A DNA stretch of 32,000 nt from positions 5,460,001-5,492,000 of the forward strand of contig NZ_CP042911.1 in NCBI RefSeq assembly GCF_008065095.1, written 5' to 3'. Positions within the stretch are counted from its first letter, which is position 1; each line of letters begins with the position of its first letter. Source of the stretch: Gemmata obscuriglobus. GTDB lineage: Bacteria; Planctomycetota; Planctomycetia; Gemmatales; Gemmataceae. Shown piece by piece: positions 1 through 32,000 of this stretch. A program made the position numbers and the translations under genes. Under the pieces are notes generated by a model. The model ran no database searches. It saw only the letters and a program-made list of their open reading frames with translations, and had not been told where the DNA came from.

Positions 1-2784
1 CAGGGCAACTACATCGGCACCAACGCGGCCGGCACGGCCGCTGTCAGTAATGGGGGAGCGGGAATCAGCATCGACACGTTGTCCGGTTCGCGGTCGACGG
101 GGCTCACGATTGGCGGCACCACCGCCGGTGCCGGGAATCTCATTTCGGGCAATAACTCCGACGGCATACTGTTGCAAGCCGACAGCACCCTCATCGCGGG
201 CAACGTCATCGGCCTGAACGCCGCCGGCACCGCGCCTCTCCCGAACGGGACAGGCATCACGATCATCAACGCGCTGAGCAACACCATCGGCGGAACCACC
301 GCGGGGGCGCGGAACGTTATCAGCGGCAACCTCGGTGAAGGGTTCCGCGTGTTCGGTTCGTCAACGTCCGGTAACCTCATTCAGGGCAACTACATTGGTA
401 CCGACCCGGCGGGTTCGTCCGCGACCGGCTTCGGCAACGGGGGCAACGGGGTCCGGTTGATCGGCACTAACAACACGGTTGGCGGCTCGACGCCCGGAAC
501 CGGCAACGTGATCGCCTTCAACAACGGCAGCGGGGTGAGCGTTGAGTCGGGGTTGGGGCAATCGGTCCTTCAGAACAGCATATTTGGGAACACCTCGCTG
601 GGCATCGATCTGGGCAACAACGGGGCTAACTCAAACGACGGCGCGGCATCCGCTGGGCAGCCGAACCTGCTCACCGATTTCCCGGTATTCACCACCGCGA
701 ACTTGGTCGGGAGCACGCTCACCGTCGCCGGCTACGTCGGCAGCGCGGCCGGGCAAGTCGAGTTCGCGAACAACCGCGTCGAGGTGTTCATCAGCGACAC
801 CAGTTCCGCCAACGGGAGCGGCCGGACCTACATCGGCTTCCTGACGACCGACGCGAGCGGCAACTTCAGCGGCTCGCTGAATGTAACCGGGCTCGGCCTG
901 ACGGTCGCCGACAGCGTCACGGCGACGGCCACCGACGCCGGCGGCAACACGTCCGAGTTCGGCACAAACTTCGATGTCAACGGTGAGCCCGTCGCGGTCG
1001 CGGACGCGGGCGCGGCGGTCGAAGCGGGCGGCACGAATAACGGCACGCCGGGCACCGATCCCACCGGCGATGTCCTCGCCAACGACACGGACCCGGATGT
1101 CGGGGACACGAAGGTCGTGACCGGCGTGGTGGCGGGGAACGCGGGCAGCGCGTCGGGCAGCGTGGGCGTCGCCGTAGCTGGCACCTACGGTTCCGTCGTA
1201 ATTAACGCGGACGGCTCGTTCGCCTACACCGTCAACAACGTCGATGCGGCCGTCCAGGCACTCCGCACGTCGTCCGACACACTGACCGACACATTTACCT
1301 ACACGATCACCGACGGGGGCGGGCTCACGAGCACCGCACAACTGACGGTCACCATCCACGGCGCCAACGACACCCCGACCGGTGGCGCGGTCGCGGCGAC
1401 CGCGGCCGAAGCCGGTGGGCTCGACAACCTGACTCCCGGCCTGAACCCGACCGGCACCGTGTTCACGAACATTTTGGACGTGGACAACGGCGACACCTTC
1501 ACCGTCACCGGGGTCACTGCCGGCGTCGTGGGTTCGGCGTCGGGCGCGGTCGGCTCACCGGTGGCCGGCGCGTACGGCTCGCTCACGGTCCGCGCGGACG
1601 GCACGTTTGTCTACACGGTCGATAACGCCAGCGCGTCCGTTCAGGCCCTGCGGGCCGGTAATTCCGTAACGGACACGTTCACCTACACCGCGGCCGACCT
1701 GGGCGACCTCACCGTGACCGCCCAGGTGACCGTCACGATCCAGGGGGCCGCCGACGCCCCCGGGGCTGCCGTTCTCGTTGCCGGGGGCACGGTCCCGCTG
1801 AACGCCGTGGCCGGGACGGTCGTGGGCCAGGTGGCCGCTCCGATCGCCGACGCGGGGGCCACAGTCGGTTACGCCCTGGTGACCAGCGCCAACGGGCTGT
1901 TTACGATCGATTCGAGCGGCCAGATCGCCGTCGCGCCCGGAGCGGTGTTCGGCAGCCAGAACCCGGGAGCGTACAACCTGACCGTGCGCACCACCGGTTC
2001 AAACGGCACGGCCCGCGATCAGACGATCACCTTGGGAGTTGAGGTGGGCGGCGCCGACCGGGCGGTGCCGCGGAACGGGCTAACACCCGTGCGGTTCGCC
2101 GACGGACGAATCGGCTTCCAGAACTCGGCCGGACAACTGGTTCGGACGGTCGCACCGCCGGCCGGTTACGGCTCGTTCCAGGTCGCGATCGTGCCGGACC
2201 GGACCGGCGACGGGATCGACGACCTGCTCGTGGGGGCGGGATCGGGGATCGGCTCCCGTGTCGGGATCTTCGACGGCGCGACCGGCGCCGAGTTGCTCAC
2301 GTGGTCCCCGTTCTCCGCCGGGTTCATCGGAGGGGTTTCGGTGGCCTGCGGGGACGTGACCGGAGACGGGGTCGCCGACTTCATCATCGGCGCCGGCCCC
2401 GGTGCCGGCCCGCACGTGAAGGTGTTCGACGGCGTGACCGGGGCCGAGCGGGCCAGTTTCTTCGCCTACGACAGCCGGTTCCGGGGCGGCGTGTCGGTCG
2501 CGGTCGGAGACGTGACGCGCGACGGGTTTGCGGACATCGTTACGGCCGCCGGGCCGGGCACCGCGCCCCACGTCAAAGTGTTCTCGGGCCGGTTCGGCGA
2601 TGAGTTGATGAGCTTCTTCGCGTACGACAGGGACTTCTTCGGCGGCGTCCGGGTCTCGATTCGCGATGTCAACGCGGACGGGTTGCCGGACATCATAACG
2701 GAAGCCACCGTCGCCGGCCGCACGCACGTAAAAGCCTTCGACACGCTGACGGGCGAAATCATCCAGAGTTACTTTTCCCCATGA
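1..2784 (+). CDS. Large secreted repeat/adhesin-like protein, 5'-partial: parallel beta-helix repeats, two VCBS/cadherin-like modules, four FG-GAP repeats
   Basis: Frame 1 is open from nt 1 (QGNYIGTNAAG... is already inside the repeat), so the ATG at 79 is internal. The N-terminal part repeats NxISGN..GIxL (PbH1-type beta-helix). Two ~150-aa modules carry ANDTDPDVGDT / DTFTYTxxDxGG / HGANDTPT signatures (VCBS/cadherin-like). The C-terminus has four GDVTGDGxADxIxGAGPGxxPHVKVFDG FG-GAP-type repeats. Stop at 2782-2784. Confidence 0.85.
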   Translation, partial: QGNYIGTNAAGTAAVSNGGAGISIDTLSGSRSTGLTIGGTTAGAGNLISGNNSDGILLQADSTLIAGNVIGLNAAGTAPLPNGTGITIINALSNTIGGTTAGARNVISGNLGEGFRVFGSSTSGNLIQGNYIGTDPAGSSATGFGNGGNGVRLIGTNNTVGGSTPGTGNVIAFNNGSGVSVESGLGQSVLQNSIFGNTSLGIDLGNNGANSNDGAASAGQPNLLTDFPVFTTANLVGSTLTVAGYVGSAAGQVEFANNRVEVFISDTSSANGSGRTYIGFLTTDASGNFSGSLNVTGLGLTVADSVTATATDAGGNTSEFGTNFDVNGEPVAVADAGAAVEAGGTNNGTPGTDPTGDVLANDTDPDVGDTKVVTGVVAGNAGSASGSVGVAVAGTYGSVVINADGSFAYTVNNVDAAVQALRTSSDTLTDTFTYTITDGGGLTSTAQLTVTIHGANDTPTGGAVAATAAEAGGLDNLTPGLNPTGTVFTNILDVDNGDTFTVTGVTAGVVGSASGAVGSPVAGAYGSLTVRADGTFVYTVDNASASVQALRAGNSVTDTFTYTAADLGDLTVTAQVTVTIQGAADAPGAAVLVAGGTVPLNAVAGTVVGQVAAPIADAGATVGYALVTSANGLFTIDSSGQIAVAPGAVFGSQNPGAYNLTVRTTGSNGTARDQTITLGVEVGGADRAVPRNGLTPVRFADGRIGFQNSAGQLVRTVAPPAGYGSFQVAIVPDRTGDGIDDLLVGAGSGIGSRVGIFDGATGAELLTWSPFSAGFIGGVSVACGDVTGDGVADFIIGAGPGAGPHVKVFDGVTGAERASFFAYDSRFRGGVSVAVGDVTRDGFADIVTAAGPGTAPHVKVFSGRFGDELMSFFAYDRDFFGGVRVSIRDVNADGLPDIITEATVAGRTHVKAFDTLTGEIIQSYFSP

Positions 2785-2836
2785 GTAGGGACCCGCTCAC
2801 CGCACGATAGTAGCACCCGGTAAACCATTCACGCAG

Positions 2837-2861
2837 TTGCGAGCGGCCCGCGCGCTCGCAA
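2837..2861 (+). terminator. Hairpin (9-bp stem TTGCGAGCG/CGCTCGCAA, 7-nt loop) ~50 nt after the surface-protein stop
   Basis: Perfect 9-bp inverted repeat read directly from the sequence. There is no U-tract, so its function as a terminator is only inferred from position. Confidence 0.35.
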
Positions 2862-3125
2862 CCCGATCTCAACAGCCCGAGCACGTGTTTGGCAAGCCGG
2901 AAGTCCCGTTCTCCGAGTCGCCCCTCGCTCTGATCGCACGTCTTTACGATCTCACCGGTGACCGTCAACGAGGCGCGAGTCAACGCCCGCTTGCAGGGTC
3001 GGCCGCGCCGTGAACTGCGTTATGCGGAAAATCAACCGGTGCCGTCCACTGCGATCCTGCGGCGCGAACGTTGACCTGTGGCCGTTCCGCACCGACAATC
3101 ACCGCTGTCGCTTCCGGAGGATCGT

Positions 3126-4625
3126 ATGCGTTCCCTCTCCGCGTTCGTTGCGGTCGCTGCGCTCGCGCTTCCTGGCGCGGCGGCCGATCCGAAGCCCCCG
3201 AACATCGTGTTCATCCTCGCCGACGATGTCGGGTACGGCGACCTCGGGTGCTACGGCTCCACCAAGGTGCGCACGCCGAACCTCGACACCCTCGCGAAGC
3301 AGGGCACGCGGCTCACCGACGCGCACAGCCCCGCCGCCGTCTGCACGCCCACCCGGTACGCGCTCCTCACGGGTCAGTACGCGTGGCGCCATGCGCCCGG
3401 GTCGCGCATCCTCAGCGGAGTCGCCCCCCTCAGCATCAAGCCCGACACGCTCACCGTGCCCGCGTTCCTGAAACAAAACGGCTACACCACCGCCGCGGTC
3501 GGGAAGTGGCACCTGGGCCTCGGCGAGAAGGAAACGGATTACAACGGCGAGATCAAGCCGGGGGCGCGCGAGGTCGGGTTCGATTACTCGTTCCTCATCC
3601 CCGCGACCGGCGACCGCACGCCGTGCGTGTTCGTCGAGAACGGGCGCGTCGTGAACTACGACCCCAAAGACCCGATCACCGTCAGCTACACGAAAAAGGT
3701 GGGCACCGAGCCGACCGGGAAGGAGAACCCGGAACTCCTCACCGTTCAGAAGCCGAGCCTCGGTCACGACATGACCATCGTGAACGGGATCAGCCGCATC
3801 GGCTGGATGTCCGGCGGCAAAGCGGCGCGCTGGAAGGACGAAGACATCGCCGACGACATCACCAAGAAAGCGGTCGAGTTCATCGGCAAAGCCAAGGACA
3901 AGCCGTTCTTCCTGTACTTCGCCACGCACGACGCGCACGTCCCCCGCGTGCCGCACCCGCGGTTCAAAGGCAAGAGCGGGCACGGGCTGCGCGGCGACTG
4001 CATCGAGGAACTCGACTGGTGCGTCGGCGAGATCGTCGCGGCGCTCGACAGGTACAAGCTCACCGACAACACGCTCGTCGTCTTCACCAGCGACAACGGC
4101 GGCGTCATGGACGACGGCTACATCGACGGCACCGCAACCGACACGAGCGGTCACAAGTGTAACGGGGCGTTACGCGGCTTCAAGGGCGGGCTGTACGAGG
4201 GCGGGCACCGCGTTCCGTTTATCGCGAAATGGCCCGTCCACGTCGCGGCCGGGAAGGTGTCGGACGGGTTGGTCTGTCACGTCGATCTCCTCAGGACCTG
4301 TGCGGCGATCCTCGGAAAGCTGCTCCCGAGCGGTGCCGGGCCGGACAGCGTCGACATCTTCCCGACTCTCACGGCCGACCGGCCGACGAAGCCGTGCCGA
4401 TCGACACTGATTCACCAGAGCGGCAACCCGAACGCCCTCGCGATCCGCAAAGGCGAGTGGAAGCTCATCCCCAACGAAGGGAAAAAGAAAGTCGGGCCGG
4501 AGCTGTTCAACCTCGCCGCCGATCCGACCGAACAAAAGAACCTCGCCGCCGACAAGCCGGAGGTGGTGAAAGAACTCGCCGCACTGCTGAAGTCGGTTCA
4601 AGAGAACCCCACCTCCCGGCCGTAA
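3126..4625 (+). CDS. Arylsulfatase (formylglycine-dependent sulfatase family), secreted
   Basis: Contains the C-x-P-x-R formylglycine motif (AAVCTPTRYALLTGQ), the NIVFILADDVGYGDLGCYG metal-binding N-terminus and the GKWHLG motif. Signal peptide MRSLSAFVAVAALALPGAAA. I chose the ATG at 3126 because GGAGG lies at 3116-3120; the ORF-track start at 3078 adds a non-signal extension. Confidence 0.9.
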   Translation: MRSLSAFVAVAALALPGAAADPKPPNIVFILADDVGYGDLGCYGSTKVRTPNLDTLAKQGTRLTDAHSPAAVCTPTRYALLTGQYAWRHAPGSRILSGVAPLSIKPDTLTVPAFLKQNGYTTAAVGKWHLGLGEKETDYNGEIKPGAREVGFDYSFLIPATGDRTPCVFVENGRVVNYDPKDPITVSYTKKVGTEPTGKENPELLTVQKPSLGHDMTIVNGISRIGWMSGGKAARWKDEDIADDITKKAVEFIGKAKDKPFFLYFATHDAHVPRVPHPRFKGKSGHGLRGDCIEELDWCVGEIVAALDRYKLTDNTLVVFTSDNGGVMDDGYIDGTATDTSGHKCNGALRGFKGGLYEGGHRVPFIAKWPVHVAAGKVSDGLVCHVDLLRTCAAILGKLLPSGAGPDSVDIFPTLTADRPTKPCRSTLIHQSGNPNALAIRKGEWKLIPNEGKKKVGPELFNLAADPTEQKNLAADKPEVVKELAALLKSVQENPTSRP

Positions 4626-4640
4626 GCCGAAGGCGTTCCG

Positions 4641-5180
4641 ATGCCGTTGAACCCCCGCGTCTTCTTCCGCAAGGCCCACCGGTGGGGCGCCGTCGTCGCG
4701 GCGGCGCCCTTCCTGCTCGTCCTCGTCACGGGCTGCCTGCTGCAACTCAAGAAGGAAATCGCGTGGGTCCAACCGCCCACAAAAAAAGGCACCGGGAAGG
4801 AGCCGACGGCGCCCTTCGACGCCGTCCTCACGGCCGTGAAAGGTGTGCCCGAGGCGCGCGTGAACGGCTGGGCCGACATCGAGCGCATGGACGTGCGGCC
4901 CAAAGACGGCGTCGTGAAGGTGCAGTGCAAGAACCGGTACGAGGTGCAGGTCGATTTCCAGACCGCCCAGGTGCTCCAGGTCGAGTACCGGCGCTCGGAC
5001 CTCATCGAGAGCTTGCACGACGGCAGCTTTTTTCACGACTCGTTCAAGGTGTACGTGTTCTTCCCGGTGGCGCTGGTGGTCGTGACACTCTGGGCCACCG
5101 GGATGTACCTGTTCGTTCTGCCGCTCGCGGTGCGCTGGCGGCGCAAGAGACCCGCGCCCGACGCGCCGGGGCCGAAATGA
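4641..5180 (+). CDS. PepSY-associated transmembrane-helix family membrane protein
   Basis: N-terminal FFRKAHRWGAVVAAAPFLLVLVTGCLL is the typical PepSY_TM signature. It has a central soluble segment and a C-terminal TM helix. GAAGG lies 9 nt upstream of the ATG. Confidence 0.65.
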   Translation: MPLNPRVFFRKAHRWGAVVAAAPFLLVLVTGCLLQLKKEIAWVQPPTKKGTGKEPTAPFDAVLTAVKGVPEARVNGWADIERMDVRPKDGVVKVQCKNRYEVQVDFQTAQVLQVEYRRSDLIESLHDGSFFHDSFKVYVFFPVALVVVTLWATGMYLFVLPLAVRWRRKRPAPDAPGPK

Positions 5181-5662
5181 CCTCACTCCGCCGATTCGTC
5201 GTCGTTCAGCTCCTGATGGTGTGGCAGGGCGGGTTCCTGTTCTACACGTCGGCGGTCGTGCCGGTGGGGACCGAACTCCTGGGAAAGGTCGGGCAAGGCT
5301 CGATCACCGCCCGCGTCACCGACGCGCTCAACGCGGTCGGCGTGGTCGCGCTCGCCACACTGGCGCTGGACCTGCTACTGACCTCCGACCCGTCCCGGCG
5401 CCGGGCGGCGTCGCGGTGGGCCCTGTGGGTGCTCGCCGCGGTATGCCAGGGCGGCCTCTTTTACCTGCACGCGGTGCTGGAATCCTACATGGACCCGGAC
5501 CGCCGGGTGGTGATGGTGATCCAGCCATTCTACCCGACGCACCGCGTGTACCTGTGGACCAGTACCGTACAGTGGGCCGCGTGCCTGCTGTTCGCGTGGC
5601 TCACGCTCCGGGCCTGGCGCGCGCAAGACGTGAAGAGTGCTGCGACCAAAGCGAGGGCATGA
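5177..5662 (+). CDS. Hypothetical 4-TM integral membrane protein, translationally coupled to the PepSY_TM gene
   Basis: The ATG at 5177 overlaps the upstream TGA (ATGA at 5177-5180). The 161-aa product has four hydrophobic helices (MTSLRRFVVVQLLMVWQGGFLFY...). The long upstream extension of the 4229..5662 ORF is Arg/Pro-rich out-of-frame sulfatase sequence. Confidence 0.6.
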   Translation: MTSLRRFVVVQLLMVWQGGFLFYTSAVVPVGTELLGKVGQGSITARVTDALNAVGVVALATLALDLLLTSDPSRRRAASRWALWVLAAVCQGGLFYLHAVLESYMDPDRRVVMVIQPFYPTHRVYLWTSTVQWAACLLFAWLTLRAWRAQDVKSAATKARA

Positions 5663-5861
5663 TTCCGGTTTTGGCCACCGAAGAGAACGGCAGCAGATCG
5701 GGACACAAGTGATCCAGTTGGCCGCGATCTACTTGCGTGCGGGATCGCTAAATACCGTCGCGTCAGCGCGGGTGCACTTGACCCGCTAAGGAAGAGAGCC
5801 GCAGGCGCGCACGGGGCGCGCATACGGCACCAGCCGACAGCAACCGGGCCAAGTGCGCAGA

Positions 5862-6215
5862 TCAGGCCTCGGGCTTCGCACCGGTCGGCGGGAGCAGGTT
5901 CTTGATCCGCACCGCGAAGTGTTCGCCGACAACCACAACTTCGCCCACCGCGAAGGGCACACCGCGCACCGTCAGTTCGACCGGCGCGCTGATGACCTCC
6001 TCCAGTTCCACGACAGAACCAGGGCCGAGGGTGAGGATCTCGCCGATGGGCAGCACCGCGCGCCCCAGCCGCGCGGTGATCGTGATCGGCACGTCGCGCA
6101 GCGACTCCAGGGTGCTCCCGGGGCCGGTGCCGGCGCGGGGCTCTAGCCGCGGGAACTCGGCCTGGCGGGCCACGACGCCGGGGTCGGCGGGATCGGTCGG
6201 AGTGGTTTCGGCCAT
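5862..6215 (-). CDS. fliN: Flagellar motor switch protein FliN (SpoA domain)
   Basis: The C-terminal sequence DVPITITARLGRAVLPIGEILTLGPGSVVELEEVISAPVELTVRGVPFAVGEVVVVGEHFAVRI is a canonical FliN/SpoA domain. The gene follows fliM by 23 nt. Confidence 0.9.
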   Translation of the reverse strand: MAETTPTDPADPGVVARQAEFPRLEPRAGTGPGSTLESLRDVPITITARLGRAVLPIGEILTLGPGSVVELEEVISAPVELTVRGVPFAVGEVVVVGEHFAVRIKNLLPPTGAKPEA

Positions 6216-6238
6216 GTCGCGTCTCGCGCTTGCGGTGG

Positions 6239-7090
6239 TCAGTCGCCGGTAATGGTATCGACAACAACGGCTGCCCGGTCACCGACGACCCCAGGCCAGA
6301 CCCGGAATTTTCTCGCACCGCTGACCAATCCGTCAAGCGGCTCGGTCACCTTCTGGTCGAACACGATCACGTCGCCGGTCGTTAGATCCGACACATCCCG
6401 CATTGTGAGGTCGGCGCGCCCGAGGATCACGCTCATTTCGACGCTCATCGCCCGCACCACGGACTCGATCTCGGACTTGGGTGCGGGCGTCACCGGCGGC
6501 GACAAACCGATCGCGGCCAACTGCTCCCAGCGGCCCGAGCGGGTCAGCAGCAGGTAGATAGGGTGCTCGCCGTACGGCGCGGAGAGGGTGAACGTGACGA
6601 AGATGTTGTGCTCGTTGCCCCCGGTCCACACCGCGGCCGGGGCCGCGGGCGCGCCGATGTCGACCACGAGCGGCTCGACACCGGGCCAGCTTTTGAGGAA
6701 CGGGGTTACGAAGAACTCGCGCACCAGGTGCGGGATCAGGGCCGACTCCATCGGGGTCGGCTCGCGGTCGGCCGGCAGGGCCTCGGGGGCCTCGCCGATC
6801 AGCCCGGACAGCAGCGCGATCAGCACGGGGTTCGGGAACACCAGCAGCGCCCCCCCGCCGGGCGCGTCGGGCGGCGCCAGCGGCACGCTGATCGCCCCCT
6901 CAGGGAAGAACGCGAGGCAGTACGCCGCGCTGGGCGTCTCCACCTTCGCGATCTGGAGGGTGGCGGGGTACCTCAGGGCTTGCACCGCCGCCTCGTTGGT
7001 GCGGCGGCAGGCGAGCGTCAACCACGCGGTGACGTTGCGCTCGATGTCACCGGGCGGCGGTTTGCGAAAGTCGTACTCGGCCGGCGTCAT
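6239..7090 (-). CDS. fliM: Flagellar motor switch protein FliM (short form lacking the N-terminal CheY-binding peptide)
   Basis: Has the YDFRKPPP motif at residues 6-13, a REPTPME (R-x-x-T-x-x-E) middle-domain motif and a C-terminal SpoA-like domain (GDVIVFDQKV...GARKFRVWPGVVGDRAAVVV). Its ATG overlaps the fliL stop (ATGA at 7087-7090). Confidence 0.85.
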   Translation of the reverse strand: MTPAEYDFRKPPPGDIERNVTAWLTLACRRTNEAAVQALRYPATLQIAKVETPSAAYCLAFFPEGAISVPLAPPDAPGGGALLVFPNPVLIALLSGLIGEAPEALPADREPTPMESALIPHLVREFFVTPFLKSWPGVEPLVVDIGAPAAPAAVWTGGNEHNIFVTFTLSAPYGEHPIYLLLTRSGRWEQLAAIGLSPPVTPAPKSEIESVVRAMSVEMSVILGRADLTMRDVSDLTTGDVIVFDQKVTEPLDGLVSGARKFRVWPGVVGDRAAVVVDTITGD

Positions 7091-7599
7091 TGCACGACGT
7101 ACTCTTCGAACAGGACGGCCCGGATGCGGCTGCTGCCGTCGGGATAAAGGACCTCCTCGATCCGTTCGAGGAGCTCCCGCTGCATCCGCTGAACTCCGAC
7201 CGACCCGCTCACGTCTTTGGTGCTCTTCCCGGCCAGGTGGCCGATCAGGGCGCTTTTCACCGCGGCCTTCTTCGCGGTCACCATGGCGGTGACCTCTTTC
7301 TCGGCCTCGGCGTCGACGAGAACGGCGATCTTCAGGCGGAGATACCGTTGCTGCCGCTCTTCGACAAGGTTAACCACCACGTCGCCGAACGGCACGATCG
7401 CGGTCTTACTCTCGGCCGGCTTCTTCTTCGGGGCCTTGTCCTTGTCCTTCTCCCCTTCGGCCTTCTTGCCGAACGGGGGCACCCCGCCCATCGCCATCGG
7501 GACGACGGCCCCGCCGCCCAAAGCGACCAGACACACGATGATGAGGATCAGTTTGCCGCCCTTTTTCTTCGGTGCGGCTTCGGTTGCGGCTGTGGCCAT
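7087..7599 (-). CDS. fliL: Flagellar basal-body-associated protein FliL
   Basis: The 170-aa product has a Lys-rich N-terminus, a single TM helix (KLILIIVCLVALGGGAVV) and a FliL core (IVPFGDVVVNLVEERQQRYLRLKIAVLVD...AVLFEEYVVQ). I chose the ATG at 7599 because AGGAGA lies 7 nt upstream; the ORF-track extension to 7926 is Arg/Pro junk. Confidence 0.88.
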   Translation of the reverse strand: MATAATEAAPKKKGGKLILIIVCLVALGGGAVVPMAMGGVPPFGKKAEGEKDKDKAPKKKPAESKTAIVPFGDVVVNLVEERQQRYLRLKIAVLVDAEAEKEVTAMVTAKKAAVKSALIGHLAGKSTKDVSGSVGVQRMQRELLERIEEVLYPDGSSRIRAVLFEEYVVQ

Positions 7600-7810
7600 G
7601 GTGCGATCTCCTGGTGCGTGATGCTCAGGGTCGCGTCCGTGCGGCGGGGTGGAGCGTGACCGCTCCCGAAGTATCCGTACTTCGTGTAATTTTGGTTCGC
7701 CGGATCGCCCCGGGCCGAAGTCCGGGGCGGTGAAACGGTTCGATTCTGCGTGCGGTTTCGGGCGGCACCGCAACCGGTCGCACGCCCGGTCTGAACTTTG
7801 CGCCGGCGCC

Positions 7811-8722
7811 CTACGGGGCCGCCGGGACCACCTGGCTGGTCGGGCCGGTCCCGACGGTCGGGACCACTTGGCCGGTGGCCCCCAGGTGGGTACAGCTCTT
7901 GCCGCGGCCGAGCCGCTGGCAGTCAAGGCACCCGAGGTGCGAGTGCCGGGCCGGGAACGTCGCCGCCGGGTCGATCAGAGCCCCGTCGGCGCCCATCACC
8001 ACGCCGGGAACCGGGTACCCGAGCAAGCTTAGCACCGCTTCGCGGCTCACGAAGCGACGGAACAAGTTTGGCGAATCCAGGGCCAACTCGCCCGCGAAGC
8101 TGTCGTCGCTGGCGATCACGTGGTTCCGCACCCACGCCGGGCGCTCACGCGAGCGCTGCCGGTAGTACACCCGGATGCGGTCGGCGATCGCCTGGTCAGT
8201 CGTGTCCCACAGCCCGTCCACCGAGGCGACGACCTTCGCTTCCTCGGGCCCGACCGCTTGCAGCACCAGCCCCATCCGCGGGCGCGGGTACGGTGAGTAG
8301 TTGGTCACCACCCCGTACACCACCACGTCGGCGTTGGTGGCCTTGGCGATGTCGTACAGCAGCGGCTCGTCGAACCGCCCGCCGCACCGCGACAGCGCGG
8401 CCAAGTAGGCCCGGTCGTCCAGGGCGGTCGGGATCACCTCGAACCGCCCCACCTTGTTTAGCTCGGCGATGAACGCCTCGCGGGCCTCTTCCCCGACCCG
8501 CGTGTACCCGGGCTCGTTCCGCGTGAACCCGGTCTCGTTGCGGAACGGGAGCACGACCACCCGTGCGACCCGGTCCCACTGCCACCCCTCCAGGTGGTAC
8601 TGACTGAACGTCGGCGGGCCGGGCAGCGGCTTGTCCTTGTCGCGGTGCTTGTGGATCAGCTCGCACCCGGCGAGAACGACCACCGCGAGCACCGCGAGCG
8701 ACCCCATCAGGCGCGTCGTCAT
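7811..8722 (-). CDS. Putative lipoprotein (303 aa) in the flagellar operon; alpha/beta module reminiscent of LpoB/CsgG/FlgO-type lipoproteins (resemblance judged by eye)
   Basis: MTTRLMGSLAVLAVVVLAGC is a signal peptide with a lipobox. The ATG overlaps the upstream stop (ATGA at 8719-8722). The pattern VVVLPFRNETG...ELNKVGRFEVIP...ATNADVVVYGVVTNYSPYPRPRMGLVLQAV resembles periplasmic lipoprotein folds. The family assignment is not verified. Confidence 0.6.
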   Translation of the reverse strand: MTTRLMGSLAVLAVVVLAGCELIHKHRDKDKPLPGPPTFSQYHLEGWQWDRVARVVVLPFRNETGFTRNEPGYTRVGEEAREAFIAELNKVGRFEVIPTALDDRAYLAALSRCGGRFDEPLLYDIAKATNADVVVYGVVTNYSPYPRPRMGLVLQAVGPEEAKVVASVDGLWDTTDQAIADRIRVYYRQRSRERPAWVRNHVIASDDSFAGELALDSPNLFRRFVSREAVLSLLGYPVPGVVMGADGALIDPAATFPARHSHLGCLDCQRLGRGKSCTHLGATGQVVPTVGTGPTSQVVPAAP

Positions 8723-9537
8723 GGCTTGCCCCCCGCCGGAGGCAGCGCCTTCTCCAGCGCCCGGATCACCAGTTGGAGCAGCTCGATGTCCTCGCGCTCC
8801 ATCTGGCGGATCTTGTCCTGCAGCAGGGCCAATTCGGACTTCTGCGTGGAGATGATGCCCCGCGCCTTGTCCACCTCCGCCTGCGCGGACTCGACCTCGC
8901 GGAGCGCCTCCATCAGGGCCTGCTCGCGGGCCGCCCCCTGGCGCTCCAACTCGACGATCCGGCTCGACAGCTCGCGGTTCTGGGCCAGCACCAGCTCCAG
9001 TTGCCGCGTCAGCTCGAATACCCGGTCGGCGGGCACCTCGCCCGGCCGGAGATCCAGCCGCCCGCCGCGCCACGTCGGATCGAACCGGCTGTTCGGCCCG
9101 GCCCCGTCGCCCGGCGCGGCGAGCCCCGGCCCGAGCGGCGCGGGCGCCGGTGTGCCTGGTGCCGTTAGCCCGGCCGCGCCCGGAGGCGCGGCGGGTACCG
9201 GCGAGGCCGCCGCCGTGCGAGGCGGCTGCGTCCCGGGGGGCAACATCCCGGGCGGTGGTAGTGTCCCGGCGGGCGGCTGCGGCGGCTGGTAAGCCCCGAC
9301 CGTCTTGCCGCCGGCCAGATCGCCGCGCCCGCCCCCTGCCGGGTCCGCGGTCTGGGTCCCGCCGGCCTGTACGATCCCGCCGGCCCCGCCCCCGCCATTA
9401 TCGAGGCCGGGCGGGGTGGATTTGCCGAGCGGCGGCGGTACCGGTGCGGCGGGCCGCAATCCGCTCAGAGGCATACACCCCGTCGCGACCGCGGCGAGCG
9501 CGCACAGGCCCGACAGGATGATGTTCCGTCGGTTCAC
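8719..9537 (-). CDS. Putative lipoprotein (272 aa): Pro/Gly-rich linker plus C-terminal ~100-aa coiled coil
   Basis: GTG start at 9537, preceded by GGGAGGGAG. VNRRNIILSGLCALAAVATGC is a signal peptide with a lipobox. About 140 aa are P/G/A-rich low complexity. This is followed by the heptad-like ELTRQLELVLAQNRELSSRIVELERQGAAREQALMEALREVESAQAEVDKARGIISTQKSELALLQDKIRQMEREDIELLQLVIRALE. Confidence 0.55.
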   Translation of the reverse strand: MNRRNIILSGLCALAAVATGCMPLSGLRPAAPVPPPLGKSTPPGLDNGGGGAGGIVQAGGTQTADPAGGGRGDLAGGKTVGAYQPPQPPAGTLPPPGMLPPGTQPPRTAAASPVPAAPPGAAGLTAPGTPAPAPLGPGLAAPGDGAGPNSRFDPTWRGGRLDLRPGEVPADRVFELTRQLELVLAQNRELSSRIVELERQGAAREQALMEALREVESAQAEVDKARGIISTQKSELALLQDKIRQMEREDIELLQLVIRALEKALPPAGGKP

Positions 9538-9574
9538 GGCTCCCTCCCTGGAGCAAAAATTCTGGAATCGGCCG

Positions 9575-9784
9575 TCAGTACTCGCACCGGATGCGGATCC
9601 GTTCCCCACAGGTGCAAGTTACCTCTAGCGCCTGGATCAGGTCGCCCTCGCGGACGACCCGCACCGTCGGCTCGTGGCCCCCGCCCGTCGGGGCGGGGGC
9701 GCCGATCCGAACCGGCTCCCCCGTGACCCGAACGCGGGCGGCCCGCACGACCGGGCCGCCGCCCCCGGCTGGTCCCTCGTCCAT
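9575..9784 (-). CDS. Small hypothetical protein (69 aa), Gly-rich N-terminus, C-terminal ...EVTCTCGERIRIRCEY
   Basis: ATG at 9784 with AGGAGG 6 nt upstream. It is co-directional with flgL (120 nt upstream) and the lipoprotein gene (37 nt downstream). I recognise no family. Confidence 0.45.
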   Translation of the reverse strand: MDEGPAGGGGPVVRAARVRVTGEPVRIGAPAPTGGGHEPTVRVVREGDLIQALEVTCTCGERIRIRCEY

Positions 9785-9904
9785 GCCTGCCTCCTGCGAA
9801 CTGCGCCCGCGAAGACGCGATCCCTTGTGCGTTGAAGGCACGTGCTATAAGCGGGCGCCCGCGCCGTGTCAACGGCTGTTGCCGCGGGGCGCGAACGGGC
9901 CGGC

Positions 9905-10840
9905 TCAGCGGCCGATGAAGTCGAGCAGGCCCGGGTCGGCGAGCTGCGCGGTCACCGCGTAAATCGCTTGCAGCGCGGTGCTCGCCTCTTGCATCTTCAC
10001 GACCGCCTCGGCGTAATCGGTCCCCTCCAGGTCGCCCACCCGGCTGTCGAAGTCCAGCTTCGAATCGCTGATCACGTTGGACAGAGTGCTCAGCGTGGCC
10101 AGGTTCCCGGCCTGCTCGCCGATCGTCGCGCTGATCGAGTCGCGGGCCGCGGTCAGGTCCGTGATCCGCTGGTCCAGGGCCTGGTTGAACGTGGCGCTCG
10201 AACCGGACGTGCCGCGCAAGTCGTCCCGCAGTGCGATCAGGCTCGCGAACACGTCCGCCCCGGGCTGCTGGAACACCTCGCTGCCGACGTAGCGGGTGTC
10301 GACGGTGGTGCCGCGCCCGGTCACCACCCGGGCGCGCTGGTCGGCGCCGTCGTACACGACCGTCGCGGGGCGCCCCTGGGCGTCGGTGGTCGCCACCCGG
10401 AACGCGTTGGTGTCCAGCGCGGTGCCCGAGAACAGGGAGGAGCCGTCGGGCCGGCTGTTGACCGTGATCAGGGCGCGGGAGATGAGGCTGTCGACCTCGG
10501 AGGCGAGCGCCTCGCGGCTCTCCGGTTGGGTGCTCGCGTCGTTCGCCTCCAGGGCGATGTTCTTGGCCCGCACCAGGATGTCGTTCACGTCCTGAAGGGT
10601 GGAGACGCCCGAGTTCAGAACCGCGGTCGACTCGCTGACCGTACCCGCATAGCTCTTGAGCCGGTTCGACGCGGCCTTCGCCTCCGTCAGCGCGGGGTAC
10701 TTGCTCGGGTCGTCGGACGCCTTCTCGATCCGCACGCCGGAGGACACCTGGTCGTAGAACTTGGCCAGGTCGGCGCTGCGGAGCCGGATGTTCGCGATCG
10801 CGTTGCTGTTTTGGGTAAGGGCCGTGACGCGCAGGTTCAT
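9905..10840 (-). CDS. flgL: Flagellar hook-associated protein 3 (hook-filament junction) FlgL
   Basis: Flagellin-type N-terminus MNLRVTALTQNSNAIANIRLRSADLAKFYDQVSSGVRIEKASDDP and a flagellin-like C-terminal helix (...ALQAIYAVTAQLADPGLLDFIGR). It lies directly after flgK. ATG at 10840 with AAGAGGAA upstream. Confidence 0.88.
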   Translation of the reverse strand: MNLRVTALTQNSNAIANIRLRSADLAKFYDQVSSGVRIEKASDDPSKYPALTEAKAASNRLKSYAGTVSESTAVLNSGVSTLQDVNDILVRAKNIALEANDASTQPESREALASEVDSLISRALITVNSRPDGSSLFSGTALDTNAFRVATTDAQGRPATVVYDGADQRARVVTGRGTTVDTRYVGSEVFQQPGADVFASLIALRDDLRGTSGSSATFNQALDQRITDLTAARDSISATIGEQAGNLATLSTLSNVISDSKLDFDSRVGDLEGTDYAEAVVKMQEASTALQAIYAVTAQLADPGLLDFIGR

Positions 10841-10931
10841 TGGGAAGTTCCTCTTAGTTTGGGGCGCGGGCCGGCGCATCAGGCCCCGGTGCCGGTCGCG
10901 CCGGCGGGGCCAGGGGTGCGGGCCGTGACAG

Positions 10932-12620
10932 TTAGATGATGTTGAACAGGGCGTCCATCGAGGTGTTCACGACGGACAGGTACTTGGACGCGCCCTGGAT
11001 CATGCGCTGGAACGCGAGCAGCTTGAGCAGCTCCTCGTTCGTGTCCACGCCGACGGTAGCCTGCTCCTGAGTGGCCAGTTCGCGGAGCGCGCTGGTCTGG
11101 GTGGTCTGCAGGTCGTCGAACGAGTTGATGCTGCTCCCCAAGGTGGCCGCGATGTCCGCGAAATCCTGGGTGAGCGTGCGGGTGGCGACCGCCTGGACGT
11201 CGCGGACCGCGCCGAGCCGCTCGAGGTTCGTGCCGTCGCCCACCTCGCCGGTCCGCCCGGCCGCCAGCAGCGTCGGGTCGGCGGAGATCGTGGGGCTGAC
11301 CCGGATGCTGGCCGCACTGCTCCCGACGAACAGCCCGTTGACCCCCAGGGCGACGAGCAGCCCCGAGGTGTCGGTGTTCGCCACAGCCCCCGGCCCGGCC
11401 GGCAGCGTGTCGCGCCCGGCGAAGTCGAACGAGAACCCGGCCTGGGCCTGGATGTCCAGCGTGTTGGAGGTCGCGTTGACCGTCGCCGTCAGCCCGGGCA
11501 CCGCGCTCAGCGCGGTGGCGATGTCCGTCAGGCTCTGCGTGGCGGGGTTGATGGCGACGGCCGTGTTGGTGCGGGTCGCGGGGGAGACGTTGTTGTTCGT
11601 CACGCTCACCGTGAGCGTCCCGGCCTGGACCGAGAACGGCAGCCCGGCCGCGTTCAGCGGCGCGGTCACCGACGACGCCTGGTTGGTGCCGCTCAGGCTG
11701 GTGATCGGCGTCGAGCCGAGCCCGGTCGCCTGCACCTGGTTCACCTTTTGGATCAGTTGACCGGCGAGCGTGTCGAGCCGGGCCCGCAGGGCCGGGATGT
11801 CGGTGTTAAAGGACTGCACGTCCCCCGCCAGCGAGCCGGAGCGGAACGTGCGGGTGGCGGCCGCACTCGTGTCGGTGATGACGATGTCGTCGTTGGCGTT
11901 CTGCGACACCGTGAACCGGTTCGCGAACTCGCCGACCACCACCGCGGAGTCGCCCGAGATGACGTTGATCTGCCCGTTCGGCACCTCGACGATTTTGACA
12001 TCGATGAGCTTCGACAGGTCGTCGATGGCCACGTCACGCTGGTCGCGGAGGTCGTTGGCCGTCAGGCCCCGGTTCTCTTTCGTGAGGATCTGCGTGTTCA
12101 GGCTCGCGATGCGGGTGGCCAGGGTGTTCACCTGGTCCACCGTGGCCCCGATCTTACGGCCGAGGTCGGACCGGAGCCGGTCGATGTCTCCGGCGGTCGC
12201 GTTGAGTTGGTTCGACAGGTCGGTCGCGGCGGTGAGGATGGTCCGGCGGGAGGCGAGGCTGTCCGGGCGGGCGGTCAGCTCCTCGACCTGGTTGAAGAAG
12301 CTCTCCAGTTTGTCGCCGACCCCGCCCTGGCCGGTGGCCAGCGCGGTCTCGATCTGCCGGTTGGTGTCAAGCAGCGCGGTGTACCGCCCCTGATCACCGT
12401 TGCCGGTCAGGACCGCGGTCCGCACCGCGGGGAGCGAGTACCGGGTGACCGAGCCGATGTCGACACCGGTCACGTTCGGGCCGGTGGTGCGGCTCACGAG
12501 TTGCGGGTCCACGCGGTGGTACCCGGGGGTGGTCGCGTTCGCGACGTTCTGGCCGATCAGGTCGAGCGCCTTTTGCGCCGTGGCGATCGCCGAGGTGCCG
12601 ATGGCGTAGCTGTTCGTCAT
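10932..12620 (-). CDS. flgK: Flagellar hook-associated protein 1 FlgK
   Basis: N-terminus MTNSYAIGTSAIATAQKALDLIGQNVANATTPGYHR (flagellar rod/hook N-terminal motif) and C-terminus ...LLAFQRMIQGASKYLSVVNTSMDALFNII. The ATG at 12620 overlaps the flgN stop (ATGA). Confidence 0.9.
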   Translation of the reverse strand: MTNSYAIGTSAIATAQKALDLIGQNVANATTPGYHRVDPQLVSRTTGPNVTGVDIGSVTRYSLPAVRTAVLTGNGDQGRYTALLDTNRQIETALATGQGGVGDKLESFFNQVEELTARPDSLASRRTILTAATDLSNQLNATAGDIDRLRSDLGRKIGATVDQVNTLATRIASLNTQILTKENRGLTANDLRDQRDVAIDDLSKLIDVKIVEVPNGQINVISGDSAVVVGEFANRFTVSQNANDDIVITDTSAAATRTFRSGSLAGDVQSFNTDIPALRARLDTLAGQLIQKVNQVQATGLGSTPITSLSGTNQASSVTAPLNAAGLPFSVQAGTLTVSVTNNNVSPATRTNTAVAINPATQSLTDIATALSAVPGLTATVNATSNTLDIQAQAGFSFDFAGRDTLPAGPGAVANTDTSGLLVALGVNGLFVGSSAASIRVSPTISADPTLLAAGRTGEVGDGTNLERLGAVRDVQAVATRTLTQDFADIAATLGSSINSFDDLQTTQTSALRELATQEQATVGVDTNEELLKLLAFQRMIQGASKYLSVVNTSMDALFNII

Positions 12621-13138
12621 GTGATGGTTCCGCGTCTCAGGAGGGGCTGATTCGGCGCCGGCGGCAGCCACTGACCAGAGGGGCCGTACCGGATTGGGGT
12701 GTCGTCCGCGCCGCATTCGGCGAGCACGTCCCGAAAGAATGATCGGAGGTGACCGAGAAGATTTGCGTTCCGCGTCTGAATCCGGTTCAGCTCGGCGGCG
12801 AGCGCCGCGAGCCTCGCGCGGGCGGCCCGGACCGGTTCCGCCTGGGGCTCCGGGAGCCGCTCGGCGAGGGCCGCGAGGGTGACCTGTTCGGGCGCGAGTT
12901 CCAGGGCCGCGGCCAGGGCGCCGGTCGCCCCGAGCCGGGCCGCGGACGCGGCCCTCAGCCCGGCCGCGATCCGCTCCTGTTCGGCACCCAGCCCGTGGGC
13001 CTCGGGGACCGCGCCGCGCCGCAGCGCGGCGTACAGCTCCTGGCCCTTTTCAATGGCGGCGGTGAGGAGCTGTTCCTCAGCCGCCAGGTGGTGCAGAAAC
13101 GGCTCGACCGGAGCCGACGGCGCTGAGAGCGTGAGCAT
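12617..13138 (-). CDS. flgN: FlgN-like flagellar export chaperone
   Basis: A 173-aa all-helical Ala/Leu-rich protein (LLTAAIEKGQELYAALRRG...LAALAAELNRIQTRNANLLGHLRSFFRDVL). It sits immediately upstream of, and translationally coupled to, flgK, which is the canonical FlgN position. Confidence 0.7.
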   Translation of the reverse strand: MLTLSAPSAPVEPFLHHLAAEEQLLTAAIEKGQELYAALRRGAVPEAHGLGAEQERIAAGLRAASAARLGATGALAAALELAPEQVTLAALAERLPEPQAEPVRAARARLAALAAELNRIQTRNANLLGHLRSFFRDVLAECGADDTPIRYGPSGQWLPPAPNQPLLRRGTIT

Positions 13139-13481
13139 CGGTGTGCGTTACCGGCTTGGGTGCGGCGCCGGTCTCCTGCATCTGGCGAACGAGCGCGGAC
13201 GCGAGGCCGATCCCGCCGGCCCCCGCGAGGTGGCGCCCCAGGTAAAGGTCGAACAGGCCGCCCTGCACGTCGCCGGTGTCGCCGGGGAACATCCCCCCGC
13301 CCTCGCCCTCGTCCAGGGTCTGGCGCATCTCTTTGAGCAACATCGAGAGGAAGGTGGCTTCCATCTCGCCGGCCATGTCCTTGACACGCGCGACGGCCTT
13401 GTCCGTAACCGTAGCACCCGGCTTGCCCAGCGCGGGGGCCGAAATTGAGGCCGAGGACACAATACTTTCCGCCCCGATCAT
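13077..13481 (-). CDS. flgJ: Rod-binding protein (FlgJ N-terminal domain only, no muramidase domain)
   Basis: EMEATFLSMLLKEMRQT...GGLFDLYLGRHLAGAGGIGLASALVRQM matches the Rod-binding (FlgJ N-terminal) signature. GGAGGAAAA lies upstream of the ATG at 13481. The ORF overlaps the flgN start by 62 nt. Confidence 0.8.
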   Translation of the reverse strand: MIGAESIVSSASISAPALGKPGATVTDKAVARVKDMAGEMEATFLSMLLKEMRQTLDEGEGGGMFPGDTGDVQGGLFDLYLGRHLAGAGGIGLASALVRQMQETGAAPKPVTHTDAHALSAVGSGRAVSAPPGG

Positions 13482-13563
13482 AGTTTTCCTCCGCGGGTTT
13501 AAGTGCGTTCCGGGGTGCCGGGTTCGGGGCGCGCCGCGGGGCCGCCCCGGACCCGGCGCGGGC

Positions 13564-14670
13564 TCACTCGATGACCACTTCCGCGTGCAGCGCGCCGGCC
13601 TTCTTCATCATCTGGAACACGGCTATCAGGTCGCGCGGTGTGACCCCCAGCGCGTTCATCGAGCGGGCCACGTCCGCTACGGTGGTCGATTTCGGCAGCG
13701 GCAGCAGGCGGGCCTGCTGCTCGCTGCCGGTCACCTGGGTCCGCGGCACCACCACCGTGCCGCCGCCCGAGAACGGCGGGGGCTGCGAGATCAGCGGCGT
13801 GATCGACACCCCGATGTACAGGTTCCCGTGCGCGATGGCCGTCGGGGAGATGGTCACGTTCTCGCCCGCCACCACCGTCCCGGTGCGCTCGTTGATGACC
13901 ACCCGGGCGGTCGTGTCGGGGCGCACCTCGAACAGCCCCACCTCGGCGATGAACTGGGTCGCGGTCTTACTCAGGTCGGTCGGCTGGCACAAGGCCACGG
14001 CCCCCGGGTCGGTGGCGACCGCGGTGCCCGGGTACCGGTCGTTGATCGTCTTCGCGATCATCCGCGCCGTGTTCGGGTCGGGGTCCTTCAGCAGGAGGGT
14101 GGCCTTGCCGTCGCGAACGAGTTCGCCCGGCGCCTCCTTCTCGATGATCCCGCCGCTCGGGACCCGGCCGACGTTGACGTGGTTCTTCTGCACGCCGCCG
14201 CCGCCGACGGTGACCGAGAACCCGCCGACCGACAGCGGCCCCTGGGCCAGCGCGTACACGTTCCCGTCCGCCCCGCGCAGGGGCGTGAAGATCAGGGTGC
14301 CGCCCTGGAGGCTGCGGGCGTCGTCGATCGCGGACACGGTCACGTCCACCCGCGACCCCTTCCGCGCGAACGGCCCGATCTCGGCCGTCACCAGCACCGC
14401 CGAGATGCTGGTGGAGCGGATCACCGACTCGGCCGGGAGCTGGCTGAAGATCTGCGTGCTGGTGCCCATGCGCTGGAGCAGGTCGACCGCCACCTGCTGC
14501 GTGAAGGTGCTGCGGCTCCCGGTGCCGTCGAGGCCGACCACCAGGCCGAACCCGTACAACTGGTTTGCCCGCGCGCCGGACACGTCGGTGATGTCCTTGA
14601 TCCGCGCCTGCGCGGACGCCTGCGAGACCGCCGCCAGCGAGACCACCGCCGCGATGAGAAGCCGGTACAT
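13564..14670 (-). CDS. flgI: Flagellar P-ring protein FlgI
   Basis: Signal peptide followed by RIKDITDVSGARANQLYGFGLVVGLDGTGS, and the C-terminal MNALGVTPRDLIAVFQMMKKAGALHAEVVIE. These are canonical FlgI sequences. Confidence 0.95.
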   Translation of the reverse strand: MYRLLIAAVVSLAAVSQASAQARIKDITDVSGARANQLYGFGLVVGLDGTGSRSTFTQQVAVDLLQRMGTSTQIFSQLPAESVIRSTSISAVLVTAEIGPFARKGSRVDVTVSAIDDARSLQGGTLIFTPLRGADGNVYALAQGPLSVGGFSVTVGGGGVQKNHVNVGRVPSGGIIEKEAPGELVRDGKATLLLKDPDPNTARMIAKTINDRYPGTAVATDPGAVALCQPTDLSKTATQFIAEVGLFEVRPDTTARVVINERTGTVVAGENVTISPTAIAHGNLYIGVSITPLISQPPPFSGGGTVVVPRTQVTGSEQQARLLPLPKSTTVADVARSMNALGVTPRDLIAVFQMMKKAGALHAEVVIE

Positions 14671-14710
14671 GTGTCCCCCAGGAAGAAGAGGGCAGCGAAC
14701 GGAGGGCGGC

Positions 14711-14860
14711 GGTCAGAGGGCGGAAGACGGAAGCACAGGGGGAGCTGCCCGAATCGAAGGGCACTCGGCACCTGTTCGCCACCTGGTCCGCCCCGGCCGC
14801 CGTCTTTTGCCCCCGGCCTCTGTCCTCTGACCTCTGTCTTCTGACCCCTGTGTTCTGACC
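14711..14860 (-). repeat. Structured flgH-flgI intergenic region: three tandem 14-nt units plus a degenerate inverted copy
   Basis: On the + strand: TCTGTCCTCTGACC (14819-14832), TCTGTCTTCTGACC (14833-14846) and CCTGTGTTCTGACC (14847-14860), abutting the flgH stop. GGTCAGAGGGCGGAAGACGGAAGCACAGGGGG at 14711-14742 is a degenerate reverse complement. Confidence 0.7.
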
Positions 14861-15514
14861 TTACGGGCGCAGCAGGTTGCCGAGCCGCCCGAGGTAGCTC
14901 TGCCGCGTGGTGCGGCTGCCGGGGCCTCGGCCCAGGTAGCTGACGCGGAAGTTGGCCACGTTCCCGGACCCGACCACGTTGCCCACGCCGATGTCCTGCT
15001 GGCGCACGATCCCGGTGAGGCGGAGCACCCGCTCCTCGCCCTGCACCACCCGGCTCTTGTACCCCTCGACCACCAGGTTCCCGTTCGGCATGATGTCCAC
15101 CACCGTCACCGCCATGCGGTCGGTGAACGTGTGGGTCACGGTGCTCTGGGCGGCGCCGTTGAAGTTCAGGCTGGTCGAGCCGCCGGGGAGCGTGAACCCG
15201 ACGCCGCTGGAGTTCACCGTGCCCAGCCCGGTGCCGCCGCCCCCGCCGTTGTTGTTCGGGGTGACGTTGCCGCCGCCGAAGAACTGCACGTTGCCGCCCG
15301 ACGTGGCCGTGCGGTTGAGCTGTCGCGCGTCCTGCTCGTTGGACACCGTGTTCTCGGTGATGGTCACGACGAGCACGTCGCCGACGGCGCGGGCCCGGTT
15401 GTCCTGGAACAGGTAGGCGTACCGCGGGTCGCGGCGCTCCCACAGGGAGTCCGCCCGGCTGGTGGCGACCGCCGCCACCGCCGCAAGGAGCGCTGCCAGT
15501 GCTAATCGCCTCAC
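14861..15514 (-). CDS. flgH: Flagellar L-ring protein FlgH
   Basis: The GTG at 15514 overlaps the flgA stop (GTGA) and GGGAGG lies upstream. Signal peptide VRRLALAALLAAVAAVATSRA. FlgH core: LFQDNRARAVGDVLVVTITENT...MAVTVVDIMPNGNLVVEGYKSRVVQGEERVLRLTGIVRQQDI. The ORF-track extension to 16420 is out-of-frame flgA. Confidence 0.88.
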   Translation of the reverse strand: MRRLALAALLAAVAAVATSRADSLWERRDPRYAYLFQDNRARAVGDVLVVTITENTVSNEQDARQLNRTATSGGNVQFFGGGNVTPNNNGGGGGTGLGTVNSSGVGFTLPGGSTSLNFNGAAQSTVTHTFTDRMAVTVVDIMPNGNLVVEGYKSRVVQGEERVLRLTGIVRQQDIGVGNVVGSGNVANFRVSYLGRGPGSRTTRQSYLGRLGNLLRP

Positions 15515-16359
15515 GGCGTGGTACCTCCCAGTTCGATCACGAGCTTCCCGGCCCCGGTGACCTTCGCGGGCACCAGTTTCTTCGACTCGCTGTTCTGCAC
15601 CATCACGGTCTGGCCGAGGAGCCCGTCGCTCTGGGCCTCGCCGGTCATGATCATCTTCAGCCCGACGCTGCTGACGCTCACCTCGACCCGCTGCCGGGCC
15701 CGCACCAGCACCTCGTTCGGGTTGGCGGGGGTCGTGCCCCCTGCCTGTTGCACCTGCGGGTCGGCCCGCGGGCCGTCCGTCACGTTCACGTGCAGGGCCA
15801 TGCCGAGCAGGGTCTCGCCCCCGCACGCGATCGTCACGTCCATCTGCACCCGGCCGGTGGTGCGCCCGCGCGGCTTCGCGGTGATCGTCACCCGCTCGTC
15901 CGCGGGCACCTCCGGGAGCTTCACCACGACCGGCTGCGCGAGTTCGACCGTGGCCCCCGAGCCCGGGGGCAGTTGGCGGAGCAGTTCGGCCCGGGCCGCG
16001 GCGAGCACCTCGTCGGCCGTAACCGAGCGCCGGGCCGGTGTGACCGTGACGCGGTCCGCACCGGTCACTCGCACCGCGCCCGCGTCGAAGCCGGCCAGTT
16101 CCAGCCGGTAGCAGACGGACAGCCTTCCCACCACGGTACCCGCGCTGCGGGCTTTGAGTTCGAAGAGGTCCACCTTCGCCACCCGCGCCCGGGTGCCGGC
16201 GTCGCCGCCGGAAATGAGCGCCACGTCCCCCACGGTGATGAGGTTCGTGCCGACGGTCGCGGACGGGTTCAATTCGACCACCACCGGATCGCCGGCCCGC
16301 GCCGCGAGCGGCGCGAGGGCCGCAACGGCGGCCGCCAGCAGGTATCGGAAGCTCCGCAT
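15511..16359 (-). CDS. flgA: Flagellar basal-body P-ring formation chaperone FlgA (SAF domain)
   Basis: Has a signal peptide MRSFRYLLAAAVAALAPLAARA and the expected position between flgG and flgH. The C-terminal part (VLVRARQRVEVSVSSVGLKMIMTGEAQSDGLLGQTVMVQNSESKKLVPAKVTG) is typical of the FlgA/SAF family. Confidence 0.8.
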   Translation of the reverse strand: MRSFRYLLAAAVAALAPLAARAGDPVVVELNPSATVGTNLITVGDVALISGGDAGTRARVAKVDLFELKARSAGTVVGRLSVCYRLELAGFDAGAVRVTGADRVTVTPARRSVTADEVLAAARAELLRQLPPGSGATVELAQPVVVKLPEVPADERVTITAKPRGRTTGRVQMDVTIACGGETLLGMALHVNVTDGPRADPQVQQAGGTTPANPNEVLVRARQRVEVSVSSVGLKMIMTGEAQSDGLLGQTVMVQNSESKKLVPAKVTGAGKLVIELGGTTP

Positions 16360-16444
16360 CCGTGCGCTCCGCAGGAACGTGAAGGGCGTGCGAGGGGCGC
16401 GGCCGCCCTGGCGGCCGCACCGAGTGCCCCGCAGGGAGAAGCCG

Positions 16445-17236
16445 TTAACGGATCAGGTCCGTAGTCGAGGCCAGCATGTTGTCGGCGGTGCGCACGGCCC
16501 GGGTGTTGAACTCGTAGGCCCGCTGCGCCAGGATCAGGTTGATCAGTTCCGTCACCACATCCACGTTCGACCGCTCCAGAAACCCCTGGCGGGTGAACCC
16601 GACGCCGTTCTGGCCCGGGGTGGCGATGAGCGGGGTGCCCGACGACGCCGTTTCGGCGAACAGGTTGCGCCCCTCGGCGCTCAACCCGGCGGGGTTCTGG
16701 AACCGCACCAGGGTGAGCTGGCCCAGCACCGTCGAGGCGTTCAGCGCGCCTGCGTTCTGCACCGAGATCGTGCCGTCGGAGCCGACCGACACGGACACGG
16801 CCTGGGTCGGGATGGTCACCTGCGGGGAGATCAGGAACCCGTCGCTGGTGACCAGGTTCCCCTGCGCGTTCAGCCGCAGCGCGCCGTCGCGGGTGTAGCG
16901 GAGTTCGCCGCTCGGGAGCGTCACCTGGAAGAACCCCTCCCCCTCGACGGCCACGTCGAACGGGTTCTGGGTGTTGACCAGCGCGCCCGGCGTGAACACC
17001 TTCGTGATGCCCGCGACCCGCGCCCCGCTGCCGATCTGGAGCCCCGTGGGCACCTGGAGCCCGGCGGCCGCGTCGGACCCCGGCGCCCGCTGGCTCACGT
17101 ACAACAGGTCCTGGAAGTCGGCCTGCCCTTTCTTGAACCCGTTGGTGTTGACGTTCGCGATGTTGTTCGACGTATTGTCGATCGCGGTGGTCTGGACGTT
17201 CATCCCGGTGGCGCTGGTGAACAGTGCCTTGATCAT
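16445..17236 (-). CDS. flgG: Flagellar distal rod protein FlgG
   Basis: MIKALFTSATGMNVQTTAIDNTSNNIANVNTNGFKK... and the C-terminal LERSNVDVVTELINLILAQRAYEFNTRAVRTADNMLASTTDLIR are canonical FlgG termini. Confidence 0.95.
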   Translation of the reverse strand: MIKALFTSATGMNVQTTAIDNTSNNIANVNTNGFKKGQADFQDLLYVSQRAPGSDAAAGLQVPTGLQIGSGARVAGITKVFTPGALVNTQNPFDVAVEGEGFFQVTLPSGELRYTRDGALRLNAQGNLVTSDGFLISPQVTIPTQAVSVSVGSDGTISVQNAGALNASTVLGQLTLVRFQNPAGLSAEGRNLFAETASSGTPLIATPGQNGVGFTRQGFLERSNVDVVTELINLILAQRAYEFNTRAVRTADNMLASTTDLIR

Positions 17237-17294
17237 GGGTCCCCTCCGTGAGAGAAAGCGGCGGCCGGCGTCCCGGGCCTCGTGCCCGAGCGCC

Positions 17295-18020
17295 TCAGGT
17301 CTGCGGCCGGGTGTTCAGTTGCAGCGATTCGGCCTGGGCGCGGAGCGCGCGCTGGGCGGCGTCGTAGTACCGGGCGCCGATGATGAGCCGGACCATCGCC
17401 GCCGCGGGCTCGACGTTGGAGCCCTCGCGCGAGCCCTGGATCACGCGCCCCGGGGCGTCCTGGCGGCCCGCCTGCGGGGAGGCGGTGTATAGCGTCGGCC
17501 CTGCGGCGGTGAGCTGCTTCGTGTCGGCGAACCGCGCGAGCCGAACCGTCCCGAGGGGCTGGCCGTCGGCGGTGATGCTGCCGTCGCTGGCGATCACCAC
17601 GCGGCTGGTGCCTTCGGGAATGGTAACGTTACCCTGGTCGGTCTGAAGCGCGTAGCCGGCCTGGCTTACCAGACGCCCCTGGGGGTCGACGCGGAAGCAG
17701 CCGTTGCGCGTGTAGAGCGGCCCGTTGGGGCCGTTGAGGACGAAGAACCGGTCGGCCTCGCCGATCGCGAGGTCGTAGGGGTGTCCGGTCTGTTGGATCG
17801 GTCCCGGGCGGAAGTCGTTGTAAGCCTGGACCGTGCGAGCCCCGGTGATGTCGCCGGTCGGCTCCTCGGCGTGGCCGATGTGGCGGTCCAGGCTCTCGAA
17901 CACCAGCCCGCGCTCGCGATACCCGGGTGTGGTGGAGTGGGCCAGGTTGTGCGCTGTCACTTCCTGCTGTTCCGACGCGATGACCAGCGCGGAACCGGCG
18001 CTGTAGAGGCCGCGGATCAT
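17295..18020 (-). CDS. flgF: Flagellar proximal rod protein FlgF
   Basis: MIRGLYSAGSALVIASEQQEVTAHNLAHSTTPGYRE..., then the rod-type C-terminus GSNVEPAAAMVRLIIGARYYDAAQRALRAQAESLQ. It lies directly upstream of flgG. Confidence 0.85.
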   Translation of the reverse strand: MIRGLYSAGSALVIASEQQEVTAHNLAHSTTPGYRERGLVFESLDRHIGHAEEPTGDITGARTVQAYNDFRPGPIQQTGHPYDLAIGEADRFFVLNGPNGPLYTRNGCFRVDPQGRLVSQAGYALQTDQGNVTIPEGTSRVVIASDGSITADGQPLGTVRLARFADTKQLTAAGPTLYTASPQAGRQDAPGRVIQGSREGSNVEPAAAMVRLIIGARYYDAAQRALRAQAESLQLNTRPQT

Positions 18021-18130
18021 GAGCTATCGCCCCCGGTTTGAGACCGGAGGATTCATCGACCCGGCACAACCGGCGCGTTCACTCCTTTTGCCCGTTCTTG
18101 CGAATCCGGCCCCGCCGCCCGGATGCACAC

Positions 18131-18199
18131 AACCGGCCCCGGAAACGCGCGGCGGCCCGGCGAAGGTCGCCGGGCCGCCGCGCGTTTCCGGGGCCGGTT
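18131..18199 (-). terminator. Perfect 33-bp-arm hairpin (3-nt loop) immediately downstream of fliS
   Basis: I checked base by base that 18131-18163 is the exact reverse complement of 18167-18199. It starts 5 nt after the fliS stop (18204) and lies upstream of flgF. No U-tract follows on the minus strand. Confidence 0.6.
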
Positions 18200-18203
18200 G
18201 GGC

Positions 18204-18629
18204 TCAGGCAGTAGCCGCCACCACCGCCGCGTGACTCATAGGCGTGAGGCGCCCGTCGCGCTCCATTGCGTTCCCCTCCGCGCGGACCGCCTCGAACCCT
18301 TCCCGGAGGGTGCGCAGCACCTTCCGCACGTTACCCACACCCTCCAGATCGGCGCGGGCCAGTTCGTGGGCGGCGTACTCGTACAACCGGAGGATGTTGC
18401 CGTTCACCTCCGGGTTCACCTCTACCCGTACCCCTTCGGCCAGCGCCATCACGATCTGCTGGGCTTTGAGCAGCAGCGTCACCGCCCCGGCCTGGTCGCG
18501 TGCCTGCAGCGCGGCCTCCGCCTTATCGAGCCGCTCCAGAGCCTTGTCGTACAGCGCGAGGAGCAGGTCCATGCGAGTCCACCCGGTCGCGGGTTCGGAC
18601 TGCTGCTGGTAGCGGCGGTACGGGTTCAT
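18204..18629 (-). CDS. fliS: Flagellin-specific export chaperone FliS
   Basis: 141 aa. The sequence MDLLLALYDKALERLDKAEAAL...AQQIVMALAEGVRVEVNPEVNGNILRLYEYAAHEL matches the FliS four-helix-bundle pattern. It starts 24 nt after fliD. Confidence 0.9.
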   Translation of the reverse strand: MNPYRRYQQQSEPATGWTRMDLLLALYDKALERLDKAEAALQARDQAGAVTLLLKAQQIVMALAEGVRVEVNPEVNGNILRLYEYAAHELARADLEGVGNVRKVLRTLREGFEAVRAEGNAMERDGRLTPMSHAAVVAATA

Positions 18630-18653
18630 CGGTGCACCTTGAATGTCTGAAAG

Positions 18654-20654
18654 TTAGTTGTTGCTGTTCGTCGAAGTGGCCAGCGACGCGAGCTGCGTCT
18701 GAAGGCCCTTCAGGTTGTTCACGGCCGTTTCCATCGCGGCGAACTGCTTCTGGAGCTGGGCCGTCTTATCGTCCAGGACCGCCTGCTGCTTGACGATCGT
18801 CTTGTCGATGTTCGCGGTCTGCTGGTTGTACGTGTCGGTGATCGCCTTGAACCGGCCGGCGACCGGATCCAGGTAGCTGTTCAGCACCTGCGACAGGCGG
18901 CTCGCGACCCCCTGGGTGACCGTCACGGTGCCCGTCCCGGGGGCGGTCAGTTTGGAGGTCAGTTGGAGCCCGGCGGTGGTGGCGTTCCCGCTCGCGCCGG
19001 TGAGGATCTGCCCGCTGCCGATGGCGGTTTCCGTCGTCCCGTTCACCACGAAGTTGCCGGCCACGTTGGTGCCGACGGAGCTTTCCGCGCCGTTGAACCC
19101 GAGAGCCGCGAGCACCTCCGCCGAGCCGCCGGTGATCGCGATGTTGGCCCCCGAACCGTACTTCTGGGTGGAGATTTGGACCTTGCCGCCACCGTCTAGA
19201 CCAACCGTCACATAATTATCGCTCGAACTCTGCGCAGAGTTGATCGCCTTTTGGACCGCGGCGAGCAGTTCGCCGGTGCTGTTGTACGGACCGGCCGGCA
19301 GGCTCACGCTGCTGCTGAGCAGGCTGTTCAGTTTGAATTGGAGGGTCGGGTTCGCGGGGATGAGCGCGACGGACCCGGGGGTGGCGGACGCCACCACCAC
19401 CGCCTGCGTGGCCGCCGCCGTGACGTTCACCTGCACGGACTTCCCGGCCGTCGACTGGGTCTTGGTCCCGCCGGCGAGGAAGGTGATGTCGGCGTTGCTC
19501 GTGGAGCCGGACAGCCCGAACAGCTTCTTGAACCCGGCCGCGGCGGTGCCCGACGGGTCGTTGAGGGCGGAGGTCAGTTTGCTGGAATCGAACACCAGCT
19601 TCCCGGAGTCGTTGAACGACAGGCCGGCCACCGACAACCGGTTGGTGCTGCCGGTGAGGCCCGGGACCGCGTCGGTCAGGGCGCTGGCGAGCGCGTCCGA
19701 CAGGGCGGTCACGTCGCGGTTCCCGAGCAGCGTACCGGCCGTTTGCGTCTCGGAGTTGTACTGCGTCTGGGAGGCGATGAGGTCCTTCACCGCGTTGTAC
19801 GAGGTGACAAAGTCTTGCACCGCTTTGACCGCCCCGCTGGTGTCGGCGGCTACCGACACGGTGACCGTCTGTCCCTCTTTGAGGAGGTTCAGGCTGACCC
19901 CGGCGATCACGTTGTTGATCTGGTTGGTCGGGCTGGACACGCTCAGCGCGCCGCCCCCGACGGTCACCTGGGCGTCCTGGGCCGCCTGAAGGACGGTCGG
20001 CACGCCGCCGGTGAACAGGTCCTGCCCGGAGCCGCCGGTGAGCCCGCTGGCGTCCACGCTGATCGCGTTCGCCGCGCCCGTCTTGCTCGACGTGACCAGC
20101 AGCTTCGCTTCCGACGTGCCGCTGTCGGTGACGACGGTCGCGCGCACGTCGCCGCCGGCCGCGTTGATGCTGTCGGCGACCCCTTGGAGCGTGTTGTTCT
20201 GGCTCCCGACCGTGACGGTCGTGGTCGTGCCGCTGCCGACGGTGATCTTGAGGGTGCCCGTTTTGAGGGCGGTGTTCGGGTCGGCGAACCCGGCCGACGC
20301 CACCTGGGCGCCCCGGGCCAGTTTGACCACGTTAACCGTGTATGTGCCGGGGACCGCGGCCGTCCCGGCCACGGCGGTCGCCGCGGTGCTGTCGGACGAG
20401 GTCGCGGTGCGGCCGTCGAACGCGCTGCCGGCCGAGCGGGCGAGGGCGTTCGTCTTGGATTGGAGGTCGAACAGTTGCGCCTGGAGGGTGACGAACGCCG
20501 TCTGCTTGGTGGTGAGCGCGGTTTTCTGGCTGTTCAGCCGGTCGATCCGCTGCTGGTTGATTTTGTTCAGCCCGTCGATGACCTTCTGGGTGTCGATGCC
20601 CGTGGCCAGGCCGGTGAAGTTCAAGCCGCTCGTGCTAACGCCGCTGACAGCCAT
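18654..20654 (-). CDS. fliD: Flagellar filament cap protein FliD
   Basis: N-terminus GLNFTGLATGIDTQKVIDGLNKINQQRIDRLNSQKTALTTKQTAFVTLQAQL and C-terminus ...IDKTIVKQQAVLDDKTAQLQKQFAAMETAVNNLKGLQTQL are canonical FliD termini. 666 aa. Confidence 0.93.
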   Translation of the reverse strand: MAVSGVSTSGLNFTGLATGIDTQKVIDGLNKINQQRIDRLNSQKTALTTKQTAFVTLQAQLFDLQSKTNALARSAGSAFDGRTATSSDSTAATAVAGTAAVPGTYTVNVVKLARGAQVASAGFADPNTALKTGTLKITVGSGTTTTVTVGSQNNTLQGVADSINAAGGDVRATVVTDSGTSEAKLLVTSSKTGAANAISVDASGLTGGSGQDLFTGGVPTVLQAAQDAQVTVGGGALSVSSPTNQINNVIAGVSLNLLKEGQTVTVSVAADTSGAVKAVQDFVTSYNAVKDLIASQTQYNSETQTAGTLLGNRDVTALSDALASALTDAVPGLTGSTNRLSVAGLSFNDSGKLVFDSSKLTSALNDPSGTAAAGFKKLFGLSGSTSNADITFLAGGTKTQSTAGKSVQVNVTAAATQAVVVASATPGSVALIPANPTLQFKLNSLLSSSVSLPAGPYNSTGELLAAVQKAINSAQSSSDNYVTVGLDGGGKVQISTQKYGSGANIAITGGSAEVLAALGFNGAESSVGTNVAGNFVVNGTTETAIGSGQILTGASGNATTAGLQLTSKLTAPGTGTVTVTQGVASRLSQVLNSYLDPVAGRFKAITDTYNQQTANIDKTIVKQQAVLDDKTAQLQKQFAAMETAVNNLKGLQTQLASLATSTNSNN

Positions 20655-20744
20655 CAGAGCACCTCCGAGTGTTCCAAGCTCATACGCTTGAAGGGGTTAG
20701 GATTCCGGTTGTGGGGTGGTGCGACCCGCCGTGAGTGCGGGAGC

Positions 20745-20777
20745 GGGCGCGGGCAGAGATCTCCTCTGCCCGCGCCC
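20745..20777 (-). terminator. Perfect 14-bp stem hairpin between fliC and fliD
   Basis: GGGCGCGGGCAGAG (20745-20758), loop ATCTC, CTCTGCCCGCGCCC (20764-20777). It lies 31 nt downstream of the fliC stop on the minus strand. There is no clear U-tract. Confidence 0.55.
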
Positions 20778-20785
20778 CTCAGGTA

Positions 20786-20811
20786 TTATCGAAGGACTCG
20801 CTCGCGATTAG
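20786..20811 (-). promoter_or_regulatory. Sigma-28-like motif CTAA-N14-TTCGATAA between the fliC stop and the fliC-fliD hairpin
   Basis: The minus strand reads GGGGCTAATCGCGAGCGAGTCCTTCGATAATACC. It has the same -10-like octamer and spacing as the fliC upstream motif. The -35-like tetramer overlaps the fliC stop codon. Confidence 0.35.
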
Positions 20812-22649
20812 CCCCGGAGGAGCTGGGCGACGAGCTGGGTCGTCTGGTTGGCGTTGCCGAGCACCGTCGCCCCGGCCTGGAGCTGGGTCTGGAGGCGGGT
20901 GAAGGTCGCGATCTCTTCCGCGAAGTCGGTGTCACGGACCACCGACTCGGCCGCCGTCGTGTTCTCCAGGGTGCTCTGGAGGTTGTTGGCGTTCGACTCC
21001 AGGGTGTTGGTCTGGAACGCACCCAGCTTACCGCGAAGGGCCGAGATGTCCGCGATCGCTTGGTCGACCGCCTTGAGCGTGTCCTGGGCGCCCGACGCGG
21101 TGGTCACATCAACCGCTGCCAAGCTGCTGAACTGGTTGCCGACCAAGTTCTGGGCCAGGGCCGTGGCCCGCACGTCGCTGAACCGCAGGTTCGAAGTCTG
21201 GCCCGCGTTCGCACCGATCTGGAACACCAGGCCGTTGTCGGCCACCGTGATGGTGCCCGTGGTCGGGGCGGCCGACGTGAAGGTCGTGGACGCCGGGTCG
21301 TCCTTGAGGGTGATCGCCAGGCCGAACCCGCTGGCGACGTTGCCGTCGATCTGCAACGTGCTGGTGGTGATCCCGCCGTCGTTGGAGATCGTGCCGGTCG
21401 CTTCCCGCCCGCCCGTCACCCCGTTCGCCGCGGCCCCGGTCGTGGACACCGTGGTGGTGTCGAAGTTCCCGGCGGAGTTCAACCCGAGCTTCGTCTCCGT
21501 GAACGTGTCGGTGCGGATCGTGAAGTCGCCGCCGGTCCCGTAGGTGGCCGAGGAGAACGCGATCCGGGCGGAGTTGGTCGGGTCCACCGAGGCCCGCACC
21601 CCGGTCGTGCCGGTGTACGAGTTGATCGTGGCGATCGCGTCGGTCAGGCTGCCGGCGTTGTTACCGTTCAGGGCGATGTCGGTCCCGTTGAGCGTCAGCT
21701 TGCCGGTCCCCTGTGCCTCGAACGTGTACACGTCGTTGGCGGTGTACGTGTCGCCGGTCGTGAACTTCAGTTGCAGGCCCTGGAGGACCGGATCGGTGAT
21801 CAGGTCGCCCGACGTGTAGGTCGTCGGGATCGAGATGTTCTTGAACGTGTTGGTCGAGGTGTCGGTCACCTTGAGGTTGACGACGTTGGTCCCGATGTCA
21901 CCGCCGGAGAGGACTTCGACCGTGTAGGTGCGGTTGGTGACCCCGGTGTAGTTCCCGGTCACCTGAAGGTCGTCGCCGGCCGCGGACGCCGCACCCACGT
22001 TGTCGCGGGCGTCAACGGTGAACCCGCCGGTGACCGCGGTCACGTCGGCCGCCGCCACGACGCCGTTCAGGGTGCCGTTCGTGAAGGCGGTGAAGTTCGC
22101 ACTACCCACCACGTTGGCCCGGCGGGCCGACTGGGTGATGTTGATGTTGTAGTCGCCGGCGACCGCGGTCGGGTCGACCGCCACGCCGATGTTCGCGACC
22201 GCGGTGCTAGCCCCCAGCGACGCGCTGCCGTCGAGCAGCTTCTTGCTACCGAACTGGGTGGTCGTGGCGATCTGGGTGATGGTCCCGAGGGCGTTCGCGA
22301 TTTCGGCCTGGTTCGCGGCCAGGGCGGTCGCGTCGTTCACGCCGGCGTTGGCCGAGTCGAGGGCCAGGCTGCGGATCTTGGTGAGCAGCGAGCTGATTTC
22401 GTTCAGCGCGCCTTCGCCGGTCTGCACCAGGGACACGGCCTTGTTGGTGTTGGCGATCGCGGTCTGGAGACCGGCGATCTGGGCACGCTGCTGCTCGGAG
22501 ATCACGAGGCCGGCGGGGCCGTCCGCACCGCGGTTGATTTTCAGACCGGTCGAGAGCCGCTCGAGCGACTTCGACAGGGCCGAGTTGGTCTTGCTCAGGT
22601 TCGCCTGGGCGTTGAGAGAGGCGCCGTTGTTGACGACGGACAGAGCCAT
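20808..22649 (-). CDS. fliC: Flagellin FliC (613 aa, large central variable domain)
   Basis: N-terminus MALSVVNNGASLNAQANLSKTNSALSKSLERLSTGLKINRGADGPAGLVISEQQRAQIAGLQTA... and C-terminus ...ESVVRDTDFAEEIATFTRLQTQLQAGATVLGNANQTTQLVAQLLRG are canonical D0/D1 helices. I prefer the ATG at 22649 (GGAG 8 nt upstream) over the GTG at 22658. Confidence 0.95.
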   Translation of the reverse strand: MALSVVNNGASLNAQANLSKTNSALSKSLERLSTGLKINRGADGPAGLVISEQQRAQIAGLQTAIANTNKAVSLVQTGEGALNEISSLLTKIRSLALDSANAGVNDATALAANQAEIANALGTITQIATTTQFGSKKLLDGSASLGASTAVANIGVAVDPTAVAGDYNINITQSARRANVVGSANFTAFTNGTLNGVVAAADVTAVTGGFTVDARDNVGAASAAGDDLQVTGNYTGVTNRTYTVEVLSGGDIGTNVVNLKVTDTSTNTFKNISIPTTYTSGDLITDPVLQGLQLKFTTGDTYTANDVYTFEAQGTGKLTLNGTDIALNGNNAGSLTDAIATINSYTGTTGVRASVDPTNSARIAFSSATYGTGGDFTIRTDTFTETKLGLNSAGNFDTTTVSTTGAAANGVTGGREATGTISNDGGITTSTLQIDGNVASGFGLAITLKDDPASTTFTSAAPTTGTITVADNGLVFQIGANAGQTSNLRFSDVRATALAQNLVGNQFSSLAAVDVTTASGAQDTLKAVDQAIADISALRGKLGAFQTNTLESNANNLQSTLENTTAAESVVRDTDFAEEIATFTRLQTQLQAGATVLGNANQTTQLVAQLLRG

Positions 22650-22710
22650 TGCGAGCACTCCAGCTTAGGGTTCAGTTTGCGGGTCGGTGAGTCCTTCCCG
22701 TCTGCTGAGG

Positions 22711-22736
22711 TTATCGAACTGGGTGGGGGAGATTTG
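22711..22736 (-). promoter_or_regulatory. Sigma-28 (FliA)-type promoter candidate for fliC: CAAA-N14-TTCGATAA
   Basis: The minus strand reads GGCAAATCTCCCCCACCCAGTTCGATAACC, about 62 nt upstream of the fliC ATG. Compare the enterobacterial/Bacillus consensus TAAA-N15-GCCGATAA. An AT-rich hexamer like this is unusual in a ~70% GC background. Confidence 0.55.
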
Positions 22737-22801
22737 CCTGCGTTTTCAGCGACTTTGCGGCGCCGCGCGGCCCACAGTGGGTGCACGCCGCGCGGCCCCA
22801 A

Positions 22802-22851
22802 AACGCCCGCGGCCCCCGCCGAGCTGGTGCTCGGCGGGGGCCGCGGGCGTT
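22802..22851 (-). terminator. Rho-independent-type terminator after flgM (perfect 23-bp stem, 4-nt loop, TTTT on the minus strand)
   Basis: AACGCCCGCGGCCCCCGCCGAGC (22802-22824), loop TGGT, then GCTCGGCGGGGGCCGCGGGCGTT (22829-22851). The minus-strand read-out ends ...GCGGGCGTTTTGGGG. Confidence 0.7.
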
Positions 22852-22852
22852 A

Positions 22853-22878
22853 TTATCGGACTTAAGGTGTCAGCTTAC
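22853..22878 (-). promoter_or_regulatory. Sigma-28-like motif GTAA-N14-TCCGATAA overlapping the flgM stop and abutting the terminator hairpin
   Basis: The minus strand reads GGTAAGCTGACACCTTAAGTCCGATAATAAC. The octamer matches GCCGATAA at 7 of 8 positions. The motif sits directly upstream of the 22802-22851 hairpin. Confidence 0.3.
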
Positions 22879-23157
22879 CGGGCCGTCGTTATCCGGGAGC
22901 GTTTGAGCGGCGGCGGCGGCGGCAGCGGCGGCCGCCTCGGCGGTGTTGAAGTCGCCGGCCGCGAGCCGGGCCGCGGCTTCGGAAACCACGTTCGGGCGGA
23001 CGTCAGGAGCCTGGCGGACGCCGGCCAGCAGGGTGGCCAGTTTGCCGGTCAGGACGAACTCTTTCGCGCTGCCCGATTCGACGGCCGGTGCCGGGGTGGA
23101 GCGGGTGGCCGGGGTTTGCGGAGCGGGCGGCTGGACTCCTGTAGGTTCGATACGCAT
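22870..23157 (-). CDS. flgM: Anti-sigma-28 factor FlgM
   Basis: A 95-aa product starting at the ATG at 23157 (MRIEPTGVQPP...). The disordered Pro/Thr/Ala-rich N-terminus and the C-terminal ...VRQAPDVRPNVVSEAAARLAAGDFNTAEAA resemble the FlgM sigma-28-binding helices (DVR..kV..ik.aI..G.Y). It is adjacent to fliC. The RBS is weak. Confidence 0.65.
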   Translation of the reverse strand: MRIEPTGVQPPAPQTPATRSTPAPAVESGSAKEFVLTGKLATLLAGVRQAPDVRPNVVSEAAARLAAGDFNTAEAAAAAAAAAAQTLPDNDGPVS

Positions 23158-23330
23158 GGCTCGGTACTCACAGTTTTCAGGTGTTGGGGCCGATGTTCGC
23201 GGCCTACGAGAATATGTATCGAGCGGATTCAAATAAAATTGCGTCAAAAAAGCGCCCGCAACCGCGCGGAGACATTTTCGATCATACGGTTGGAATCTGC
23301 TACCCCACCTCAACCGGGCTGGACACCGTC

Positions 23331-25433
23331 ATGAGCGACTCCTCCGCCTCCCTCCCCTCCCCCGAAGTGCCGGCCGACGGCGCCAGCGCCCAGCCCGCCG
23401 CCCCGCGACCGCGCCGCGGTTTGATCCGTCGGCTCGTGACTCCGGCCATCGTACTGGCGTGCGTCACCGGTGGCGCGGCCCTGAGCCAGCAGCTCCGCCC
23501 CAAACCGGCCCCCGAAACCGCGGAGCCGCACACCGACGCGGACGCGCCCCCCGCCCCGGACGCGCATCCCGCCCCGAACGCGCCCCCCACCCCGGCGGAT
23601 CGGGCAACCGCGGGTCGGGTCAACAACAGCATCCGCGCCGCGAGCTACTCATACGCGCTCAAGCTGATCCGGGGTGCGGCACCGGGCGCGTTCGGCGACG
23701 AGCACCAGGCCGCGTATCGCGAGGGGCTGTGCCTGGAAGGGCTCAACCGGTTAAAGGAGGCCGACGCGGCGTACCAGAAGGCCGAACAGGACCCCAACGT
23801 GGGCGGGTGGGCGCGGGCCACGCTCGGCCGCGCCCGCTGCGCGATCGACGCGGGCACGCTGACCGAAGCGCGCGCGCTGATGGACCGCGTGCTGCTCCGC
23901 TCCGGCCACCAGGAGTGCCGGGGCAGCAAGTTCCGCGAAGAGGTCGCTTACCTGCGTGCCCGCGTGTGCGTTCTGGAACTCGGGTCCCCTGCCCCGCTGG
24001 ACCCGCTCAACGCCGGCGCGCTCGCCTGGCCGGCCATGCAGGTGGAACCCGATGTGTACCTCGATTGGCTCGCCAGCGCGGAGTCGGCCGCCAGCCCGAG
24101 TCCGGACACCGGGCGCGACGTGGTCGAGGTCCACGCCGACAAGGACCCGCAAAACCCGACCGTCACGCTGCGGCTCGCGAAGCAACCCGCCCTGGACGCG
24201 GTCCACGCGCTGGCGTCGGCCGCACAACTGGAAGTGTCGGAAGATGACACGGTTGCAAAACTGCTCGCCGATCCGGTCGGCCCGGTCGAGGTCGAGCGGT
24301 TGCCGCTCGGTGTCGTGCTGACCGCGCTGACCGAGCGGGCGCGCGTGAAATGGGAGATTAAAGGGCGCGAACTGCTCCTCGCGCCGGCGCCGTACGGTAC
24401 TGGGCCGGAACTCACCGTGCAGGCGCTGCGCCAAGCACTTGAAGTGGCGGCGGAGCACCCGGCCGCGGCCCCGATGCGGGTGACGCTCGCCAACTTGGAC
24501 GCTCGGGCGGGCCGGTTCCGGGTCGCGACCCTGGGGTACCGACAGGTGTTCGAGACCGTCGGGCACGCGCCCGCGGCCCCGCACGCGGCGTACAACCTCG
24601 GGCTGATGGAAATGAAGGCCGGGAACCGTAAGAGCGCGGTGGCCCGGTTCTTTGAGGTGATCGACCGGGCTCCCGGCACGACCTTCGCGGAGTTCGCGTG
24701 GTGCTGGATCGGCCGCTCGCACCTTGAGGACGATGCCCCCGAGGCGGCCCGCCGGGCTTACGTGACGGCGTACAACGGCAACAACAAGGAGGCCGTTTCC
24801 GCGGCCGCGCTGGGCGTGTGTATGTGCGACCTGCTCACCGGCAACGAGGGCGCGGTGCGGGAGCTGATGGCGGACGCCAAGCTCAGCACCCGCGAGCCGC
24901 ACGCGATGATCACGAACTACTACACGGCGCTGCTCCGGTACCGCACCGCCCCGAGCGAGAGCCGCAAAGAGCTGTTGTTCCGGGCGATCGATGCCGCGGA
25001 CGAGGGTCGTGCCTTGGGGCCGGGCGGGGTGTACCTCACGGGCCGCGTGTACACCGAACTCGGGCTCACACGGGAAATGTGCTCGCTGTACGAGCGCGAG
25101 GTCGAAACGGCCCGCGGCCCGCTCGCACTCCGGATGCTGTACGAAGTGGCGGAGCGGTACGACCGGCTCGACGCCCGGTCCGCAGCCCGTGCTCGGTACC
25201 TTTCGGTGGCCGCAGTGGACCAGTACGGCCTGCGCGCGCGGGCCGAGTTGCGGCTGGCCGCGCTCGACGCCCGCGACGGGAACGGGGAAGACGCCGTCCG
25301 CCGCTGCTGGGTGCTGACGAAGAGCAAGGACGTGCCGCTCGAGGATGTGCTCCGTGTCATGGGGCACGGGTACGAGTTGCAAGGCATGTACCGCGCCGCG
25401 GCGGACTGCTTCGCCGGGCGACTGCCGGAGTAA
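23331..25433 (+). CDS. Membrane-anchored tetratricopeptide-repeat (TPR) protein, 700 aa
   Basis: Starts at the ATG at 23331 (MSDSSASLPS...), with a single TM helix (LVTPAIVLACVTGGAALS) and a Pro/Ala-rich linker. Multiple TPR-like helical pairs follow (AAYREGLCLEGLNRLKEADAAYQKA..., AAYNLGLMEMKAGNRKSAVARFFEVI..., YLTGRVYTELGL...). It is transcribed divergently from flgM. Confidence 0.7.
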   Translation: MSDSSASLPSPEVPADGASAQPAAPRPRRGLIRRLVTPAIVLACVTGGAALSQQLRPKPAPETAEPHTDADAPPAPDAHPAPNAPPTPADRATAGRVNNSIRAASYSYALKLIRGAAPGAFGDEHQAAYREGLCLEGLNRLKEADAAYQKAEQDPNVGGWARATLGRARCAIDAGTLTEARALMDRVLLRSGHQECRGSKFREEVAYLRARVCVLELGSPAPLDPLNAGALAWPAMQVEPDVYLDWLASAESAASPSPDTGRDVVEVHADKDPQNPTVTLRLAKQPALDAVHALASAAQLEVSEDDTVAKLLADPVGPVEVERLPLGVVLTALTERARVKWEIKGRELLLAPAPYGTGPELTVQALRQALEVAAEHPAAAPMRVTLANLDARAGRFRVATLGYRQVFETVGHAPAAPHAAYNLGLMEMKAGNRKSAVARFFEVIDRAPGTTFAEFAWCWIGRSHLEDDAPEAARRAYVTAYNGNNKEAVSAAALGVCMCDLLTGNEGAVRELMADAKLSTREPHAMITNYYTALLRYRTAPSESRKELLFRAIDAADEGRALGPGGVYLTGRVYTELGLTREMCSLYEREVETARGPLALRMLYEVAERYDRLDARSAARARYLSVAAVDQYGLRARAELRLAALDARDGNGEDAVRRCWVLTKSKDVPLEDVLRVMGHGYELQGMYRAAADCFAGRLPE

Positions 25434-25444
25434 CCGAACGCACG

Positions 25445-25492
25445 AACGGAACGGGCCGCGACCAACAACGGTCGCGGCCCGTTCCGTTTTCC
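25445..25492 (+). terminator. Rho-independent terminator after the TPR gene (19-bp stem, AACAAC loop, T-run)
   Basis: AACGGAACGGGCCGCGACC (25445-25463), loop AACAAC, GGTCGCGGCCCGTTCCGTT (25470-25488), followed by TTCC. It starts 12 nt after the stop codon. Confidence 0.8.
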
Positions 25493-25777
25493 GCGTGGGG
25501 TGTGGTGATAGCTTTTGCCGATGGGAGTGGGCACGTGTGATAACCGCCCGCGTTGGTGCGCGAGAAGGTGCTTTCCCCCGCCCCGTGTGATTCCTAGGGT
25601 GCGTGGCCGGTTATCGTCACTCACGTCCCAGCGGCGGGTTCAACCGGAAGAACCGCACACACTTCGGCGCACGGCGCCCACTTCGTTGATTCCCATCCGC
25701 AGCGCGGTCCGATAAACTTCTGAGCGGCCCCTGTTACGTTCCGACGCCGGACTTCCGACCCCCGACCGGGCGATGCC

Positions 25778-28372
25778 ATGTCCCGCATGATGCAGCAGTA
25801 CCACGACGCGAAGAACCAGCACCCGGGCATGATCGTCCTGTTCCGCAACGGCGACTTCTACGAACTGTTCGAGGACGACGCGGAACTGGGGTCGCGGGTG
25901 CTCGGCATCACGCTCACCAAGCGCGACGGCTCGATCCCGATGGCCGGGGTGCCGGTCCACAAGCTCGAACACTACCTCGGGCTGCTGCTCCGGGCCGGCC
26001 ACCGCGTCGCGGTGTGCGAGCAGATGGAGGACCCGGACCCCAAGAAGAAGATCATCCACCGCGAGGTGAACCGGATCGTCACCCCCGGTACGGTGACCGA
26101 CGACGGGTTGCTCGACCCCCGCGCGCCGAACCATCTTGTTGCCGTTGCGCCCGGCAAGCCCGGGTTCTTTGGCCTCGCGTGGGTGGATCTCTCCACCGGC
26201 CATTTTGCGGCTACCGACGTTCCGGCGCCGCGCCTCCAAGACGAACTGTCCCGGCTAAGTGCCGTCGAGTGCCTGTACGCCGAAGGGCTGACGAACGCCG
26301 TCTCGCAGGCGGCGGGCACGTACCTGCCGAAGAGTCGCGTGGCCCGTCCGGACTGGACGTTCGACCCGGCTACCGCGCTGGCGGCGCTCAAAACGCATTT
26401 CGCGGTCGGCACGCTCACCGGCTTCGGCTTCGACGACGCACAGTCATGCCTCGTCGCTGCGGGTGCGGTCGTGATCTACCTTCAGGAAACGCTCAAGGCG
26501 AGCCTCCAACACATCCGCCGGCTGCGCCCGCACCGCCCCGATGCCCTGCTCACCCTCGACGAGGTCACCCGGCGCAGCCTGGAGCTGACCCGCACCCTGC
26601 GCGACAACCAGCGCGACGGCTCCCTGCTCTCGGTGCTCGACCGGACCGTCACCCCGATGGGCGCCCGGCTCCTGCACGACAGCGTTCTGGCCCCCCTCAC
26701 GGACGCGACCGCAATCAGCGCCCGCCTTGATGCGGTGGAAGAACTTCTGAAGGATCACGCGCTCCGGCAGTCCGTGCGCGACCAGCTCGACGCGTGCTCC
26801 GACATGCAGCGCCTCACCACGCGCGTATCCACGGCGAAGGCGGGGCCGCGCGACCTGGCCGCGATCGCCCGCACCCTGCGCCACCTCCCCGCGGTGAAGG
26901 CCAAGCTCACCGGCCGGCGGTCGAAGCTGCTGCAAGACCTCGAAAAGCGACTCGAGCTGTGCCCCGACATCCGCGAGTTGCTGGATAAGGCGATTGAGGA
27001 CGATCCGCCGCACATCGCCAAAGAGGGCGGCGTGATCCGCCCCGGGTTCAGCGCCGAACTCGACGAGCTTCGCGCCCTCACCACAGACGGGAAGAACTGG
27101 ATCGCCCGCTACCAGGCGCAGGAGATCACACGCACGGGCATCGGCAGCCTGAAGGTCGGCTACAACGAGATCGACGGCTACTACCTCGAAATCACCAACG
27201 CGAACGAGACGAAAACGCCGCCGGAGTACAAGCACCAGAAGACGCTCAAGAACGCGAAGCGGTACTACACGCCGGCCCTCCGCGAGTACGAGGAGAAGGT
27301 CGTCACCGCGCAGGACAAGAGCCGCGCGCTGGAACTCCAGCTCTTCGTGACGCTGCGGGACCAAGTCGCGGTCCAGACGCCGCGGTTGCTGAACACCGCA
27401 GAGGTGCTCGCGGCGCTCGACATGCTGGCGGCGCTGGCGGAACTGGCGGCGGCTCGGAACTACGTGCGCCCGGCGTTCGTGGAGGAACCCGTTCTCGACA
27501 TTCGGGACGGCCGGCACCCGGTTCTTGACCAGATCCTGCCGCCTGGCACGTTCGTGCCCAACGACGTCGCGTTCGGCCCCGACGACGGCATGTTCTGGCT
27601 CGTCACCGGGCCGAACATGGCCGGCAAATCGACGTTCCTACGCCAGGCGGCGCTCATCACCTTGATGGCGCACGTCGGGAGCTTCGTACCCGCGAAGAGC
27701 GCGAAGGTGGGGCTGACCGACCGCATCTTCACCCGCGTCGGCGCGAGCGACGAGTTGAGCCGCGGGCAGTCCACGTTCATGGTGGAAATGACCGAAGCCG
27801 CCAACATCCTGAACAACGCGACGGCGCGGAGCCTGGTCATTCTCGACGAGATCGGCCGCGGGACGAGTACATACGACGGCGTTTCGCTGGCGTGGGCGAT
27901 GACCGAGTACCTGCACGACACGCTCGCGTGCCGCACACTGTTCGCGACGCACTACCACGAACTGGCTCAGCTCGCGGCGTCGCTGCCCCGGCTCCGGAAC
28001 TACAACGTGCTGGTGCGCGAGCTGGCCGACGAGATCGTCTTCTTGCACAAGATCGCGCCGGGGAACGCGGAGCGCAGCTACGGCATCCACGTCGCGCGGC
28101 TGGCGGGAGTTCCGGGGAGCGTACTCGCCCGCGCGACCGCCGTGCTCGGAACGCTGGAGAAAGGCCACGACCTGTCGAACGTGCCGGCAGCGCCCGTCGC
28201 CGCGCCCGATGTGACGAGACCTATCCCCCTACCGACCCCGGCGACACCGCCGCGGATCGAGCCGCCGAAGCCGAAGATCGTTCAGCCGCCCGAGGCGCCG
28301 CGGCGCAAGTCCAAGCCCCAAGCGGCGACCGGCCCGAGCCTGTTCGGGGACGGCGACGACGTGCCGTTCTGA
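25778..28372 (+). CDS. mutS: DNA mismatch repair protein MutS
   Basis: N-terminus MSRMMQQYHDAKNQHPGMIVLFRNGDFYELFEDDA (mismatch-binding domain, F-Y-E motif). Walker A GPNMAGKST. Also STFMVEMTE and ILDEIGRGTSTYDG motifs. The C-terminal tail is Pro-rich. Confidence 0.97.
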   Translation: MSRMMQQYHDAKNQHPGMIVLFRNGDFYELFEDDAELGSRVLGITLTKRDGSIPMAGVPVHKLEHYLGLLLRAGHRVAVCEQMEDPDPKKKIIHREVNRIVTPGTVTDDGLLDPRAPNHLVAVAPGKPGFFGLAWVDLSTGHFAATDVPAPRLQDELSRLSAVECLYAEGLTNAVSQAAGTYLPKSRVARPDWTFDPATALAALKTHFAVGTLTGFGFDDAQSCLVAAGAVVIYLQETLKASLQHIRRLRPHRPDALLTLDEVTRRSLELTRTLRDNQRDGSLLSVLDRTVTPMGARLLHDSVLAPLTDATAISARLDAVEELLKDHALRQSVRDQLDACSDMQRLTTRVSTAKAGPRDLAAIARTLRHLPAVKAKLTGRRSKLLQDLEKRLELCPDIRELLDKAIEDDPPHIAKEGGVIRPGFSAELDELRALTTDGKNWIARYQAQEITRTGIGSLKVGYNEIDGYYLEITNANETKTPPEYKHQKTLKNAKRYYTPALREYEEKVVTAQDKSRALELQLFVTLRDQVAVQTPRLLNTAEVLAALDMLAALAELAAARNYVRPAFVEEPVLDIRDGRHPVLDQILPPGTFVPNDVAFGPDDGMFWLVTGPNMAGKSTFLRQAALITLMAHVGSFVPAKSAKVGLTDRIFTRVGASDELSRGQSTFMVEMTEAANILNNATARSLVILDEIGRGTSTYDGVSLAWAMTEYLHDTLACRTLFATHYHELAQLAASLPRLRNYNVLVRELADEIVFLHKIAPGNAERSYGIHVARLAGVPGSVLARATAVLGTLEKGHDLSNVPAAPVAAPDVTRPIPLPTPATPPRIEPPKPKIVQPPEAPRRKSKPQAATGPSLFGDGDDVPF

Positions 28373-28437
28373 TCGGCGCCGTGAGCGGCGAACCGGTGTC
28401 CAGTTGTGATTGACAACGATGGTGCCGGTATCACACA

Positions 28438-28647
28438 ATGCCGCCTCAGCCCGATCCTGTGTTCGGAGGATGGCCGGTGCGCGTTTCTCTGCTCCCACTG
28501 GTTGTACTTACAGTGGCGCCAGTCTTCGCGGGAGATCGACCCGAACCGAAGTACGAGGGGAAGCCGCTCGCCTACTGGGTGGCGCAATTTCAAAAGGGTG
28601 TAACCGGCCGGGCTCTCGCGGAAAGCAACGTTTTCAAGAGTCTTTAG
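28438..28647 (+). CDS. Small ORF (69 aa) with a signal-peptide-like N-terminus; possibly a truncated remnant of a larger secreted repeat protein
   Basis: MPPQPDPVFGGWPVRVSLLPLVVLTVAPVFAGDRPEPKYEGKPLAYWVAQFQKG... stops abruptly where G+C content drops. I have no homology evidence for it. Confidence 0.3.
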   Translation: MPPQPDPVFGGWPVRVSLLPLVVLTVAPVFAGDRPEPKYEGKPLAYWVAQFQKGVTGRALAESNVFKSL

Positions 28648-28755
28648 GGCGTGTGGACAGTTACCGTAGCAAGATCATAATGGATGCAATGTGAACGAAT
28701 GCGAGGGAGTTGCGCGCGGTTTTGTCGTACCGTGTCGCAACCCGTCGGTATTGTT

Positions 28756-28790
28756 TGGCCTTAGTACTACTCCGTTACTTCGCCACAACT
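28756..28790. repeat. Left arm of a ~35-bp imperfect inverted repeat
   Basis: The core CTTAGTACTACTCCGTTACTTCGCCACAACT (28760-28790) pairs with 29004-29034 with 2 mismatches in 31. The pairing extends 3 more bp after one mismatch. Confidence 0.8.
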
Positions 28791-28956
28791 AATTAAATTG
28801 TCGCGATTTATGGCGAGCTACACCTACAGGTCCGTGCCCCCGCAATGGGTTCAAATCCCAGCGATTCTGGCTAGTCCGTTCACGAGAGCAGCAAACATTC
28901 CGCCTTGGCAGTGAGCATTCCATTTGACTCAAGTCCAGATCCTACAAGATGTTCCG

Positions 28957-29256
28957 TCAAGGTGCATTCCAGAGGCGTGTGCATAACACGTCGTAAAATA
29001 AGCAGTTGTGGCGAGGTAACGGAGTAGTATTAAGCCCAGAGAATTCGTCCTCGGGGTAAAACAACTTCGATGATTGCTTGAGTCGCTGGCGAAACTCGCC
29101 GGTTGCCGACGCAAGTGCCTCCTTGAAGTTCTCGGCAAGTGCGGCATCAAGGAAGTGAGTTGCCACCTCTCGTACCCACAGCTCTTCGAGTTCCCGGTTC
29201 TCGCGAACGTTCGGAACCGCCACCAGTACGACGACCGCACAAGCTACGACATACAC
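28957..29256 (-). CDS. Hypothetical small membrane-anchored protein (99 aa); candidate gene cassette downstream of attC-like site 1
   Basis: GTG start at 29256 with GGGAGGG 7 nt upstream, 17 nt after the GCCGAAC/GTTCGGC core at 29273-29279. N-terminal TM helix (YVVACAVVVLVAV). G+C is visibly lower (~50% by eye) than the surrounding genome. The C-terminus runs into the inverted-repeat arm, so the 3' end is uncertain. Confidence 0.4.
   Translation of the reverse strand: MYVVACAVVVLVAVPNVRENRELEELWVREVATHFLDAALAENFKEALASATGEFRQRLKQSSKLFYPEDEFSGLNTTPLPRHNCLFYDVLCTRLWNAP
29004..29038. repeat. Right arm of the ~35-bp imperfect inverted repeat
   Basis: AGTTGTGGCGAGGTAACGGAGTAGTATTAAG (29004-29034) is the reverse complement of the left arm, apart from the 2 core mismatches noted for the left arm, and lies 213 bp from it. 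It falls inside the 3' part of the 28957..29256 ORF. Confidence 0.8.
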
Positions 29257-29272
29257 CCTGGCGCCCTCCCTG

Positions 29273-29363
29273 GCCGAACGTAAAGCTCACCTGCACCGCC
29301 ATCACACGATGAGCGGTGCGTCCCGAATCCGCGGGCGGTGTCAGGTGCAGCGCCGGGTTCGGC
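29273..29363 (-). other. attC-like site 1
   Basis: GCCGAAC-gtaaa-GCTCACCTGCACCGCC-(33 nt)-GGCGGTGTCAGGTGCAGC-gccgg-GTTCGGC. The 7-bp outer boxes are exact reverse complements. The 5-nt spacers are non-complementary. The inner stem has two unpaired bases (T, C) on the + strand 3' arm. Confidence 0.55.
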
Positions 29364-29818
29364 TCACTGACCTCCGCGGTTCCGGGCGACACGCGCCGCA
29401 CCGCGGCTCCGCGGAGCCCGTGCCACCGGTGCGGCCGGGCGGAGCACCCCCAACCCGATGCGCCGTGTCGCGACACATCGGAGGCCACCCACCACCGCCA
29501 CCCGCGGCGATGAGCCGCGCCCGCCACCCACGGGCGCCACGCGGAGCACCACCGACACGAACCGCCGTGTCCCCACCCGCGCCCGGCCACGCCCAACCAC
29601 ACCTCGCGGCGGCGAGCCGCGCCAGACCCGATCGGCACCACGCGGAGCGCCACCGAACCGACACGCCGTGTCCGCACCCGCCACCGGCCGCGCCCACCGC
29701 ACCTCGCGGCGACGAGCCGCGCCACACACCCACGGGCACCACGCGGAGCCCGACCCTCGGGATTCACCTTCGCGGACCACACGCCCACCGCCGCACGCGC
29801 GATCGAGCAACTCGGGTG

Positions 29819-29908
29819 GCCGAACAAATAGCTCACCTGCACCGCCAGGATGAAGTGCGCATGACAACGGTGGCCGATGGCGGTGTCAGGTGCAGCGCCG
29901 GGTTCGGC
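29819..29908 (-). other. attC-like site 2 (loop class B)
   Basis: GCCGAAC-aaata-GCTCACCTGCACCGCC-(32 nt: aggatgaagtgcgcatgacaacggtggccgat)-GGCGGTGTCAGGTGCAGC-gccgg-GTTCGGC. Confidence 0.55.
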
Positions 29909-30244
29909 TCGCTCACGTCCGCGCCGCGCATCCGCGGATGCCCGCGCCACCGATGCGGCCACGCGGAGCACCGCCGACCCGGAGCACCGTGTCGCCGCAC
30001 GTCGGAGGCCACCCACCACCCCCACTCGCGGCGACGAGCCGCGCCGACCACCGACCGGTGTTGGCGGAGCGCAACCGACCCGAACCGCCGTATCCCCACC
30101 CGCCGCCCGCCACGCCCAACCGCACCTCGCGGCGGTGAGCCGCGCCAGCGACCACCGGCACCACGCGGAGCCCGACCCGCGGGCGTCACCCACGCGGACC
30201 ACACGCACACCGCCACCGCACGCGCGCTCCAGAACGCGAGGGTG

Positions 30245-30335
30245 ACCGAACATAAAGCTCACCTGCACCGCCCCCTCCCAGGGAGCGATGCGTCACAAAC
30301 TCGCGGGCGGTGTCAGGTGCAGCGCCGGGTTCGGC
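30245..30335 (-). other. attC-like site 3
   Basis: ACCGAAC-ataaa-GCTCACCTGCACCGCC-(33 nt)-GGCGGTGTCAGGTGCAGC-gccgg-GTTCGGC. The outer box has one substitution (A for G). Confidence 0.5.
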
Positions 30336-30693
30336 TCGATGCCCTCGGCGGTTCCGAGGTGGCACGCTCAGCATCGCGGCTCCGCGGAAGCCCGCCCACC
30401 GTCGCGGCCGAGCGGAGCACCACCGACCCACCCGCCGTGTCCCGGCCCATTGGAGGCTGGCACCAACCGCACCTGGCGGCGACGAGCCGCGCCAACCACC
30501 AGCGGGCGCCACGCGGAGCACCACCGACCCGAACCACCGTGTCCCCACGCGCCGCCGGCCACGCGCACCCGCACCTCGCGGCGGCGAGCCGCGCCAGACA
30601 CGACCGGCACCCCGCGGAACCCGACACAAGGGTTTCACCACCGCGGACCACACGCCTCGCACCGCCGCACGCGCACTCATGCACGCGATGGTT

Positions 30694-30784
30694 GCCGAAC
30701 GAACAGCTCACCTGCACCGCCATCATACCGTCAGCGGTGCGTCACAAACCCGATGGCGGTGTCAGGTGCAGCGCCGGGTTCGGC
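30694..30784 (-). other. attC-like site 4
   Basis: GCCGAAC-gaaca-GCTCACCTGCACCGCC-(33 nt)-GGCGGTGTCAGGTGCAGC-gccgg-GTTCGGC. Confidence 0.55.
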
Positions 30785-31143
30785 TCGCTCACGTCCGCGG
30801 GTCCGGGGCACACGCCGAGCGCTGCGCATCCGCGGAAGCCCGCCCACCGGTGCGGCCACGCGGAGCACCGCCGACCCGGAGCACCGTGTCGCGACACATC
30901 GGAGGCCACCCACCCACCGCCACCCGCGGCGATGAGCCGCGCCCGCAACCGATCGGTCTCGGCGGAGCACTACCGACCCGAACCGCCGTGTCCCCACCCG
31001 CACCCCGGCCACGCCCAACCGCACCTCGCGGCGGTGAGCCGCGCCCGCGACCACCGGCACCACGCGGAGCCCGATGCGCGGGGGTCACCGTCGCGGACCA
31101 CACGCCCAGCTCCGCCGCACGCGCATTCATGCACGCTCGGGTT

Positions 31144-31235
31144 GCCGAACATACAGCTCACCTGCACCGCCATCATCGGATGAGCGGTGCGTCGCAATAT
31201 CGCATGGCGGTGTCAGGTGCAGCGCCGGGTTCGGC
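31144..31235 (-). other. attC-like site 5
   Basis: GCCGAAC-ataca-GCTCACCTGCACCGCC-(34 nt)-GGCGGTGTCAGGTGCAGC-gccgg-GTTCGGC. Confidence 0.55.
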
Positions 31236-31590
31236 TCGCTGACCTCGGCGGTTCCGGGGCACGCGCCCCGCGCCGCGCGTCCGCGGAGCCCGCGGCACCG
31301 GTGCGGCTCTGCGGAGCAGCACCGACCCGACGCGCCGTGTCGCGGCCCACTGGAGGCCACCCACCACCGCCCCTCGCGGCGATGAGCCGCGCCAGCCCCG
31401 ACCCGTATCAGCGAAGCCAACACCGATACGCACTATCGTGTCCCCATGCACCGCTGGCCATGCCCAACCGCACCTCGCGGCGGCGAGCCGCGCCCGCCAC
31501 AGACCGGCACCACGCGGAGCACCACACGCGCCGTTCACCCACGCGGACCACACGCCTACCGCCGCACGCGCACCCCGCGCCCTTCTGGTG

Positions 31591-31680
31591 GCCGAACAAT
31601 GAGCTCACCTGCACCGCCTGGGTGACGTGAGCACCACAACTATGGCCGATGGCGGTGTCAGGTGCAGCGCCGGGTTCGGC
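31591..31680 (-). other. attC-like site 6 (loop class B)
   Basis: GCCGAAC-aatga-GCTCACCTGCACCGCC-(32 nt: tgggtgacgtgagcaccacaactatggccgat)-GGCGGTGTCAGGTGCAGC-gccgg-GTTCGGC. It lies 8 nt downstream (minus strand) of the stop of the 31689..>32000 ORF. Confidence 0.55.
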
Positions 31681-31688
31681 CTCGGCCC

Positions 31689-32000
31689 TCACGCGATCAA
31701 CCGGTGCCGTTGGCTCACTATCTGCTCGAACACAGACCAGCCATGCCCCTCGACGAGTCGGGTGAGCGCCTCGGCCGATGTCCGCACGGGATCATAGCGG
31801 ACCTGGACCCACACCACGGTGTACACGCCTCCTGTGACGGCCGCCAACTTGTCCCCATCGCACAGTTCGTCCGCCAACTGGCCACGGCTCTTAATGACCG
31901 TCAGAGAGTACCGAACAGCGTCGCCGTGGGACTCGGCGAACGCTGCGAACAGGAACTCAGCCCCGGCGAGGCTCGCAGCGAGGTCGCCAAGGTTCCGAAC
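31689..32000 (-). CDS. Hypothetical protein, 5'-partial (open to the window edge); candidate cassette ORF preceding attC-like site 6
   Basis: I translated the minus-strand frame by hand and it stays open from 32000 to the stop at 31689: ...VRNLGDLAASLAGAEFLFAAFAESHGDAVRYSLTVIKSRGQLADELCDGDKLAAVTGGVYTVVWVQVRYDPVRTSAEALTRLVEGHGWSVFEQIVSQRHRLIA. The composition looks coding and is unlike the repeat array. I recognise no family, and the C-terminus is not that of a tyrosine recombinase. Confidence 0.5.
   Translation of the reverse strand, partial: VRNLGDLAASLAGAEFLFAAFAESHGDAVRYSLTVIKSRGQLADELCDGDKLAAVTGGVYTVVWVQVRYDPVRTSAEALTRLVEGHGWSVFEQIVSQRHRLIA

What the first reader, a model, noticed from the sequence alone, without database searches (positions are those of the whole stretch)
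29273..31680. Six evenly spaced hairpins with the full architecture of integron attC sites
All six ~90-bp sites read, on the + strand: GCCGAAC, a 5-nt variable spacer, GCTCACCTGCACCGCC, a 32-34 nt variable centre, GGCGGTGTCAGGTGCAGC, GCCGG, GTTCGGC.
- The outer 7-mers are exact reverse complements. They are one position off the attC R-box consensus (RYYYAAC / GTTRRRY).
- The 5-nt spacers never pair, like the unpaired central spacer of attC.
- The inner 16-bp stem carries two unpaired bases, the first after exactly 3 bp. This is where the extrahelical base sits in L'' of attC-aadA7 (GTT-C-AAGC versus GCTTAAC).
- The centre is variable, like the variable terminal structure.
- The extra bases are on the 3' arm of the + strand. 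By the attC rule, + is therefore the recombinogenic bottom strand and the minus strand is the cassette coding strand.
No integron is obvious from gene content, and the host looks like a planctomycete.
Basis: partly seen in the sequence, partly recalled or inferred. Interest (0 to 1): 0.85.

Follow-up and report, generated by a model that had tools for sequence, protein, structure and literature searches.

The report
Integron attC sites in Gemmata obscuriglobus
The six hairpins are genuine integron recombination (attC) sites, the last six of a very large gene-cassette store (at least 189 sites in three arrays) in the planctomycete Gemmata obscuriglobus; this is a known kind of element in a little-studied host, with no integrase gene next to any array start examined.

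Summary
The window comes from Gemmata obscuriglobus. Its six 90-92 nt hairpins have identical stems and fold as described.

Evidence that they are attC sites:
- A covariance model trained only on other attC sites finds exactly these six. They score 68-71 bits (E about 1e-14) on the minus strand, against 17-25 bits on the plus strand.
- The HMM part of a published Planctomycetes attC model also picks only these six.
- In five related contigs the same hairpin family lies just downstream of true integron integrases. Two full-length ones score 419-449 bits on TIGR02249 (cut-off 265).
- Duplicated cassette blocks begin and end at the predicted G|TT crossover in 5 of 6 edges.

The six sites are the tail of a 44-site array that ends at mutS. 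The genome holds at least 189 co-oriented attC sites in at least three arrays. No intI was found in the roughly 124 kb examined, which includes all three array starts, so these are CALIN-type arrays.

The even spacing arises because all five cassettes between the six sites belong to one non-coding family of about 350 nt. It makes up 41% of cassettes and is found only in Gemmata. This parallels the non-coding cassette families of Vibrio.

Verdict: new member of a known kind, of moderate interest.

The parts
29273..29363 (-). attC site 1, the last attC of the array. On the minus strand it reads R'' GCCGAAC, spacer CCGGC, L'' GCT[G]CACCTG[A]CACCGCC, variable centre, L' GGCGGTGCAGGTGAGC, 5-nt spacer, R' GTTCGGC. 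The predicted crossover G|TT lies between + coordinates 29279 and 29278.
   Evidence: CM R1 69.7 bits, E 2.2e-14 on the minus strand, versus 21.6 bits on the plus strand. Published Planctomycetes attC HMM hit, positions 2-102. Fold -28.5 kcal/mol, z -4.3.
29819..29908 (-). attC site 2
   Evidence: CM R1 68.3 bits, E 4.6e-14. HMM hit. Fold z -3.7.
30245..30335 (-). attC site 3. Its R' is GTTCGGT, so the + strand starts ACCGAAC.
   Evidence: CM R1 69.4 bits, E 2.5e-14. HMM hit. Fold z -4.1. Sequence read.
30694..30784 (-). attC site 4
   Evidence: CM R1 71.1 bits, E 9.9e-15, alignment shown. HMM hit. Fold z -5.3.
31144..31235 (-). attC site 5
   Evidence: CM R1 71.0 bits, E 1.1e-14. HMM hit. Fold z -4.1.
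31591..31680 (-). attC site 6
   Evidence: CM R1 68.9 bits, E 3.4e-14. HMM hit. Fold z -3.3.
29364..29818 (-). Body of a non-coding (ORF-less) cassette, long form with one extra 101-nt sub-repeat
   Evidence: Member of the paralogous family, unit c20 = L001 9439-9893. TRF finds a 101-nt period, 2.6 copies. The family is not coding.
29909..30244 (-). Body of a non-coding cassette (336 nt)
   Evidence: Unit c19 = L001 9013-9348; 88% identical to c17.
30336..30693 (-). Body of a non-coding cassette (358 nt)
   Evidence: Unit c18 = L001 8564-8921.
30785..31143 (-). Body of a non-coding cassette (359 nt)
   Evidence: Unit c17 = L001 8114-8472. RNA fold z +1.73 on the cassette strand and +1.20 on the other strand.
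31236..31590 (-). Body of a non-coding cassette (355 nt)
   Evidence: Unit c16 = L001 7667-8021.
28957..29256 (-). ORF of the terminal cassette (99 aa, no family match). It starts 17 nt after attC site 1. No recognisable attC follows it.
   Evidence: ORF list. Called gene in GCA_000171775.1. No Pfam hit. No attC-model hit between 28373 and 29272.
31689..32000 (-). 3' part of a protein-coding cassette ORF (113 aa). Its start lies just beyond the window end, at the equivalent of window position 32030. Its attC is site 6.
   Evidence: Called gene L001 7227-7568. ORF list. No Pfam hit.
25778..28372 (+). mutS, the chromosomal gene that bounds the distal end of the array (context only)
   Evidence: 864-aa ORF. 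Pfam MutS_I-V on the called gene.

Best explanation
The six hairpins are attC recombination sites of an integron-type gene-cassette array. They are the last 6 of 44 sites in a 21-kb array (CP025958.1 2,509,788-2,531,101) that ends beside mutS in Gemmata obscuriglobus.

Shown here:
- They belong to the same attC family as sites lying directly downstream of genuine integron integrases in related Gemmataceae and other Planctomycetota.
- The minus strand is the cassette (top) strand.
- Cassettes have moved between arrays as units whose edges fall in the R' box.
- The five units between the six sites are non-coding cassettes of one family found only in Gemmata.

Inferred from the established integron mechanism:
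- When single-stranded, the bottom (window +) strand folds so that R'/R'' and L'/L'' pair. The two bulged bases (C and T on that strand) and the unpaired spacers mark it as the substrate.
- An IntI tyrosine recombinase binds and cuts at AA|C (G|TT on the top strand), then exchanges one strand with attI or another attC.
- Replication resolves the junction, so whole cassettes are excised as circles and re-inserted.

No intI lies at any of the three array starts examined in this genome. The arrays are therefore CALIN-type. Any present-day mobility would need an integrase encoded elsewhere or supplied in trans.
For: 1. Structure-aware membership. Covariance model R1 was built from 30 attC sites that are not the Gemmata hairpin type, taken from IntI-linked and metagenomic arrays. 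It returns exactly the six sites, end to end, at 68-71 bits and E 1e-14 to 5e-14 on the minus strand. The plus strand scores 17-25 bits, and the best unrelated hit has E = 0.29.
2. The HMM of the published Planctomycetes attC model (PMC8352920, supplementary file 3) gives six hits in 32 kb, all of them these sites, on the minus strand, at positions 2 to 99-102.
3. Covariation on the independent sites:
   - 98.8% paired, against 21-41% when the partner columns are slid.
   - 7 pairs with compensatory changes.
   - Score 0.256 against 0.065 in shuffles, with 0 of 500 shuffles reaching it.
   - In a separate set of 186 distinct sites, the bulged G is present in 185.
4. Integrase linkage.
   - IntI homologues lie 1-1.5 kb upstream of the hairpin family and co-oriented with it in L028, L017, L004, L005 and L048.
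   - The L028 and L017 proteins score 449 and 419 bits on TIGR02249, cut-off 265.
   - The L028 protein aligns over nearly the whole of the VchIntIA structure 2A3V at E 5e-89, through the IntI-specific segment.
   - The best database relatives that carry a name are all called integron integrase.
5. Array architecture.
   - L001 has 21 co-oriented sites in 10 kb, with small ORFs on the predicted strand starting 10-26 nt after each attC.
   - The genome has 44, at least 128 and at least 17 sites in three arrays, with no full-length hit on the opposite strand.
6. Crossover position. In three duplicated cassette blocks, 5 of 6 identity edges fall in the 7-nt R' box. The upstream variable spacer always stays with the upstream cassette, and block order differs between arrays.
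Against: - No intI or remnant (tblastn, E <= 0.1) was found in about 124 kb of G. obscuriglobus array sequence and flanks, including the starts of arrays A, B and C.
- No G. obscuriglobus chromosome copy appeared among the 120 best IntI relatives.
- The R box is 6/7 to RYYYAAC.
- The first bulged base on the bottom strand is C, whereas the class 1 paradigm has G (the paradigm is from my own knowledge).
- Each hit to the published HMM is individually weak (E 0.09-0.8).
- R1's training sites are homologues that I selected with that HMM, so the test shows family membership rather than full independence.
- One duplicate edge lies inside the variable centre, not at R'.
- No recombination was observed directly.
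Confidence: 0.93

Rival explanations
1. Orphan or fossil arrays. The sites are attC by descent, but this genome has no working integrase. The arrays are now shaped only by RecA-type homologous recombination, unequal crossing-over and gene conversion between the 90-nt near-identical repeats. Under this reading gene conversion, not IntI selection, keeps the stems identical.
For: - No intI at three array starts, or anywhere in about 124 kb.
- The start of array A abuts a transposase-like HTH gene, and IS copies sit inside array B and in the L043 array stretch.
- One duplicate edge lies inside an attC centre.
- Boucher 2006 (PMC1382264) proposes gene conversion as a homogeniser of 59-be sites.
Against: - 5 of 6 duplicate edges fall in the 7-nt R' box, although the identical stems of 30 and 16 nt offer far more target for homologous exchange. 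My rough estimate of the chance probability is about 2e-4.
- Adjacent non-coding units are only 78-88% identical and are not each other's nearest relatives. This argues against recent local tandem duplication.
- The rest of the 9-Mb genome was not searched for intI.
Confidence: 0.3
2. A generic REP/BIME-like or other palindromic repeat family unrelated to integrons, which merely resembles attC.
For: GC-rich imperfect palindromes are common in bacterial intergenic DNA. The R box is one position off the attC consensus.
Against: - No copy occurs in the other 29 kb of the window.
- Every copy fetched lies in a co-oriented array with cassette-sized spacing.
- The family sits next to true integron integrases in five contigs.
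- The attC covariance models hit at E about 1e-14.
Confidence: 0.02
3. A tandem array of a structured non-coding RNA gene or a 450-bp satellite, in which the hairpin is part of the RNA or of the repeat unit.
For: TRF reports a 449-nt tandem repeat, 3.9 copies at 78% identity. The units contain invariant short hairpins.
Against: - No Rfam family matches, even at E <= 5.
- RNAalifold covariation terms are +0.72 and -0.11, with only 1-2 compensatory pairs.
- The units fold no better than shuffles, z +1.7 and +1.2.
- The same hairpin also flanks dozens of unrelated protein-coding cassettes, so it is not part of the 350-nt unit.
Confidence: 0.02
4. Protein-coding repeats. GenBank calls a 624-aa gene across the region.
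For: Long stop-free frames exist on both strands: 624 aa on + and 373 aa on -. The 624-aa ORF is a called gene in the draft assembly.
Against: - 96% of indels between copies are not multiples of three.
- Variability is equal at all three codon phases (0.150-0.156).
- The open frame differs from copy to copy.
- The region is 74-75% G+C within the array, so stop codons are rare by chance.
Confidence: 0.01

Closest known systems
Sedentary chromosomal integron arrays of Vibrio (the V. cholerae super-integron with VCR attC sites; V. vulnificus)
   Same: - Very large chromosomal arrays: at least 189 sites here, against 173-219 cassettes in Vibrio (PMC1382264).
- Highly homogeneous, lineage-specific attC sites.
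- One small, mostly unannotated ORF per cassette.
- Many paralogous cassettes.
- A large fraction of non-coding cassettes.
   Different: - The host is a planctomycete.
- The cassettes are split into at least three arrays, about 260 kb and about 2 Mb apart.
- No intI lies at the array starts examined.
- The attC stems are 100% identical in about 90% of sites.
- In relatives, the integrase is co-oriented with the cassettes rather than divergent.
CALIN elements: clusters of attC sites lacking an integron-integrase (Cury et al. 2016, PMC4889954)
   Same: At least two co-oriented attC sites within 4 kb and no intI nearby. This is the operational definition that arrays A, B and C meet.
   Different: Size. 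83% of CALINs in that survey had fewer than six sites and the largest had 114. Array B alone has at least 128.
Planctomycetes attC family and the 'inverted integrase' integrons (Ghaly et al. 2021, PMC8352920; Treponema-type integrons)
   Same: - Box layout and bulged G match the published Planctomycetes attC model. The model reads GCCUAAC-5 nt-GUU[G]CAgC...GCUGAaC-6 nt-GUUAGGC.
- intI is co-oriented with the cassettes in all five linked relatives. This is the arrangement Cury et al. call the inverted integron-integrase group.
   Different: - The Gemmata sites carry G at R'' position 4, which has about 5% probability in the published model.
- They score only 5-8 bits on its sequence-only HMM.
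- Gemmata is not named in the held text or supplements.
Paralogous non-coding cassette families of Vibrio arrays (Boucher et al. 2006, PMC1382264); ORF-less cassettes with promoter or sRNA function (PMC6557892)
   Same: - Many copies per array: 77 here, 45 in V. vulnificus CMCP6.
- About 80% identity between species.
- No homologues outside the genus.
- No codon-like substitution pattern.
   Different: - Unrelated sequence.
- Internal 101-nt sub-repeats.
- Strong G excess on the cassette strand (45-50% G, 5-11% A).
- No sigma-70-like promoter match.
- Function untested.
REP/BIME palindromic elements
   Same: GC-rich imperfect palindromes present in many copies.
   Different: REP elements are dispersed through intergenic regions in both orientations and are not tied to an integrase. 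These sites occur only in co-oriented cassette arrays and fit attC models.

Membership tests
integron attC site (59-base element) | Outer inverted repeats R''/R' with the conserved AAC...GTT core (consensus RYYYAAC / GTTRRRY) | tested here: met
   GCCGAAC ... GTTCGGC on the minus strand in all six sites (site 3 has R' GTTCGGT). The AAC/GTT core is invariant in 186 of 186 related sites. The match to the degenerate consensus is 6/7, with G at position 4. The published Planctomycetes model allows G there at about 5%.
integron attC site (59-base element) | Inner imperfect repeats L''/L' with extrahelical base(s) on the R''-L'' arm, which set strand choice | tested here: met
   GCT[G]CACCTG[A]CACCGCC pairs with GGCGGTGCAGGTGAGC. 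The bulges come after 3 bp and after 6 more bp. Both bulged bases are invariant in 30 independent sites while the stem between them covaries. The bulged G is present in 185 of 186 sites.
integron attC site (59-base element) | Unpaired central spacers of about 5-6 nt between the R and L boxes, and a variable terminal structure | tested here: met
   The spacers are 5 nt on each side and are unpaired in nearly all predicted folds. The centre is 32-34 nt in these six sites. Related sites range from 70 to 114 nt in total length.
integron attC site (59-base element) | Structure conserved through compensatory change across sites | tested here: met
   This cannot be tested on the six sites themselves because their stems are identical. 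On 30 independent family members: 98.8% paired, 7 compensatory pairs, 60 cells against 21 +/- 3 in shuffles, 0 of 500 shuffles reach the score, and slid controls give 21-41%.
integron attC site (59-base element) | Recognised by an attC covariance model | tested here: met
   CM R1, trained without the Gemmata type, gives 68-71 bits and E about 1e-14, full length, on the minus strand. The HMM half of the published Planctomycetes model gives six hits, all of them these sites. IntegronFinder's own attC model could not be run.
integron attC site (59-base element) | Co-oriented clusters at cassette spacing, with cassette ORFs on the top strand | tested here: met
   L001 has 21 sites, all on one strand, with ORFs on that strand starting 10-26 nt after an attC. 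The three arrays hold 44, 128 and 17 sites with no full-length opposite-strand hit.
integron attC site (59-base element) | Recombined by IntI with crossover at G|TT in R' | tested here: inconclusive
   The evidence is indirect only. 5 of 6 edges of duplicated cassette blocks fall in R', and one falls inside the variable centre. A recombination assay cannot be done with these tools.
complete integron (intI + attI + Pc + cassettes) | An integron integrase gene adjacent to the array | tested here: not met
   In G. obscuriglobus there is no tblastn hit at E <= 0.1 in about 124 kb, including the starts of arrays A, B and C. The feature is met in relatives L028, L017, L004, L005 and L048. TIGR02249 scores for L028 and L017 are 449 and 419 bits against a cut-off of 265. 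The rest of the genome was not searched.
complete integron (intI + attI + Pc + cassettes) | attI site and Pc promoter at the start of the array | not tested
   No attI consensus is known for this lineage. The sigma-70 scan found nothing inside the window's array. The array starts were not scanned.
CALIN (cluster of attC sites lacking integron-integrase) | At least 2 attC sites within 4 kb on one strand and no intI nearby | tested here: met
   Arrays A, B and C. The definition is from PMC4889954.
REP/BIME-type dispersed palindromes | Copies dispersed singly or in small mosaics through intergenic regions, in both orientations | tested here: not met
   There are no copies in window 1-29272. All copies in the fetched loci (69 in all) are co-oriented within their locus.
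Rfam structured RNA families | Match to any curated covariance model | tested here: not met
   No match at gathering thresholds. At E <= 5 the only hit is a spurious mir-2006 match at 17.7 bits against a gathering score of 90.

The most novel reading that the evidence does not exclude
The 350-nt cassette family may be more than inert filler. Its features: non-coding, G-skewed, poorly structured, 77 copies (41% of all cassettes), internal 101-nt repeats, subfamilies shared between Gemmata species.

It could be a cassette-level parasite that exploits the integrase. Alternatively it could be a module that serves the array, for example by supplying transcription or by modulating attC folding or recombination.

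The host also keeps at least 189 attC sites with essentially identical stems in at least three arrays that have no linked integrase. That would imply a trans-acting or periodically acquired IntI, or an unrecognised homogenising mechanism.
Probability: 0.25. Interest if true: 0.6.

Novelty: new member of a known kind. Interest (0 to 1): 0.42.

Why it matters
- Large chromosomal integrons have been studied almost entirely in Vibrio and a few other Proteobacteria. This gives a cassette reservoir of comparable size in G. obscuriglobus, a widely studied planctomycete, with a sharply defined attC family.
- Closely related integrases are available from neighbouring genomes, so recombination tests are feasible.
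- The system bears on three open questions: what non-coding cassettes do, how attC sites stay homogeneous, and how integrase-less arrays persist.
- On the practical side, dozens of 'hypothetical proteins' called across the non-coding units and attC sites in the public annotations are probably artefacts.

Tried and rejected
Hypotheses rejected:
- Coding repeats. Rejected on the indel spectrum, the lack of codon periodicity and the shifting frames.
- Structured RNA for the inter-site units. Rejected: no Rfam hit, no covariation on either strand, and folding no better than shuffles.
- Promoter or terminator content. The consensus scans found none inside the array. This is weak evidence for a planctomycete.
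- A tRNA near 28850, suggested by a T-arm-like GGGTTCAAATCCC. ARAGORN and Rfam found nothing.

Searches that found nothing or were blocked:
- Metagenome scan for the unit's core motif: no hits.
- Literature searches for a prior description of a Gemmata integron: none found in the held library.
- The search for intI in G. obscuriglobus. I walked along CP025958.1 through cluster-member ids and reached the starts of arrays A, B and C without finding one.
- The genome-contig scan did not return G. obscuriglobus itself, so that collection could not be used for a genome-wide map.

My own errors:
- Two of my scripts mis-mapped alignment columns. Their numbers are void and are replaced.
Full report
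**1. The observation**

Six sites lie at window 29273-29363, 29819-29908, 30245-30335, 30694-30784, 31144-31235 and 31591-31680. They share identical arms.
- The 16-nt arm GCTCACCTGCACCGCC occurs six times exactly. With up to three mismatches allowed, shuffles give about one match.
- Each site folds as single-stranded DNA into the predicted hairpin: a 7-bp outer stem, unpaired 5-nt spacers, and a 16-bp inner stem with two bulged bases. Energies are -25 to -29 kcal/mol and z-scores are -3.3 to -5.3.

- Site 3 begins ACCGAAC.
- The 'variable' centres fall into two related classes.
- The DNA between the sites is itself repeated, with a 449-nt period and 101-nt sub-repeats. This explains the even spacing.

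**2. Source and true extent**

A look-up of the 99-aa ORF next to site 1 identified Gemmata obscuriglobus UQM 2246 (ABGO01000149.1). The mutS look-up placed the window at about 2.53-2.56 Mb of the complete genome CP025958.1, in reverse orientation.

Just beyond the window's right edge the same hairpin continues. L001 holds 21 co-oriented sites in 10 kb. Small, real-looking ORFs lie between some of them on the window's minus strand. Each starts 10-26 nt after a hairpin.

**3. Are they attC sites?**

Five independent lines agree.

(a) Published model. Ghaly et al. 2021 (PMC8352920) give a Planctomycetes attC model as text.
- Its consensus is GCCUAAC, 5 nt, GUU[G]CAgC ... GCUGAaC, 6 nt, GUUAGGC.
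- This has the same box layout and the same bulged G as our minus-strand reading: GCCGAAC, CCGGC, GCT[G]CACC ... GGTGAGC, 5 nt, GTTCGGC.
- I rebuilt its HMM half and ran it with nhmmer. It gives six hits in the window. All are these sites, on the minus strand, covering positions 2 to 99-102.
- Each hit is weak alone (E 0.09-0.8), because an HMM has no base-pairing term.

(b) My own structure-aware model. I collected attC sites that are not the Gemmata hairpin type, from IntI-linked and metagenomic arrays, and aligned 30 of them.
- Their stems are 98.8% paired, against 21-41% when the partner columns are slid.
- Seven pairs show compensatory changes, and no shuffle in 500 reaches the observed score.
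- Examples: CAGCAG/CTGCTG, CACCGG/CCGGTG, CACCTG/CAGGTG.
- Both bulged bases never change.
- The covariance model built from them finds exactly the six window sites, end to end, at 68-71 bits and E 1e-14 to 5e-14 on the minus strand.
- The plus strand scores 17-25 bits, and the best unrelated hit has E = 0.29.

(c) Integrase linkage.
- The exact hairpin occurs in 41 stretches from other Gemmata and Gemmataceae genomes, and in 12 metagenome contigs.
- In five contigs (L028, L017, L004, L005, L048) an IntI homologue lies 1-1.5 kb upstream of the first site, co-oriented with the cassettes.
- The two full-length proteins tested score 449 and 419 bits on NCBIfam TIGR02249 'integron integrase', cut-off 265.
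- The L028 protein aligns over nearly the whole of the VchIntIA crystal structure 2A3V at E 5e-89, through the IntI-specific segment.
- The nearest database relatives that carry a name are all called integron integrase.
- Co-orientation of intI and cassettes is the 'inverted integrase' arrangement described before (PMC4889954).

(d) Crossover position.
- Identical cassettes occur in different array contexts.
- In three duplicated blocks, identity begins exactly at G·TTCGGC, while the upstream attC centre and its 5-nt spacer differ.
- In two of the three blocks identity then runs through the block's own last attC, including its spacer, and stops just after GTTCGGC.
- Five of six edges therefore fall in the 7-nt R' box, where IntI cuts. 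Homologous recombination would favour the 30-nt and 16-nt identical stems. My rough estimate of the chance probability is about 2e-4.
- One edge lies inside a variable centre. This suggests some gene conversion as well.
- The order of the two blocks differs between arrays, which indicates cassette shuffling.

(e) Distribution. No copy occurs elsewhere in the window, and every fetched copy lies in a co-oriented array.

**4. Scale in G. obscuriglobus**

I walked along CP025958.1.

| Array | Position in CP025958.1 | attC sites | Span | Upstream of the array start |
|---|---|---|---|---|
| A (the window's) | 2,509,788-2,531,101, ending at mutS | 44 | 21.3 kb | transposase-like HTH gene |
| B | from 2,791,196 to at least 2,859,304, right end open | at least 128 | at least 68 kb | LPS-core genes, a PP-loop ATPase-like gene, zinc-ribbon genes |
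| C | near 0.42-0.43 Mb, right end open | at least 17 | at least 10.7 kb | cREC_REC, Phage_Mu_F and CHAT genes |

- The total is at least 189 sites, with no full-length hit on the opposite strand.
- This is comparable to the Vibrio super-integrons, which have 173-219 cassettes (PMC1382264).
- tblastn with a Gemmataceae IntI found nothing at E <= 0.1 in about 124 kb, including all three array starts.
- By IntegronFinder's definition these are CALINs. Array B exceeds the largest CALIN in the 2016 survey, which had 114 sites.
- An intI elsewhere in the 9-Mb genome is not excluded.

**5. The units between the six sites**

All five cassettes bounded by the six sites, 15 of 20 inter-site segments in L001, and 77 of 186 inter-site segments genome-wide (41%) belong to one family. 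Units are 330-360 nt long, or about 455 nt with an extra sub-repeat.
- Copies are 74-88% identical to each other.
- They have 45-50% G and 5-11% A on the cassette strand.
- The family also occurs in G. algarum and in Gemmata sp. SMAG_U3706 at about 80% identity. Nearest relatives are often in the other species.
- It is absent from the metagenome arrays.
- It is not coding.
- It matches no Rfam family.
- It shows no covariation on either strand.
- It folds no better than shuffles.
- It has no sigma-70-like promoter or intrinsic terminator match.
- Its core motif occurs only inside the arrays.

Adjacent copies are not each other's closest relatives. This argues against recent local duplication.

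The pattern matches what Boucher et al. 2006 described for non-coding cassettes in Vibrio. Those are many-copy families confined to the genus and more than 80% identical between species. The authors left open whether they are selfish or regulatory. The function here is likewise unknown.

**6. Comparison, novelty and verdict**

- Integrons and attC models for Planctomycetes are already published (PMC4889954, PMC8352920).
- I found no description of the Gemmata arrays in the held literature.
- The finding is therefore a new member of a known kind.
- It is notable for its size, the near-perfect identity of its attC stems, the absence of a linked integrase, and the dominance of one non-coding cassette family.
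Its interest score was too high.

Noticed in passing
window 29364-31590 (five units); L001, L043, L044, L059, L061-L068: One family of non-coding cassettes of about 350 nt makes up 41% of cassettes (77 of 186). It has 101-nt internal repeats and is 45-50% G on the cassette strand. It contains an invariant hairpin, CGCGGC-UCRYC-GCCGCG. It is shared with G. algarum and Gemmata sp. SMAG_U3706 but is absent from other planctomycete arrays.
   Followed up: yes
window 28750-28812 and 28982-29044 (core arms 28761-28790 and 29003-29030): An inverted repeat of 30-60 nt with arms about 170-210 nt apart overlaps the 3' end of the terminal cassette ORF. It lies in a low-GC stretch (52%, against about 69% elsewhere). 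It could be a MITE-like insertion that removed the last attC. No other copy was found in any fetched locus.
   Followed up: partly
window 28846-28862: A T-arm-like motif, GGGTTCAAATCCC, occurs between mutS and the array. ARAGORN and Rfam find no tRNA there. It may be a tRNA-gene fragment or a chance match.
   Followed up: partly
window 29309-31183 (+); L001 8074-9948; CP025958.1 locus tags such as C1280_10195, _11510, _11745, _01930: Public annotations call 'hypothetical proteins', including a 624-aa one, across the non-coding units and attC sites. These are very probably artefacts of stop-poor, high-GC DNA.
   Followed up: partly
L043, L044, L059, L061, L063, L067, L068 (cassette ORFs): Cassette proteins that have a family match are dominated by immunity-type domains: SMI1/KNR4-SUKH (many copies), Barstar and Imm1. 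There are also two ribosomal protein S21 paralogues, DUF6959, DUF3108-like, TPR and an alpha/beta hydrolase. Most cassette proteins have no match.
   Followed up: no
L043 1895-3052; L065 7132-8127 (= L067 16525-17520); L061 1-293: IS transposase genes (DDE_Tnp_1/DDE_5) are inserted within array B and in the L043 array stretch. A transposase-like HTH_23/32/33 gene abuts the start of array A. This is a possible route by which an integrase was separated or lost.
   Followed up: no
L005 (CAZKIQ010000141.1, labelled uncultured Alcaligenaceae): A contig binned as a betaproteobacterium carries an IntI fragment and attC sites of this planctomycete family, including one exact Gemmata-type hairpin. This is either mis-binning or cross-phylum transfer. 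The Gemmata-type IntI is also about 70% identical to IntIs named from Thiobacillus, Gallionella and Propionivibrio.
   Followed up: no
L004 1204-2058: The intI next to the array in Gemmata sp. SMAG_U3706 lacks about the first 50 codons relative to its relatives. It is possibly a decaying integrase.
   Followed up: no
L001 2106-2196, 4353-4442, 6223-6335: About 10% of the attC sites in the G. obscuriglobus arrays are of divergent types. Those in L001 score higher on the published Planctomycetes model (13.9-18.6 bits) than the dominant identical-stem type (4.5-11.8 bits). This is consistent with cassettes imported from other hosts.
   Followed up: partly

What the first reader, a model, noticed from the sequence alone, without database searches (positions are those of the whole stretch)
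29364..31590. The five cassettes between the attC-like sites are paralogues with no conserved reading frame and look like a structured non-coding module
Normal integron arrays have similar attC sites but unrelated cassettes. Here the five inter-site units (about 455, 336, 358, 359 and 355 bp) are clearly homologous to each other. Shared blocks include GTTCGGCTCGCTCACGTCCGCG at the start, and CGCGGACCACACGC...CCGCCGCACGCGC near the end.
Their differences include many non-3n indels, so the same DNA block is read in different frames in different copies:
- On the minus strand, GDTAVRVG in one unit corresponds to GTRWFGSVVLRV in another.
- On the + strand, RCQVQRRVRL corresponds to GGVRCSAGFGSL.
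Every frame gives Arg/Pro/Gly/Ala junk.
Each unit is built from two ~101-bp sub-repeats (three in the first unit). Each sub-repeat contains an invariant stem CGCGGC/GCCGCG closing a pentaloop G-[A/G]-[T/C/G]-G-A. Eleven copies:
- 29503-29519
- 29605-29621
- 29705-29721
- 30027-30043
- 30128-30144
- ~30475-30491 (one stem change)
- 30577-30593
- 30925-30941
- 31027-31043
- 31375-31391
- 31476-31492
An invariant stem with a variable loop suggests selection on RNA or ssDNA structure, or on a protein-binding site, rather than on a protein product.
Basis: seen in the sequence. Interest (0 to 1): 0.8.

Follow-up and report, generated by a model that had tools for sequence, protein, structure and literature searches.

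The report
Amplified gene-less integron cassettes, Gemmata
The five repeats are copies of a non-coding integron cassette that fills about 40% of the sampled cassette arrays of Gemmata obscuriglobus and always carries the same small DNA/RNA hairpin; such gene-less cassette families are known from Vibrio, but this GC-rich, hairpin-bearing type is new and its role is untested.

Summary
Six attC sites bound five homologous cassettes (455, 336, 358, 359 and 355 bp). Each cassette holds two or three ~101-bp modules, and all 11 CGCGGC-GRYGA-GCCGCG hairpins sit at the stated coordinates. The window is Gemmata obscuriglobus CP025958.1.

The family extends well beyond the window:
- It makes up 30 of 69 delimited cassettes in three arrays of this genome.
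- It also occurs in G. algarum and in a Gemmata MAG.

The cassettes are non-coding. Only 11% of indels are multiples of three, there is no period-3 signal, and no Pfam or protein homologue was found.

Copies are old paralogues (median identity 79%) and mix across species. Even so, the hairpin is exact in 92 of 95 sites, and its loop varies only purine/pyrimidine. That indicates selection on short sequence blocks.

The "structured RNA" reading is not established:
- No Rfam match.
- Only one convincingly covarying pair.
- Folding energy is near that of shuffled sequence.
- The folding strand cannot be assigned.

Paralogous gene-less cassettes are already known from Vibrio arrays. This family differs in being GC-rich, strongly strand-skewed (C/G 1.65 on the bottom strand) and lacking sigma-70-like promoter matches.

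My best guess, which is inferred, is a cis-acting, strand-asymmetric transcription/RNA-end signal within the array. A selfish, highly mobile cassette is the main rival.

The parts
29273..29363 (-). attC site 1, the last attC of the array on the mutS side. The top strand is the window's - strand; the + strand is the recombinogenic bottom strand.
   Evidence: Pattern matches. ssDNA fold -28.5 kcal/mol, z = -4.3, with two single-base bulges in the 3' arm of the + strand. No attC lies to its left in the window.
29819..29908 (-). attC site 2
30245..30335 (-). attC site 3
30694..30784 (-). attC site 4
31144..31235 (-). attC site 5
31591..31680 (-). attC site 6. To its right lies a different cassette with an ORF on the - strand that runs off the window.
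29364..29818 (-). Gene-less cassette C1 (455 bp, three ~101-bp modules)
29909..30244 (-). Gene-less cassette C2 (336 bp, two modules, short-leader subfamily). It is 95% identical to a copy in a second array 260 kb away.
30336..30693 (-). Gene-less cassette C3 (358 bp, two modules)
30785..31143 (-). Gene-less cassette C4 (359 bp, two modules)
31236..31590 (-). Gene-less cassette C5 (355 bp, two modules)
29503..29519 (.). Invariant hairpin CGCGGC-GATGA-GCCGCG (C1, module 1)
   Evidence: The DNA fold of the motif is -8.8 kcal/mol.
29605..29621 (.). Invariant hairpin, loop GGCGA (C1, module 2)
29705..29721 (.). Invariant hairpin, loop GACGA (C1, module 3)
30027..30043 (.). Invariant hairpin, loop GACGA (C2)
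30128..30144 (.). Invariant hairpin, loop GGTGA (C2)
30475..30491 (.). Hairpin with a terminal-pair mismatch (GGCGGC-GACGA-GCCGCG) (C3)
30577..30593 (.). Invariant hairpin, loop GGCGA (C3)
30925..30941 (.). Invariant hairpin, loop GATGA (C4)
31027..31043 (.). Invariant hairpin, loop GGTGA (C4)
31375..31391 (.). Invariant hairpin, loop GATGA (C5)
31476..31492 (.). Invariant hairpin, loop GGCGA (C5)
29467..29485 (+). Candidate small hairpin of module 1 (GTC-G-CGR-NNNN-YCG-GA-GGC). Homologous sites are at 29991-30009, 30439-30457, 30888-30906 and 31339-31357. It is the only helix with a compensatory pair.
   Evidence: A3 columns 114/119: GC 24, GU 7, AU 5, AC 0. Support is weak.
29772..29800 (.). 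Conserved tail blocks GCGGACCACACGC ... CCGCACGCGC. The same blocks occur at 30194-30225, 30643-30674, 31093-31124 and 31543-31571.
   Evidence: GCGGACCACACGC occurs 5 times in the array and 0 times in the other 29 kb.
29408..29415 (.). Conserved leader palindrome TCCGCGGA. It also occurs at 29931, 30381, 30829 and 31280.

Best explanation
**What it is (high confidence, about 0.85).**
- The five units are members of one family of gene-less (non-coding) integron gene cassettes.
- Each is bounded by attC sites and is therefore movable and duplicable by an integron integrase.
- The family has been amplified to roughly 40% of the cassettes in at least three attC arrays of Gemmata obscuriglobus, and it is shared with other Gemmata.
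- Each cassette has four parts: a short leader with the palindrome TCCGCGGA; two or three tandem ~101-bp modules; one invariant 6-bp-stem, G-R-Y-G-A-loop hairpin per module, alongside short conserved blocks (GCGGAGC, ACCGAC, CCGTGTC, GGCCAC); and a conserved tail (GCGGACCACACGC...CCGCACGCGC).
- Selection acts on these short blocks as sequence-specific recognition elements, not on a protein and not on a large RNA fold.

**How it most likely works (inferred, about 0.3).** I propose a cis-acting, strand-asymmetric transcription/RNA-end element of the array.
- On the sense strand (window -) the transcript is G-rich and C-poor. Such untranslated RNA is a poor Rho substrate, so transcription can pass to downstream cassettes.
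- On the antisense strand (window +) the transcript is C-rich and G-poor, with C>G in 99% of 78-nt windows, and it is little structured apart from the small hairpins. That is the composition of Rho-utilisation sites.
- Antisense or read-in transcription, for example from mutS, which points into this end of the array, would therefore be terminated.
- The stable hairpins would then act as protein-recognition or 3'-end-protecting structures.

Shown: the anatomy, the non-coding status, the amplification, the conservation pattern and the composition. Inferred: transcription, Rho involvement and what binds the hairpin.
For: **Cassette identity.**
- attC sites have conserved arms, a variable centre and extrahelical bases.
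- Neighbouring cassettes each carry one small ORF on the opposite (-) strand.

**Non-coding status.**

**Amplification and spread.**
- 13/17, 9/24 and 8/28 delimited cassettes belong to the family in three loci of CP025958.1.
- The family occurs with the same attC type in G. algarum JC673 and Gemmata MAG SMAG_U3706.

**Old paralogues under selection.**
- Median identity is 0.79.
- The best within-genome identity (0.78-0.88) is about equal to the best cross-species identity (0.79-0.86).
- All three leader subfamilies are shared by G. obscuriglobus and G. algarum.
- The hairpin is exact in 92 of 95 sites.
- Loop positions 2 and 3 are purine/pyrimidine in 93 of 95 sites (2 sites have GCTGA), although family-wide transversions outnumber transitions 770:463.

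**Strand asymmetry.**
- + strand composition is A .158, C .462, G .300, T .079.
- Median C/G is 1.65 on + and 0.61 on -, against 1.17 and 0.86 for other cassettes.
- GC is 0.74-0.78, against 0.58-0.73 for coding cassettes.

**Other points.**
- No sigma-70-like promoter or intrinsic terminator lies in the cassettes.
- mutS (25778-28372, +) points into the array end that carries five consecutive copies.
- Literature precedent: gene-less cassettes act on transcription of neighbouring cassettes (PMC11014356) and show purifying selection and paralogy (PMC1382264).
Against: - No expression data exist for either strand, so the Rho and insulator steps rest on composition alone.
- The same G+T excess on the sense strand could be a mutational footprint of transcription or replication on unconstrained DNA.
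- In Vibrio gene-less cassettes, Rho inhibition by bicyclomycin had no effect on reporter output (PMC11014356).
- The model does not require the strict invariance of the hairpin sequence or the other conserved blocks. These point to an unidentified specific binding partner.
- Family copies also sit deep inside arrays and in long runs, which an end-insulator role alone does not explain.
- No integrase gene was found in the 63 kb examined, so current mobility is unproven.
Confidence: 0.5

Rival explanations
1. Selfish, highly mobile cassette. The conserved elements act on the single-stranded bottom (+) strand during integrase-mediated excision and re-insertion. A short, C-rich, poorly self-pairing insert would leave the flanking attC hairpins free to fold. 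The small, very stable mini-hairpins would be recognised by the integrase or a host ssDNA factor. The cassette would then copy itself through the arrays without benefit to the host.
For: - The family reaches 43% of delimited cassettes in three arrays.
- Two-cassette block duplications are 100% identical, and a 95% pair links arrays 260 kb apart.
- The cassettes are short (330-460 bp).
- The + strand is the recombinogenic bottom strand.
- The few stem variants are G.T on the + strand (2 sites) and never A.C.
- Boucher et al. proposed 'selfish element' for the Vibrio non-coding families (PMC1382264).
Against: - Most copies are old (median identity 79%) and none of the five window copies exceeds 88% identity to another, so there has been no recent burst here.
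- No integrase lies near any of the three arrays examined.
- There is no known role for internal cassette hairpins in attC recombination.
- The strand assignment rests on 2-3 variant sites, and the unbiased wobble test shows no strand bias.
Confidence: 0.2
2. One reading: each cassette encodes a stand-alone structured or protein-sequestering small RNA. The modular RNA would display 2-3 identical hairpins that titrate an RNA-binding protein, like the CsrB/RsmZ or ToxI repeat RNAs.
For: - A repeated identical hairpin sits in an otherwise weakly structured, modular sequence.
- The loop is constrained to G-R-Y-G-A. On the + strand this resembles GNRA-like pentaloops such as phage boxB (from memory, not tested).
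- One compensatory pair has G.U intermediates only on the + strand.
- An integron-borne sRNA is known in Xanthomonas (from my own knowledge).
Against: - No Rfam hit.
- Covariation is no better than shuffles for pairs and pair types.
- Folding z-scores are near zero.
- No promoter or terminator matches.
- GGA (CsrA-type) motifs are not clearly enriched on a rough composition estimate (about 5 expected, 6-7 seen; no formal count).
- No partner gene lies in the cassettes.
- More than 30 diverged copies per genome is unusual for a trans-acting RNA.
Confidence: 0.15
3. Promoter cassette, as shown for most Vibrio gene-less cassettes. The cassette would supply a sense-strand promoter that re-starts transcription of downstream cassettes far from Pc.
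For: - Most gene-less cassettes tested in Vibrio SCIs, and ORF-less cassettes from the oral metagenome, have promoter activity (PMC11014356; PMC6557892).
- The family is interspersed among coding cassettes.
- Those authors note that promoters in such cassettes cannot be predicted in silico.
Against: - No sigma-70-like -35/-10 match lies inside any of the five cassettes.
- At 74-78% GC, with 8% A on the sense strand, an AT-rich -10 element is almost impossible. The Vibrio promoter cassettes are AT-rich.
- Long runs of 4-5 consecutive copies are not expected for a promoter.
- An alternative (ECF-type) sigma promoter cannot be excluded.
Confidence: 0.1
4. Plain decaying tandem duplication, or pseudogenised copies of a former gene, with no function.
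For: - The copies show many frameshifting indels and about 20% divergence.
- The arrangement is tandem, and some recent block duplications exist.
Against: - Divergence is very uneven: 17-nt and 7-13-nt islands stay invariant while spacers change and shift by 1-nt indels.
- The same subfamilies persist in different species.
- The copies are separated by intact, identical attC arms.
- No translated frame resembles any protein.
- GC is above the genome level, the opposite of what I would expect for decaying DNA (a general expectation, not tested here).
Confidence: 0.05

Closest known systems
Paralogous non-coding cassette families of Vibrio chromosomal integrons (Boucher et al. 2006, PMC1382264)
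   Same: - The cassettes are attC-bounded and have no ORF and no BLASTX-type homologue.
- They are highly paralogous within an array (45 copies in V. vulnificus CMCP6).
- Close homologues are found only in related species.
- Identity between paralogues and across species is about 80-90%, which the authors interpreted as purifying selection.
- The same open question applies: selfish or useful.
   Different: - The phylum is different (Planctomycetota).
- The cassettes are GC-rich rather than AT-rich.
- They have an internal tandem 101-bp module architecture.
- A perfectly invariant hairpin recurs 2-3 times per cassette.
- The strand composition skew is extreme.
- There is no sequence similarity to the Vibrio families; none was looked for or expected.
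Gene-less/ORF-less promoter cassettes (Blanco et al. 2024, PMC11014356; Tansirichaiya et al. 2019, PMC6557892)
   Same: They are gene-less cassettes interspersed in large arrays, with a proposed cis role in transcription of neighbouring cassettes.
   Different: - Those cassettes were shown experimentally to carry promoters and are AT-rich.
- Here no sigma-70-like match exists, and the base composition (8% A on the sense strand) argues against a classical promoter.
- Nothing has been tested experimentally for the Gemmata family.
REP/BIME-type repeated extragenic palindromes
   Same: Both are short GC-rich hairpins whose sequence, not just their pairing, is conserved in many copies in one genome. 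Both are thought to be recognised by specific proteins and to stabilise or punctuate transcripts.
   Different: - REPs are dispersed between genes genome-wide and spread by RAYT transposases.
- This hairpin is found only inside one cassette family: 1 near-match in the other 29 kb of the window against 11 in 2.3 kb.
- It is embedded in a longer conserved module.
Phage lambda nutR/tR1 region (rutA-boxB-rutB) - functional analogy only, recalled from memory
   Same: On the + strand, a C-rich, G-poor, weakly structured sequence flanks a short GC stem closed by a G-N-N-G/A-A pentaloop.
   Different: - There is no sequence homology and no N-like protein.
- No evidence of transcription or of Rho dependence exists.
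- The loop's third base is a pyrimidine.
- The hairpin repeats at 101-nt intervals.

Membership tests
Integron gene cassette array (attC-bounded cassettes) | Inverse core sites R'' (RYYYAAC) and R' (GTTRRRY) at the two ends of each recombination site | tested here: met
   GCCGAAC ... GTTCGGC at all six sites. Each box departs from the textbook consensus at one position (G for Y, C for R), and the two departures remain complementary.
Integron gene cassette array (attC-bounded cassettes) | Imperfect palindrome of about 57-141 nt that folds as a single strand into a hairpin, with extrahelical bases on one arm and a variable central part | tested here: met
   The sites are 90-92 nt. The ssDNA fold is -28.5 kcal/mol, z = -4.3, with two single-base bulges on the 3' arm of the + strand. 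The arms are invariant and the centre is variable.
Integron gene cassette array (attC-bounded cassettes) | Sites spaced by one short, usually promoterless gene, all in one orientation | tested here: met
   Non-family cassettes of 242-723 bp each hold one ORF on the strand opposite to the window's + strand, including SMI1_KNR4, SUKH_6 and DUF families.
Integron gene cassette array (attC-bounded cassettes) | Adjacent integron integrase (intI, tyrosine recombinase) and attI (a complete integron, as opposed to an integrase-less attC cluster) | tested here: inconclusive
   No gene with a recombinase Pfam hit is among the called genes of L001, L109 or L110. However, all three arrays run off the fetched DNA at one end.
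Gene-less (non-coding) cassettes of chromosomal integrons | No conserved ORF, no codon-type substitution pattern and no protein homologue | tested here: met
   10.7% of indels are 3n; period-3 power is 0.19x the mean. The protein search gave 0 hits or only 3 ORF calls from the same genome. Pfam gave 0 hits.
Gene-less (non-coding) cassettes of chromosomal integrons | Frequent paralogy in the array, with close homologues only in related species | tested here: met
   30 of 69 cassettes in G. obscuriglobus belong to the family. It also occurs in G. algarum and a Gemmata MAG. None was found in 97 metagenome or 40 viral candidate loci.
Gene-less promoter cassettes (Vibrio type) | AT-rich sequence relative to the genome | tested here: not met
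   GC is 0.74-0.78, against 0.61-0.75 in 1-kb windows across the window and 0.58-0.73 for coding cassettes.
Gene-less promoter cassettes (Vibrio type) | [quoted passage not shown] | not testable with these tools
   The consensus scan finds no sigma-70-like site inside the cassettes, but such scans are not evidence, and Gemmata promoters are poorly known.
Structured non-coding RNA family (Rfam type) | Match to a curated covariance model | tested here: not met
   No hit at gathering score in the window. At E<=10 in 29200-31750 the only hit is a chance miRNA match on an attC site.
Structured non-coding RNA family (Rfam type) | Helices supported by compensatory changes | tested here: inconclusive
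   In 37 copies, 3 of 42 pairs have double changes against 2.3 in shuffles (191/500 shuffles reach this). The covariation score is 0.102 against 0.095 (5/500), which is within the tool's stated false-positive range. One pair is convincing (GC 24, GU 7, AU 5). The two main hairpins never vary.
Structured non-coding RNA family (Rfam type) | Folding energy clearly below shuffled sequence | tested here: not met
   Mean z is -0.90 (+ strand) and -0.30 (- strand) over 22 copies. For C4 alone z is +1.2 and +1.7.
Rho-utilisation (rut)-like terminator region | C-rich, G-poor stretch of about 80 nt | tested here: met
   On the + strand, median C/G is 1.65, with C>G in 99% and C/G>1.3 in 87% of 78-nt windows. 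On the - strand the figures are 1% and 0%.
Rho-utilisation (rut)-like terminator region | Transcription of that strand and Rho-dependent 3' ends | not testable with these tools
   No expression data are available. In Vibrio cassettes bicyclomycin had no effect (PMC11014356).
Protein-coding cassette | One frame conserved across homologues with purifying selection | tested here: not met
   The long + strand ORFs (up to 624 aa across four cassettes and attC sites) follow from 7.9% T.

The most novel reading that the evidence does not exclude
The 101-bp modules are docking sites for a dedicated, still unknown Gemmata protein that reads the invariant CGCGGC-GRYGA-GCCGCG hairpin on single-stranded nucleic acid (bottom-strand DNA or antisense RNA). 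Through it the cassette would control either its own integrase-mediated copying or the direction and extent of transcription through the array. That would be a new class of integron 'accessory' cassette: a non-coding, self-amplifying regulatory module rather than a passenger gene or a promoter.
Probability: 0.15. Interest if true: 0.75.

Novelty: new variant of a known kind. Interest (0 to 1): 0.45.

Why it matters
Large chromosomal integrons are seen as gene banks, yet a sizeable part of them is gene-less DNA. The only tested role so far is promoter activity of AT-rich cassettes in Vibrio.

Here a single gene-less family occupies about two fifths of the sampled cassettes in a planctomycete. 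It is GC-rich and strongly strand-asymmetric. It keeps a 17-nt hairpin unchanged across species while the rest drifts.

This gives a sharply defined, mutable element for asking what non-coding cassettes do:
- transcription polarity control,
- RNA-end formation,
- ssDNA handling during recombination, or
- pure selfish spread.

It also shows that such families are not a Vibrio peculiarity.

On the practical side, the family explains why Gemmata assemblies break into many ~0.3-0.9-kb contigs, as in G. algarum JC673. It also explains why gene callers emit Arg/Gly/Pro-rich 'hypothetical proteins' here (for example C1280_14925).

Tried and rejected
**Coding potential: rejected.**
- Indel lengths, period-3 signal, start-codon conservation and stop counts.
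- Pfam.
- Two searches of the 5.8-billion-protein set.

**Rfam at gathering score and at E<=10:** nothing.

**Global RNA structure: not conserved.**
- alifold on 5, 22 and 37 copies and on 59 modules, both strands.
- The consensus MFE pairs are broken in 11-18% of cells.

**Mutual information:** dominated by subfamily signal and uninformative.

**Pairing of the variable loop bases with the upstream CAYYGG block:** the contingency table is not significant.

**Strand assignment by wobble asymmetry:** G.T 103 vs A.C 123, so no bias.

**G-quadruplexes on the G-rich strand: rejected.** G3+ runs are depleted (8-15 against 17-21 in shuffles) and canonical motifs are at chance level.

**CsrA-type GGA sponge: dropped.** By a rough hand estimate from base composition, GGA is at about the expected frequency (about 5 expected, 6-7 seen per cassette). 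No formal count was made.

**Sigma-70 promoters and intrinsic terminators:** none in the cassettes.

**Wider distribution.**
- The metagenome scan with a relaxed double-hairpin pattern gave 97 loci, all chance.
- The viral scan gave 40 loci, all chance.
- The Limibaculum hit is an unrelated 30-bp tandem repeat.

**Literature search for Gemmata integrons:** nothing specific.

**The tRNA-like fragment left of the array:** not confirmed by ARAGORN or Rfam.


Full report
**1. The observation**

Reading 28800-32000 shows six near-identical ~91-nt imperfect palindromes.
- Their 5' arms (GCCGAAC-N5-GCTCACCTGCACCGCC) and 3' arms (GGCGGTGTCAGGTGCAGCGCCGGGTTCGGC) each occur six times and never in shuffles.
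- They align with invariant arms and a variable centre.
- As single-stranded DNA they fold far better than shuffles (-28.5 kcal/mol, z = -4.3), with two single-base bulges on one arm.

These are the features of integron attC sites.

The five intervals between them measure 455, 336, 358, 359 and 355 bp, exactly as reported, and are homologous throughout. Tandem Repeats Finder gives period 449, 3.9 copies, 78% matches. Inside the units it gives a period of 101.

All eleven CGCGGC-GNNGA-GCCGCG hairpins are at the stated positions. The rest of the 32-kb window holds one 1-mismatch match, against 0.18 expected.

Minor corrections:
- The third loop base is only T or C.
- The 'start block' begins with the attC R' box.

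**2. Where it is and which way it reads**

MutS of the window is encoded on Gemmata obscuriglobus CP025958.1 (GCA_003149495.1). Window position equals L001 position plus 15777.

The extrahelical bases lie in the 3' arm on the + strand. By comparison with canonical attC sites (established knowledge), this makes the + strand the recombinogenic bottom strand. In agreement, the protein-coding cassettes of these arrays carry their ORFs on the opposite strand.

The cassettes therefore read right to left. attC1 (29273-29363) is the last site of the array, with no further site to its left. The five units are the terminal cassettes next to mutS, which points into the array.

**3. The family is much larger than the window**

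The array continues for at least 6.7 kb past the window end, and 13 of its 17 delimited cassettes belong to the same family.

A protein-database search with a spurious ORF call from cassette C1 returned only three G. obscuriglobus 'hypothetical proteins'. Two of them led to two further arrays of the same attC type:
- 2.79 Mb (L109, 28 attC sites, 9 of 24 delimited cassettes).
- 0.40-0.42 Mb (L110, 32 attC sites, 8 of 28 delimited cassettes).

Together, 30 of 69 cassettes belong to the family.

An exact double-hairpin scan of one genome per species found the family only in two other genomes, always between the same attC sites and interspersed with coding cassettes:
- Gemmata algarum JC673, where it shatters the assembly into short contigs.
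- Gemmata MAG SMAG_U3706, with one copy among the 14 delimited cassettes.

A Limibaculum hit is an unrelated 30-bp repeat. The 97 metagenome and 40 viral candidates are all chance matches.

**4. Not protein-coding**

- Among 18 two-module copies, 630 of 917 pairwise indels are single bases and only 10.7% are multiples of three.
- Column variability has no period-3 component (0.19 x mean power).
- No frame is stop-free in all copies.
- The ATG present in some copies is not conserved.
- The module period (100-102 bp) is itself not a multiple of three.
- Pfam finds nothing in the longest ORFs of either strand.
- A search of 5.8 billion proteins finds no relative.

The long + strand ORFs, one of 624 codons crossing four cassettes and four attC sites, are explained by 7.9% T on that strand.

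**5. Conservation pattern**

With 39 two-module copies, identity ranges from 0.69 to 1.00 with a median of 0.79. Two identical pairs are recent two-cassette block duplications. Window cassette C2 is 95% identical to a copy in the 2.79-Mb array.

Otherwise a copy's best match within its genome (0.78-0.88) is no better than its best match in another species (0.79-0.86). All three leader subfamilies occur in both G. obscuriglobus and G. algarum. The copies are therefore old paralogues, not a decaying recent tandem duplication.

Against this background the hairpin is exact in 92 of 95 sites.
- The three exceptions are one terminal mismatch and two C-to-T changes that give G.T on the + strand.
- The loops are GATGA 34, GACGA 27, GGTGA 17, GGCGA 14, GCTGA 2 and GGTGG 1.
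- Family-wide, transversions outnumber transitions 770:463. The purine/pyrimidine restriction of loop positions 2 and 3 is therefore a constraint, not a mutational bias.

Other short blocks are also nearly invariant, while the spacers between them vary and shift by single bases. These blocks are GCGGAGC, ACCGAC, CCGTGTC, GGCCAC, the leader palindrome TCCGCGGA, and the tail GCGGACCACACGC...CCGCACGCGC.

This is the signature of several short sequence-specific recognition elements.

**6. Is it a structured RNA?**

The evidence is thin.
- Rfam gives nothing.
- Folding energies are close to shuffles. C4 has z = +1.2 and +1.7. Over 22 copies the mean z is -0.90 on + and -0.30 on -.
- Consensus folds of 5, 22 and 37 copies and of 59 modules agree only on small local hairpins.
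- For the 42 local pairs proposed on 37 copies, 3 pairs show double changes against 2.3 in shuffles (191/500). The covariation score is 0.102 against 0.095 (5/500), which the tool itself rates as within the false-positive range for related sequences.
- The one convincing case is a 3-bp inner helix in module 1 (GC 24, GU 7, AU 5, never AC).
- A strand-neutral test on Watson-Crick helices of the consensus shows no wobble asymmetry (G.T 103, A.C 123) and 11% broken cells.

The invariant hairpins are real and stable (-8.8 kcal/mol as DNA). Because they never vary, they say nothing about structure versus sequence. Their strict sequence invariance argues for sequence read-out.

**7. Composition**

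- The family is more GC-rich (0.74-0.78) than the coding cassettes (0.58-0.73) and most of the surrounding chromosome (0.61-0.75 in 1-kb windows).
- It is strongly skewed: C .462, G .300, A .158, T .079 on the + strand.
- C exceeds G in 99% of 78-nt windows on + and in 1% on -. Other cassettes show the same direction but much more weakly.
- G-runs are depleted on the G-rich strand, so G-quadruplexes are not the point.
- No sigma-70-like promoter or intrinsic terminator matches fall inside the cassettes.

**8. Interpretation**

Firmly: this is a family of gene-less integron cassettes under purifying selection on short nucleic-acid motifs, amplified within Gemmata attC arrays.

For the mechanism I commit, at about 0.3, to a cis-acting, strand-asymmetric transcription element.
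- The sense RNA is G-rich and C-poor, so it is a poor Rho substrate despite being untranslated.
- The antisense RNA has the composition of a Rho-utilisation site punctuated by stable hairpins that could bind a factor or protect 3' ends.
- Five copies cap the array end into which mutS reads.

All of this beyond the composition is inference. The skew could equally be a mutational footprint. Rho inhibition had no effect on Vibrio gene-less cassettes (PMC11014356).

The main rival (about 0.2) is a selfish, highly mobile cassette whose hairpins act on the bottom-strand ssDNA.

The remaining rivals rank lower, for the reasons given under each:
- a trans-acting or protein-sponge RNA (0.15),
- a promoter cassette (0.1),
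- junk duplication (0.05).

**9. Comparison with what is known**

Boucher et al. (PMC1382264) described Vibrio arrays in these terms:
- 6-49% of cassettes are non-coding.
- These cassettes 'tend to be paralogous', with a family of 45 copies in V. vulnificus.
- They are conserved at 84-89% between species.
- They have homologues only in related species.
- They are either selfish or useful to the integron.

Blanco et al. (PMC11014356) showed sense-strand promoter activity for most gene-less Vibrio cassettes tested.

The Gemmata family meets the defining features of a gene-less paralogous cassette family. It differs in five ways: phylum, high GC, extreme skew, tandem 101-bp module architecture and the invariant hairpin. 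It fails the AT-rich feature of the promoter type.

I found no paper describing Gemmata integron cassettes. I therefore rate it a new variant of a known kind, of moderate interest.

Noticed in passing
window 28839-28872 (+), within the low-GC stretch 28400-29270: GGGTTCAAATCCCAGCGATTCTGGC resembles the T-arm plus 3' acceptor half of a tRNA. It sits in a ~0.9-kb low-GC segment between mutS and the last attC. This may be a relic attachment site of an integrated element, but ARAGORN and Rfam (E<=10) report nothing.
   Followed up: partly
window 28957-29256 (-): A 99-aa ORF starts 17 nt beyond the last attC in cassette orientation, with markedly lower GC and no Pfam hit. No attC follows it, so it may be a cassette whose attC was lost or a flank gene.
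   Followed up: partly
window 29309-31183 (+): A 624-codon ORF runs through four cassettes and four attC sites and reads the same hairpin in two different frames. It is an artefact of the T-poor strand. Gene callers have emitted similar 'hypothetical proteins' here (for example C1280_14925, 78 aa, at 29364-29600 on the - strand).
   Followed up: yes
L109 (CP025958.1 2,786,894-2,807,091) and L110 (404,305-424,601): Two further attC arrays of the same type (28 and 32 sites in 20 kb each) lie far from the window's array. None has a recombinase Pfam hit among its called genes. G. obscuriglobus therefore has several large arrays, possibly integrase-less clusters. A DDE transposase sits inside the L109 array.
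   Followed up: partly
L109 reverse-complement coordinates 8769/9618; L110 reverse-complement coordinates 8996/9973; L001 14132 (= window 29909-30244) vs L109 rc 9194: Two pairs of 100%-identical family cassettes lie two cassettes apart, which indicates recent block duplications. A 95%-identical pair links arrays 260 kb apart, which indicates cassette exchange between arrays.
   Followed up: partly
L001 21850-22293, L109 3893-4297 and 17275-17718: Several coding cassettes encode SMI1_KNR4/SUKH-type proteins (immunity proteins of polymorphic toxin systems). Others carry DUF6985, DUF4274 and DUF3108-like domains.
   Followed up: no
L011 6742-6908 (Limibaculum sediminis NZ_JAMFKN010000001.1): Six tandem 30-bp repeats each contain CGCGGCGCTGAGCCGCG (two copies with one mismatch), directly after an ORF. 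They are unrelated to the Gemmata family and matched the search pattern by chance.
   Followed up: yes
window 1-25700 / L001 1-9656: A flagellar gene cluster (flgA, rod proteins, fliS, fliD, flagellin) lies just upstream of mutS (L001 1-6872), and tRNA-Pro(CGG) is at 9691-9767 (-). The array thus abuts ordinary core chromosome on this side.
   Followed up: no
L002, L004, L005, L007, L008, L010 (G. algarum JC673 contigs of 300-940 bp): These short contigs each consist of one family cassette plus attC fragments. The repeat family evidently breaks short-read assemblies, so its copy number in draft Gemmata genomes is underestimated.
   Followed up: no
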